Origin: a virus
Taxonomy: Duplodnaviria > Caudoviricetes
Reading direction: 5' to 3' (one strand)
DNA length: 56,108 bases
Virus record (IMG/VR): IMGVR_UViG_3300047560_001264
Coordinates: 1 to 56,108 of that record
A program made the position numbers and the translations under genes. The notes beneath the pieces were generated by a model. The model was given only the letters and a program-made list of their open reading frames with translations. It made no database searches and was not told the origin of the DNA. Shown here one piece after another: positions 1 through 56,108 of the stretch; within the stretch, counting starts at the first letter, position 1, and each line of letters begins with the position of its first letter.

Positions 1-2
1 CA

Positions 3-824
3 AACGGTGAAGTTCACATTGGTAACGAGTTTGGTAAAACTGGTGTATTACGTGTTTATGGCACACTATACGCTGATGCTATTCAAACTGATAACAGAAT
101 TACAAGAACACATCCATTAGAATTCAAGGCAACAGTTGATACATCAACATATGGTTTGGGTTTAATTTGGACCGGCACTGGCCCAGAGAAGCAATTAACT
201 TTATTATCTTCTGAAGATGGTGATAAAATCCGTTCAACAGAACACGTTGAGTTGGATTCTGGTAAATCATTCTTTATTGGTGGCAAACAAGTCTTATCAG
301 AAACAAGTATTGGATCATCTGTTGTATCAAGTAGCTTAACCAGCGTTGGTACATTGGAGTCATTAACTGTTTCTGGTACAGCAAGATTTGACGGCGAAGT
401 AATTTTAGATAGCGTTAATGCCAGCTCAGTACGTTTTGGTGATATTACACTAAATGATGCTGGCTTTGGAACAACAAGTTCATTAACACTCACTGCAAAT
501 AATGCTAGAGTAATTTATGCAGACGATACTCAAATTACAATTGGTGACCCAGCTAGAAACGACAAGGGTGTAAAAGTATACGGACCATTAAGCGTTGGTA
601 TCAATAATCCTGATCCAAGCGTTAACTTCTCTGTTAATGGTGATGTTAAGATTGGTGGTAAGAAGTTTACAAATGGTATTTCTGCACCAGCTGCCGGATC
701 TTACGAAGTAGGTGACATTTGCTGGAACATTCGTCCACAGGCAAATAGCTACGTTGGCTGGGTGTGCGTGGTGTCTGGTGATCCTGGTGAATGGCTACCG
801 TTCGGCAGTATTAATACTCAGTAA
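3..824 (+). CDS. Virion structural/tail-associated protein, 5' truncated by the window edge
   Basis: Frame is open from position 3 (NGEVHIGNEFGKTG...). Contains SSLTSVGTL and VGINNPDP fibre-type motifs and a C-terminal GDICWN..P....GWVC...G.PG.W..FG motif typical of phage fibre proteins. Confidence 0.7.
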   Translation, partial: NGEVHIGNEFGKTGVLRVYGTLYADAIQTDNRITRTHPLEFKATVDTSTYGLGLIWTGTGPEKQLTLLSSEDGDKIRSTEHVELDSGKSFFIGGKQVLSETSIGSSVVSSSLTSVGTLESLTVSGTARFDGEVILDSVNASSVRFGDITLNDAGFGTTSSLTLTANNARVIYADDTQITIGDPARNDKGVKVYGPLSVGINNPDPSVNFSVNGDVKIGGKKFTNGISAPAAGSYEVGDICWNIRPQANSYVGWVCVVSGDPGEWLPFGSINTQ

Positions 825-854
825 AACTAGTATTATTACTTACTCCCAATAGCT

Positions 855-862
855 TATAAATA
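855..862 (+). promoter_or_regulatory. T4-type late promoter TATAAATA
   Basis: Exact T4 late consensus in an intergenic gap. The TAAATA core recurs upstream of many genes in this window. Confidence 0.65.
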
Positions 863-870
863 ATTTGACT

Positions 871-1209
871 ATGGGACCGATTACAAAAAATCTTTACAAA
901 CAAATTACTGGATGGAGAATCTATTCAGTAATCGCACCTGCTATTTTTTGCGGGGCAGCGGCGTTCCTGTACCTACACTATGGTACACCGTTCCAGTCGA
1001 TTTTTTACTCTGGATTAATTATACTAGCGATTACTTGTATTAGTTGGTGGCATTGGAGCCTATCAACTATGGTTACGATGTTATTAATTATGAAAGATAC
1101 TGACGACCACTTTGATAAACTCAACAAGACATTGGAAGAGTTGCGTAGTCAAACTGCTGGTAAACCGAATTTAACTTTAGTCAAAAAAGTTGACGATACT
1201 AAAAAATAA
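871..1209 (+). CDS. Hypothetical membrane protein (2 TM helices, short coiled coil)
   Basis: ATG at 871; two hydrophobic segments followed by a charged tail. Confidence 0.7.
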   Translation: MGPITKNLYKQITGWRIYSVIAPAIFCGAAAFLYLHYGTPFQSIFYSGLIILAITCISWWHWSLSTMVTMLLIMKDTDDHFDKLNKTLEELRSQTAGKPNLTLVKKVDDTKK

Positions 1210-1217
1210 AGTATAAT
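1190..1217 (+). promoter_or_regulatory. Sigma70-like promoter for queD
   Basis: TTGACG (1190-1195), 16-nt spacer, TATAAT (1212-1217). Confidence 0.7.
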
Positions 1218-1243
1218 TACTGGATAAGGCACATTTATTCAGG

Positions 1244-1310
1244 CATCATATAGGCGAGAGGACTTTAGACGCTCATCCCTCAGTAAATATTCTGCGTGTC
1301 ATCTTATAGG
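1244..1310 (+). ncRNA. Candidate structured 5' leader of queD
   Basis: GAG(A)GGA 1256-1262 pairs with TCCCTC 1276-1281; loop ACGC can pair with GCGT 1294-1297; flanked by the 11-nt near-direct repeat CATC(A/T)TATAGG. Confidence 0.3.
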
Positions 1311-1319
1311 ATAAACAAG

Positions 1320-1871
1320 ATGACTTGGATCATTGATAAAACTTTTGAATTCTGTTATGGCCACAGAGTTCATACTCAAACACTTAACGGCGAATATGCC
1401 GCTGACTTAAAATGTGCCTGCCGTCACTTACACGGGCACGAAGGTAAAATGCAAGTGCATTTAACTGGTAACGGATTAGATAATACTGGTATGGTTACAG
1501 ACTTTAGACATTTGGAATGGCTAAAGAAATGGATCAATGAGTTTATTGATCACCAATTTATTATTGATAGAAACGACCCACTTTATGATAAAATTATTGG
1601 AGACCGCGGGCTTGTGCCTGTTTATGTTCCTGGCACTGAGTTCATTGCAGGACATCATTTGGATCTCTCAGGGCTTGAACCAAACAGTCCTGAATATGAA
1701 TACTTTGAAGGCTTTATGGTTGTTGGATTTGTTCCTACTTCAGAGCACCTTAGTTCATGGATGGCAGAGCTCGTTGAAGCAAAAATGACAAAACTTGGAG
1801 TTAAAGTCCACAGCATTGAGTGGTGGGAAACTCCTAAGAGTCGCAGCGTATTTTATAGAGACGGTGTTTAA
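1320..1871 (+). CDS. queD: 6-carboxy-5,6,7,8-tetrahydropterin synthase (QueD/PTPS family)
   Basis: FEFCYGHR, CRHLHGH, GMVTDF, DHQF, PTSEHL and WETPKS motifs; ATG 1320 follows an AGGA SD. Confidence 0.93.
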   Translation: MTWIIDKTFEFCYGHRVHTQTLNGEYAADLKCACRHLHGHEGKMQVHLTGNGLDNTGMVTDFRHLEWLKKWINEFIDHQFIIDRNDPLYDKIIGDRGLVPVYVPGTEFIAGHHLDLSGLEPNSPEYEYFEGFMVVGFVPTSEHLSSWMAELVEAKMTKLGVKVHSIEWWETPKSRSVFYRDGV

Positions 1872-2025
1872 AAAGTTTTGGCATTTATGGGCCAAGGCCC
1901 TTGGTGAAAAAGCAGGCAGTTCGGATATTGAAGCAGACCGAATTGCTTGCATACGTACGGCAATCGTGTTAATATATGTCATCACTAACTTTTTTATAGT
2001 GGCAGGTGTTATCCGCCACTGGTAA
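1864..2025 (+). CDS. Small phage membrane protein
   Basis: GTG start overlaps the queD stop; LWAKALGEKA...ADRIA..R followed by one TM helix ending RHW. Confidence 0.65.
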   Translation: MFKKFWHLWAKALGEKAGSSDIEADRIACIRTAIVLIYVITNFFIVAGVIRHW

Positions 2026-2032
2026 GGCACAA

Positions 2033-3052
2033 ATGGGCAAGATTGGCTTTGCGTGTAAATGGATTGATTTCCCGCACCAAACAGACGGCATCAAACCAAC
2101 TGATGACTGTAAGAAATACAACACTAATACAACTACTATTACTTGGTTAAATAAACAGAGTAGAGATGTTGCAGAACAAAAACTTTGGGATATTACTGAC
2201 CAAAACCTAGCAGCAGTTTATAACTTAGTAGAGCGTGTAGGGGAACTAGATGAACAACTCCGTATGGTCCGCATTGGAAGTGATATCCTCCCTGCTTACA
2301 CTCATGAGCTTTTTCGCGATTATTATAAGCGAGTGGATGTACTGGCAAAGCTCGAGCAGGGATTTTCGAAAATCGGAGTTTTGGCTCGCAATAAACAAAT
2401 ACGCCTTTCAATGCACCCTGGGCAGTTTTGCGTTCTGGCTTCTGATAATCCTGGTATCGTTGAGCGTTCAATAGAGGAATTTGAATATCATGCGGATATG
2501 GCACGGTTTATGGGATATGGCAAAACATTTCAAGACTTTAAAATCAATGTTCATATCTCAGGAAAGCAAGGCCCAATGGGAGTCATTGCTGCGTTGGATC
2601 GGATGAGCCCCGAGGCTCGAAATTGTATTACTATTGAAAACGAGGAAAACTCACATGGATTGGATGACTGTCTCAGTATTAGCGATACTGTACCTATCGT
2701 GCTCGATATACATCATCACTGGGTTCGCGAAGGTGAGTACATTTTACCAGAAGATGCCCGAGTGCAGAAAGTCATTGATAGTTGGCGGGGCATTCGTCCT
2801 ACTATGCACTATTCCATTAGTCGTGAAGATGTACTTGTGGGTCATGCCACTGATGATCGGCCAGACATGGAGTCTCTGCTATTAGAAGGGCACAAAAAAC
2901 AAAAGTTGCGAGCTCACAGCGACTTTTATTGGAATAAGGAAGTTAATAATTGGGCAATAAGTTTCACAGACCAGTTCGACATAATGTGCGAAAGCAAGGG
3001 CAAGAATTTAGCAAGTATGGAACTGTACAATCAAATGAAGGGAACAGTATGA
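2033..3052 (+). CDS. uvsE: UV damage endonuclease (UvsE/UVDE)
   Basis: IGFACK, RIGSDILP, RLSMHPGQFCVL, INVHISG, TIENEE, LDIHHH, HYS, AHSDF and DIMCESKGKNLA motifs. Confidence 0.93.
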   Translation: MGKIGFACKWIDFPHQTDGIKPTDDCKKYNTNTTTITWLNKQSRDVAEQKLWDITDQNLAAVYNLVERVGELDEQLRMVRIGSDILPAYTHELFRDYYKRVDVLAKLEQGFSKIGVLARNKQIRLSMHPGQFCVLASDNPGIVERSIEEFEYHADMARFMGYGKTFQDFKINVHISGKQGPMGVIAALDRMSPEARNCITIENEENSHGLDDCLSISDTVPIVLDIHHHWVREGEYILPEDARVQKVIDSWRGIRPTMHYSISREDVLVGHATDDRPDMESLLLEGHKKQKLRAHSDFYWNKEVNNWAISFTDQFDIMCESKGKNLASMELYNQMKGTV

Positions 3053-3243
3053 TGACTAGAGAAAAGTTAATACATCACGTTGAGCATCTCAAAGAGAAGC
3101 ACGAGAAATTAGACAAGCAAATTGATCTAATGGAGCAAACTGGTAACTTCGTAGATAACGAATTAAACAATCTCAAGAAAAAACGTCTGACAATTAAAGA
3201 TGAAATTGAACAGACGAATAAGAAAATAGATCGTATTCAATAA
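3049..3243 (+). CDS. DUF465/YdcH-like coiled-coil protein
   Basis: L.EKH..LDKQI...LKKKRL.IKDEI pattern; start overlaps the uvsE stop. Confidence 0.75.
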   Translation: MMTREKLIHHVEHLKEKHEKLDKQIDLMEQTGNFVDNELNNLKKKRLTIKDEIEQTNKKIDRIQ

Positions 3244-3265
3244 AAAAGGGGCTTTTGCCCCTTTT
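3242..3265. terminator. Bidirectional intrinsic terminator
   Basis: AAAAGGGGC-TTTT-GCCCCTTTT between convergent genes. Confidence 0.85.
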
Positions 3266-3266
3266 A

Positions 3267-3554
3267 TTATTTTGCAGCTGGTCTAGTTGCTTTTTGAGCC
3301 GTTGCTGCCTTAGGCTTTTGACCGCCTTGTTTCTTAGCGGCTGGCTTCTTAGCGCCTGCAGGCTTCTTGTTGAAGTTTTGCTTCTTTCCAACTGGCTTCT
3401 TAGCTGCTGGTTTTGCTTCAGTAGCTTGCTTAACTTCTGCAACTGGTTGGGCATTAACTGCTTCAACTTTTGCTACAGGTGTTTCAACCTTATATGGTGC
3501 TACTTCTACTTCTGTTGGCTTGATGCCAAAGAAACTCTTTAAAAATTTAATCAT
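3267..3554 (-). CDS. Basic K/A/P-rich protein with histone-H1-like tail
   Basis: PAAKK repeats; SD AAGGAG and a TAAATA late promoter (3576-3581) upstream on the minus strand. Confidence 0.75.
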   Translation of the reverse strand: MIKFLKSFFGIKPTEVEVAPYKVETPVAKVEAVNAQPVAEVKQATEAKPAAKKPVGKKQNFNKKPAGAKKPAAKKQGGQKPKAATAQKATRPAAK

Positions 3555-3589
3555 AGTGATTACTCCTTGTGGTTTTATTTAGTAATGGA

Positions 3590-3877
3590 TCACAACTGGT
3601 CCAAAGTTTTGAGACTGCTTACTGGCATATCCCAAATTCTTCTTGCTTCAACGCCCTTTTCTTGGGCAAATCGTTTAGCATCGCAATTACCACATACGTG
3701 GTAAAAGTTATTATTTAAACGTTTAGGATCCATTGATCCTTTATCTCGTCTAAAATAACCCCCACACGCATCACACTGGAACACCACCACAGTTTTCTTA
3801 CGAGTATACATGTGCTGTGTACCGTACTTACTCTTGCGGTAATAGTTTTGATGTGCGTATTCTGTGCCAATATACAT
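3590..3877 (-). CDS. Hypothetical Zn-finger protein
   Basis: CDAC ... CGNC pair; TAAATA 5 nt upstream of the ATG. Confidence 0.7.
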   Translation of the reverse strand: MYIGTEYAHQNYYRKSKYGTQHMYTRKKTVVVFQCDACGGYFRRDKGSMDPKRLNNNFYHVCGNCDAKRFAQEKGVEARRIWDMPVSSLKTLDQL

Positions 3878-3882
3878 GATTG

Positions 3883-3919
3883 TATTTACATTAAGTTTCT
3901 AGAAATGGTTCGATAAATA
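3883..3919. promoter_or_regulatory. Divergent late promoters
   Basis: TAAATA on the minus strand (3883-3888) and the plus strand (3914-3919) between divergent genes. Confidence 0.6.
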
Positions 3920-3925
3920 ACATGA

Positions 3926-15582
<11,657 letters not shown>

Positions 15583-15583
<1 letters not shown>

Positions 15584-18423
15584 TGGCTAAACAGGTAATT
15601 AATATTGGTCGTTCTGTTAATGATAAAACTGGTGATCCAATTCGTACAGCGTTTGGGAAGGTTAACGATAACTTTACTGAACTATACAATTTAGTAGGAT
15701 CAAGTGGAACATCATATACACTTCCCGTAGCAACTACCCTGGTGCTCGGGGGTGTAAAAATTGACGGTACTAGTATTACTATAAATCCTGAGGGGATTAT
15801 TAGCACTAGTGGTGGTACTGGCATGAAGGGCGATAAAGGTGACACTGGTGCCACGGGACCACAAGGACCGCAAGGTATTCAAGGTCTTCAAGGACTTGCG
15901 GGTGCAACTGGGGCACAAGGCGTACAAGGTGCCCAAGGTCCCGAAGGCCCACAAGGTGTTGCTGGACTTCAAGGCCCAACTGGGCCACAGGGTGATACTG
16001 GACCACAGGGCGTTGCTGGAGCGAAGGGCGATCAAGGTATCACGGGCGCACAGGGCGATGCAGGACCAAAAGGTGATACTGGTGCCCAAGGTATCAGTGT
16101 TACGTTGCAAGGAACAAAGGCAACTATTGCAGATCTTCCAGCAGCACCAGTTGATTGGAATACGTTTGCTGGACATGGCTGGATTGTAACAGCTGGTGAC
16201 GGCATTACACACGCAAATGGCAGTTTATGGTTTTGGAATTTAACTACAGGACAATGGAATGACATTGGTCCAATCGTTGGCCCACAGGGCAACGTGGGTG
16301 CAACAGGACCGCGTGGTTTACAAGGGCCACAAGGTAATGATGGTCTCCAAGGTATCCAAGGGCCAGCAGGCGCAGCAGGCGCTCAAGGACCAGAGGGTGC
16401 TCAAGGACCACGTGGTTTAACTGGCCCACAAGGTGATACTGGACCAACTGGTCCAACTGGTGCTACAGGTCCTGCGGGCGGCAATGCAGACACTGGTAAT
16501 ATTGGATTTGTCACGGACTTTATCTATGATCTTAATGGTGTAACTATTGAGAACGCTGACTTATCACATGGTGCTACAAGTGCTGTAGTTGTTCCAGGCA
16601 ACGGTACCGCAGATGCACTACAGATTAATAACCTTTATGGCCCAGTTAGTATTACAAGTGGTGCCACTAATGTCACCAAATCATGGACGTTTGATAATCT
16701 TGGCAATCTTGTTCCAGGAACAGATAATATACAAGACATTGGTACTCCAACAAATCGTGTTCGCCACATTTATGTTGGTCCAGGTTCTATCTCAGTTGGT
16801 AGCAGTATTATTACAGAATCCACCACTGGTAAACTCGTACTTCCAGGTTTAACTCGTGGTACAGGATACACTGTTGAAGAAGTTGATGATCACGGTAACC
16901 AAACGCAGCAATTTAATAATGCCAACCCAGTCGCTCTTGATGCGGCATTGTATGCAGCCGTTGTTGCACAATCAGATACAAGTTACTTTGCTGACTACAC
17001 AGTAAACCTAGATGATGAAGGTTATATTGACAACATCCAAGTTAATGGTGCGGGAACATATAGCGAAGCAGAATCAGTTGTTGCCAGAAACAATGATATG
17101 TATGTTTATGCTGGTGCAGGTAGTGCTAGTGATCGTCCATTAGTTCCACAAGATTGGATTCAAGTTCCATTCCGTCCTCGCATGAAGGCAGGAGATACTG
17201 AATACGAATTTAGTACAGGTGGAGGCGGTAATCCTCTTACAGTATACAATGTTAACAACGCTAACACGTGGCTTAACGTCACAGAGTTACAGTTTGGCGA
17301 CAACTTAGTAGTAACTGACGTGGGGCAAGAAGGCCAAGGTATTTTAAGAATCGATGCTACAGGCGGCGGTAGTAGCGGTGTTGTACAGCGCAGTGTTAAC
17401 TTCCCTGCCGGAACAGAGGGTGACACAAGAGGAACACTAGCATTAGACCCGGATAACACGTTATATCTATCCACACACAACTACGGTGCAGGTCAGCCAC
17501 TAACTTCTAATGTGTTTACTCCCGAAGACTACAGCACTGGGCAGTCATACAATCAAAGTGTTATCTTTGGTCTAGCAACATCCGCTTTCCCGGACATTGC
17601 TGCTCTTGTTAATACTAACATGCCTGGCGAATGGCAAGTAACAGTTGATGCTGAGGGTTTAAGTGGAACATTTACAGTTACAGAAATTAACTCAGTAACA
17701 TTTAGTTCAGGTGACTACGAAGGACAACAAGGTTATTGGTTCAACATTGGACCGCAGGGCGATTCTTTTGCGTTCCCGGCAGACACTGAATATACGTTGA
17801 TTTACACAGCAAACAGTCCTACTAATATTTGGGAAATGATTCCTGCTATCAACGGCGATGGCAACTTAGTAATAGATGGCAATGTTGTCATTGGTGGCGC
17901 TGGCACTAACAATGAAACACATCTTGTTATCGACGGTGCCAACTATTGGACCAGCATCCAGTGGAAAAACTTCCCAACACAACCAACAACGGCAGCACCA
18001 TTTGAATGTCAGTCACAGTTGTTAAGAGTCTTTAGAGGCGATAACACTATTAATGGACACGAAGAACTAGTTGCGGTTACTGCTAATACAGATAACGGTG
18101 ATGAAAACTGTTTGATGATTACTACAAGTAAAGGTAAGATTCCGGATGCCCCATACAATGACGGAGTTGGAATACAATACAACTGGATCTTTGGAGGGGA
18201 TGGTAAGGTACAGTTCCCAGATGGTACTAAACAAACAACAGCATACGTTCAACAGGCTATCAACTTAGACGGCGGTGGAGCAGGTGTTAAATATGACGCA
18301 CAATATGCTTATGTTGATGGCGGCTTTAGTTCAACACGCTTTGGCACATTAAGCACAGTATATGACGGTGGCAACACACTTACTGAATCAAATCAAACTA
18401 CATTAGACGGCGGTGGAGCATAA
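15583..18423 (+). CDS. Collagen-repeat tail fibre protein
   Basis: Same N-terminal anchor motif as the giant protein; two G-X-Y tracts; FPDGTKQTTA; four C-terminal DGG motifs. Confidence 0.85.
15823..16480 (+). repeat. Collagen G-X-Y coding repeats (two tracts)
   Basis: GPQGPQGIQG-type repeats interrupted by a ~65-aa non-collagen domain; boundaries approximate. Confidence 0.85.
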
Positions 18424-18426
18424 TCA

Positions 18427-21400
18427 ATGGCAAACAAAATACAACTACGAAGAGACACAACAGCAAACTGGGCTCGTGTTAATCCTATCCTAGACGATGG
18501 CGAACCAGGTCTAGACATCGACCTTAACAAAGTTAAGTACGGTGATGGATCCACACACTGGAACCAACTACCGTTTTCTGGGGCTGCACCTCAAGCAGAA
18601 CCAAATCGTTTGTCAAACAACGGCAGTCATTTAACACTAAACTCTAATGGTAGTGTGCTACTTGAAAGCGGTGTTCTACTCGATAACAACTCTAACATCA
18701 CATTCCCTCAAGGACACGTTATTGGTCCAGGTATGGGAGATTTAACTCTAGCGGGTCAAGGCGGCGTTGCTATTTTAAAAACTTCGGGACAAAGCGTAAC
18801 AGATACAGTATTTGTAGGTGACGGTATTGCGATGACTACTGCTCGCGGTACTGTACAGTTTGGTGCTAACTTAGAAGCTCCAGGCTTACCTACTCATTTC
18901 CATATTAACAAAGCTGGCTCGTTTGATTTGTTCTTAGGTGATGATTCAAACTATGTTAAACTACCGGCACTAAGCGGTGTAGAAGTTCAGGCCAGTGAAG
19001 ATGGTGTAGGTGTCGCTAACTGGACATTTGATGCCCTTGGAAAAATAACGGTCCCACGTGATGGAGTTATTACTAGTGCTAGCGACTTTTCTGACATTGC
19101 TGTAAATATTGCCAACGTTAGTCGCAGCAATCCCGCAGTTGTTACCATAGTCAGTGGAACTTCAGATCTTAATAATGAGATTGCTGTATATGGTTCTAAG
19201 GTACAGATTACCAGTGTAACTGGCAATATGACTGGTGCCCTAAACAACAACTATTACCATATAAAATATTTGAGCGGTGATAGCTATGAGCTGTATGAGG
19301 ACGAGGACTTTGCAGTTCCTGTCGATTCAACCAACTGGGATATCTTTGGTGGATACACTAACAGAACTGTTACCAGCAACGGCGTAACTTATGCCACCGC
19401 CGATCCATTTAGCCCAGGAAGTATAGAATTTACTGGTGGTGCTAAAGGTAATGCTCCTTCAATGACTGTTAAGGATGCAGGACTTAATATCTCCGGCGAC
19501 TTTACACTAGAGTGCTTTTTCTATCCAAGACAAAATAACAACTATAATGGTATTATGGGCGTTGGCAGTGGCGAGTTTGTTCTACACTTTGGTACTGACG
19601 GAGCCTTATGGGGCAAGTTTGGTAACGGCATAGAACAACTTAGCCAACAGGTGTCTCTTAACACTTGGCACCACATTGCTCTAGTAAGAAACATTTCTAG
19701 TGGTCCAAGTCCTGTAGTTACATTATATCTTGACGGTGCAGCCATTACATCACACGAGGTAACAGATTCTGCACTAGGTGATATATTAACTATTGGTGAA
19801 GGCTTGTTGGGTAACCCACAAAACTTCAACGGCTACATGACCAACATTCGTTTAAGTAGTGTTGCTCGTTACGATATTGGCTTGTCATCGCTGACAGTAC
19901 CAACAGCAACATTTACTCCAGACAGCGATACTGTGTTATTGCTAGCCTGCGACAATGATGTTAATCCGTATCTTGACACAAGCCCAAGTCCAAAAATAGT
20001 ACAGGGTTATATGGCCGCTTATGGTACAAGTACAACTACTCCATATAACACTACAGGCATTGACAATCCGGAGACTAAGTTAGACATTCTGAATGCGGCA
20101 TATATTCCTAATATCTATTACATGGGTCAAAGCGATCGCGTGGTAAACCTAGATCAAAACTGGACTGATTACATTAATGTGGTTGAAAACCCAACCAGTG
20201 GAGACACACGTTTTGATCGATTCTTCACTCTTTATGGTACTAGCTCATTCACTAATGGTGAACACTATGCGTTCTACCGTACTACTATATCGCCTCCAGG
20301 TTATAGCACAAGCACACCATTTGATTCAGCTATCGGTAGTATAAGTGTCGGAGGCGGTACTAACTTAACTATTCCTTACAGCGATGACTTCCAGATTGGC
20401 ACTAGAGATTTCTCAGTAGACTTCTGGGTATATCAGAAAGATATGGTTGCATATCCTCGATTATTTGACTTTGGGTCATGGACCGGCGGCGTAGGTGATA
20501 GTGGCGAGCATTTAGGCATTAGTTCAGAGCCTGGTGTTTTATTTGCATGGTTGGCTAGCGATAACTACAGTTTTGGTGTTACTGGCGGCATGATGCTAAA
20601 CACTTGGAACCATCTTGCCATCGCTCGTGTTGACGGCGTTGTATCATTATATGCCAACGGTGTTTGCTACAACACATGGACTCCTGATCCTGCTATCAAC
20701 ATTGATATGATGGGCAGAGACCTAGTTATCGGCACTGGCGGCGACGGTAATAACTACTGGACCGGTTATATCCGTGACTTTAGATTAAATGTTGGAGCAA
20801 GTGCGTTTAACGGTAACTTTGCGTTACCAACTGACGCGGCTCAGGCTACAGGTTCAGAAACTAAAGTATTATTAAACGGCACTGACTCTAACAACTTTGC
20901 TCAAGACTTTAGTAACAGCGTAGTAGTTCCGGGCTCAGGATTTGCCACCCTAATCACTAAGACAGGGGATATCACTGTAGGTACAGCAGTTCCAGCTAAC
21001 GGCGGTGACGCAGGACACTTACACTTGGCCGCAGGCGATCAAGTGTTGTCCATCGCAGGCACTGGCGATGTTACCATGCCAAGAGATGCTGAGATTAAAG
21101 GTTATTATAAAGCAGAATCCGGTACTAGATTTACAACTGTAGTTAATGCTATTAATGATCAAACAATCTACACTCCGGGTTATTTAGACTTGCCTATTAA
21201 CGGCCAGACATATCAAGTAACCGCAGGATGGACAGCAAGAGATACGCACGGTAACGTTGCTACGATTACTAGTATCATTTACGATTGTCCAGATTTGCCT
21301 CCAAGCAACAGAGCAACTTACAGTGGATCATTAACTAACTATCCTATAACATTAAGTAGTCCGGACTACTCAGCAGAAGTTATCAGCGACCTAAAGATTT

Positions 21401-22299
21401 CAACTAATAAGGACCTAGGTGCCAATATAACAGTAGGCGCCAATGGCGTTGTGTCAATTGCCAACTCTATTGAAACTGGCAGTGTTGGTTTCTTGAAGTA
21501 CAGTAGTCTAATAGAACAAGATGAAACTACTGTAACAGAAGGTAGCATAGCACTATCTATTAATGATTGGCAGACTTATGGCAGTGCTGGACAAAACAAT
21601 CCGACTACAACCCCGTCGGGATTTACAACTGACGGTACATGGCAGTATATTCAGTTTGGCGACTGGGACACTACTGCATTGTCGGCAATGCTACGTGGTG
21701 CTCCAGGAATGGCTATTCCAGCAACATGGGCCGACGGTAGCACAGCAAGAACTGGTTATGTATATTTAGAAGTTTTAGATTCTCAGACATTCTGGATAAC
21801 ACCTTGTGATGCTAGCGGCAATAATCCGATAGCAGGTACTTGGTACTTCCCAGCAACTATTGGCGGTACATCAACAGTTATCCCTAATAGCCTAACAGTA
21901 CATATGGGCAGTACAGACTACAAGTTTGGTGTTGATGGCAACTTGAGACTACCTAACGGTACAGTGGCCGCATACAGCGGACAGAAAACTATCATTGTCA
22001 ATGCCACAACAGCAAATCAAGATAACATCATTACTGATGCTGCCAGTGTCTATTTTGTATATCCAGAATACGGATACAATGATACACCTAATCAACTGAT
22101 TGTATTACCAGTAGATGGTCCATTAGGATCTAAGGTTAGTGTTATTAACTGCTATGGCGGAAACTTAGACTTAGTTATTGATCAAAACAACGGATACAAT
22201 ACTGTAACACTCAATACCTACGAAAATAGAGACTATGTACTGATTGAAGAACCCGGCTATGGACGCTACTGGTGGGAAACTAACAGCTACAGCTGGTAA
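18427..22299 (+). CDS. Tail fibre with Mtd_N-like anchor and two LamG/ConA-like lectin domains
   Basis: KIQLRRDTTANW..NPILDDGEPG...KYGDG..W..LP; DFTLECFFYP...NTWHHIALVR...LYLDG...FNGYMTNIRLS, plus a second copy (DFSVDFWVY...NTWNHLAIAR...GYIRDFR). Confidence 0.88.
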   Translation: MANKIQLRRDTTANWARVNPILDDGEPGLDIDLNKVKYGDGSTHWNQLPFSGAAPQAEPNRLSNNGSHLTLNSNGSVLLESGVLLDNNSNITFPQGHVIGPGMGDLTLAGQGGVAILKTSGQSVTDTVFVGDGIAMTTARGTVQFGANLEAPGLPTHFHINKAGSFDLFLGDDSNYVKLPALSGVEVQASEDGVGVANWTFDALGKITVPRDGVITSASDFSDIAVNIANVSRSNPAVVTIVSGTSDLNNEIAVYGSKVQITSVTGNMTGALNNNYYHIKYLSGDSYELYEDEDFAVPVDSTNWDIFGGYTNRTVTSNGVTYATADPFSPGSIEFTGGAKGNAPSMTVKDAGLNISGDFTLECFFYPRQNNNYNGIMGVGSGEFVLHFGTDGALWGKFGNGIEQLSQQVSLNTWHHIALVRNISSGPSPVVTLYLDGAAITSHEVTDSALGDILTIGEGLLGNPQNFNGYMTNIRLSSVARYDIGLSSLTVPTATFTPDSDTVLLLACDNDVNPYLDTSPSPKIVQGYMAAYGTSTTTPYNTTGIDNPETKLDILNAAYIPNIYYMGQSDRVVNLDQNWTDYINVVENPTSGDTRFDRFFTLYGTSSFTNGEHYAFYRTTISPPGYSTSTPFDSAIGSISVGGGTNLTIPYSDDFQIGTRDFSVDFWVYQKDMVAYPRLFDFGSWTGGVGDSGEHLGISSEPGVLFAWLASDNYSFGVTGGMMLNTWNHLAIARVDGVVSLYANGVCYNTWTPDPAINIDMMGRDLVIGTGGDGNNYWTGYIRDFRLNVGASAFNGNFALPTDAAQATGSETKVLLNGTDSNNFAQDFSNSVVVPGSGFATLITKTGDITVGTAVPANGGDAGHLHLAAGDQVLSIAGTGDVTMPRDAEIKGYYKAESGTRFTTVVNAINDQTIYTPGYLDLPINGQTYQVTAGWTARDTHGNVATITSIIYDCPDLPPSNRATYSGSLTNYPITLSSPDYSAEVISDLKISTNKDLGANITVGANGVVSIANSIETGSVGFLKYSSLIEQDETTVTEGSIALSINDWQTYGSAGQNNPTTTPSGFTTDGTWQYIQFGDWDTTALSAMLRGAPGMAIPATWADGSTARTGYVYLEVLDSQTFWITPCDASGNNPIAGTWYFPATIGGTSTVIPNSLTVHMGSTDYKFGVDGNLRLPNGTVAAYSGQKTIIVNATTANQDNIITDAASVYFVYPEYGYNDTPNQLIVLPVDGPLGSKVSVINCYGGNLDLVIDQNNGYNTVTLNTYENRDYVLIEEPGYGRYWWETNSYSW

Positions 22300-22307
22300 G
22301 GACTAAT

Positions 22308-23135
22308 ATGATTAATAAAATAGAACTAGACAAAGTAAAGGTAGCAAGTTATCTTAAACTCGATACCTTTACTGAAGAAATCAACAAAAACTTCGAAACA
22401 CTAGCAACTGCTATAGAAGGTGTTAATATAGAAGGTGTTGTTACAATCCCAGGACCACAAGGCGACAAAGGAGAACAAGGTGAAAGAGGATTACGTGGAG
22501 AACAAGGTCCTGCTGGTCAGGACGGCAAAGATGGTAAAGATGGTGTCCACGGACAAGATGGGCTTCCAGGAATCGATGGCAAGGACGGCAAAGACGGACT
22601 TCCAGGAGCACAAGGTCCTAAAGGCGAAACCGGAGCACAAGGAGTTCAAGGCGTTCCAGGTAAAGACGGCCGAGACGGTATCAACGGAGCACCTGGTAAA
22701 GATGGTGCTCAGGGCCCCGCAGGTCCGCAAGGAGTGGCAGGACCCGCTGGTCCCCAAGGTTTAGGACTTCCTGGATATAAAGGAGTTCGCGTAGATGACG
22801 GTGTTGAAGTTACCATAGATACTATTGTTGTAAAGTTAAACACAGCAAGTCCACGCTCATTACAGTTTAAATTAACAACTGGAACTATGAACGTAAACAT
22901 TAGCGGTATTATCTACTGGACTACCAACGGTGTAGGCAACGTAGGATCTAACTACTTTCAAGGTAAAACACTAACCACAACTTGGCAACAGCCGTTTGGT
23001 TGGGATTTTCCCTGGGCTAACGACTACGCACAATATATGCTACAAGATTTAACTAACGGTAGATTCTATAGAATCACCCTAAGTATTGGGCCCGGTTACA
23101 AGGGCAACTTTATCGTCATGGAACGACTAGTATAA
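22308..23135 (+). CDS. Collagen-repeat fibre protein
   Basis: GKDG/GPQG triple-helix tract and a globular C-terminus; SD AAGGA. Confidence 0.85.
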   Translation: MINKIELDKVKVASYLKLDTFTEEINKNFETLATAIEGVNIEGVVTIPGPQGDKGEQGERGLRGEQGPAGQDGKDGKDGVHGQDGLPGIDGKDGKDGLPGAQGPKGETGAQGVQGVPGKDGRDGINGAPGKDGAQGPAGPQGVAGPAGPQGLGLPGYKGVRVDDGVEVTIDTIVVKLNTASPRSLQFKLTTGTMNVNISGIIYWTTNGVGNVGSNYFQGKTLTTTWQQPFGWDFPWANDYAQYMLQDLTNGRFYRITLSIGPGYKGNFIVMERLV

Positions 23136-23163
23136 CAAATAAATAAGATATCGGAGATATTAA

Positions 23164-24771
23164 ATGTCAAGCAAAATTCAACTAAGACGCGATACATCAT
23201 CAAACTGGACCGCGACAAATCCTATACTAGCCCAAGGCGAGCCGGGATTAGAAACAAACACAAATAAAGTCAAGTACGGTGACGGCACAACACGCTGGAA
23301 CTTACTGGACTATGCCGCAGGTGGTTCCGCAGCCGCCGGCGACTTTACTACAGGTTTTGAAGACGGTGTAGATGATAAAACTTATCACCTAGTTCGTGTA
23401 CAAGGTAAGAAAGAGTTTGACTTCCGTACAGAAGGTTATATGAAGATTGATATCACTATCACAGAAGCTATGCTTGTTGATATTGGTAACGGCAACTTGA
23501 CATTTAATGCTACAGATACTCCAGAAATCGCTGATGTATGGTTGACAAACACTCGTGGCAATAACATTAACTTCTACATGAAGAGCGACTACGAAACAGG
23601 AAACTACAGCAACTGGTATAACGGATTAACTAATCCAGCCGATGGTATATATGTAACTCCTGCTCCTGTACCGTTTAACGTCGGTGATCAAATCGTTTGT
23701 AAGTACTGGTCGGAAGGTACTACCTATACTGGCAGTTATTATGACAACAACGGTTGGTACTATCCAGATACAACTAGCTCAGGACCTAGCAACGAAGTAA
23801 CTATTAATGTTACATATACTCCTTGGCTAGGCGACGGAAGCCCTGGTACAACACTATATGATTTGGCAGATCCAGCACTACTATCTAAACACAGTTTAGA
23901 TTTCCAATCAACTAGTGATTATGCCAGCAATCTACGCAACATCACTAACATTGTCGATAACAACGATGGAACACTGACATTTACATTTGATGGTGTTCCT
24001 ATCCAAACAAATGCTATTACACTAACTACATTCCAGTTTACCGCAGTTGATACACAAGAAAATAATTGGTACTTGACTATCCCTAATGCGATTTATCCAA
24101 CATTTAACACTGACTGTATGAATCCGTACGATGCTCAATACTATACCAACAATATCGCACAAAGTGGTACAGTAACTATCAACGGTGGTGACCCAATAGT
24201 GTTTTACTGGTATGGCAACAGTGACGGCAACAACGGTAACTTCTGGATTAATAAAGCCGATGGCAGTTGGACTTACAACCAAGGTGACACCATTGTAGTT
24301 AACTTTTACAAACATACTACATTAATCACCATTAATACCTATCGTCCAGATAACGCACAGTATAACTGGAACAACGGTTACAAGTGGTTTGACTGGAAAG
24401 ATGACATTGCTACAGAATATAGCCCAGGTCGTGGCAATGGTATAGCAGGCGGTCAAGGACAGTTGTACATGGTAGGATTCAAGGCACCTGGACAAAATGG
24501 TAACGGTGGCGCTAACACAAGTTTAATAACACAGTTTGGTTGGGCAGGACTAGGTAACTATCAACGCAGCCCATACGATCCTTATACACAAGATAATGCT
24601 GATAACAAAGGTTCTTACGGTTGCTATCCGATGAACAACTTTGATGACAATGGTATTGTATTCTATAACAATAATACTGACAACGATTGGAGTCAAAGTT
24701 GGAAGATCCGTATTGTCTATAGATTTGATCTAATTATTGGCGCTGAAGACAACAGCTGGTTCGATTGCTAA
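23164..24771 (+). CDS. Tail fibre/receptor-binding protein with Mtd_N-like anchor
   Basis: KIQLRRDTSSNWTATNPILAQGEPGLETNT.KVKYGDG; N/Y/W/D-rich body; TAAATA at 23140-23145 and GGAG SD. Confidence 0.82.
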   Translation: MSSKIQLRRDTSSNWTATNPILAQGEPGLETNTNKVKYGDGTTRWNLLDYAAGGSAAAGDFTTGFEDGVDDKTYHLVRVQGKKEFDFRTEGYMKIDITITEAMLVDIGNGNLTFNATDTPEIADVWLTNTRGNNINFYMKSDYETGNYSNWYNGLTNPADGIYVTPAPVPFNVGDQIVCKYWSEGTTYTGSYYDNNGWYYPDTTSSGPSNEVTINVTYTPWLGDGSPGTTLYDLADPALLSKHSLDFQSTSDYASNLRNITNIVDNNDGTLTFTFDGVPIQTNAITLTTFQFTAVDTQENNWYLTIPNAIYPTFNTDCMNPYDAQYYTNNIAQSGTVTINGGDPIVFYWYGNSDGNNGNFWINKADGSWTYNQGDTIVVNFYKHTTLITINTYRPDNAQYNWNNGYKWFDWKDDIATEYSPGRGNGIAGGQGQLYMVGFKAPGQNGNGGANTSLITQFGWAGLGNYQRSPYDPYTQDNADNKGSYGCYPMNNFDDNGIVFYNNNTDNDWSQSWKIRIVYRFDLIIGAEDNSWFDC

Positions 24772-24772
24772 T

Positions 24773-25441
24773 ATGATCAAAAAACGCCCTGCTAACACTA
24801 GAGGCGTTATTGATAAGAAAGGTTCTATATTAAGTTATAGGACCTTTCATTTTCAAGAGTACTTCAACTTTGACTATATGAACTTTGGAGCATTGGAAAC
24901 CATCAATGACGATCGTGTAGAACCTGGATACCATGTTGGTAGACACAAACACACCAACAGAGAAATCTTTGGTTATGTTGTAGACGGGCCGTGCTATCAC
25001 ATTGATGACACACGGACCATAGAAATACCTTCAGGTGCTGTACAACGTATGAGCTCAGGATCAGGTATGTTTCACAGCGAAGGCAATGCCAGTGATAAAC
25101 CTGTGCGCTACTTACAGCTATGGATTCGCAGTGATGAAAAGGATGCAGCCCCTAACTACGGTTGGCATCAGTTTACTCGTGAAGATAAGTTAAACAAGTT
25201 CTGCGATATCACAGCCGAACTACCTATTAGAGCAGATGCCCGTTTATTAGCTGGTATTTTTACAGAATCATTTAACTACACACTTAATGATGCACGTAGA
25301 TACTATCTTTACGTTGTTAAAGGCACTGGGACAGTTAATGGCGACACTTTCATAGAAGGAGATGGGTATGCGTTTACTAACGAAACTCAGCTGAGTATTA
25401 CTAGCGTAGATAGTGAGATTTTGTTGTTCGATTTGAGATAA
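24773..25441 (+). CDS. Pirin family bicupin (YhhW-like)
   Basis: FG.L..INDDRV.PG, H.H...EI..YVVDG...H.D, GAVQRMSSGSGMFHSE.N and LQLWI motifs; HxH and HxE metal ligands intact. Confidence 0.9.
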   Translation: MIKKRPANTRGVIDKKGSILSYRTFHFQEYFNFDYMNFGALETINDDRVEPGYHVGRHKHTNREIFGYVVDGPCYHIDDTRTIEIPSGAVQRMSSGSGMFHSEGNASDKPVRYLQLWIRSDEKDAAPNYGWHQFTREDKLNKFCDITAELPIRADARLLAGIFTESFNYTLNDARRYYLYVVKGTGTVNGDTFIEGDGYAFTNETQLSITSVDSEILLFDLR

Positions 25442-25462
25442 ATACACAAAAGAGATTAAATT

Positions 25463-27769
25463 ATGGCATTAAACGTGTGGACCCAGCCTTCTGGATACTC
25501 ACTGGGCACATTCCCAGAGCGAAATCACATTGATATTCAACTTCCAGTGTTGATGGGCACAGGTGCGTCTTTTAATGTTATTTCAGGTGCATTGCCAAAT
25601 GGGCTTTTCATCATTGGAGAAAGTATCCAAGGAAGTCCATACGTTGACGATAACGTACTGGATTATGAGTTCTGTATCAGAGCATCAAATGTTGATGGGT
25701 TTTCAGATAGAACATTCACTATGCAAATTAGCAATGTTGCTGTTCCTGAATTTATAACCCCAGCTGGGGAGTTACCAGTGGGTGTTCATAAACAATTCTA
25801 TGTTTTAGATGGTAGTTACATGAGCTATCAGATTGAAGCACTGGATATGAACCCAGTTGCAACACAAACATTAAGTTTTTATATAGATAATAATGGTGGA
25901 ACATTACCACCAGGTATTACACTGTCAGAATCAGGATTATTAAATGGTTTTGTGGGACCTGCTCTTGTGGCACCGTTTGGATCTCCACACGTTTTTACAA
26001 TGTCATACGACTTTATAGTCACAGTGACAGATGGTATTAACTTCAATTATAGAACATTTGAAATTTTTGTTGCAGATCCTGATGCATTTAGAGCTGACTC
26101 GACGATGCGTGATGGGTTGGCTGGTAAATTTACATCCGATTCAACATTCTTGCAACAACCAGTATGGTTAACCGACAGCAATTTGGGTACTCATAGAGCA
26201 AATAACTATTTGACTATTCCTGTTGCATTGTATGACAGTCAAAGCACTACTTACCGCCTAGAAGCAACTAATATGGAAATGTATGCATCCACTTTCCAAG
26301 TTGCAAACACTGACAATCACGCAGGTAGCTTATACTTGACCATCACAAATGCATCAACTGCGCCAACTGCTGGACAATATTTTACCTTCCTAAACTATCT
26401 TGACATCAATGATAGCACTGTATACAGAATCTACTCAGTTGAAACTATCACGGATGGATATAGACTGCGTTTAACAACACCATTGTTATATGATATTGAT
26501 AATGGATTTACATTCTACATTGGTTCACTGAGCAGCTTGCCACCAGGCATGAGCTTTGACGTGATTACTAGTGAAGTATATGGTCGAGTTCCATACCAAC
26601 CAGCAATTACAACTGAATATAAGTTTACAATTACAGCTATTAGGGCATACGTACTGAGTAGCGAAACCGCCGTATCATCTAGAACATTTACTATTGACTT
26701 ATTGGGCGATATTACTAGTGAAATTATTTGGAATAGTTCAAGTACACTGGGTCCATTAGATGCTGATTACGTTTCTACTTTAAGTTTAGATGCCACTAGT
26801 TCAATTCCACAGGCAATTGTAATTTATGAACAAGTTGGTGGAACATTGCCACCAGGTTTATCGTTGAGTTACGATGGTGAATTAATCGGATCAGTACCAC
26901 AATACTATAACGACATAACTGGTGAGCTTGGTTTGATTACATTTGATGGTGGTACTACTGTTTTTGATAATAACACAACTACATTTGACAGATCATTTAA
27001 GTTTACAGTATCTGCAACAGACCAATATCAATATAGCGCAAAATCTAAAGAGTTTACTATCTTAATTGATACACCGAATGCAGTACATTACAGTAATATC
27101 TATGCAAAGCCATTCTTGGATGCTAATCAACGAGATTACTGGTCATCGTTTATTACTGACACTAGTATTTTCACACCAAGTAAAATTTACAGAGTCAACG
27201 ACCCCGCTTTTGGTGTGCAAACAAATTTACGCATGATGGTTTTTGGTGGCATTCAAACACAAAGCCTATCAACGTATGCAATTGCGATGGAAAATGGGTT
27301 TAAACGCAAGCAATTCTATTTTGACTCCATTAAGACAGCAGTGGCCGTTGATCCTGAAACTGGTGAATCAGTATACGAGGTCATTTACGCACAATTAAGC
27401 GATCCACTTGAACCAAATGGTACTAAGATAGCATCTAGCAATACTTTCAATGGCCAAACTTACTACACTAACAGCATTTCAAATTGGCGTGAGCACTTGT
27501 TTAATACTGGATTATCAGAAAGAAATTATCTACCATTATGGATGCGTACAATCCAGCCAGGAACAAAAGAAGAAATTGGATTTATTCCAGCAGTGCCACT
27601 TTGTTATTGCAAAGTTGGACACTCAACCGACATAATGTTGAACATCAACAATACTAACTTTGATTTTAGCAACATTGACTTTACAATTGAGAGATTTATC
27701 ATAGATTCCGTAACAGGAAGTGTGGGTGATAAATATCTCGTATTTAGAAACGACAGGACAACACTATGA
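25463..27769 (+). CDS. Virion structural protein with repeated putative Ig-like domains
   Basis: Repeated G.LPPG..L...G.L.G and F.VTATD motifs; YLPLWMRTIQ; TAAATA at 25439-25444. Confidence 0.75.
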   Translation: MALNVWTQPSGYSLGTFPERNHIDIQLPVLMGTGASFNVISGALPNGLFIIGESIQGSPYVDDNVLDYEFCIRASNVDGFSDRTFTMQISNVAVPEFITPAGELPVGVHKQFYVLDGSYMSYQIEALDMNPVATQTLSFYIDNNGGTLPPGITLSESGLLNGFVGPALVAPFGSPHVFTMSYDFIVTVTDGINFNYRTFEIFVADPDAFRADSTMRDGLAGKFTSDSTFLQQPVWLTDSNLGTHRANNYLTIPVALYDSQSTTYRLEATNMEMYASTFQVANTDNHAGSLYLTITNASTAPTAGQYFTFLNYLDINDSTVYRIYSVETITDGYRLRLTTPLLYDIDNGFTFYIGSLSSLPPGMSFDVITSEVYGRVPYQPAITTEYKFTITAIRAYVLSSETAVSSRTFTIDLLGDITSEIIWNSSSTLGPLDADYVSTLSLDATSSIPQAIVIYEQVGGTLPPGLSLSYDGELIGSVPQYYNDITGELGLITFDGGTTVFDNNTTTFDRSFKFTVSATDQYQYSAKSKEFTILIDTPNAVHYSNIYAKPFLDANQRDYWSSFITDTSIFTPSKIYRVNDPAFGVQTNLRMMVFGGIQTQSLSTYAIAMENGFKRKQFYFDSIKTAVAVDPETGESVYEVIYAQLSDPLEPNGTKIASSNTFNGQTYYTNSISNWREHLFNTGLSERNYLPLWMRTIQPGTKEEIGFIPAVPLCYCKVGHSTDIMLNINNTNFDFSNIDFTIERFIIDSVTGSVGDKYLVFRNDRTTL

Positions 27770-28359
27770 GCCAAATTGACACAAGCGGAATTGACGCTAC
27801 ATTCCCAGTAGCTGGGCGAGATAACGACAGCCGTGGGTTTAACGATAACTTTAGCGAAATCAAATCCGCATTATCTATCGCAGCTACTGAAATTAGTGAT
27901 ATCCAAGCCAAGGCCGTATTCAAATCAAAGCTAACAGAAAATTCATCATTAGACAATGACATGAATGGAAACTTGATTAAGAATGGTCAGTTTTCACAAC
28001 TTAGTCCTGTTTTTGCAGACCGTGGACAAACAATCACTACATCAACTGATAACCTCGTTGACCTCGATCTTGGCCCAGTACATAAGTTCGTTCTAAATGA
28101 TTCATCAAATGGTTACAATTTTATCTTTGGAAATTGGAGTCAAAATGACAATCAAGTTTCTCAAGTAAGATTAATTCTAGTTGGTGAGTCATCAACTTTG
28201 AGAACAGCAACATTTACAAGAACTGACGGTGGACATAACTATTTTGAAGTTGGCTTCCCATCGCCATTACAGGTATCTAGTACAAAAATGGTGGTCATTG
28301 ATGCTTGGACCGTTGACAAAGGTGATCACGTATACTTTAACGTTGTGGGAACTTACTAA
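27766..28359 (+). CDS. Probable virion structural protein
   Basis: IDATFPVAGRDNDSRGFNDNFSEIKSAL...EISDIQ N-terminal anchor-like motif; TAAATA at 27730-27735. Confidence 0.65.
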   Translation: MSQIDTSGIDATFPVAGRDNDSRGFNDNFSEIKSALSIAATEISDIQAKAVFKSKLTENSSLDNDMNGNLIKNGQFSQLSPVFADRGQTITTSTDNLVDLDLGPVHKFVLNDSSNGYNFIFGNWSQNDNQVSQVRLILVGESSTLRTATFTRTDGGHNYFEVGFPSPLQVSSTKMVVIDAWTVDKGDHVYFNVVGTY

Positions 28360-28589
28360 TGCATCCATTATCTGGTGATTTATCAGTATTCAAGGATTCT
28401 GAATTGGAATCTAAAATACAATACTTGACTAACAAGTACTTTCAAACACATAATATGGAAGTGCGTAATCAAATGGCAGCATTATTAGAAGACTACAATA
28501 CAGAATTGAGCAAACGCAGGCAAGAACAGCTCAAGAAAATGATGGACAGCCGCGATAAATCGCTTGACAAACTCATCAAGGTAGACTAA
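28359..28589 (+). CDS. Hypothetical coiled-coil protein
   Basis: TAATG overlap with the upstream gene. Confidence 0.7.
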   Translation: MHPLSGDLSVFKDSELESKIQYLTNKYFQTHNMEVRNQMAALLEDYNTELSKRRQEQLKKMMDSRDKSLDKLIKVD

Positions 28590-28592
28590 AAT
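28564..28592 (+). promoter_or_regulatory. Sigma70-like promoter; predicted start at the dnaE-fragment ATG
   Basis: TTGACA (28564-28569), 17-nt spacer, TAAAAT (28587-28592); ATG at 28600. Confidence 0.7.
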
Positions 28593-28599
28593 ATAGGCT

Positions 28600-29100
28600 A
28601 TGCGCCTAGATCCGTTTAGTAATCCTATATTCAACGAACAAGATTTATTTGATGCCATGTACAATGGACATCAGCTAACCAGCGACATGTTTGTCGACAT
28701 TAGCGACAACGTTTCTAAATTAGAAAAGAGTTCCAATTTACAATTTTGGCTACCTCTGGACGAATACGATCTCCCATTACCAGAATATGATGCTGCAATG
28801 CAGGCAGATTGGTTCATGCCTGACGAATATAAGAATATGGACATCGAGGCTTATCTAGTAAGCGTGTGTCCAAAAGAAAACTATGAACGGCTCATAGAAG
28901 AACTCCAAGAATTCCGTAATCGAAATATGTTAGACCTTTTGAGATGGTTAAAGTATTTCGTAGATACTATGCAAAAAGAAGGCATCGTTTGGGGAGTAGG
29001 ACGTGGTAGTAGCGTAGCAAGTTATGTGCTCTTTTTACTTGAAATTCACATGATAGATCCGTTAAAATATAATTTAGACTGGCGGGAATTTTTAAGATAA
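28600..29100 (+). CDS. Stand-alone DNA polymerase III alpha (DnaE)-like fragment, 166 aa
   Basis: ERL.EEL..F...VWGVGRGSSVASYVLFLLEIH.IDPLKYNL.W.EFLR matches DnaE GPGRGS.AGSLV.Y.L.IT..DP....L.FERFL; ends before the catalytic PDxDxD. Confidence 0.82.
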   Translation: MRLDPFSNPIFNEQDLFDAMYNGHQLTSDMFVDISDNVSKLEKSSNLQFWLPLDEYDLPLPEYDAAMQADWFMPDEYKNMDIEAYLVSVCPKENYERLIEELQEFRNRNMLDLLRWLKYFVDTMQKEGIVWGVGRGSSVASYVLFLLEIHMIDPLKYNLDWREFLR

Positions 29101-29124
29101 GTATGTATATTAACGGAGAATGCC

Positions 29125-29415
29125 ATGGCATCTAAATTACCTCAATCAGTATATCGTACAGCAAAGGGCGTACACATTGATATGCTAAAACTTATCAACC
29201 AAAATGAAATGACTATTGCCGTGGGCAATATGGGTGTTAACGCCCGTGGTGATAAGATTGGACCAGGTGGTCAAATTATTAGCAAGCGTGAAGAAATCGT
29301 AGGAACTGGTATTCCAAACCAAGTTGAAACAAAACCAGTTATTGCAGAAACACCTGTAGTAAAACAGGCATCTAAGAAAGATGTAAAAGATATGGACCCA
29401 GAAGGCAACGAATGA
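29125..29415 (+). CDS. Hypothetical phage protein
   Basis: YRTAKG..IDM...AVGNM.VNARGD.IG.GG motif; GGAG SD. Confidence 0.75.
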   Translation: MASKLPQSVYRTAKGVHIDMLKLINQNEMTIAVGNMGVNARGDKIGPGGQIISKREEIVGTGIPNQVETKPVIAETPVVKQASKKDVKDMDPEGNE

Positions 29416-29819
29416 CAGTAGTTAAAGGTAAACTCGTACCAATCCGTAACAATATTTTAATTACGGAAATGGAATTTGGTGAGCGCAAAATCGGTAGCAT
29501 CATCGTACAAAGTGATGATGGCAAAAGCGAGGGTGTGCGCCATCGTTGGGGCAAAGTTTGGGCAATCGGACCTGAACAAACTGACGTAAAAGTTGGTGAG
29601 TGGATCCTACTTGAGCACGGCCGATGGAGCCGCGGTGCAACGATTGAACTTGAAGATGGTTCTGAGCTTGTAGTTAGACGTGCTGACCCAAATGGTATTT
29701 TGATGGTCAGTGACGACAAGCCTGATGATAAGATTCTACAAACGTTTGGTCAACATGGCAAAGTGGACCACCAAACATTTGATCCGTCAACATTCGCTCG
29801 CCCATCATTTGAACAGTAA
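29412..29819 (+). CDS. groES: Co-chaperonin GroES-like (Cpn10)
   Basis: L.PIRNNILI, GSIIV, G.VWAIGP, VKVGEWIL motifs. Confidence 0.82.
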   Translation: MTVVKGKLVPIRNNILITEMEFGERKIGSIIVQSDDGKSEGVRHRWGKVWAIGPEQTDVKVGEWILLEHGRWSRGATIELEDGSELVVRRADPNGILMVSDDKPDDKILQTFGQHGKVDHQTFDPSTFARPSFEQ

Positions 29820-29827
29820 GGAACTAT

Positions 29828-30022
29828 ATGGAAATTCAACCAAAAGACACTAGCAAAGGCCACTTTTATGTTAGCCTTGTAAAAAGTTTTCTCCGCATTG
29901 TTGCCGGGGTTAGCTTGATTGTGAGTGCAGTTGAACCCTTTAACTTTGAGCAATATACTATCCTAGCAGGGGCATTGCTTATTGCGGCAGAGTGTTTAGG
30001 CATTATAGAAGAACTAGTATGA
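29828..30022 (+). CDS. Small membrane protein
   Basis: HFYVSLVKS.LRI.AG ... AE.LGIIEELV; two TM helices. Confidence 0.7.
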   Translation: MEIQPKDTSKGHFYVSLVKSFLRIVAGVSLIVSAVEPFNFEQYTILAGALLIAAECLGIIEELV

Positions 30023-30258
30023 GAAATCTTAAATTGGTTGATGCAGTTATTGCGTTACATGAAGTCGCCCGCACAGTTGAAGAAGAAATCGGTCCAGGCA
30101 AACTTTCTGAACGCATTAGAAAAAATGCGAACACTTTGCACGAATTATCGCTCAAAGATGCTCGCAATTCAGAAGTAACTAATAGTATAATTAAAGAAAT
30201 TAAGTCAGAACTAGGCTACAGCCGTATAGGCGCAGACGCATTTAAAAGAGGCAAATAA
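30019..30258 (+). CDS. Hypothetical protein
   Basis: ATG 30019 overlaps the upstream stop; coupled to the next gene by TAATG. Confidence 0.65.
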   Translation: MRNLKLVDAVIALHEVARTVEEEIGPGKLSERIRKNANTLHELSLKDARNSEVTNSIIKEIKSELGYSRIGADAFKRGK

Positions 30259-31172
30259 TGAAAGAACTATGGGTAGACAAATATCGTCCTAAAACATTGG
30301 ACGGCTATGTCTTTAAAGATGAGCATCAAAAGAATACAATTTTAAGTTGGGTTAAGGATGGTAGTATTCCACACTTACTACTAAGTGGTAGCCCAGGTAT
30401 TGGTAAAACAACTCTAGCAAAAGTACTACTACACGAATTGGAAATTCCAGACTATGATGTTATGGAAATCAACGCCAGCCGTGAGCGTGGTATTGATGCT
30501 GTACGTGAACGCATTACTAATTTTATTAGTATGATTCCGTTTGGTCCGTTTAAGGTTGTATTACTTGACGAGGGTGATCGTTTAACACCTGAAGCACAGG
30601 ATGCTATGAAGGGTGTTATTGAGGAATACTCAGCCCATGCTAGATTTATTTTTACTTGCAATAGTCCTAACAAGATTATTCCTGCGTTACATAGTCGTTT
30701 CCAACAGATGCATTTTAGCAGTGTTGACCAAACTGAATTTACAGCCCGTGCAGCAACTATCTTAGTTGAAGAAGGCATTGAATTTGACTTGGATACATTG
30801 GATACGTATGTTAAAGTTACGTACCCAGACTTGCGTAAATGTACAAACTTGTTGCAACAACATTGCATCAATGGTAAATTACTAAAGCCATCTGCGGATG
30901 ATAGCGGTTTGGCAGACTACCGTGTTGAGATGGTTGAACTCTTTAAGAAGGGTAAAATCCAAGAAGCACGTAAGTTAGTTTGCGGTAAAGCCCGTCCAGA
31001 TGAGATGGGTGAAATTTTTACATGGCTATATCAGAACGTCAGCTTGTTTGGTGACGACGCAAAACAGGATAAAGCTATCCTAATTATCAAACAAGGACTT
31101 GTGGATCACGCATTGATTATTGATCCAGAAATTAACCTTGCAGCAACCTTAATTAGATTGGCAGCTCTGTGA
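30258..31172 (+). CDS. Sliding clamp loader AAA+ subunit (T4 gp44/RFC-like)
   Basis: LWVDKYRP, Walker A GSPGIGKTT, EINASRERGID, Walker B LLDE, SRF sensor, PDLRK. Confidence 0.93.
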   Translation: MKELWVDKYRPKTLDGYVFKDEHQKNTILSWVKDGSIPHLLLSGSPGIGKTTLAKVLLHELEIPDYDVMEINASRERGIDAVRERITNFISMIPFGPFKVVLLDEGDRLTPEAQDAMKGVIEEYSAHARFIFTCNSPNKIIPALHSRFQQMHFSSVDQTEFTARAATILVEEGIEFDLDTLDTYVKVTYPDLRKCTNLLQQHCINGKLLKPSADDSGLADYRVEMVELFKKGKIQEARKLVCGKARPDEMGEIFTWLYQNVSLFGDDAKQDKAILIIKQGLVDHALIIDPEINLAATLIRLAAL

Positions 31173-31642
31173 AACTAAAGTTAAAAGAAGCGTACATGCA
31201 AACCGCGGAGACATTCGCGGAACTAAGCTACGCACGTAGATTACACGTTGGCGCCATCATTGTAAAAGATGATAGGATTATTTCAATCGGTTATAACGGC
31301 ATGCCTGCGGGCTGGGATAACAACTGTGAGTACGAAGAAGTTTATTCACGTCAACTGGCACCAGGTGACGATTACGAAACTGTACACACAGGTAACCTAA
31401 AAACAAGACCGGAGGTCTTACATGCTGAAACAAATGCTATCGCAAAACTGGCTAAAAGTACTGAGTCTGGTCTCAATGCTAGTATCTTTATTACTCATAG
31501 CCCTTGCTTGGATTGTGCCAAGCTCATTTATCAAAGCGGGATTAATTCTGTCTATTACCGTAACGCTTACCGCAGCGAAGATGGAATACATTTCCTCAAA
31601 CAGTCGGGAATAAAAGTGGAACAGATAGAAAAGGGGCTCTAA
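31169..31642 (+). CDS. dCMP deaminase
   Basis: VGAIIVKD.RIIS.GYNG.P, HAE.NAI and PC.DC Zn-binding motifs; GTG start. Confidence 0.92.
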   Translation: MKLKLKEAYMQTAETFAELSYARRLHVGAIIVKDDRIISIGYNGMPAGWDNNCEYEEVYSRQLAPGDDYETVHTGNLKTRPEVLHAETNAIAKLAKSTESGLNASIFITHSPCLDCAKLIYQSGINSVYYRNAYRSEDGIHFLKQSGIKVEQIEKGL

Positions 31643-31653
31643 GCCCCTTTTTT
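31629..31653. terminator. Bidirectional intrinsic terminator
   Basis: AAAAGGGGCT-CTA-AGCCCCTTTTTT between convergent dCMP deaminase and phoH. Confidence 0.85.
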
Positions 31654-32368
31654 ATGAATCACCGTAGATCGATAATATCTCCTTAACTGCATTGTGACGT
31701 TCAATATCTCTATGATCAAACTCCACAATGTCAATATATTTTAATTGCTTTCCGGCAAGTAGGTTACAGAAATCAATCAATCCATTGTCATTTAATCTGT
31801 CAGCCTGAGCCAAGTCACCTGTTACTACCATTTTGGATCCTTCGCCAAGTCGTGTCAGTAACATCTTCATCTGATTAACTGTTGTATTTTGACATTCGTC
31901 CGCAATAATGTATGCGTTCTTGAATGTGCGTCCACGCATATATGCCAATGGACTAATTTCAATTACTCCTTCTTCCAACATCTTGGTGATGTCTTTTTGT
32001 TGATAATACTCTAAAAATACGTCAAAAATAGGGCGTGTCCATGGTGCCATCTTTTCATTTAAGTCACCTGGTAAAAATCCTAAATCTTCGTCTACGGAAA
32101 CGGCGGGTCTTGTAACAACTATTTTATCAACAATACCTTCCTGAAATAACTTAATACCGTGCTGAACAGCTAACATCGTTTTACCCGTACCGGCTGGGCC
32201 GATAGCAAATACAATATTAGTATCCTCATCTTGTAGTTTTTGTAAGTATATTTTTTGGTTAGCATTTCGTGCGTGTAACGACACACGTTGCTTTTTTTGT
32301 GGCAGGTATGGTTGAAAATCAATTACCTTAACGTCTGATGTAAAGCGTTTCTTCACTCTTTTTGTCAT
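31652..32368 (-). CDS. phoH: PhoH family ATPase
   Basis: GPAGTGKT, RPAV, LGFLPGDL.EK, PLAYMRGRTF, DECQN, LLTRLGEGSK.VVTGD..Q.D. Confidence 0.95.
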   Translation of the reverse strand: MTKRVKKRFTSDVKVIDFQPYLPQKKQRVSLHARNANQKIYLQKLQDEDTNIVFAIGPAGTGKTMLAVQHGIKLFQEGIVDKIVVTRPAVSVDEDLGFLPGDLNEKMAPWTRPIFDVFLEYYQQKDITKMLEEGVIEISPLAYMRGRTFKNAYIIADECQNTTVNQMKMLLTRLGEGSKMVVTGDLAQADRLNDNGLIDFCNLLAGKQLKYIDIVEFDHRDIERHNAVKEILSIYGDS

Positions 32369-32378
32369 CTAGTTGTTT

Positions 32379-32439
32379 CTCCTACTTTATGGAAAGTAGG
32401 ACATGTAGCGACCGCCTCGATTACTACAGAGGTCCTACA
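32379..32439 (-). ncRNA. Candidate bistable cis-regulatory leader RNA of phoH
   Basis: Perfect 9-bp stem (32380-32388 with 32393-32401) buries the SD; a competing 7-bp pairing (32396-32402 with 32432-32438) frees it; late promoter at 32444-32449. Confidence 0.5.
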
Positions 32440-32527
32440 CATTTATTTACTGTTTTCCCCAAATTATAAAGCTATACGTTATGAATCGAACCCAGCTAAA
32501 TAAGTATATAAGTTTCTGGGACAAATC

Positions 32528-33097
32528 ATGCATCACGATATCATAGATGTTATACGAAATATACAAGATCTATACGAAAACAATAGCAGTCTAGCTATTC
32601 TAAAGGACTTCGAACGAGTTCTTGACGAGATGGACGTATATGTATACGAAAACTGGGAAGATGGCGAATTAGCGTACGGTCCCAAAGTGGATCGCCATTG
32701 GATCAAAGTTGGATTCATGTGGCCTGAGGCAAAGATGCCCAACCCTATTGCTGGTAAACGATTAACAGAATTAGGCTGTAAAGTTACGTACCAAAAATCA
32801 CACTTGGTTGAACCAAGAAAGATTAAGACACAGGAAGATATTCGTCCTGGTACTAAGAAGGGTAGATTAGATCGTAGCCCTATCTGGATTGTTGAAGTAC
32901 AGATGCCTAAGAAAATTGCTTTTGATATCTACAAAGGATACATGAGCAAGATGAAGACTGATTATACACATACTAAGCCAAATAACGAAGGTGCGGAAAC
33001 TCCAGCACCGGCAGCGGCTCCAGCAGCACCGGCAGCACCTGCGGCTCCAGCAGCACCAGCTGGTGGCGGTGGTGGCGCAACTCCAACAGGAATGTAA
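32528..33097 (+). CDS. Hypothetical phage protein with PAAPA low-complexity tail
   Basis: ORF after TAAATA (32497-32502); LKDFERVLDE.DVYV..NW..GEL..GP. Confidence 0.8.
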   Translation: MHHDIIDVIRNIQDLYENNSSLAILKDFERVLDEMDVYVYENWEDGELAYGPKVDRHWIKVGFMWPEAKMPNPIAGKRLTELGCKVTYQKSHLVEPRKIKTQEDIRPGTKKGRLDRSPIWIVEVQMPKKIAFDIYKGYMSKMKTDYTHTKPNNEGAETPAPAAAPAAPAAPAAPAAPAGGGGGATPTGM

Positions 33098-33098
33098 A

Positions 33099-33818
33099 AT
33101 GCCATTAAGAGCTGATGATTTAGAATACATGGTAAAGAAAGTTTTTGAAATTGATAGTTTCAAAAGCAAAATTGGTACTGACGAAGATATCTGCACATTG
33201 AGCTTCACAGTTGACGAAGCAGAACCTGCAAAAGACCTAGTTCACTTTATTGAGATGGGTTTTAGTTTTGTACTTGATGCAGATGCAAGTGCTGGTGAAA
33301 TGGATGATGGCAAATATCGAGTATACGTTGAAATTGAGCGTACACGACATATTGGTGAACAAGTTATGGAAATCATTGAGGGTGTTAAGAAATTAGCAGC
33401 ACTTGATGAAATGCGTTTCCGTTACTTCAAAAGTTTTAAGAGCGAACTAGCAACAGTTTCAAACCTAAGTGCTGCTATTCCAAAGAATAAAGAAGCATAT
33501 AGAATTGCAACTAAAGAACGTGAGATGGATAACGTTGATAACTTCTTTAGTACTAGTTTGGCATCAGATATTAATGTAGTTGATGAGTCAATTACATTTA
33601 AAAAGACATACAGTGGTCCAATCACATTCAATATTATTGATAGTGGTTTACGCAGTAATGTCTATGAGCGAGTTACAGGACCAATTATGATGGAAAGTAG
33701 CAGCATGGCTGAAGTCATGTTCCTCACCAAAGTGATTGGTAACTATAACATAAACAAGATTGGCAACTCATTTGTATTTGAGAATAACGGGTGGGCGGTC
33801 ACATTACAGAGGAAATAA
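33099..33818 (+). CDS. Hypothetical phage protein
   Basis: ATG 33099 directly after the upstream stop; ID.FKSK.G.DEDI..LSF motif. Confidence 0.78.
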   Translation: MPLRADDLEYMVKKVFEIDSFKSKIGTDEDICTLSFTVDEAEPAKDLVHFIEMGFSFVLDADASAGEMDDGKYRVYVEIERTRHIGEQVMEIIEGVKKLAALDEMRFRYFKSFKSELATVSNLSAAIPKNKEAYRIATKEREMDNVDNFFSTSLASDINVVDESITFKKTYSGPITFNIIDSGLRSNVYERVTGPIMMESSSMAEVMFLTKVIGNYNINKIGNSFVFENNGWAVTLQRK

Positions 33819-33820
33819 AA

Positions 33821-34453
33821 ATGGCGGGCGAATTTAAATTTAATTTTACACAAGACATGTTTACAGCGATTATTGGAAAGAATCCATACGCTGATCATTG
33901 GTTTGAAGCACTATGCGAGATTTTGCCAGACTATGATATTGACACACCACACCGTGTTGCAGCATTCTTGGCGCAAACAGCACACGAGAGTGGTGGTTAC
34001 AGAGCGATTAAAGAGAATTTAAATTATCGCGCAGTCACACTACGCAAGATTTTCCCAAAGTATTTCCCAGATGACGCAACAGCAAATATGTACGCTGGAC
34101 ACCCAGAACAAATTGCTAACCGTGTTTATGGTGGTCGTATGGGCAATGGTCCAGAGTCATCAGGTGACGGTTTCAAATATTGTGGTCGTGGTTTAATCCA
34201 ATTAACTGGTAAAGACAACTACACACGTTATGCACAAAGTTTGGAAATTAGCGAAGAAGAAGCTGCTGAACATTTAACAACATTTGAAGGTTGCGTACAA
34301 TCAGCTGCTTGGTTCTGGGAAGCTAACAACCTAAACCAATACGCAGATAACGGCGACATTCTAACAATGACAAAACGTATCAACGGTGGTACAATTGGTC
34401 TAGAAGATCGCAAGAAACATTACGAACATGCATTGCATGTATTAGGCGCTTAA
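33821..34453 (+). CDS. Endolysin, glycoside hydrolase family 19
   Basis: AAFLAQTAHESG, ENLNY, IANRVYG.RMGNG..SGDG.KY.GRGLIQLTG..NY, TKRINGG.IGL.DR. Confidence 0.93.
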   Translation: MAGEFKFNFTQDMFTAIIGKNPYADHWFEALCEILPDYDIDTPHRVAAFLAQTAHESGGYRAIKENLNYRAVTLRKIFPKYFPDDATANMYAGHPEQIANRVYGGRMGNGPESSGDGFKYCGRGLIQLTGKDNYTRYAQSLEISEEEAAEHLTTFEGCVQSAAWFWEANNLNQYADNGDILTMTKRINGGTIGLEDRKKHYEHALHVLGA

Positions 34454-34454
34454 T

Positions 34455-34901
34455 ATGTGGCAAATAATGTGGATGCTAAGTTTATTGCCAGATTTTTTCT
34501 GGCATTTATTAACACTAACTGGTGTTGCAGCAGTATTCGCAGCATTTGTATTAGGTAAGATTCCGTTTGTACAAACATACAAGATCCCATTAAAGTACGG
34601 TGGCATTGCTGCCGTATTATTTGGTATTTGGATGGAAGGTGGTATTGCTAACGAAGCAAAGTGGCAAGCTAGGGTTGCAGAAATGGAAGCCAAAGTTGCA
34701 CAAGCAGAACAAGAATCCAAAGATGCTAACGACAAATTAGATAAAAAGTCAAAGGAAAAAGTAAAAGTTATTCGTGAAAAAGGTCTTGTTATTAAACAAT
34801 ACGTTGATCGTGAAGTTACAAAGTATGATGACTCTTGCAAGATTCCTGCACCAGTAGTTAAGGCACTTAACTCAGCAGCAAAGAATGAGGAACTAAAATG
34901 A
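34455..34901 (+). CDS. Inner-membrane spanin (Rz-like)
   Basis: N-terminal TM segments, coiled coil and a C-terminal Cys; lies between endolysin and lipoprotein. Confidence 0.7.
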   Translation: MWQIMWMLSLLPDFFWHLLTLTGVAAVFAAFVLGKIPFVQTYKIPLKYGGIAAVLFGIWMEGGIANEAKWQARVAEMEAKVAQAEQESKDANDKLDKKSKEKVKVIREKGLVIKQYVDREVTKYDDSCKIPAPVVKALNSAAKNEELK

Positions 34902-35152
34902 GATACTTATTAGTTGTATTATTACTTGCTGGTTGTAGTACCGTAGTTCCAGTTACAGCCAAATTTCCTGCAAAGCCTGCAAATGTTGAAACATGTCCAC
35001 AATTAAGCACAGTCCAAGACGACGTTAAGTTAAGCGAGTTAACAAACACAGTTGCAAAAAACTACGGTGCATATTACGAATGCACTGTTAAGGTTGACAC
35101 TTGGAATGAGTGGTACGAAACACAAAAGAAAATCTTTGAAAACATTAAATGA
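34898..35152 (+). CDS. Outer-membrane spanin lipoprotein (Rz1-like)
   Basis: Lipobox LLAG-C, Pro-rich segment, CPQL...NY..Y.EC. Confidence 0.75.
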   Translation: MRYLLVVLLLAGCSTVVPVTAKFPAKPANVETCPQLSTVQDDVKLSELTNTVAKNYGAYYECTVKVDTWNEWYETQKKIFENIK

Positions 35153-35931
35153 AAGTTCTAGAAGTTTTAGCAGAAGCAAAATTTGATCCAAATGTAGTCG
35201 GATCTGGAATTGTGGTAGCACCACAGATTCCTCCTGCTCCAGCAAAACCAGTTGCAGCACCTAAACCAGCAGCACCTGTTGCACCAGCACCAGTTGCGGC
35301 GCCTGTTAAACAAGCTGTTACAGAACCTACACCGTTTGATCCAAGTACACACAAACCAACATTAATCAGTATTGCAAAAAAGATGGGTATTACTGCAACT
35401 AATGATTTGGCAAACCTACTTGGGCAAGCACAGGTTGAAACCGCAAGTTGGACTAAGGCAGCTGAAAACTTTAACTATACTGACCCAACTAGAATTTACA
35501 AAGTTTTTACAAGTAATTTCCCAACACCGCAACACGCTGCACCATATGTTGGAAACCCCGTAGCTTTGGCTAATAGAGCATTGGCTAACAAGAACGGAAA
35601 CGGTGATGAAGCAAGTGGTGATGGATGGAAATATCGCGGTCGTGGATTTTTACACATTACTGGAAAAGAGCTTTATGCAAAAGCGGGGGCAGCAGTGCAT
35701 CCTGAGAATCCAGGAATTTATGTAACAAACCCATCATTGCTTTCATCAAACCCAGTGGAGGCAGCAAAGGCAGCTATTTGGTACTTCAAATCTAAAGTAG
35801 GCAAAGGTAAGACATCGAAGCAAGCAACAAAGGTAGTAAATCCAGCAGGGTTGAAAACTAAAGAACGTGCTAAAGCGTCTGCACAAATACAAGCGCAACT
35901 AGCACCGCAGAAGAAAACACGAAGAAGTTAA
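35149..35931 (+). CDS. Second GH19 lysozyme-like protein with IP-like leader and Pro/Ala linker
   Basis: LGQAQVET, ENFNY, LANRA..N.NGNGDEASGDGWKYRGRGFLHITG..LY; N-terminus MKVLEVLAEA. Confidence 0.85.
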   Translation: MKVLEVLAEAKFDPNVVGSGIVVAPQIPPAPAKPVAAPKPAAPVAPAPVAAPVKQAVTEPTPFDPSTHKPTLISIAKKMGITATNDLANLLGQAQVETASWTKAAENFNYTDPTRIYKVFTSNFPTPQHAAPYVGNPVALANRALANKNGNGDEASGDGWKYRGRGFLHITGKELYAKAGAAVHPENPGIYVTNPSLLSSNPVEAAKAAIWYFKSKVGKGKTSKQATKVVNPAGLKTKERAKASAQIQAQLAPQKKTRRS

Positions 35932-35959
35932 TAAATACATACATAATTAGGAGCGAATT

Positions 35960-36487
35960 ATGGCAGAAGAAGTCAAAGAAATGAGTGAGAGTGAAAAGAA
36001 GAAAGAAGACTGGATGAATAGTAAATGGCGTCCAGCAATGGGTTGGATGTATATGCTAACCTGTATGACTGACTTTGTTTTATTCCCAATCTTATGGAGT
36101 TTGTTACAAGCAGTAATGCACGTACCACAAATCACACAATGGCAACCATTAACATTACAAGGTGCTGGTTTATTCCACATCGCAATGGGTGCTGTTCTAG
36201 GTATTGCTGCAATGGGCCGTACACAAGAGAAACTAGCGGGCGCAAACAACGGTGGAGCAGGTGGTTCAACACCAGCACCAGGTGGGTTCAGCGCACCAGC
36301 AGGTGGATTTAGTGCGCCATCGTTTGGTAGCCCAGCACCAGTAGCACCATCAGCACCAAGCTTCGGCGGTGGTTTTGGTAGCCCAGCACCATCAGCACCA
36401 AGCTTCGGCGGTGGTTTTGGTGGCGGTATTGCAACAACAGCAAGTGGTAAGAAGATTGTTCCACAAGAAGATCAACCATTACAATAA
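35960..36487 (+). CDS. Holin of the 3TM/GTA-holin type with G/F/P-rich tail
   Basis: W...WRPAMGW.Y...DF...P ... MGAVLG...GRT.EK; located in the lysis cassette; TAAATA at 35932-35937. Confidence 0.78.
   Translation: MAEEVKEMSESEKKKEDWMNSKWRPAMGWMYMLTCMTDFVLFPILWSLLQAVMHVPQITQWQPLTLQGAGLFHIAMGAVLGIAAMGRTQEKLAGANNGGAGGSTPAPGGFSAPAGGFSAPSFGSPAPVAPSAPSFGGGFGSPAPSAPSFGGGFGGGIATTASGKKIVPQEDQPLQ
36343..36421 (+). repeat. Direct repeat, two identical 37-nt copies with 42-nt period, in the holin tail
   Basis: agcaccatcagcaccaagcttcggcggtggttttggt at 36343-36379 and 36385-36421. Confidence 0.9.
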
Positions 36488-36497
36488 GGAAACAAAG

Positions 36498-36695
36498 ATG
36501 AAAAAACTATTAGCACTTTTAGCATTATGCGTTGCTACTACAGCATTCGCAGGCGGTGAGAAGAAAGAAGTTTGCACAGATGTTAAGGATAAGGCAGGCA
36601 ATGTTGTAAAAGACAAAGCAGGCAAACCAAAGCAATCTTGCAAAACTATCAAAGTTCATAAGAAGGTCGAAGGCGAGAAAGTCCCAACCAAATAA
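36498..36695 (+). CDS. Small exported basic protein
   Basis: MKKLLALLALCVATTAFA signal peptide; two Cys in the mature part; AAGGA SD. Confidence 0.75.
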   Translation: MKKLLALLALCVATTAFAGGEKKEVCTDVKDKAGNVVKDKAGKPKQSCKTIKVHKKVEGEKVPTK

Positions 36696-36705
36696 TTTGA
36701 ACTAC

Positions 36706-36734
36706 TTGACAGGTCAACGTAAATAAAGTACAAT
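36706..36734 (+). promoter_or_regulatory. Sigma70-like promoter for dnaJ with nested TAAATA and overlapping inverted repeat
   Basis: TTGACA (36706-36711), 17-nt spacer, TACAAT (36729-36734); TAAATA at 36720-36725. Confidence 0.7.
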
Positions 36735-36764
36735 ACTTGTTTACTTTGACCTGTTTCTACGACT

Positions 36765-37622
36765 ATGACTGATTACTATTCTATTTTAGGTGTTAGCGAA
36801 AATGCTAGCCCAGACGAAATTAAAAAGGCTTACCGAAAGTTAGCCAATCAGCATCATCCTGACAAGGGCGGCGACCAAGCCAAATTCAAGGATATCAGCG
36901 TTGCATATGATACGTTGGGTGATGCAAATAAGAAAGCTGAGTACGATCAACAGCGCATGTTTGGTGGACGCCAGCATCACTTCCACACTGGCAATGGTGG
37001 ATTCCAAGACTTTAATGATATATTTGGTGGAGGCTTTGATCCATTTGGACATAGATCAAATCCGTTTGCGGATATTTTTGGCCGCCAACTTCGTAAAAAT
37101 CGCGATTTGAATATCCAATGCCAAATCAGCTTATTGGATTCATTTATTGGAAAACAGCTGGAAGCAAACTTCCAACTACCAAGCGGAAAGTCACAAACTG
37201 TGGCAATTACTGTACCAGCTGGTGTTATCCATGGTGATACAATCCGCTACGCAGGGCTGGGGGATGACACAGTTCCACAACTACCACGTGGCAACTTGAA
37301 TGTTACAATCCTAGTAATGCCAGATCCAAACTTTGAACGTAGGGGTGATGACCTTTACACAACTTTGGACATCAATCCCATTGAGTCAATGATTGGCTGT
37401 AGAAAGACAGTAAAAACGATTACTGGATCAACAATGGATTTGGAAATTCGACCAGGTGTTGAGTCTGGGGTTGAGTTTGCAAGCTCAGGCGGTGGATTTA
37501 CTAATATGAATACCAAACAAAAGGGCCGTTTTGTTACAGTGGTGAGAATTAGAGGTAATGCAATCACTGATCCGACCATCGTTGCCCAACTCAAAACTAT
37601 AAACGAAACCATTAACAAATAA
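36765..37622 (+). CDS. dnaJ: DnaJ class B (CbpA-like) co-chaperone
   Basis: DYYSILGV..AS.DEIKKAYRKLA..HHPDKGG J-domain, G/F region with DIF motifs and C-terminal domain; no Zn finger. Confidence 0.92.
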   Translation: MTDYYSILGVSENASPDEIKKAYRKLANQHHPDKGGDQAKFKDISVAYDTLGDANKKAEYDQQRMFGGRQHHFHTGNGGFQDFNDIFGGGFDPFGHRSNPFADIFGRQLRKNRDLNIQCQISLLDSFIGKQLEANFQLPSGKSQTVAITVPAGVIHGDTIRYAGLGDDTVPQLPRGNLNVTILVMPDPNFERRGDDLYTTLDINPIESMIGCRKTVKTITGSTMDLEIRPGVESGVEFASSGGGFTNMNTKQKGRFVTVVRIRGNAITDPTIVAQLKTINETINK

Positions 37623-37623
37623 T

Positions 37624-37651
37624 TTGACATTTACATTCTTTAATGTATAAT
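37624..37651 (+). promoter_or_regulatory. Sigma70-like promoter for clpA
   Basis: TTGACA, 16-nt spacer, TATAAT. Confidence 0.75.
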
Positions 37652-37687
37652 GATTAAACAAACCCATATTAAACAGAAGGATATCTA

Positions 37688-39943
37688 ATGGTTGAACCTA
37701 GTGATAATTTACAAGTAGTGTTTGAAAAAGCAATTGATACTGCTAAAAAACTGCACCACGAATACTTAACTATTGAGCATTTGCTATTTGCTATGCTCTT
37801 AGAAGATACATTTACTAATACCGTTCAAGGTTATGGTGCAAATGTGTCAAAGTTAAAAGATAATCTTATGGATTACCTCCAGAATAAGTGTAATGAGATC
37901 ACTATCTCTGACGTAGTAGTCAAACCCAAGAAGACACAAAGCGTTGAGCGTGTTCTTAATCGCGCCTTCACACAAGTCTTGTTTAACGGACGCCAACGTA
38001 TTGAGCCAACGGATGTTTTCCTCGCCATGATGGGTGAGAAGCGTAGCTGGGCGCACTACTACATTGCACAAGCAGAAATCGACAAAGATAAATTTGCAGA
38101 CTACCTCAACACTGGTACAGATGGTGAGGAAGAAGGTATTAAAGCACCTGCTGATGCAAGTGATAAAGCACTCAAGTCATTCACAACTGACTTGAATGAT
38201 GCTGTTAAGAAGAATAAAATTGATCCAGTTATTGGCCGTGTAGATGAGTTGGAAAACATTGCATTGAGCTTGGGTCGCAGAAGTAAAAACAACGTAATCC
38301 TTGTTGGTGATCCTGGTGTAGGTAAGACTGCTATAGCAGAAGGACTTGCCTATAATATCGTTAAGGGTGCAGTTCCAGAATTCCTCAAGGATTACACAGT
38401 TTATAACTTGGATATCAGTGCTATGCTTGCTGGGTCTAAGTACCGCGGTGACTTTGAAGAGCGTTTCAAACAAGTTCTCAAAGCACTGAGCAAGAAGGGT
38501 AAGACTGTATTGTTCATCGACGAAGCACACATGATTAGCGGTGCTGGTTCAGCTAACAATAGTGCCAACGACTTGGCTAACATGATGAAACCTGCGTTGT
38601 CCAAGGGCAATATTAAGGTTATTGCAAGCACTACATGGGAAGAATACCGTAAACACTTTGAGAAGGACCGTGCTTTAATGCGCCGCTTCCAACGTATTAC
38701 AGTTGACGAGCCATCACAAGAGATGACTTTGCAGATCCTTAAAGGAATCAAGAAGTATTACGAGAGTCACCATGATGTTAAAATCAAGGACGATGCATTA
38801 CAAGCAGCAATTAAGCTATCTGTCAAATACCAAGCTGATAAGAAGCTTCCAGATAAAGCAATTGACTTGATTGACTTGGCATGTTCACGTTTTAACTTGA
38901 AACTTGCTGATACTCGTGTTGTTTCTGAAGCAGAAATTCAGTATGAACTTGCCAAGGTTGTTAACCTTCCACAGGAACAAGTTGCAGAAACTGAAAGTCA
39001 TAACCTCTCAACACTGCAAGATAAGTTGCAAACTGAAGTTTATGGACAATCAACTGCTCTTACTGAGATTATTGATAAGATCCTAGTAGCACAAGCTGGT
39101 TTGAAACCAGAAAACAAGCCAATTGGTAGCTTTGTATTCATGGGACCAACTGGTACAGGTAAGACTGAGACTGCGAAAGCACTTGCAAAACACTTGGGCA
39201 CTAAGCTCTTGCGTTTTGATATGTCAGAATATCAGGAAAAACACAGCATTTCCAAACTTATTGGTAGCCCACCTGGCTATGTTGGGTTTGAAGATAACGC
39301 TGGTTTGTTGATTACGCAGATCCAAGAATGCCCAAATGCAGTACTATTGTTTGACGAGATTGAAAAGTCACACCCTGATGTTGCAACAGTGTTGCTACAG
39401 ATGATGGATAACGGCTTTATCACTGGTTCAAATGGTAAGCAAGCAGATTGCCGCAACCTAATCCTCATTCTTACTACTAACGCTGGCGCACAATCAGCTG
39501 AGAAGAACAAGATTGGCTTTGGTGAGCAAGAGAAAGAGTATAGCGATGCTGACTTGAAGAAGTTCTTAACTCCAGAATTCCGTAACCGCTTGGATGGTAT
39601 CATTACCTTTAACAAGTTGGGCAAGGAAACAATGGTTAAGATTGTTAACAAGTTCATCGATGAGCTCAAGGAACAAGTCAAAGAGAAGAGTATCCGTATC
39701 AAGATCAATAAGGAAGCAATTGACTGGCTTATTGAGAAGGGCTTTGATGCCAAGATGGGTGCTCGTCCGCTACAACGTGTTATTGACAAGGAAATTAAAC
39801 GTGACCTTGCTAAGATGATGTTGTTTGGTGACTTAAAGAATGGTGGTTGGGCCACTATTACAGTAGATGATGATAAGATCGCTATTGTAGCCAAAAGCAA
39901 GGAACCCAAAGTTCCATTGCTAGCTACTGAAAATGCAGCTTAA
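37688..39943 (+). CDS. clpA: ATP-dependent Clp protease ATPase subunit ClpA
   Basis: HEYLTIEHLL N-domain; two AAA+ modules (GDPGVGKT, GPTGTGKT); AGSKYRGDFEER; IGF ClpP-docking loop; MGARPL; no ClpB middle domain. Confidence 0.93.
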   Translation: MVEPSDNLQVVFEKAIDTAKKLHHEYLTIEHLLFAMLLEDTFTNTVQGYGANVSKLKDNLMDYLQNKCNEITISDVVVKPKKTQSVERVLNRAFTQVLFNGRQRIEPTDVFLAMMGEKRSWAHYYIAQAEIDKDKFADYLNTGTDGEEEGIKAPADASDKALKSFTTDLNDAVKKNKIDPVIGRVDELENIALSLGRRSKNNVILVGDPGVGKTAIAEGLAYNIVKGAVPEFLKDYTVYNLDISAMLAGSKYRGDFEERFKQVLKALSKKGKTVLFIDEAHMISGAGSANNSANDLANMMKPALSKGNIKVIASTTWEEYRKHFEKDRALMRRFQRITVDEPSQEMTLQILKGIKKYYESHHDVKIKDDALQAAIKLSVKYQADKKLPDKAIDLIDLACSRFNLKLADTRVVSEAEIQYELAKVVNLPQEQVAETESHNLSTLQDKLQTEVYGQSTALTEIIDKILVAQAGLKPENKPIGSFVFMGPTGTGKTETAKALAKHLGTKLLRFDMSEYQEKHSISKLIGSPPGYVGFEDNAGLLITQIQECPNAVLLFDEIEKSHPDVATVLLQMMDNGFITGSNGKQADCRNLILILTTNAGAQSAEKNKIGFGEQEKEYSDADLKKFLTPEFRNRLDGIITFNKLGKETMVKIVNKFIDELKEQVKEKSIRIKINKEAIDWLIEKGFDAKMGARPLQRVIDKEIKRDLAKMMLFGDLKNGGWATITVDDDKIAIVAKSKEPKVPLLATENAA

Positions 39944-40571
39944 AGAAACTACTAGACTGTTCAGAGGGAAATATCAGCACAAGGTTGTGCTGATATGTAG
40001 TGGGGCATCCGTATTCAGAGGTTCTGATATGGATGTCGCCATTAGTAAACTTGACAAAGTTGATTTAACTGCGAACAATGTCAATCAAAAGTACAGAGTA
40101 GCGTATATTAGGACTAAAGAAGAGCTAAAATACGCATACGATTTAGCATTTGCACTCAAAAGAATGGGCGATCTTGTTGAAGTTCGTGTTGAATCACCAT
40201 GGGTCACAGTGTACACTAATGATAAGAAAGTTGTAAACACCCTAGTTAAACTGGACGAAAACAACGTAAAATACGTAAGTAGCCCAGCAAAAGGGGTGAC
40301 TTTGAGTGCTGGCATAGTGGTCATGAGCAAACGTGACTATGAATACAAGGTAACAATGGGTTCAACTCTATCTGAGAACAGTAGTTTCGTAGATTGGGCA
40401 GAAGCACACGCAGGTAAGGTACTTTTAACTAAGAGTTGTAAGCGTGACATGCTCAAACCCAAGAGCTATGGTGGATCACACTTTTATCTTACAGGAGACA
40501 ACGTTCTCCTTGTGGCGAAAATGCATTTAGGCAGTACTATTGCCAAAGTAGAGCGCATCACTAAGAAATAG
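39933..40571 (+). CDS. Hypothetical protein
   Basis: ORF overlapping the end of clpA and filling the gap to the next late promoter. Confidence 0.72.
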   Translation: MQLKETTRLFRGKYQHKVVLICSGASVFRGSDMDVAISKLDKVDLTANNVNQKYRVAYIRTKEELKYAYDLAFALKRMGDLVEVRVESPWVTVYTNDKKVVNTLVKLDENNVKYVSSPAKGVTLSAGIVVMSKRDYEYKVTMGSTLSENSSFVDWAEAHAGKVLLTKSCKRDMLKPKSYGGSHFYLTGDNVLLVAKMHLGSTIAKVERITKK

Positions 40572-40618
40572 CTATAGCCTTCGAACGATAAATACCATAT
40601 TATAACTCGGGTTAATAT

Positions 40619-40990
40619 ATGCGTATTCGTGAACTATTTGAAGGCAGATTCTTTAAAGATGAAGACTTCGTGACCAAAACAGAAGAGGGTCGCGAGATTA
40701 ACTATGACTTGGCTGAAGACCTAATTCATTTCCTAAATCATGACGACAACATCTATCGTCGTCACACATTCCCAGGCATTGCTAAGTGTATTGAAATCGC
40801 TGAGCGCAAAAAGAAGCCGGCAGCTAAAATCTTCAAATCAGCTGTTGAAGAAGGATACAAAAAATACATTAAAGAGTTCCCTATTCGTGAACTCCCTGAT
40901 GCATTGGATGAAAAGACTCTTGAGGAAGTATGTAATAAACTTCGTGAAGTAGTATGCCAAGATATTAAAGATGGCAAGTACAAGGACTAA
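40619..40990 (+). CDS. Hypothetical protein with capsid-targeting-like leader
   Basis: MRIRELFEG; TAAATA at 40589-40594. Confidence 0.72.
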   Translation: MRIRELFEGRFFKDEDFVTKTEEGREINYDLAEDLIHFLNHDDNIYRRHTFPGIAKCIEIAERKKKPAAKIFKSAVEEGYKKYIKEFPIRELPDALDEKTLEEVCNKLREVVCQDIKDGKYKD

Positions 40991-40992
40991 TC

Positions 40993-41379
40993 ATGAGAGC
41001 AAGAGAATTCATATCCGAAGCCAAGCCTAAAGAAAAACAAATCCCAGCAGGTGCAATTACTGCTGGCCAGGGTGCAATTATCTCCCGAGACGTTGGCGGA
41101 TATGATAGAACATATCACCTAAATCGAATCATGATGGCAACAGCAATGGCCGACGGAAGAAGCAACAAGCCAGTTGACATGGATTCAGAAAGTTGGGTTG
41201 AAAAATATAATGTTGCATTTCCATACACTGATCTAGAACATGCAATGATGATGCAAGCATTTGCAACTATCCCAACAGATGGTGCAGAATTAAGCAAACG
41301 TGGTAAGAGCGAAGAACCAACTGATACAAATAAAGTTAGCCCAGTAGCTAAACCAAAGCGTAACAAGTACGGCGTATGA
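40993..41379 (+). CDS. Probable internal head protein
   Basis: MRAREFISEA resembles the T4 IP leader MKTYQEFIAEA. Confidence 0.7.
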   Translation: MRAREFISEAKPKEKQIPAGAITAGQGAIISRDVGGYDRTYHLNRIMMATAMADGRSNKPVDMDSESWVEKYNVAFPYTDLEHAMMMQAFATIPTDGAELSKRGKSEEPTDTNKVSPVAKPKRNKYGV

Positions 41380-41636
41380 GACAAGTTAGAATCACTTCTG
41401 CTGATATCAATCCGCAATCAAATGATGATTGCTATTTGGCACCAGATGATCCAATGTGGAAAATGTTACCAGCTAGTCAAATGGGCGGGCTGGGTAGTGA
41501 AGCAGTATTGGCAGAATACCTCAATTCTACATTGCCAAAAATTGAAACAAACGATAAGGGCCGAATCGCCCGAGAACAAAATATTCAACCAGGAACCCAG
41601 GAATGGTTTAAACACTGGTTTGGAGACAAACGATGA
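41376..41636 (+). CDS. Hypothetical protein
   Basis: ATGA overlaps at both ends; NIQPGT.EWF..WF motif. Confidence 0.7.
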   Translation: MRQVRITSADINPQSNDDCYLAPDDPMWKMLPASQMGGLGSEAVLAEYLNSTLPKIETNDKGRIAREQNIQPGTQEWFKHWFGDKR

Positions 41637-41902
41637 AAATTTCAGAAATTTTAGACGAGAGTGCAACACCAGGTGCAACAGCAGCAGTTAATATTGGTAC
41701 TGTTGAAAACCCAAAACTTAGCCCAGGAAAAGCAAGAGGCAAAAAGAGCTATCTTGGTGATCCATGGGGTGGAAAATCGGGCACAAAAGCGCCACCTCAG
41801 CCTAAAGTCGTACAACCGAAAAACCCAGACGGTACTGCAAAAAACGGGTTGGACATGAAAGGCGCCAATTTATTCGGCGGCGGAACTGTCAAAAGAAGCT
41901 AA
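41633..41902 (+). CDS. Probable small internal head protein
   Basis: MKISEILDES leader; basic, G/P-rich body. Confidence 0.68.
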   Translation: MKISEILDESATPGATAAVNIGTVENPKLSPGKARGKKSYLGDPWGGKSGTKAPPQPKVVQPKNPDGTAKNGLDMKGANLFGGGTVKRS

Positions 41903-41926
41903 ATATAAAGAATACGGAGTTTAAAC

Positions 41927-43456
41927 ATGACCACTCAGAAGAGAAAACTATCAGAATTTGCAGAACCAGGAATGGAAGGACCAGAGATGGGCGTTCCAGC
42001 AGCTGGTGCTCCAGAAGTCGTCGGTGCCCACGAAGGTGGCATTGATCGCGAAGGCGCAATGGCAAAAGCTGATCTAATGAAACTAGCTAGTTACGCATCT
42101 AAGCTAGGTGACAAGATTCAAGATGACACCCAACTAGAAGCATGGGTACAAGCTAAAATCACTAAAGCTGCTGACTACATTGCTAGCGTTTACCATTTCT
42201 TAGAATACGAAATGAAGTTTAGCGAGTACGGTCATCACTTAGATAACAGCGACACATTAAGCGAAAGCCAAAAGAAAGTTCTTAAAGCTCGTTTAAATGA
42301 AGCTAAGGAAAAAGTAAGAGCACTTAAAGTTGCACAAGCTGAAAAAGTATCTATCGAAGAAGGTGTACTTTCAGGTGGTGATGAGCCATGTGCAGAATGC
42401 GGTGGTACAGGTGTTGTACACAATCCAGGTGCAATGGTTCCTGACCATGTTAAGAGCAAGGTTGCAAAATACAACCGTCAAGCTAAAGCGTTCCACGCAG
42501 CTAGTAAGCGTCTTGACAAGAACAACAATGGTATCCCTGATGATGAAGAAATGGAAGAAGGTTTCGACAAAGACTCTAAAGAAGGTGATACATTCAAAAC
42601 TCATACAGGCGGAACTGCTACAAAAACTAAGACTGGTGTAAAGCACACAGCTGGTAAGAATTACAGTGGCAAGGGCGCAGCAGATGATGCGAAGAAAGAA
42701 AAGAAGTCAGATGATTTAGAAGAAGGTTTCGACAAAGACTCTAAAGAAGGTGATACATTCAAAACAGCAACTGGTGGTACAGCTACTAAGACTAAGACTG
42801 GTGTAAAGCACACAGCTGGTAAGAACTATAGCGGTAAAGGTGCTGAGAAAGAAAGCAAGGCCAAAGAAAAAGAGTTGGACGAAGCTACAAAGACTCCAAC
42901 AACTTGGACTGACAAGTCAGGCAAGAAACACCCAGCTACATCTGTCAAAGGTGACAAGTACACTGGTAAAGAAGCAGAGAAAGAAGCTAAAGAAAAGAAA
43001 GTTGACGAATCTAAGCCAAGTGCTGGTTTAAGCAAGGCAAAGAAATCTGCTGTTGTTAAGAAAGCTAAAGCAGGTGGCGACATTGGTAAACCAGGTAAGT
43101 CATTTGGTGACGTAGCCAAGTCTGCAGGTGGTGGTAAGAAAGGTAAAGCAATTGCCGCAGCCGCTATGTGGAAGAACATCAAAGAAACTACAGCATACGT
43201 AATGGAAAAATCAGCAGCAGCCAAGAAGGCTGACAAAGATTACGACCATGATGGTAAAATTGAATCAGGCAAAGATGAACACGCTGGTTCAGTAGACAAT
43301 GCAATCAAGGCTTCTAAGAAGACAGTTAAAGAGTCTACAGATTTTAGCCGTATGCAAGATCAATTGGCACGTTTAAATCGTAGTGAGTCACATGTTTTAA
43401 AAGAAAGCAGTGAAGCTGACCAAATCCGTGCGTTAACAAAGCGTCTATTGGGGTAA
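41927..43456 (+). CDS. Large charged probable internal head (poly)protein with internal repeat
   Basis: Many hydrophobic-x-E sites; K/E-rich; CAECGG; TAAATA at 41900-41905. Confidence 0.75.
   Translation: MTTQKRKLSEFAEPGMEGPEMGVPAAGAPEVVGAHEGGIDREGAMAKADLMKLASYASKLGDKIQDDTQLEAWVQAKITKAADYIASVYHFLEYEMKFSEYGHHLDNSDTLSESQKKVLKARLNEAKEKVRALKVAQAEKVSIEEGVLSGGDEPCAECGGTGVVHNPGAMVPDHVKSKVAKYNRQAKAFHAASKRLDKNNNGIPDDEEMEEGFDKDSKEGDTFKTHTGGTATKTKTGVKHTAGKNYSGKGAADDAKKEKKSDDLEEGFDKDSKEGDTFKTATGGTATKTKTGVKHTAGKNYSGKGAEKESKAKEKELDEATKTPTTWTDKSGKKHPATSVKGDKYTGKEAEKEAKEKKVDESKPSAGLSKAKKSAVVKKAKAGGDIGKPGKSFGDVAKSAGGGKKGKAIAAAAMWKNIKETTAYVMEKSAAAKKADKDYDHDGKIESGKDEHAGSVDNAIKASKKTVKESTDFSRMQDQLARLNRSESHVLKESSEADQIRALTKRLLG
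42554..42845 (+). repeat. Internal tandem duplication, 165-nt (55-aa) period
   Basis: 47-nt identical blocks at 42554-42600 and 42719-42765; protein repeat EEGFDKDSKEGDTFKT.TGGTATKTKTGVKHTAGKNYSGKGA. Confidence 0.9.
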
Positions 43457-43460
43457 TCCA

Positions 43461-44447
43461 ATGGATATGAAGCGTATTCTACAGGCATTAGATGGCGCCG
43501 CTGCAAAGCCTGTAGAAGGCGCATCTGACATGGCTAAATTCATGTCAGTTGTTAACAGTGCTAACAAACCCGAGACACTTACTGAGGGTGCAAATCCTCA
43601 TAAAGTGTCTTTACCAGTGCAGATGGCAATGCAACATTACCAAAAGCCTGCACCGGTAAAGAAATCGAGACCAGCATTAATTGACAAGTACTTTGCACAA
43701 GTACAAGAAGAGCAATTACAAGAAAAGAAACATAAGAAACAACTCATCAATCAATACGCACGTACTATCGCTGAACGTGTAATGATGAGAGAAGGTAAAG
43801 AAGAGTGGCATACTAGCCCAAGTGGTGCTAGGACAAACATGTCACCAGCTGATGATGATTATGAAATTAATTACGGTGCAGATGGTGCTGCGGCAAGCAT
43901 GGACCATGAAGACACTGTTACTTTAGATATCCCATTGTTAATCCGTTTACTTGAGTATGCAAGAGAAGATGCAAAAACTGATATGGATTTGCATAATGTA
44001 GCTGAAAAGTTAATTGACTTAGGTAACGATGGTAAAACATTATCAATGGACGACTACAACAGTATTGTAGGCTCTGAAGAATTATCAGAAAATGCTGATG
44101 AATTAGACAATTATGATGTTGATGGCTTGCAAAGCTATTATTCAGATTTCCATAAAGACTTACACGGATTCCGACCACGCCACCATAGTGAAGAAGAATG
44201 GAACGATCCAGAAGTATTAAAAGATGCTATTCGCAAACTTCACAAGTATATGGATATGCTAAAGTCTTCACCAGAAGGTCGCGCTCAATTAAAAGCAGAT
44301 GGCTGGCATATTGACGAAGGCAAAAAGATCAAACCAAAAAAATCATCTAGTAAGTGTTATGCTAACCAAACACAGGTTGGTGTCCAAACAAAGGATGGCA
44401 ATGTAGTTTCAAAGTGTTCACGTAAACAAGCACACAAACAATCATAA
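43461..44447 (+). CDS. Probable internal head (poly)protein
   Basis: Segments separated by PVEG/LTEG/LQEK/MREG/LSEN/IDEG; contains LDIPLLIRLLEYAREDA and SDFHKDLHGFRPR modules. Confidence 0.7.
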   Translation: MDMKRILQALDGAAAKPVEGASDMAKFMSVVNSANKPETLTEGANPHKVSLPVQMAMQHYQKPAPVKKSRPALIDKYFAQVQEEQLQEKKHKKQLINQYARTIAERVMMREGKEEWHTSPSGARTNMSPADDDYEINYGADGAAASMDHEDTVTLDIPLLIRLLEYAREDAKTDMDLHNVAEKLIDLGNDGKTLSMDDYNSIVGSEELSENADELDNYDVDGLQSYYSDFHKDLHGFRPRHHSEEEWNDPEVLKDAIRKLHKYMDMLKSSPEGRAQLKADGWHIDEGKKIKPKKSSSKCYANQTQVGVQTKDGNVVSKCSRKQAHKQS

Positions 44448-44467
44448 GATGTATTCAGGGAAATAAT

Positions 44468-46303
44468 ATGAACTTTAGAGAACTTTTAAACAAGATTGAC
44501 GAAGCTGATGCAGTTGCTCCAGCGGCATCTAATGCAGATGCGTTGGCAGCAGTTAATGCAGGCGGTTCCGCACCTACTCCAACAGACCCAAGCAAAGTAT
44601 ATGCTTACCGCAGAGCACAAGCTGCAATGGCACGTTTGGAAAAGGCTGCACAATACACTGGTACTGACGAAATCGTCCGCCAAAGAGCAGGTTTACCACC
44701 ACCATTGCCACCAATTGAGCAATGGGATGGCAAAATGCCAGCGCCAGTTGGTAAGCCAGATTGGATCAATCGTGTATTAGGTACTGGCGGTGGTGCTTCA
44801 GGCAATACTGTAACAGACCAATCATCAGCTAGTGCAGAAAACGATGCATTTGCAGCTGGTCATGAAACAGCAATGGGCCAATTAAAGCAATTAGCTGATT
44901 TAGTTGCTAAATTAAAACCAGCAGCACCAGTTAAAGAGAGTTCTATTGCTGATGCATTGTTAGAGAGTTTTGGTTATCAATTAAATGAATTCAGTGTTAG
45001 CGATGCAGCAAAGGGCGTTGCAAGCGCAGCCAAATCTGCAACAGGTACATTAGGTAAAATTGGTAGTAAAGCACTACCAGGCGTTGGTGCAGCATTCGGT
45101 GCAGTTGATGCATACGATCGTGCCAAGAAGGGCGACTATTTCGGTGCAGGTATTGCAGGATTATCAGGCGCATTGAGCTTGGTGCCAGGTATTGGTTGGA
45201 TGCCAGCAGTTGCATTAGATATGTTCAACTTAGGCCGTGATTTACGTGGCCCAACTGCGTCACCAGCACAGGCAGAACAGCACCCAGTTGCAACTGGTTC
45301 AATTGCACAGTTACAGAAGCTCATCGGTACAGAACCAGATGGTATTTTTGGTCCTAAATCACAAGCTGCATTAAAAGTGTGGCAACAAAAGAATGGTTTA
45401 CAAGCGGACGGTATTCCTGGTCCCAAGACATTTGCAGCAGCTAAAATTGCAGCACCTGGTGCATCTAAGACAGTTGCTGAACAAATTAGCAGTTTACAAG
45501 CAAAGATTTACGAAGCACAGAACCCATCATCATTATATTTCATCCTTGAAGATGGTAACCTATACGAGTTAACACCTGAGAACGAATTCTATGTTCTTGA
45601 CGAAGGTTTGGCTGGTGATGCAATCAGTGGATTGGCAAAATACGGCGGTAAGGCATGGGACGCAATCAAAGGGTTAGGTAAAGGTGTAGCGCACGGTGTC
45701 AAGAATCCAGCGGATGCTAAACTAATTAAGGGCGCAAAACCAGGTGCAGACATTGGTACTAAAGCTGGTGTAGCCGGTGCCAAAGCAGGTGGTATTTTAG
45801 CAAGAAACCCAGTTAAAACAGCATTAGGTGCTGGTGCATTAGGTTACGCTATGGGCAATAACTCTGGAACATCTCCAACAACAGGCCCAACAACTGGTCC
45901 TAGTACTGGTCCAGTAAAAACTCCTGGTGGCCAAGATCCTGCGCCAGTTGGAACTACTACTGATGTTGATCCAGCCGTTATTGATCAAATTGAACAATTA
46001 ATGTCTAACTTGGCACAAAGCCAAGACGAAGAAGTTATTGCACAATTGGACGTAATCAGAAAACAAATTAATCAAATTACTGGTGGCAAGCCTTTAGATT
46101 CATTAAAGACACAAGCAGCAGTAGATGCCACAAAACCTGATCCAGCATGGGAAGGGATGATTCAAAAGATAGGGCAAGCAACTGGTATGCCAGTTGATGC
46201 TATCAAAGATCAAGTTGGTCTAATTAGATCCCAGAAAGGTGACATTACCCCAGAACAGGCATTTAAACAAGTTACTGATTTTATAAACAAAACAGCACAG
46301 TAA
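44468..46303 (+). CDS. Probable internal/ejection protein with peptidoglycan-binding domain and glycine-zipper segments
   Basis: MNFRELLNKIDEA leader; LQKLIG...DGIFGPKS.AALK.WQ...GL.ADGI.GPKT PG-binding motif; LPGVGAAFG...GIAGLSGALSLVPGIG. Confidence 0.75.
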   Translation: MNFRELLNKIDEADAVAPAASNADALAAVNAGGSAPTPTDPSKVYAYRRAQAAMARLEKAAQYTGTDEIVRQRAGLPPPLPPIEQWDGKMPAPVGKPDWINRVLGTGGGASGNTVTDQSSASAENDAFAAGHETAMGQLKQLADLVAKLKPAAPVKESSIADALLESFGYQLNEFSVSDAAKGVASAAKSATGTLGKIGSKALPGVGAAFGAVDAYDRAKKGDYFGAGIAGLSGALSLVPGIGWMPAVALDMFNLGRDLRGPTASPAQAEQHPVATGSIAQLQKLIGTEPDGIFGPKSQAALKVWQQKNGLQADGIPGPKTFAAAKIAAPGASKTVAEQISSLQAKIYEAQNPSSLYFILEDGNLYELTPENEFYVLDEGLAGDAISGLAKYGGKAWDAIKGLGKGVAHGVKNPADAKLIKGAKPGADIGTKAGVAGAKAGGILARNPVKTALGAGALGYAMGNNSGTSPTTGPTTGPSTGPVKTPGGQDPAPVGTTTDVDPAVIDQIEQLMSNLAQSQDEEVIAQLDVIRKQINQITGGKPLDSLKTQAAVDATKPDPAWEGMIQKIGQATGMPVDAIKDQVGLIRSQKGDITPEQAFKQVTDFINKTAQ

Positions 46304-46310
46304 TTAACAC

Positions 46311-46337
46311 AAAACGGCACCTTCGGGTGCCGTTTTT
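46311..46337 (+). terminator. Intrinsic terminator with C(UUCG)G tetraloop
   Basis: AAAACGGCACC-TTCG-GGTGCCGTTTTT. Confidence 0.92.
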
Positions 46338-46360
46338 CTACCTTAAAAATATCAAAGGCA

Positions 46361-46389
46361 TTGACGATTAATACTAAGTACTTTAGAAT
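46361..46389 (+). promoter_or_regulatory. Sigma70-like promoter
   Basis: TTGACG, 17-nt spacer, TAGAAT. Confidence 0.72.
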
Positions 46390-46412
46390 AGGCAAATATA
46401 TAGGAGACTAAC

Positions 46413-46670
46413 ATGTCAGGAAGAGCATACGGCCCAGAAGAAAAGAAGAAACTAGAACAACTCATTAGCGAAGGTTCAACAGTATTACGTGAAGTTGAAG
46501 ATTTGCAAGAAGGCTTAAAAGAAACTGTTAAAGCAGTAGCAGAAGAACTACAAATCAAACCAGCAGTTATCAATAGAGCAATTAAAATCGCTCACAAAGG
46601 TAACTGGTCAGAGTTCAACGAAGATTGGGCTGAAGTTGAAGCAATTTTGGATATCACTAAACGTATCTAA
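46413..46670 (+). CDS. Small dsDNA-binding protein (T4 DsbA/GapR-like)
   Basis: L..LI.E......E...L.E..KE....V.EE......IN..IK..HK helical pattern; AGGAG SD. Confidence 0.6.
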   Translation: MSGRAYGPEEKKKLEQLISEGSTVLREVEDLQEGLKETVKAVAEELQIKPAVINRAIKIAHKGNWSEFNEDWAEVEAILDITKRI

Positions 46671-46692
46671 TAAATATTGCTGTATAAGGTAA

Positions 46693-46741
46693 GGCGGGCC
46701 ATAATCCGCCAATTAGGTGTTTTGCGAGCCGGAAGTCGCAA
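46693..46741 (+). promoter_or_regulatory. Tandem hairpins in the DNA polymerase leader (candidate translational operator)
   Basis: GGCGG-GCCATAAT-CCGCC and TTGCGA-GCCGGAAG-TCGCAA, immediately before the GGAG SD. Confidence 0.5.
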
Positions 46742-46757
46742 TGGAGAATATTACAAT

Positions 46758-49424
46758 ATGAGCTACGTAGACGCATGGTATGATCGTGAGAACGATTTTA
46801 TCAAAGTCGTAGAACGTAATACAAAAGGTGAAAGGGAATTTAGAGACTACCCCATTCGTCATACGTTCTATGTTAAAGACCCCAAGGGCAAATTTACATC
46901 AATTTACGGTGAACAACTATCACGAATTGTTTGTAAAAGTACAAAAGAACTTCGTAAAGAACAATCCATTAATAGTGGACGGGCAATGTATGAAGCAGAC
47001 TTTAATCCAATTTTCGTTACTCTAAGCGAAAACTACAATAACCAAGACGCACCAAAACTCAATACCGCATTTTTCGATATTGAGGTAGACTTCGATCCAG
47101 AACGTGGCTATGCGGCACCAGACGATGCCTTTATGCCAATCACTGCTATCGCTGTCTACCTACAATGGATGGAAACTATGGTTTGTTTGGCTGTACCTCC
47201 AAAGACTATGACTATGGAGCAAGCCAAGGAAGCCGTAAAAGAGTTCCCAAATACATTACTGTTTGAAACAGAAGCAGAAATGTTGGATACATTCCTTGAT
47301 GTTATCCAAGATGCAGATATTTTGAGTGGTTGGAACAGTGAAGGTTTCGATATTCCATATACCGTTAACCGTGTTATCAAAGCGTTAAGCAAGGAAGATA
47401 CAAGACGTCTGTGCTTGTTTAACCAATTTCCTAAACGTAGAGAATACGAGAAATATGGTAAGGACGCAGTAACATATGATTTGATTGGCCGTGTACACAT
47501 GGACTATCTCGAATTGTATCGCAAGTACACATATGAAGAACGCCATAGCTATCGCTTGGATGCGATTGCAGAATATGAGCTTGGCGAACGTAAGACACAG
47601 TACGAAGGCACTTTAGACCAGTTATACAATAATGACTTTAAGACATTCATTGAATATAACAGACAAGACTGTGCGCTTCTTGATCGTCTTGACAAGAAGC
47701 TAAAATTCCTCGACCTTGCTAACACACTTGCCCATGAAAACACAGTATTGCTACAAACTACAATGGGTGCTGTAGCTGTAACTGAACAGGCTATTATTAA
47801 CGAAGCACATCGCAGAGGTTTCCAAGTTCCAAATCGCATTAAGATGGATGAACGTGATGAAGGTCAAGCTGCTGGTGCGTATGTTGCGTATCCGAAGGAA
47901 GGATTGCAAGATTGGGTCGGTTCATTAGATATTAACTCACTTTATCCTTCAGCCATTCGTGCATTAAACATGGGACCAGAAACAATTATCGGTCAGTTAC
48001 GCACAAATGGTACAGACGCAGCTATTGAAGCGTTAATGGCTAAGGGCAAGAGCTTTAGTGCAGCATGGGAAGGTATGTTTGGTACGATTGAGTACGAAGC
48101 AGTTATGGCACAAGAGATTGGTACCGACATTACCATTGACTGGGAAAACGGTGAAAGTGATGTTGTTAGTGCCGCTGAAGTTTACAGATTAATTTTTGAA
48201 AGTAATCAGCCTTGGATGTTAAGTGCTAACGGAACTATCTTCACTTATGAGAAAGAAGGTATTATCCCTGGATTGCTAAAGCGTTGGTATGCAGAACGTA
48301 AAGAAATGCAGGCTAAACTTAAAGAAGCAATCAAAGCAGGTAACAAGATTGAAGAAGAATACTGGGACAAACGTCAGTTGGTTAAGAAGATTAACTTGAA
48401 CAGTTTGTATGGTGCTATTCTTAACTCTGGATGCCGCTTCTTCGATAAACGAATTGGGCAGTCTACTACACTCACTGGCCGCCAAATCGTTAGACACATG
48501 GCTGGTAAAGTTAATGAGATTATCACTGGTGATTATGACTATCGTGGTAAAGCAATTATCTATGGTGATACTGACTCATGTTACTTCTCAGCATATAAGA
48601 CACTTCAAAAGGACATTGACAAGGGAGTTATTCCTTGGACAAAGGACTCAGTAGTTGCATTGTATGACCAAATCGGTGAAGAAGTTAACAGCACGTTCCC
48701 GCAATTCATGTTGGATTCATTCCATTGTCCGAAGTCACGCGGTGAAGTTATCAAAGCAGGACGTGAAATTGTTGGTTCAAAAGCATTGTTCATTACTAAG
48801 AAACGTTATGCTGTTCTTTACTACGATAAAGAAGGCAAGCGCAGTGATGTGGACGGTAAGCCAGGTAAGATTAAAGCTATGGGATTGGATCTCAAGCGTT
48901 CAGATACACCTGACTTTATTCAAGACTTCTTAAGTGATGTTTTGGAAATGGTTTTAATGGGTAAACTTGAATCCGAGGTTTTAGATTTCATTAGTGAATT
49001 TAGAACAAAGTTCAAATCTAGACCAGGTTGGGAGAAAGGATCTCCTAGACGTGCAAATAACATTACTGAGTATCAAGCTAAAGAAGCTAAACAAGGTAAA
49101 GCTAACATGCCAGGGCACGTTAGAGCAAGTATTAACTGGAATACACTGAAGAGAATGTTCGATGACAAGTACTCAATGGGCATTACTGACGGTGCAAAGG
49201 TTATTGTGTGTAAATTGAAAACAAATCCACTGGAATACAGCTCAGTTGCATATCCAGTTGACGAACTTCGTTTGCCACAGTGGTTTAAGGATTTACCTTT
49301 TGACCACAATGAAATGGAAGCTGTACTCATCGATAAAAAGTTGGATAACTTAATTGGTGTATTAAAGTGGAACATTCAAAACACAAGTGAACGTAATACA
49401 TTTAATAGTCTATTCGACTTTTGA
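46758..49424 (+). CDS. DNA polymerase family B (T4 gp43-like)
   Basis: Exonuclease motifs FFDIEV, GWNS..FDIPY, YN..D; polymerase motifs DINSLYPS, KINLNSLYG, YGDTDS, KKRY; no intein or intron seen. Confidence 0.96.
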   Translation: MSYVDAWYDRENDFIKVVERNTKGEREFRDYPIRHTFYVKDPKGKFTSIYGEQLSRIVCKSTKELRKEQSINSGRAMYEADFNPIFVTLSENYNNQDAPKLNTAFFDIEVDFDPERGYAAPDDAFMPITAIAVYLQWMETMVCLAVPPKTMTMEQAKEAVKEFPNTLLFETEAEMLDTFLDVIQDADILSGWNSEGFDIPYTVNRVIKALSKEDTRRLCLFNQFPKRREYEKYGKDAVTYDLIGRVHMDYLELYRKYTYEERHSYRLDAIAEYELGERKTQYEGTLDQLYNNDFKTFIEYNRQDCALLDRLDKKLKFLDLANTLAHENTVLLQTTMGAVAVTEQAIINEAHRRGFQVPNRIKMDERDEGQAAGAYVAYPKEGLQDWVGSLDINSLYPSAIRALNMGPETIIGQLRTNGTDAAIEALMAKGKSFSAAWEGMFGTIEYEAVMAQEIGTDITIDWENGESDVVSAAEVYRLIFESNQPWMLSANGTIFTYEKEGIIPGLLKRWYAERKEMQAKLKEAIKAGNKIEEEYWDKRQLVKKINLNSLYGAILNSGCRFFDKRIGQSTTLTGRQIVRHMAGKVNEIITGDYDYRGKAIIYGDTDSCYFSAYKTLQKDIDKGVIPWTKDSVVALYDQIGEEVNSTFPQFMLDSFHCPKSRGEVIKAGREIVGSKALFITKKRYAVLYYDKEGKRSDVDGKPGKIKAMGLDLKRSDTPDFIQDFLSDVLEMVLMGKLESEVLDFISEFRTKFKSRPGWEKGSPRRANNITEYQAKEAKQGKANMPGHVRASINWNTLKRMFDDKYSMGITDGAKVIVCKLKTNPLEYSSVAYPVDELRLPQWFKDLPFDHNEMEAVLIDKKLDNLIGVLKWNIQNTSERNTFNSLFDF

Positions 49425-49455
49425 TACATTTACCTTCAAAATTAAAACAAAAATG

Positions 49456-49483
49456 TTGACTTTATTGTCAACTGTAGTAAAAT
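49456..49483 (+). promoter_or_regulatory. Sigma70-like promoter for the clamp/modification operon
   Basis: TTGACT, 16-nt spacer, TAAAAT; GTTGAC-N6-GTCAAC palindrome overlaps the -35. Confidence 0.68.
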
Positions 49484-49503
49484 AACAACATACGGAGATT
49501 TTT

Positions 49504-50235
49504 ATGAAAGATTTTTTACAAGACTTAGTAGCACACGTACACTCACTAGGATTCTTACCACTAGCTAAAGTTAGCGCATCAACAACAGCAACAGAAGTTG
49601 AATCAATGTCCGATGACCGTTCAGTCATCCTTAAAGGTACAACAAAGAGCCCAGTTGGCGATTTGGAAGGTACTTTTGGTATGCCAAACTTAAACAAGTT
49701 GGACTTACACTTAAAGTGTCCAGAGTACAAGGATGGTGCAGTTATTAACGTTGTAAAGGAAACACGCAACAATGTTGAACTGCCAACTGGTATTCACTTT
49801 AAAAACGCAGCAGGCGACTTTAAGAACGATTATCGCTTCATGAACGAGGCAATTATCAACGAAAAGTTGAAGACAGTTAAGTTCCGTGGCGCAAGCTGGG
49901 ACATTGAAGTAACTCCAACTGTATCTGCTATCCAACGTTTGAAGTTCCAAGCAGCAGCACACAGTGAAGAAACTGTTTTCCAAGTATCAACTAAGGACAA
50001 CAACTTAGTATTCAGCTTTGGTGATGCAAGTACACACGAAGGTAGCTTTGTGTTTGCACCAAACGTTACTGGTAAACTAAAGCAAACTTGGGCATGGCCA
50101 GTTAGCCAAGTACAAGCTATCTTAAACCTAAGTGGTGATATCACTTTGAAGATTTCAGACGCAGGTGCTATGCAAATTAGTGTTGATAGCGGTATTGCAG
50201 TTTACGACTACATCTTACCAGCACAGACCAAGTAA
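49504..50235 (+). CDS. Sliding clamp (gp45/PCNA-like)
   Basis: 243 aa, directly after polB; C-terminal LKISDAGAMQISVDSG...YDYILPA pattern; a clamp loader is present in the window. Confidence 0.72.
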   Translation: MKDFLQDLVAHVHSLGFLPLAKVSASTTATEVESMSDDRSVILKGTTKSPVGDLEGTFGMPNLNKLDLHLKCPEYKDGAVINVVKETRNNVELPTGIHFKNAAGDFKNDYRFMNEAIINEKLKTVKFRGASWDIEVTPTVSAIQRLKFQAAAHSEETVFQVSTKDNNLVFSFGDASTHEGSFVFAPNVTGKLKQTWAWPVSQVQAILNLSGDITLKISDAGAMQISVDSGIAVYDYILPAQTK

Positions 50236-50585
50236 TGAGCTTTGATCAACTTACACTAGGAACCTTGGCGTTCCTAGTTATAGGATACTTCACTTATAGA
50301 GGTTGCGGGTGGGAAAATATTCGCAACTGCTATAAGATGTGGTTTGAAAAAGGTTACTGGACTAGTTACAATATTGTTGAAGCAATTAGTTGGGCCGCAA
50401 AGGCCGCCATTATTATTCCTGGTTTAATATTTGGAATACAAGTATGGCAACTATATTGGGTAGCATTAATAACTAGTTTTGGTCTAATTTGGGCTAGTCA
50501 CAAAAAAGCACTTCCCAGCCTAGTTGCATTTAACACAATATGGGCATGGATTAGTTGTATGGTATTAGCACAGCATTTAATTTAA
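50235..50585 (+). CDS. Small multi-pass membrane protein
   Basis: About 4 hydrophobic helices; TAATG-coupled to the clamp gene. Confidence 0.72.
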   Translation: MSFDQLTLGTLAFLVIGYFTYRGCGWENIRNCYKMWFEKGYWTSYNIVEAISWAAKAAIIIPGLIFGIQVWQLYWVALITSFGLIWASHKKALPSLVAFNTIWAWISCMVLAQHLI

Positions 50586-50586
50586 T

Positions 50587-52467
50587 ATGGCAAAAGATAA
50601 CTTAACAAATAAACAAAAAGATTACGCATTGTTTTTACCAGCACTTAGTGGCTTCTACGCCACATTTATTGGTAAACAACGTGTAAACAACGACTACGTT
50701 GACCCAGCAAGGCTCCCTGATGGTATTAAAGATATGGAAGAGCTAAACTGGTTAAATCCTGACAAAGGATTGTTCCCTTACAAGTGGAGTTTGTACTCTG
50801 CAGGTCACGCAAACTTGGACCTAACTATACCTGATCCAGGTGAAGATATGGTCCGCGATCGTGATCCTAGCGCAATCATTCTAGGTGACTCTGGAGGATT
50901 CCAGATTGCCAAGGGACAATGGCCAGGTAACTGGAAAGATCCAGACAGTGCAGAAGTTGCCGCTGAATTAGTTAGTGCAACTGCACGTGGCACTGAAGTA
51001 CGCACTATTGTTGACCCAGTAACTAAGAAGTCTAAAACTATCACAGTTGACTTAGTGAAAGAACACCACAAACTTCTTGCAGATGCACAGAAGAAGCGTG
51101 ATGGCGTTTTAAAGTGGCTCGATGGTGTTTCTAATTACGGCATGGTACTTGATATCCCAGCATGGGTTGCAAATACTCCTGAAAGAGATGTCTGCGGTGT
51201 TCGTACATATGACGAAGCTGTTGCCGCTACACAATACAATAACGAATACTTCATCAAACACCGCAAAGGTGTAAATGATGGTGGTACAAAGTTCTTGAAC
51301 GTTATGCAAGGTAGCAATCACGCACAAGCAAATGATTGGTATGGCAAGATGAAAAAGTATTGCGACCCAAATCAATATCCAGATAAGCACTTTAATGGCT
51401 GGGCGTTTGGTGGTCAAACTAAAACTGACGTACACTTGATGTTAAAACGTCTTGTTGAAATCCGCTTTGACGGTTTGATGCAACAAGGTAAGCAGGATTG
51501 GTTGCACGTACTTGGTACAAGTAAATTAGAATTTGCATTGTTATTGACTGACGTCCAACGAGCAATTCGTAAGCACGTTAATCCTGATTTTACAATTAGC
51601 TTTGACTGTGCAAGTCCATTCTTGGCAACTGCTAACGGTCAAATTTACTATCAATCAAGAGTTGGTAAGAATCCAAATAGTGTTCCCACAAACTTGAACT
51701 TAACTACTGATCTCTTTGATTATAACGATGAAGACTTGTACTCAGACCACAAGGCTTGGAGTTATAGAATGATCAAGAGCTTGGACGATAAAAAGTACGC
51801 TATTGACCATCGTTCATTCCGTGATGCAGCAATGCAAGACTTTCCAAAGCGTTTCCCTAACTTTGAAGACAGTCCAATTACTGAGCTATGCGAAGTAAAT
51901 GATATTTGCTTCTACAAAGATGGTGTTCGTAAAACTGATGCTGAGATTGCTGCTGAAGAAGGCATTGCAATCGATAAAGTTCAGTTTGACTTTAAGAAGA
52001 AAGAACACTATCATGTAATACCAGACCTAAATAAGATCGATAAAATTGGTCGTACAAGCTGGGATAGTTTTAGTTATGCCCTACAAATGGGTCATAATGT
52101 TTATTTGCATATCTTTGCAGTACAAGAAGCAAACAGACAGTATGATGCAGGTAGTTTCCCACAAATGATGGAATACCAAGGTAGTCCAAAGAAGGATAAG
52201 TTTAGAGATGTTGTTGATGCAATCTTTGCAGCACCTACTAAAGATGATGCGCTTGCAATTATTGATCATTACAATTTGTACTGGATGGAAATCTTGGGCA
52301 ACCACGGATACATTGGTAAGAAAGTAATGAACGCAACAACACATTACGAAAATATGAAGGCAAACGGGATTATTGAAGAAATCGACTTGTCAGAAGGTAT
52401 GGCAATGGACCAAGCTGAAGACGAAGCACGTGAAACCGTAAGCAAAGACTTTAACCCTGATTTATAA
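50587..52467 (+). CDS. TGT-fold guanine transglycosylase, DpdA-like (DNA substrate inferred)
   Basis: ILGDSGGFQ, MVLDIP, GWAFGG, WLHVLG and ISFDCASP correspond to TGT catalytic motifs; no CxCxxC Zn site; sits among replication and folE/queD-like genes. Confidence 0.8.
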   Translation: MAKDNLTNKQKDYALFLPALSGFYATFIGKQRVNNDYVDPARLPDGIKDMEELNWLNPDKGLFPYKWSLYSAGHANLDLTIPDPGEDMVRDRDPSAIILGDSGGFQIAKGQWPGNWKDPDSAEVAAELVSATARGTEVRTIVDPVTKKSKTITVDLVKEHHKLLADAQKKRDGVLKWLDGVSNYGMVLDIPAWVANTPERDVCGVRTYDEAVAATQYNNEYFIKHRKGVNDGGTKFLNVMQGSNHAQANDWYGKMKKYCDPNQYPDKHFNGWAFGGQTKTDVHLMLKRLVEIRFDGLMQQGKQDWLHVLGTSKLEFALLLTDVQRAIRKHVNPDFTISFDCASPFLATANGQIYYQSRVGKNPNSVPTNLNLTTDLFDYNDEDLYSDHKAWSYRMIKSLDDKKYAIDHRSFRDAAMQDFPKRFPNFEDSPITELCEVNDICFYKDGVRKTDAEIAAEEGIAIDKVQFDFKKKEHYHVIPDLNKIDKIGRTSWDSFSYALQMGHNVYLHIFAVQEANRQYDAGSFPQMMEYQGSPKKDKFRDVVDAIFAAPTKDDALAIIDHYNLYWMEILGNHGYIGKKVMNATTHYENMKANGIIEEIDLSEGMAMDQAEDEARETVSKDFNPDL

Positions 52468-52471
52468 TTTT

Positions 52472-53044
52472 ATGCAGCACAATAGTATTGAATCTAAATT
52501 AATCGGCAAAATCCTACCACCCACCTTTGCTGGTGAAAGTGGTAGGGGTTTGGAAGATCTTCTAGAGTCCATTGGTATCCCAATTAACCGCGGATCTGGT
52601 GTCGATTGTTTAATTTTTGATTTTGAAGTTAAATCACGCGACATTGACGCAATTAGTCCACAAACTGTTTGCACAATGACGTTTAATGACATCATCGCAA
52701 CTCCATACGCCAACTCCCGTGTTCGAGAAAAATTCCAACGACAATTTAGAGTAAAAACTAAACACAATGTCATTATATCCGCAGAAATGTATGACTTCTC
52801 ACATCGATTGATTCAAAATCTAATCGAAGAAGCTTATGAGACAGCGAGAGCATCACTAGCTGCATCACAAACAAATGGTGCTTGCCACGGAAAATGGATG
52901 CCAGCGTATGTTCCGGGTACCAAGTGGGGCTATTTGGAAAACGTTAACACTGCCACAAATTCATACCACTTTAGGATTTCCCACGGTGCCATGGACGATT
53001 TTGAAGCCATGTCACACTCAACACTAAGTAAACTTTTCGAATAA
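52472..53044 (+). CDS. PD-(D/E)xK endonuclease, MutH/Sau3AI-like
   Basis: G..LE.LL...G......GVD......EVKS......TVC........Y.NS.V.EK..R. Confidence 0.65.
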   Translation: MQHNSIESKLIGKILPPTFAGESGRGLEDLLESIGIPINRGSGVDCLIFDFEVKSRDIDAISPQTVCTMTFNDIIATPYANSRVREKFQRQFRVKTKHNVIISAEMYDFSHRLIQNLIEEAYETARASLAASQTNGACHGKWMPAYVPGTKWGYLENVNTATNSYHFRISHGAMDDFEAMSHSTLSKLFE

Positions 53045-53445
53045 TGAACACAACTATTAGACAAAACATTCGCCCACTTAAGATGATTTGGGTTACCTTT
53101 CAAAAGGAAGGTATCCACAAGTATCCAGCGGCTTTAACTGATCCAGCACTTGCAACAGGAGATGAATATGATGTATCGTTTTTGGGTCATCCCCATCGTC
53201 ATATTTTCCATTTCCGGGTGTGGATCAATGTGCAACATAATGACAGAGACATCGAATTCATCCAGTTCAAACGCTGGCTCGAGTCGCTGTATAATGGTCA
53301 AGGTGCCACTATAAGCCTTGACTATAAAAGTTGTGAGATGATGTCAGATGAATTACATGACATTATCACGCAAAAGTATCCAGGTCGCGAGATTTGGATT
53401 GAGGTCTCCGAAGACGGAGAAAATGGTTCTTTTATTCAATATTAA
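53044..53445 (+). CDS. QueD-like T-fold protein, DpdL-like (candidate CDG decarboxylase)
   Basis: EGIH, LGHPHRHIF (LxxxHRHxF in place of QueD CxxxHGH), HNDRDIEF, SCEM, VSEDGENG. Confidence 0.7.
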   Translation: MNTTIRQNIRPLKMIWVTFQKEGIHKYPAALTDPALATGDEYDVSFLGHPHRHIFHFRVWINVQHNDRDIEFIQFKRWLESLYNGQGATISLDYKSCEMMSDELHDIITQKYPGREIWIEVSEDGENGSFIQY

Positions 53446-53466
53446 ACAAAACAAAGGAAAGCTATT

Positions 53467-53730
53467 ATGGCTAAAAACTACAAAGACTATTCTTATTTCG
53501 AAAACCGTCCTGACATCGTTAAGATTTTTGACGATTTGGAAGCATTTAAGGATTTCTGTAGAATCGAAATGCACCCGTTCAACGAAGCGGATCTTTACAA
53601 TCGCGATAGTTGGGTATGGCGCAACTTTGACAAGAGCCGTCGCCCTAAAAAGGCATGGAATGGTGAACGTAAGCCTTACCAAGGCAAGAACCCACGCCCA
53701 CAATACAATAACAGATACGAGACAAACTAA
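53467..53730 (+). CDS. Hypothetical protein with basic tail
   Basis: IFDDLE.F.DFCR.E...FNEADLYN motif; AAGGA SD. Confidence 0.75.
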   Translation: MAKNYKDYSYFENRPDIVKIFDDLEAFKDFCRIEMHPFNEADLYNRDSWVWRNFDKSRRPKKAWNGERKPYQGKNPRPQYNNRYETN

Positions 53731-54806
53731 TGAAAAAACCTAACATTTGGATCTTTAGTCTAGAGCCTTTGGACTCTAGATATACTAAACAGTGGCATAC
53801 TAATATCCCCGAGATTTTGGCGGCCGCTGCTGGTGACAGATTCAATGTTAGGCAAGTTGATGGCGTTCAACGAACTGCAAAAGTTACTAACGGTGCATTT
53901 CTAAATTTTAGTGATACTAATTATTGGAAAAGCACTCAACTTGCAAATTTCGTTGAACTTCTCGATGCAGGTGAAACTACGCCCAATGATAAAATTTTAA
54001 TCACTGATGCGTGGAATCCTTGCATTACTCAACTTGCATACATGCGTGATTTGTTAGACCAGAAATGGGAACTACACGGTATTTGGCATGCCGGTGCATA
54101 TGATCCAAGTGATATTCTTGGATACAAGATGCAAAAACCTTGGCCATGGGAAGCAGAAAGAAGCTGGTTTTACAGTCTAGACTTTAACTACTATGCTAGT
54201 AACTTCCATAAAGATATGTTCTTAAAGAACTTGGATATTAAACCTGAGTTCCATCATAGAGCAGTACGTAGCGGACAACCACACGGTGAGATTATTACAT
54301 CAATGAAACCGTATATGAATGTTCGCAAGTCAAGTGATAACCTTATCATGTGGCCACATCGCTTTAATGCAGACAAGCAGCCTGAAATTGCTGTAGACTT
54401 AGGCAACGATTTCAACATGGTTATTACACAAAAGCTATCACTTTCTAAAGACGAATACTACGCAAAATTGTCTGAAAGTAAAGTTATGTTTAGCTGTGCA
54501 TTACATGAAAACCTCGGTATTAGTGTAATGGAAGGTGTATTAGCTGGGGTAATTCCAGTATTACCTGATCGTTGCAGCTATAAAGAAATGTATTTGCCAC
54601 AATTCAAGTACCCAAGTGAATGGACTGCTAATTTTGAATCATATCAAAAGCACAAGGCAGAGTTAGTTGATTTCATCAACCATCGAATTCATAATCGTGA
54701 TCAATACATGCATTTGTTGCAAGATCAACTCAACATACTGAGACAGGAATATTTGACTGCTAATGTAATGGTTGAAAAAATCACTAGACTTGACTCTACG
54801 ACCTAA
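53730..54806 (+). CDS. GT-B fold glycosyltransferase (GT4-like)
   Basis: WPHRF...KQP, HENLGISVMEG...G..P..P (E-x7-E); WHAGAYDP.D.LG. Confidence 0.82.
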   Translation: MKKPNIWIFSLEPLDSRYTKQWHTNIPEILAAAAGDRFNVRQVDGVQRTAKVTNGAFLNFSDTNYWKSTQLANFVELLDAGETTPNDKILITDAWNPCITQLAYMRDLLDQKWELHGIWHAGAYDPSDILGYKMQKPWPWEAERSWFYSLDFNYYASNFHKDMFLKNLDIKPEFHHRAVRSGQPHGEIITSMKPYMNVRKSSDNLIMWPHRFNADKQPEIAVDLGNDFNMVITQKLSLSKDEYYAKLSESKVMFSCALHENLGISVMEGVLAGVIPVLPDRCSYKEMYLPQFKYPSEWTANFESYQKHKAELVDFINHRIHNRDQYMHLLQDQLNILRQEYLTANVMVEKITRLDSTT

Positions 54807-54818
54807 ATACATTACACT
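54790..54818 (+). promoter_or_regulatory. Sigma70-like promoter for folE with nested TAAATA
   Basis: TTGACT, 17-nt spacer, TACACT; TAAATA at 54804-54809. Confidence 0.55.
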
Positions 54819-54841
54819 TTAATATTACATAGGATTTTTAC

Positions 54842-55540
54842 ATGAGTGAAGGGAAAAATTTAAGTCAAGTAATCAGAGATCAAATGAAGGCCCAAGGCAA
54901 ACGCTTCTGGGCAGGTGATAACATCAGTGATTACATTGACGAGGAACAAAAAGCGGCTCTAATTGGAGAAGCGACAGTAGCATTTGAAGGTGTCCTCGAT
55001 GCATTACTAATTGATCGTGAAAACGACCCAAACTCGCATGGTACTGCGAAGCGTTTAGCTAAGATGTACTTTAACGAAATTATGGCAGGAAGATATGAAC
55101 CAGCACCAGACGCAACTGCATTTCCAAACGATTCGCAAGACCGTTATGAAGGTATGCTTGTTGTTCGCTCTGAGCTTAGGAGCATGTGCAGTCATCATCA
55201 CCAACCTGTTTCCGGCGTTGCTTATATTGGTATTATTGCTGCTCAGAAACTTATTGGGCTCAGCAAGTATACAAGAATCGCACAGTGGTGTGCAAGACGA
55301 GGTACTCTCCAGGAGGAACTTTGTAATGACATTGCCCGCGAGATTAGCAAAGCAACTGGTTCAGAAAACGTAGCTGTGTATATTCAAGCGACTCACGGAT
55401 GTTGTGAAAACCGTGGCATTATGGCACATAGTAGTCTTACACAAACTACAGTTCTGCGTGGTGCTTTCCACGACGACGCTGGTACAAAGAAGGAATTCTT
55501 TGATAACATTAAGCTGCAACAGGAATTTGCACCACGATGA
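54842..55540 (+). CDS. folE: GTP cyclohydrolase I
   Basis: TA.R.AKMY, SMCSHH, IGLSK..RI....ARR...QE, H.C...RG, T..LRG.F motifs. Confidence 0.95.
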   Translation: MSEGKNLSQVIRDQMKAQGKRFWAGDNISDYIDEEQKAALIGEATVAFEGVLDALLIDRENDPNSHGTAKRLAKMYFNEIMAGRYEPAPDATAFPNDSQDRYEGMLVVRSELRSMCSHHHQPVSGVAYIGIIAAQKLIGLSKYTRIAQWCARRGTLQEELCNDIAREISKATGSENVAVYIQATHGCCENRGIMAHSSLTQTTVLRGAFHDDAGTKKEFFDNIKLQQEFAPR

Positions 55541-55653
55541 TATTCATAACCAATAAGTTCGATTCAATAAGAGTACCTTACGATGAGGACTTATTGTTAT
55601 GGTTGCAGGAACAGTATCCCCGTTCCCAATATCGAGTGGTAGAGATATTATGA
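55537..55653 (+). CDS. Small hypothetical protein (38 aa), below the ORF-track cutoff
   Basis: MIFITNKFDSIRVPYDEDLLLWLQEQYPRSQYRVVEIL; ATGA overlap with folE; ends 1 nt before the next ATG. Confidence 0.55.
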   Translation: MIFITNKFDSIRVPYDEDLLLWLQEQYPRSQYRVVEIL

Positions 55654-55654
55654 G

Positions 55655-56108
55655 ATGGCCGTCACTTCATCAACTAGCTACATAACATACCCATATACAA
55701 CAGGCGGTAGTATTTCTGGCGCAACCCTTACATCAACAGGGTCCAGTTACACACTGAACACTGGTGCAGGCATTGCTGGTAGCAGTGGTATTTTAAATAC
55801 GTCATCCGCAACTTGGGCAAATCCAAACATAAACTTCACTAGTTCAAATGGGAACACTTTAATGTCTATTCCGCATGGTGAAGATAAGATTGTTTTGGAA
55901 GAAAAGGCAGCATTAGAAGTTAAAGGTAATGTTGTTATAAATGGAGTTGACTTGGAAGAACGGTTGAATACAATCGAAAAAGTATTGCAAATTCCCACAA
56001 GAGATGTTACAATGGAAGAAAAGCATCCAAAACTAGCAGAGTTATACAAACAATACATGCATGAATTGGAAAAATACAGAACGTGGGATCGCATTAAAGG
56101 AGATGAAG
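55655..56108 (+). CDS. Hypothetical protein, 3' truncated by the window edge
   Basis: Open frame MAVTSSTS...LEVKGNVVINGVDLEERL.TIEKVLQIP.RD...E.KHPKL to the window end. Confidence 0.7.
   Translation, partial: MAVTSSTSYITYPYTTGGSISGATLTSTGSSYTLNTGAGIAGSSGILNTSSATWANPNINFTSSNGNTLMSIPHGEDKIVLEEKAALEVKGNVVINGVDLEERLNTIEKVLQIPTRDVTMEEKHPKLAELYKQYMHELEKYRTWDRIKGDE

Follow-up and report, generated by a model that had tools for sequence, protein, structure and literature searches.

A conserved RNA leader with two predicted, mutually exclusive folds precedes phoH in freshwater jumbo phages and may limit its translation

The phoH locus

The stretch of DNA analysed here (hereafter the window; 56,108 nucleotides, the IMG/VR virus record IMGVR_UViG_3300047560_001264) comes from an uncultured freshwater jumbo phage, is 96% coding and carries almost all of its genes on the plus strand. 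Among its very few minus-strand genes is phoH (31652-32368, start codon at 32368-32366), an open reading frame of 238 amino acids that matches PHROG 170 (PhoH-like, E 1.4e-77) and carries the precomputed Pfam assignment PF02562. The phoH gene is one of the most widespread host-like genes carried by phages and serves as a marker of aquatic phage diversity, and we know of no established role for it during infection. A DNA search found no close cultured relatives of the window phage, and the nearest cultured phages by PhoH protein are PA5oct (55%) and Phosso and Atu_ph07 (50-52%). The uncultured clade that carries the leader described below is abundant in freshwater.

The neighbour 5' of phoH is a divergent gene for a virion structural protein (32528-33097, plus strand), and the 159-nt region between the two genes holds two divergent TAAATA boxes. 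Directly 3' of phoH, a terminator scan placed a terminator-like hairpin (31629-31651, minus strand) that is common to phoH and the convergent dCMP deaminase gene. With this hairpin behind it and a divergent neighbour upstream, phoH is therefore a single-gene (monocistronic) unit. The hairpin itself consists of a perfect 10 bp with runs of A and U at its flanks and looks like a bidirectional terminator.

Several other features of the window were recorded alongside. The virion structural protein gene has a Pro-Ala repeat at its end and shares about 100 nt with the next open reading frame (32991-33818); contigs from public runs break, carry indels or diverge from the window around 33003-33075, in the region 32991-33097, which suggests a hypervariable repeat. 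The lysis cassette at 33791-36487 has a pair of paralogous endolysin genes of the GH19/chitinase-like type (33791-34453 and 35149-35931), together with a holin-like gene that has its own TAAATA, a signal-peptide protein and an Rz-like spanin. Further, a single open reading frame of 3874 aa spans 3959-15583, with two TAAATA boxes before it (3914 and 3954) and frames of 946 and 1290 aa after it, all three presumably giant structural proteins, and 37688-39943 encodes a phage Lon-like ATP-dependent protease (PHROG 4871, E 4.8e-250).

Promoter and transcript start

The minus-strand TAAATA that serves phoH, an element resembling T4-type late promoters, lies at 32444-32449, 5 nt upstream of the leader. 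TAAATA precedes the leader in 75 of 81 related loci and TAAGTA in the other 6, always 4-5 nt 5' of GTAGG. Its divergent counterpart (32497-32502, plus strand) is a promoter-like site for the virion structural protein gene, and the reverse complement of that site is conserved in relatives at positions -64 to -54. Upstream of the phoH TAAATA, at a distance of 15 nt, 67 distinct upstream sequences share a conserved box, TTTA(C/T)(T/A) (32465-32470, minus strand; positions -32 to -27). By eye, this box was not seen at the other TAAATA sites of the window.

On the plus strand of the window, 13 of the 20 TAAATA sites fall within 60 nt upstream of the start of an open reading frame, against 1.0 expected, and the genes behind the TAAATA sites include tail-fibre-like, virion structural and holin genes. 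Between TAAATA and AUG, phoH has 75 nt, compared with 0-39 nt in the 13 further genes of the window that are associated with a TAAATA. The string (T)ATAAATA, followed by 5 nt and then a G, also precedes phoH in PA5oct, Atu_ph07 and Phosso. Additionally, a gp55-like homologue was found in three of three related large genomes (E 1e-55 to 1e-62, 40-44% identity to the Atu_ph07 protein). The available text of PMC6102473 names the Atu_ph07 protein a 'sigma factor for late transcription', and that of PMC3014915 states the T4 late-promoter motif TATAAATA and the role of gp55. With a motif at about -10 that is enriched before late genes of the window, and a gp55-like sigma factor in related genomes, we predict a T4-type late promoter for phoH.

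The predicted transcription start is the G at 32438 (minus strand), which together with the preceding T is invariant in the 67 distinct sequences. It is the sixth base after TAAATA, which we take to be the geometry of T4 late promoters. A first-pass annotation of this DNA had placed a late promoter at 32444-32449 and the 5' end near 32438; the TAAATA is indeed at 32449-32444, and conservation and geometry both point to the same start. The box at 32465-32470 could be a -35-like element or an activator site through which phoH would be transcribed in a second way. The contigs from three metatranscriptome runs, compared over 31400-33300, end at 32350/32372 and restart at 32523, and a contig from a DNA run spans the gap; this comparison is one of contigs, with real cover from one study, and is uninformative on the start site or on expression.

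Two folds of the leader

The leader RNA, taken as the minus strand from 32438 to 32366, is identical to the sequence given in the first-pass annotation. Three segments containing GUAG and two containing CUAC make two folds possible, and the elements involved, all on the minus strand, follow one another closely. Element 1, GUAGGAC(C) (32431-32438), is the 5' strand both of a long 5' hairpin in the open (ON) fold and of helix A in the closed (OFF) fold. An inner hairpin of the ON fold, UGUAGU...GCUACA with a variable apical loop (32404-32428), covers the region in which GGUC-G-CUAC (32413-32405) provides the 3' strand of helix A in the OFF fold. Element 2, GUCCUAC (32396-32402), is the shared strand, with element 1 as its predicted partner in the ON fold and, as UCCUACUUU (32401-32393), the SD region as its partner in the OFF fold. 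Element 3, AAAGUAGGA (32380-32388), is the 3' arm of the SD-hiding hairpin, helix B, and the SD is the GGAG at 32382-32379.

In the ON fold, GUAGGAC (32438-32432) pairs with GUCCUAC (32402-32396) around UGUAGU/GCUACA and AUCG/CGGU. This is the minimum-free-energy fold of the leader in the window (-24.0 kcal/mol, z -3.9), and 0 of 200 shuffles were as stable. In the OFF fold, GUAG-GACC pairs with GGUC-G-CUAC to give helix A, and UCCUACUUU and AAAGUAGGA form a perfect 9-bp hairpin, helix B, which covers the SD and is worth -9.9 kcal/mol by itself; with the SD helix enforced, no fold is more stable than this one, at -22.3 kcal/mol. The best fold free of any pair of the minimum-free-energy fold (within 1 register) also reaches -22.3 kcal/mol, compared with -10.7 +/- 2.1 kcal/mol in dinucleotide shuffles. 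The z-score of this second, pair-disjoint fold is -5.4, with 0 of 300 dinucleotide shuffles as stable, and three relatives gave values from -3.9 to -5.9.

The ON and OFF folds cannot coexist, because both use the strand 32401-32396. Folding calculations thus describe a 70-nt leader with two exclusive, near-isoenergetic folds, one of which would bury the SD. Both folds and their mutual exclusion had been proposed in the first-pass annotation, and they withstood the present analysis well: the OFF pairings are all recovered once the SD helix is enforced, the shared strand makes the two states exclusive, and a check of alternative structures and barriers placed the second fold beyond all 300 shuffles with a calculated ON/OFF barrier of about 14.5-16 kcal/mol. 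The proposed ON pairings are likewise those of the minimum-free-energy fold. The annotation had, however, taken the SD to be free in that state, and in the window it is partly engaged, with GGAGA pairing weakly with UUUCC (5 bp).

Conservation and specificity across relatives

A PhoH-anchored search of viral contigs yielded 419 relatives, and the 80 best of them (84-94% identity) were taken; the leader stands before phoH in all 81 of these PhoH-anchored loci (the 80 and the window), in 55 distinct versions. A second PhoH-anchored set was queried from a divergent member, and 20 new or divergent loci were searched with a covariance model. Here, the leader was present in 18 of the 18 loci having upstream sequence, and in the remaining two (L119 and L156) phoH lies at the contig edge. 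A third set came from a pattern scan, in which at least 118 stretches led to 80 more loci; the pattern fixes parts of the inner hairpin, and the positions so fixed are invariant by construction in this set (80 of the 240 loci). Of the 240 loci, which overlap in contigs and are not a contig count, 236 matched the search expression and 235 were parsed. The non-matching loci are L119 and L156, together with L037 and L110, which are one contig whose leader is present as a CUAU variant outside the search expression. The alignment used below (A2) consists of the 94 distinct leaders from the three locus sets.

The leader is tied to a single gene. Of the 235 parsed copies, 228 have a PhoH Walker A motif downstream and 7 are cut by contig ends, and every leader copy with enough downstream sequence precedes phoH. 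With the covariance model, a single copy is detected in the window (E 4e-18; the runner-up has E 0.21) and a single copy in each of five out of five large related genomes, two of which are 94% complete or more and where other matches have E 0.17 or worse; no further copies and no regulon were found in the window or these five genomes. As for partners in trans, no other occurrence of leader 12-mers was found on either strand of the window, which represents only about 15% of a genome. A leader peptide was considered as well and dropped, as an upstream ATG frame exists in the window only, and the relatives, inspected by eye, have GTG-TAG or loop indels that break the frame.

The first-pass annotation had not recognised the leader as a named RNA family. 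Rfam (release 15) agrees with this, with no match on the leader up to E 10 when 31600-33200 was scanned with an E-value threshold, and 0 matches in a gathering-threshold scan of the window and three relatives. Full-text literature searches, with the papers judged mainly by title and abstract, found no published description of such a phoH leader. Upstream of phoH in PA5oct, Phosso and Atu_ph07, the leader model has no match (best E 0.47). The fold of the PA5oct phoH leader is unremarkable (z -1.2), and 19 further PA5oct-like loci have TAAATA and sometimes a short 5' hairpin, without a leader of the window type; 5'-terminal hairpins may be general among the late mRNAs of these phages. The leader described here is phoH-specific, strongly conserved and an RNA family new to Rfam.

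Selection on both folds

Essentially every pair of the open hairpin is kept in the 94 distinct sequences of A2, and compensatory changes occur at 5:45 (G-C to A-U, 2 sequences) and at 6:44 (A-U to G-C, 2 sequences). A sub-clade closes the internal loop by new pairs at 8:42 (8 sequences), 10:41 (12 sequences) and 11:39 (C-G, 13 sequences). Changes in element 1 weaken helix A/B yet keep the open hairpin, which argues that the open hairpin itself is selected.

In helix B, 98.0% of the cells are paired across the 94 sequences; six sequences carry a compensatory change from U-A to A-U at 50:69, and one carries such a change at 52:67. Between its arms, the loop varies from 3 to 11 letters, and the flanking pairs are nonetheless kept. 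The GGAG is preceded by GUA in 88 of 94 sequences and by GUG in 5 more, a wobble-compatible change that still pairs with U47; none of the window's other genes has a GUA before its SD. Helix A, although 98.5% paired, is almost invariant, its sole compensatory event being a C-G to A-U change in L233. Three sequences break it at 5:32, and in two of these (L014 and L017) the open hairpin is compensated.

The diversity of the leader is low: independent double changes number about 2 in each helix, helix A having only 1, and shuffle controls for covariation can be inflated by relatedness. Read with this in mind, the alignment suggests that the 5' hairpin and the SD hairpin, which have one strand in common, are each kept by wobble-compatible and a few compensatory changes. 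The first-pass annotation had staked its two folds on the conservation of the alternative pairings in relatives, and in the 94 sequences both are kept. The apical loop (4-7 nt) is variable in sequence, the stem bases GUAGU...AUC...GGCGGUC.CUAC are almost invariant and the flanks diverge, and nearly every conserved base appears to be explained by pairing in one fold or the other. G.U pairs are also many (for example, U.G at 2:48 in 23 of 94 sequences) and would be mismatches on the opposite strand; the structure therefore belongs to the phoH-sense RNA.

These patterns bear on three other readings of the leader. The simplest is that its parts are static, with the 5' hairpin only shielding the mRNA end from decay and the complementarity to the SD damping translation constitutively. 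The 5' end of the mRNA is paired in both folds, as such shielding would have it, and the phoH leaders of the jumbo relatives PA5oct (L170, 1018-1040) and L300 (uncultured) also start with hairpins at the predicted +1, short ones unrelated to that of the window. A stabiliser, however, needs no match between element 2 and the SD flank, and a damper needs none between element 1 and element 2, and both matches are kept with compensation of their own. Further, the stability of the second fold exceeds that of shuffled sequences, and the primary sequence of the stems is conserved far beyond the needs of a generic hairpin. We consider purely static elements unlikely.

In a metabolite riboswitch, the 43-nt 5' domain would be an aptamer and a ligand would stabilise one of the folds, and gating by a ligand was among the first-pass proposals. 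The leader does have sequestor and anti-sequestor pairings that exclude each other, as in the expression platform of a translational riboswitch, and the element is specific to phoH. Conserved unpaired pocket bases, on the other hand, are absent: the positions of a would-be pocket are not conserved as unpaired, since the apical loop differs among relatives in both length and sequence and, in the sub-clade, pairs take the place of the internal loop CUC/A. Conservation resides in stem bases and not in junction bases, and Rfam holds no match. Regulation by a metabolite is accordingly improbable in our view.

An attenuator, in which the 5' hairpin and a U run would stop RNA polymerase about 50 nt after the start, has in its favour the 3-6 U that follow the hairpin in most relatives. 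The leader was nevertheless not called by the terminator scan of the window, and a terminator in the 'open' fold would silence expression in both states. In the sub-clade, AU or CC takes the place of the U run and the partner bases before the SD change in step, and the U run thus serves helix B. We regard termination in the leader as very improbable.

Energetics and folding order

Energies were calculated for 51 relatives, with four rows left out (L024, L038, L067 and L073) in which the enforced pairs were non-canonical or misaligned. At 37 C, the OFF-minus-ON gap is -1.66 +/- 1.69 kcal/mol. The fold with the hidden SD is the predicted ground state in 42 of the 51 relatives and the ON fold is favoured in 9. 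The predicted share of the ON fold has a median of 0.06 and ranges from near 0 to about 0.9 across relatives; the window, with a share of 0.78, favours ON.

Between 10 and 45 C, the gap moves only from -1.98 to -1.61 kcal/mol, a change of about 0.4 kcal/mol, with 8-10 of the 51 sequences favouring ON throughout. In principle, two folds close in energy could respond to temperature, and the first-pass annotation had listed temperature among its possible gates; with both folds similar in pair number and a balance that is nearly flat in silico, an RNA thermometer has hardly any probability left. Overall, the evidence weighs against an aptamer of the classical type, an RNA thermometer, a terminator and a site acting at the DNA level.

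The order of folding is calculated to be uniform across the relatives, as the nascent prefix of 36-39 nt adopts helix A in all 55 of the 55 sequences folded. Barriers and rates were derived from nearest-neighbour energies and a direct-path heuristic, which give 10.6 +/- 0.8 kcal/mol for the direct path by which helix A becomes the open hairpin within a transcript of 45 nt, and the higher value stated above between the complete folds.

Proposed mechanism

We propose that the leader is a cis-acting, two-state translational throttle, or dosage limiter, for PhoH that is set co-transcriptionally, and on the basis of the folding models we give this account about even chances of being correct. That the leader limits the amount of PhoH in one way or another is probable. 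In the open fold, element 1 would pair with element 2 in the long 5'-terminal hairpin and leave the SD largely free. In the closed fold, element 1 would instead pair with GGUC-G-CUAC in helix A, and element 2 would be released to clamp the SD in helix B with about -10 kcal/mol. The folding calculations suggest that helix A is the first to form during RNA synthesis. Helix B should then usually close before the slower rearrangement from helix A to the open hairpin, because element 3 trails element 2 by only 3-11 nt. Most transcripts would therefore be born translationally silent and a minority would be locked open, and the high barrier would keep the open and closed states apart. The open fraction would be set by the time between the synthesis of element 2 and that of element 3, that is, by elongation rate and pausing, or alternatively by a factor that melts helix A or helix B, and a dedicated small-molecule ligand would be unnecessary. 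Of the translational switch envisaged in the first-pass annotation, the conserved, phoH-specific leader with two folds and a buried SD stands; its predicted default in most relatives is the closed fold and not the open one.

The main rival to this throttle is a switch gated by a factor, in which the same two folds exist and a protein chooses between them by binding or unwinding the inner hairpin or helix A. Candidates would be PhoH itself, which is predicted to be an RNA-dependent NTPase, some other RNA-binding protein of the phage, or a ribonuclease removing element 1. The near invariance of the stem bases next to diverging flanks would suit such a binding site, an activator would make sense where the closed fold is the predicted default, and a barrier of about 15 kcal/mol favours assisted refolding. 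Yet the two or three alternative pairing partners of these bases already account for their invariance, and there is no second copy of the motif in the window or the five related genomes that would mark a regulon. We rate this version as not likely, although ahead of the other alternatives, with the static reading next.

A more far-reaching reading, which we mention as a doubtful idea ranking below both of these, is that the leader is no passive throttle and acts as a kinetic sensor of polymerase speed and hence of the supply of NTPs (phosphate or energy) in the infected cell, or that the NTPase PhoH unwinds the closed fold. If either holds, synthesis of PhoH would be largely confined to times of nucleotide shortage or of PhoH activity, and the commonest 'auxiliary' gene of phages would for the first time have a regulatory logic linked to its function.

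The presence of a conserved, phoH-specific leader that can hide the SD points to strong selection on how much PhoH is made, or when, within a clade of freshwater jumbo phages that is abundant. At 70 nt, the leader is a small and tractable RNA for finding which signal matters. It is further a natural example of a short RNA in which nearly all conserved bases are explained by pairing in two exclusive folds, and can as such be useful for studies of co-transcriptional folding and for the annotation of alternative structures.

Comparison with known systems

The closest parallels by promoter type are the T4 genes e, soc, 49 and I-TevI, for which the available text of PMC3014915 describes an SD hidden in a hairpin and a late promoter inside its 5' arm, such that late transcripts lack the 5' arm and are translated. 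As far as that text goes, the phoH leader resembles these genes in its T4-like late transcription, in a local helix that buries the SD near a late promoter of the TATAAATA type and in the restriction of translation. It differs from them in that the phoH TAAATA (32449-32444) lies upstream of both arms as well as of a third element that competes for pairing. From the predicted start to the 5' arm of helix B (32401-32393), the distance downstream is 37 nt. Read-through of the T4 type also has no source here, as the upstream neighbour of phoH is divergent and no co-directional gene lies upstream; the choice of fold would therefore be made within one transcript species.

Translational riboswitch platforms share with the phoH leader the competition of an SD sequestor and an anti-sequestor for one strand, whereas the leader is without a conserved aptamer core or an Rfam family. 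In the enterobacterial pyrC and pyrD genes, the extreme 5' nucleotides of the mRNA form a hairpin that hides the SD, and the CTP/GTP ratio at initiation is the signal. There, as predicted for the phoH leader, the extreme 5' nucleotides decide whether an SD-hiding hairpin forms; in pyrC and pyrD, however, these nucleotides build the sequestering hairpin itself, and nothing seen for the phoH leader points to variable start sites.

For type I toxin mRNAs such as aapA3 of Helicobacter, the available text of PMC6733600 describes successive local hairpins that form co-transcriptionally and sequester the SD. The phoH leader is similar to aapA3, as described there, in the sequestration of the SD by metastable 5' structures, and dissimilar in that no antisense RNA, 3' processing or toxin is involved.

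[quoted passage not shown] The MS2 element is part of a cloverleaf in an RNA genome and has no sequence similarity to the phoH leader, which is a 70-nt piece of DNA-phage mRNA. In MS2, moreover, the transient hairpin delays the inhibitory fold and so opens a brief window for translation, whereas helix A of the phoH leader is predicted to favour the inhibitory fold. In MS2, so far as that account extends, an upstream complement pairs with the SD at equilibrium and an alternative 5'-proximal hairpin involving that complement decides on access to the SD, and the phoH leader is predicted to work alike. In both, the order of folding during synthesis would matter, and the purpose would be a low copy number of the protein.
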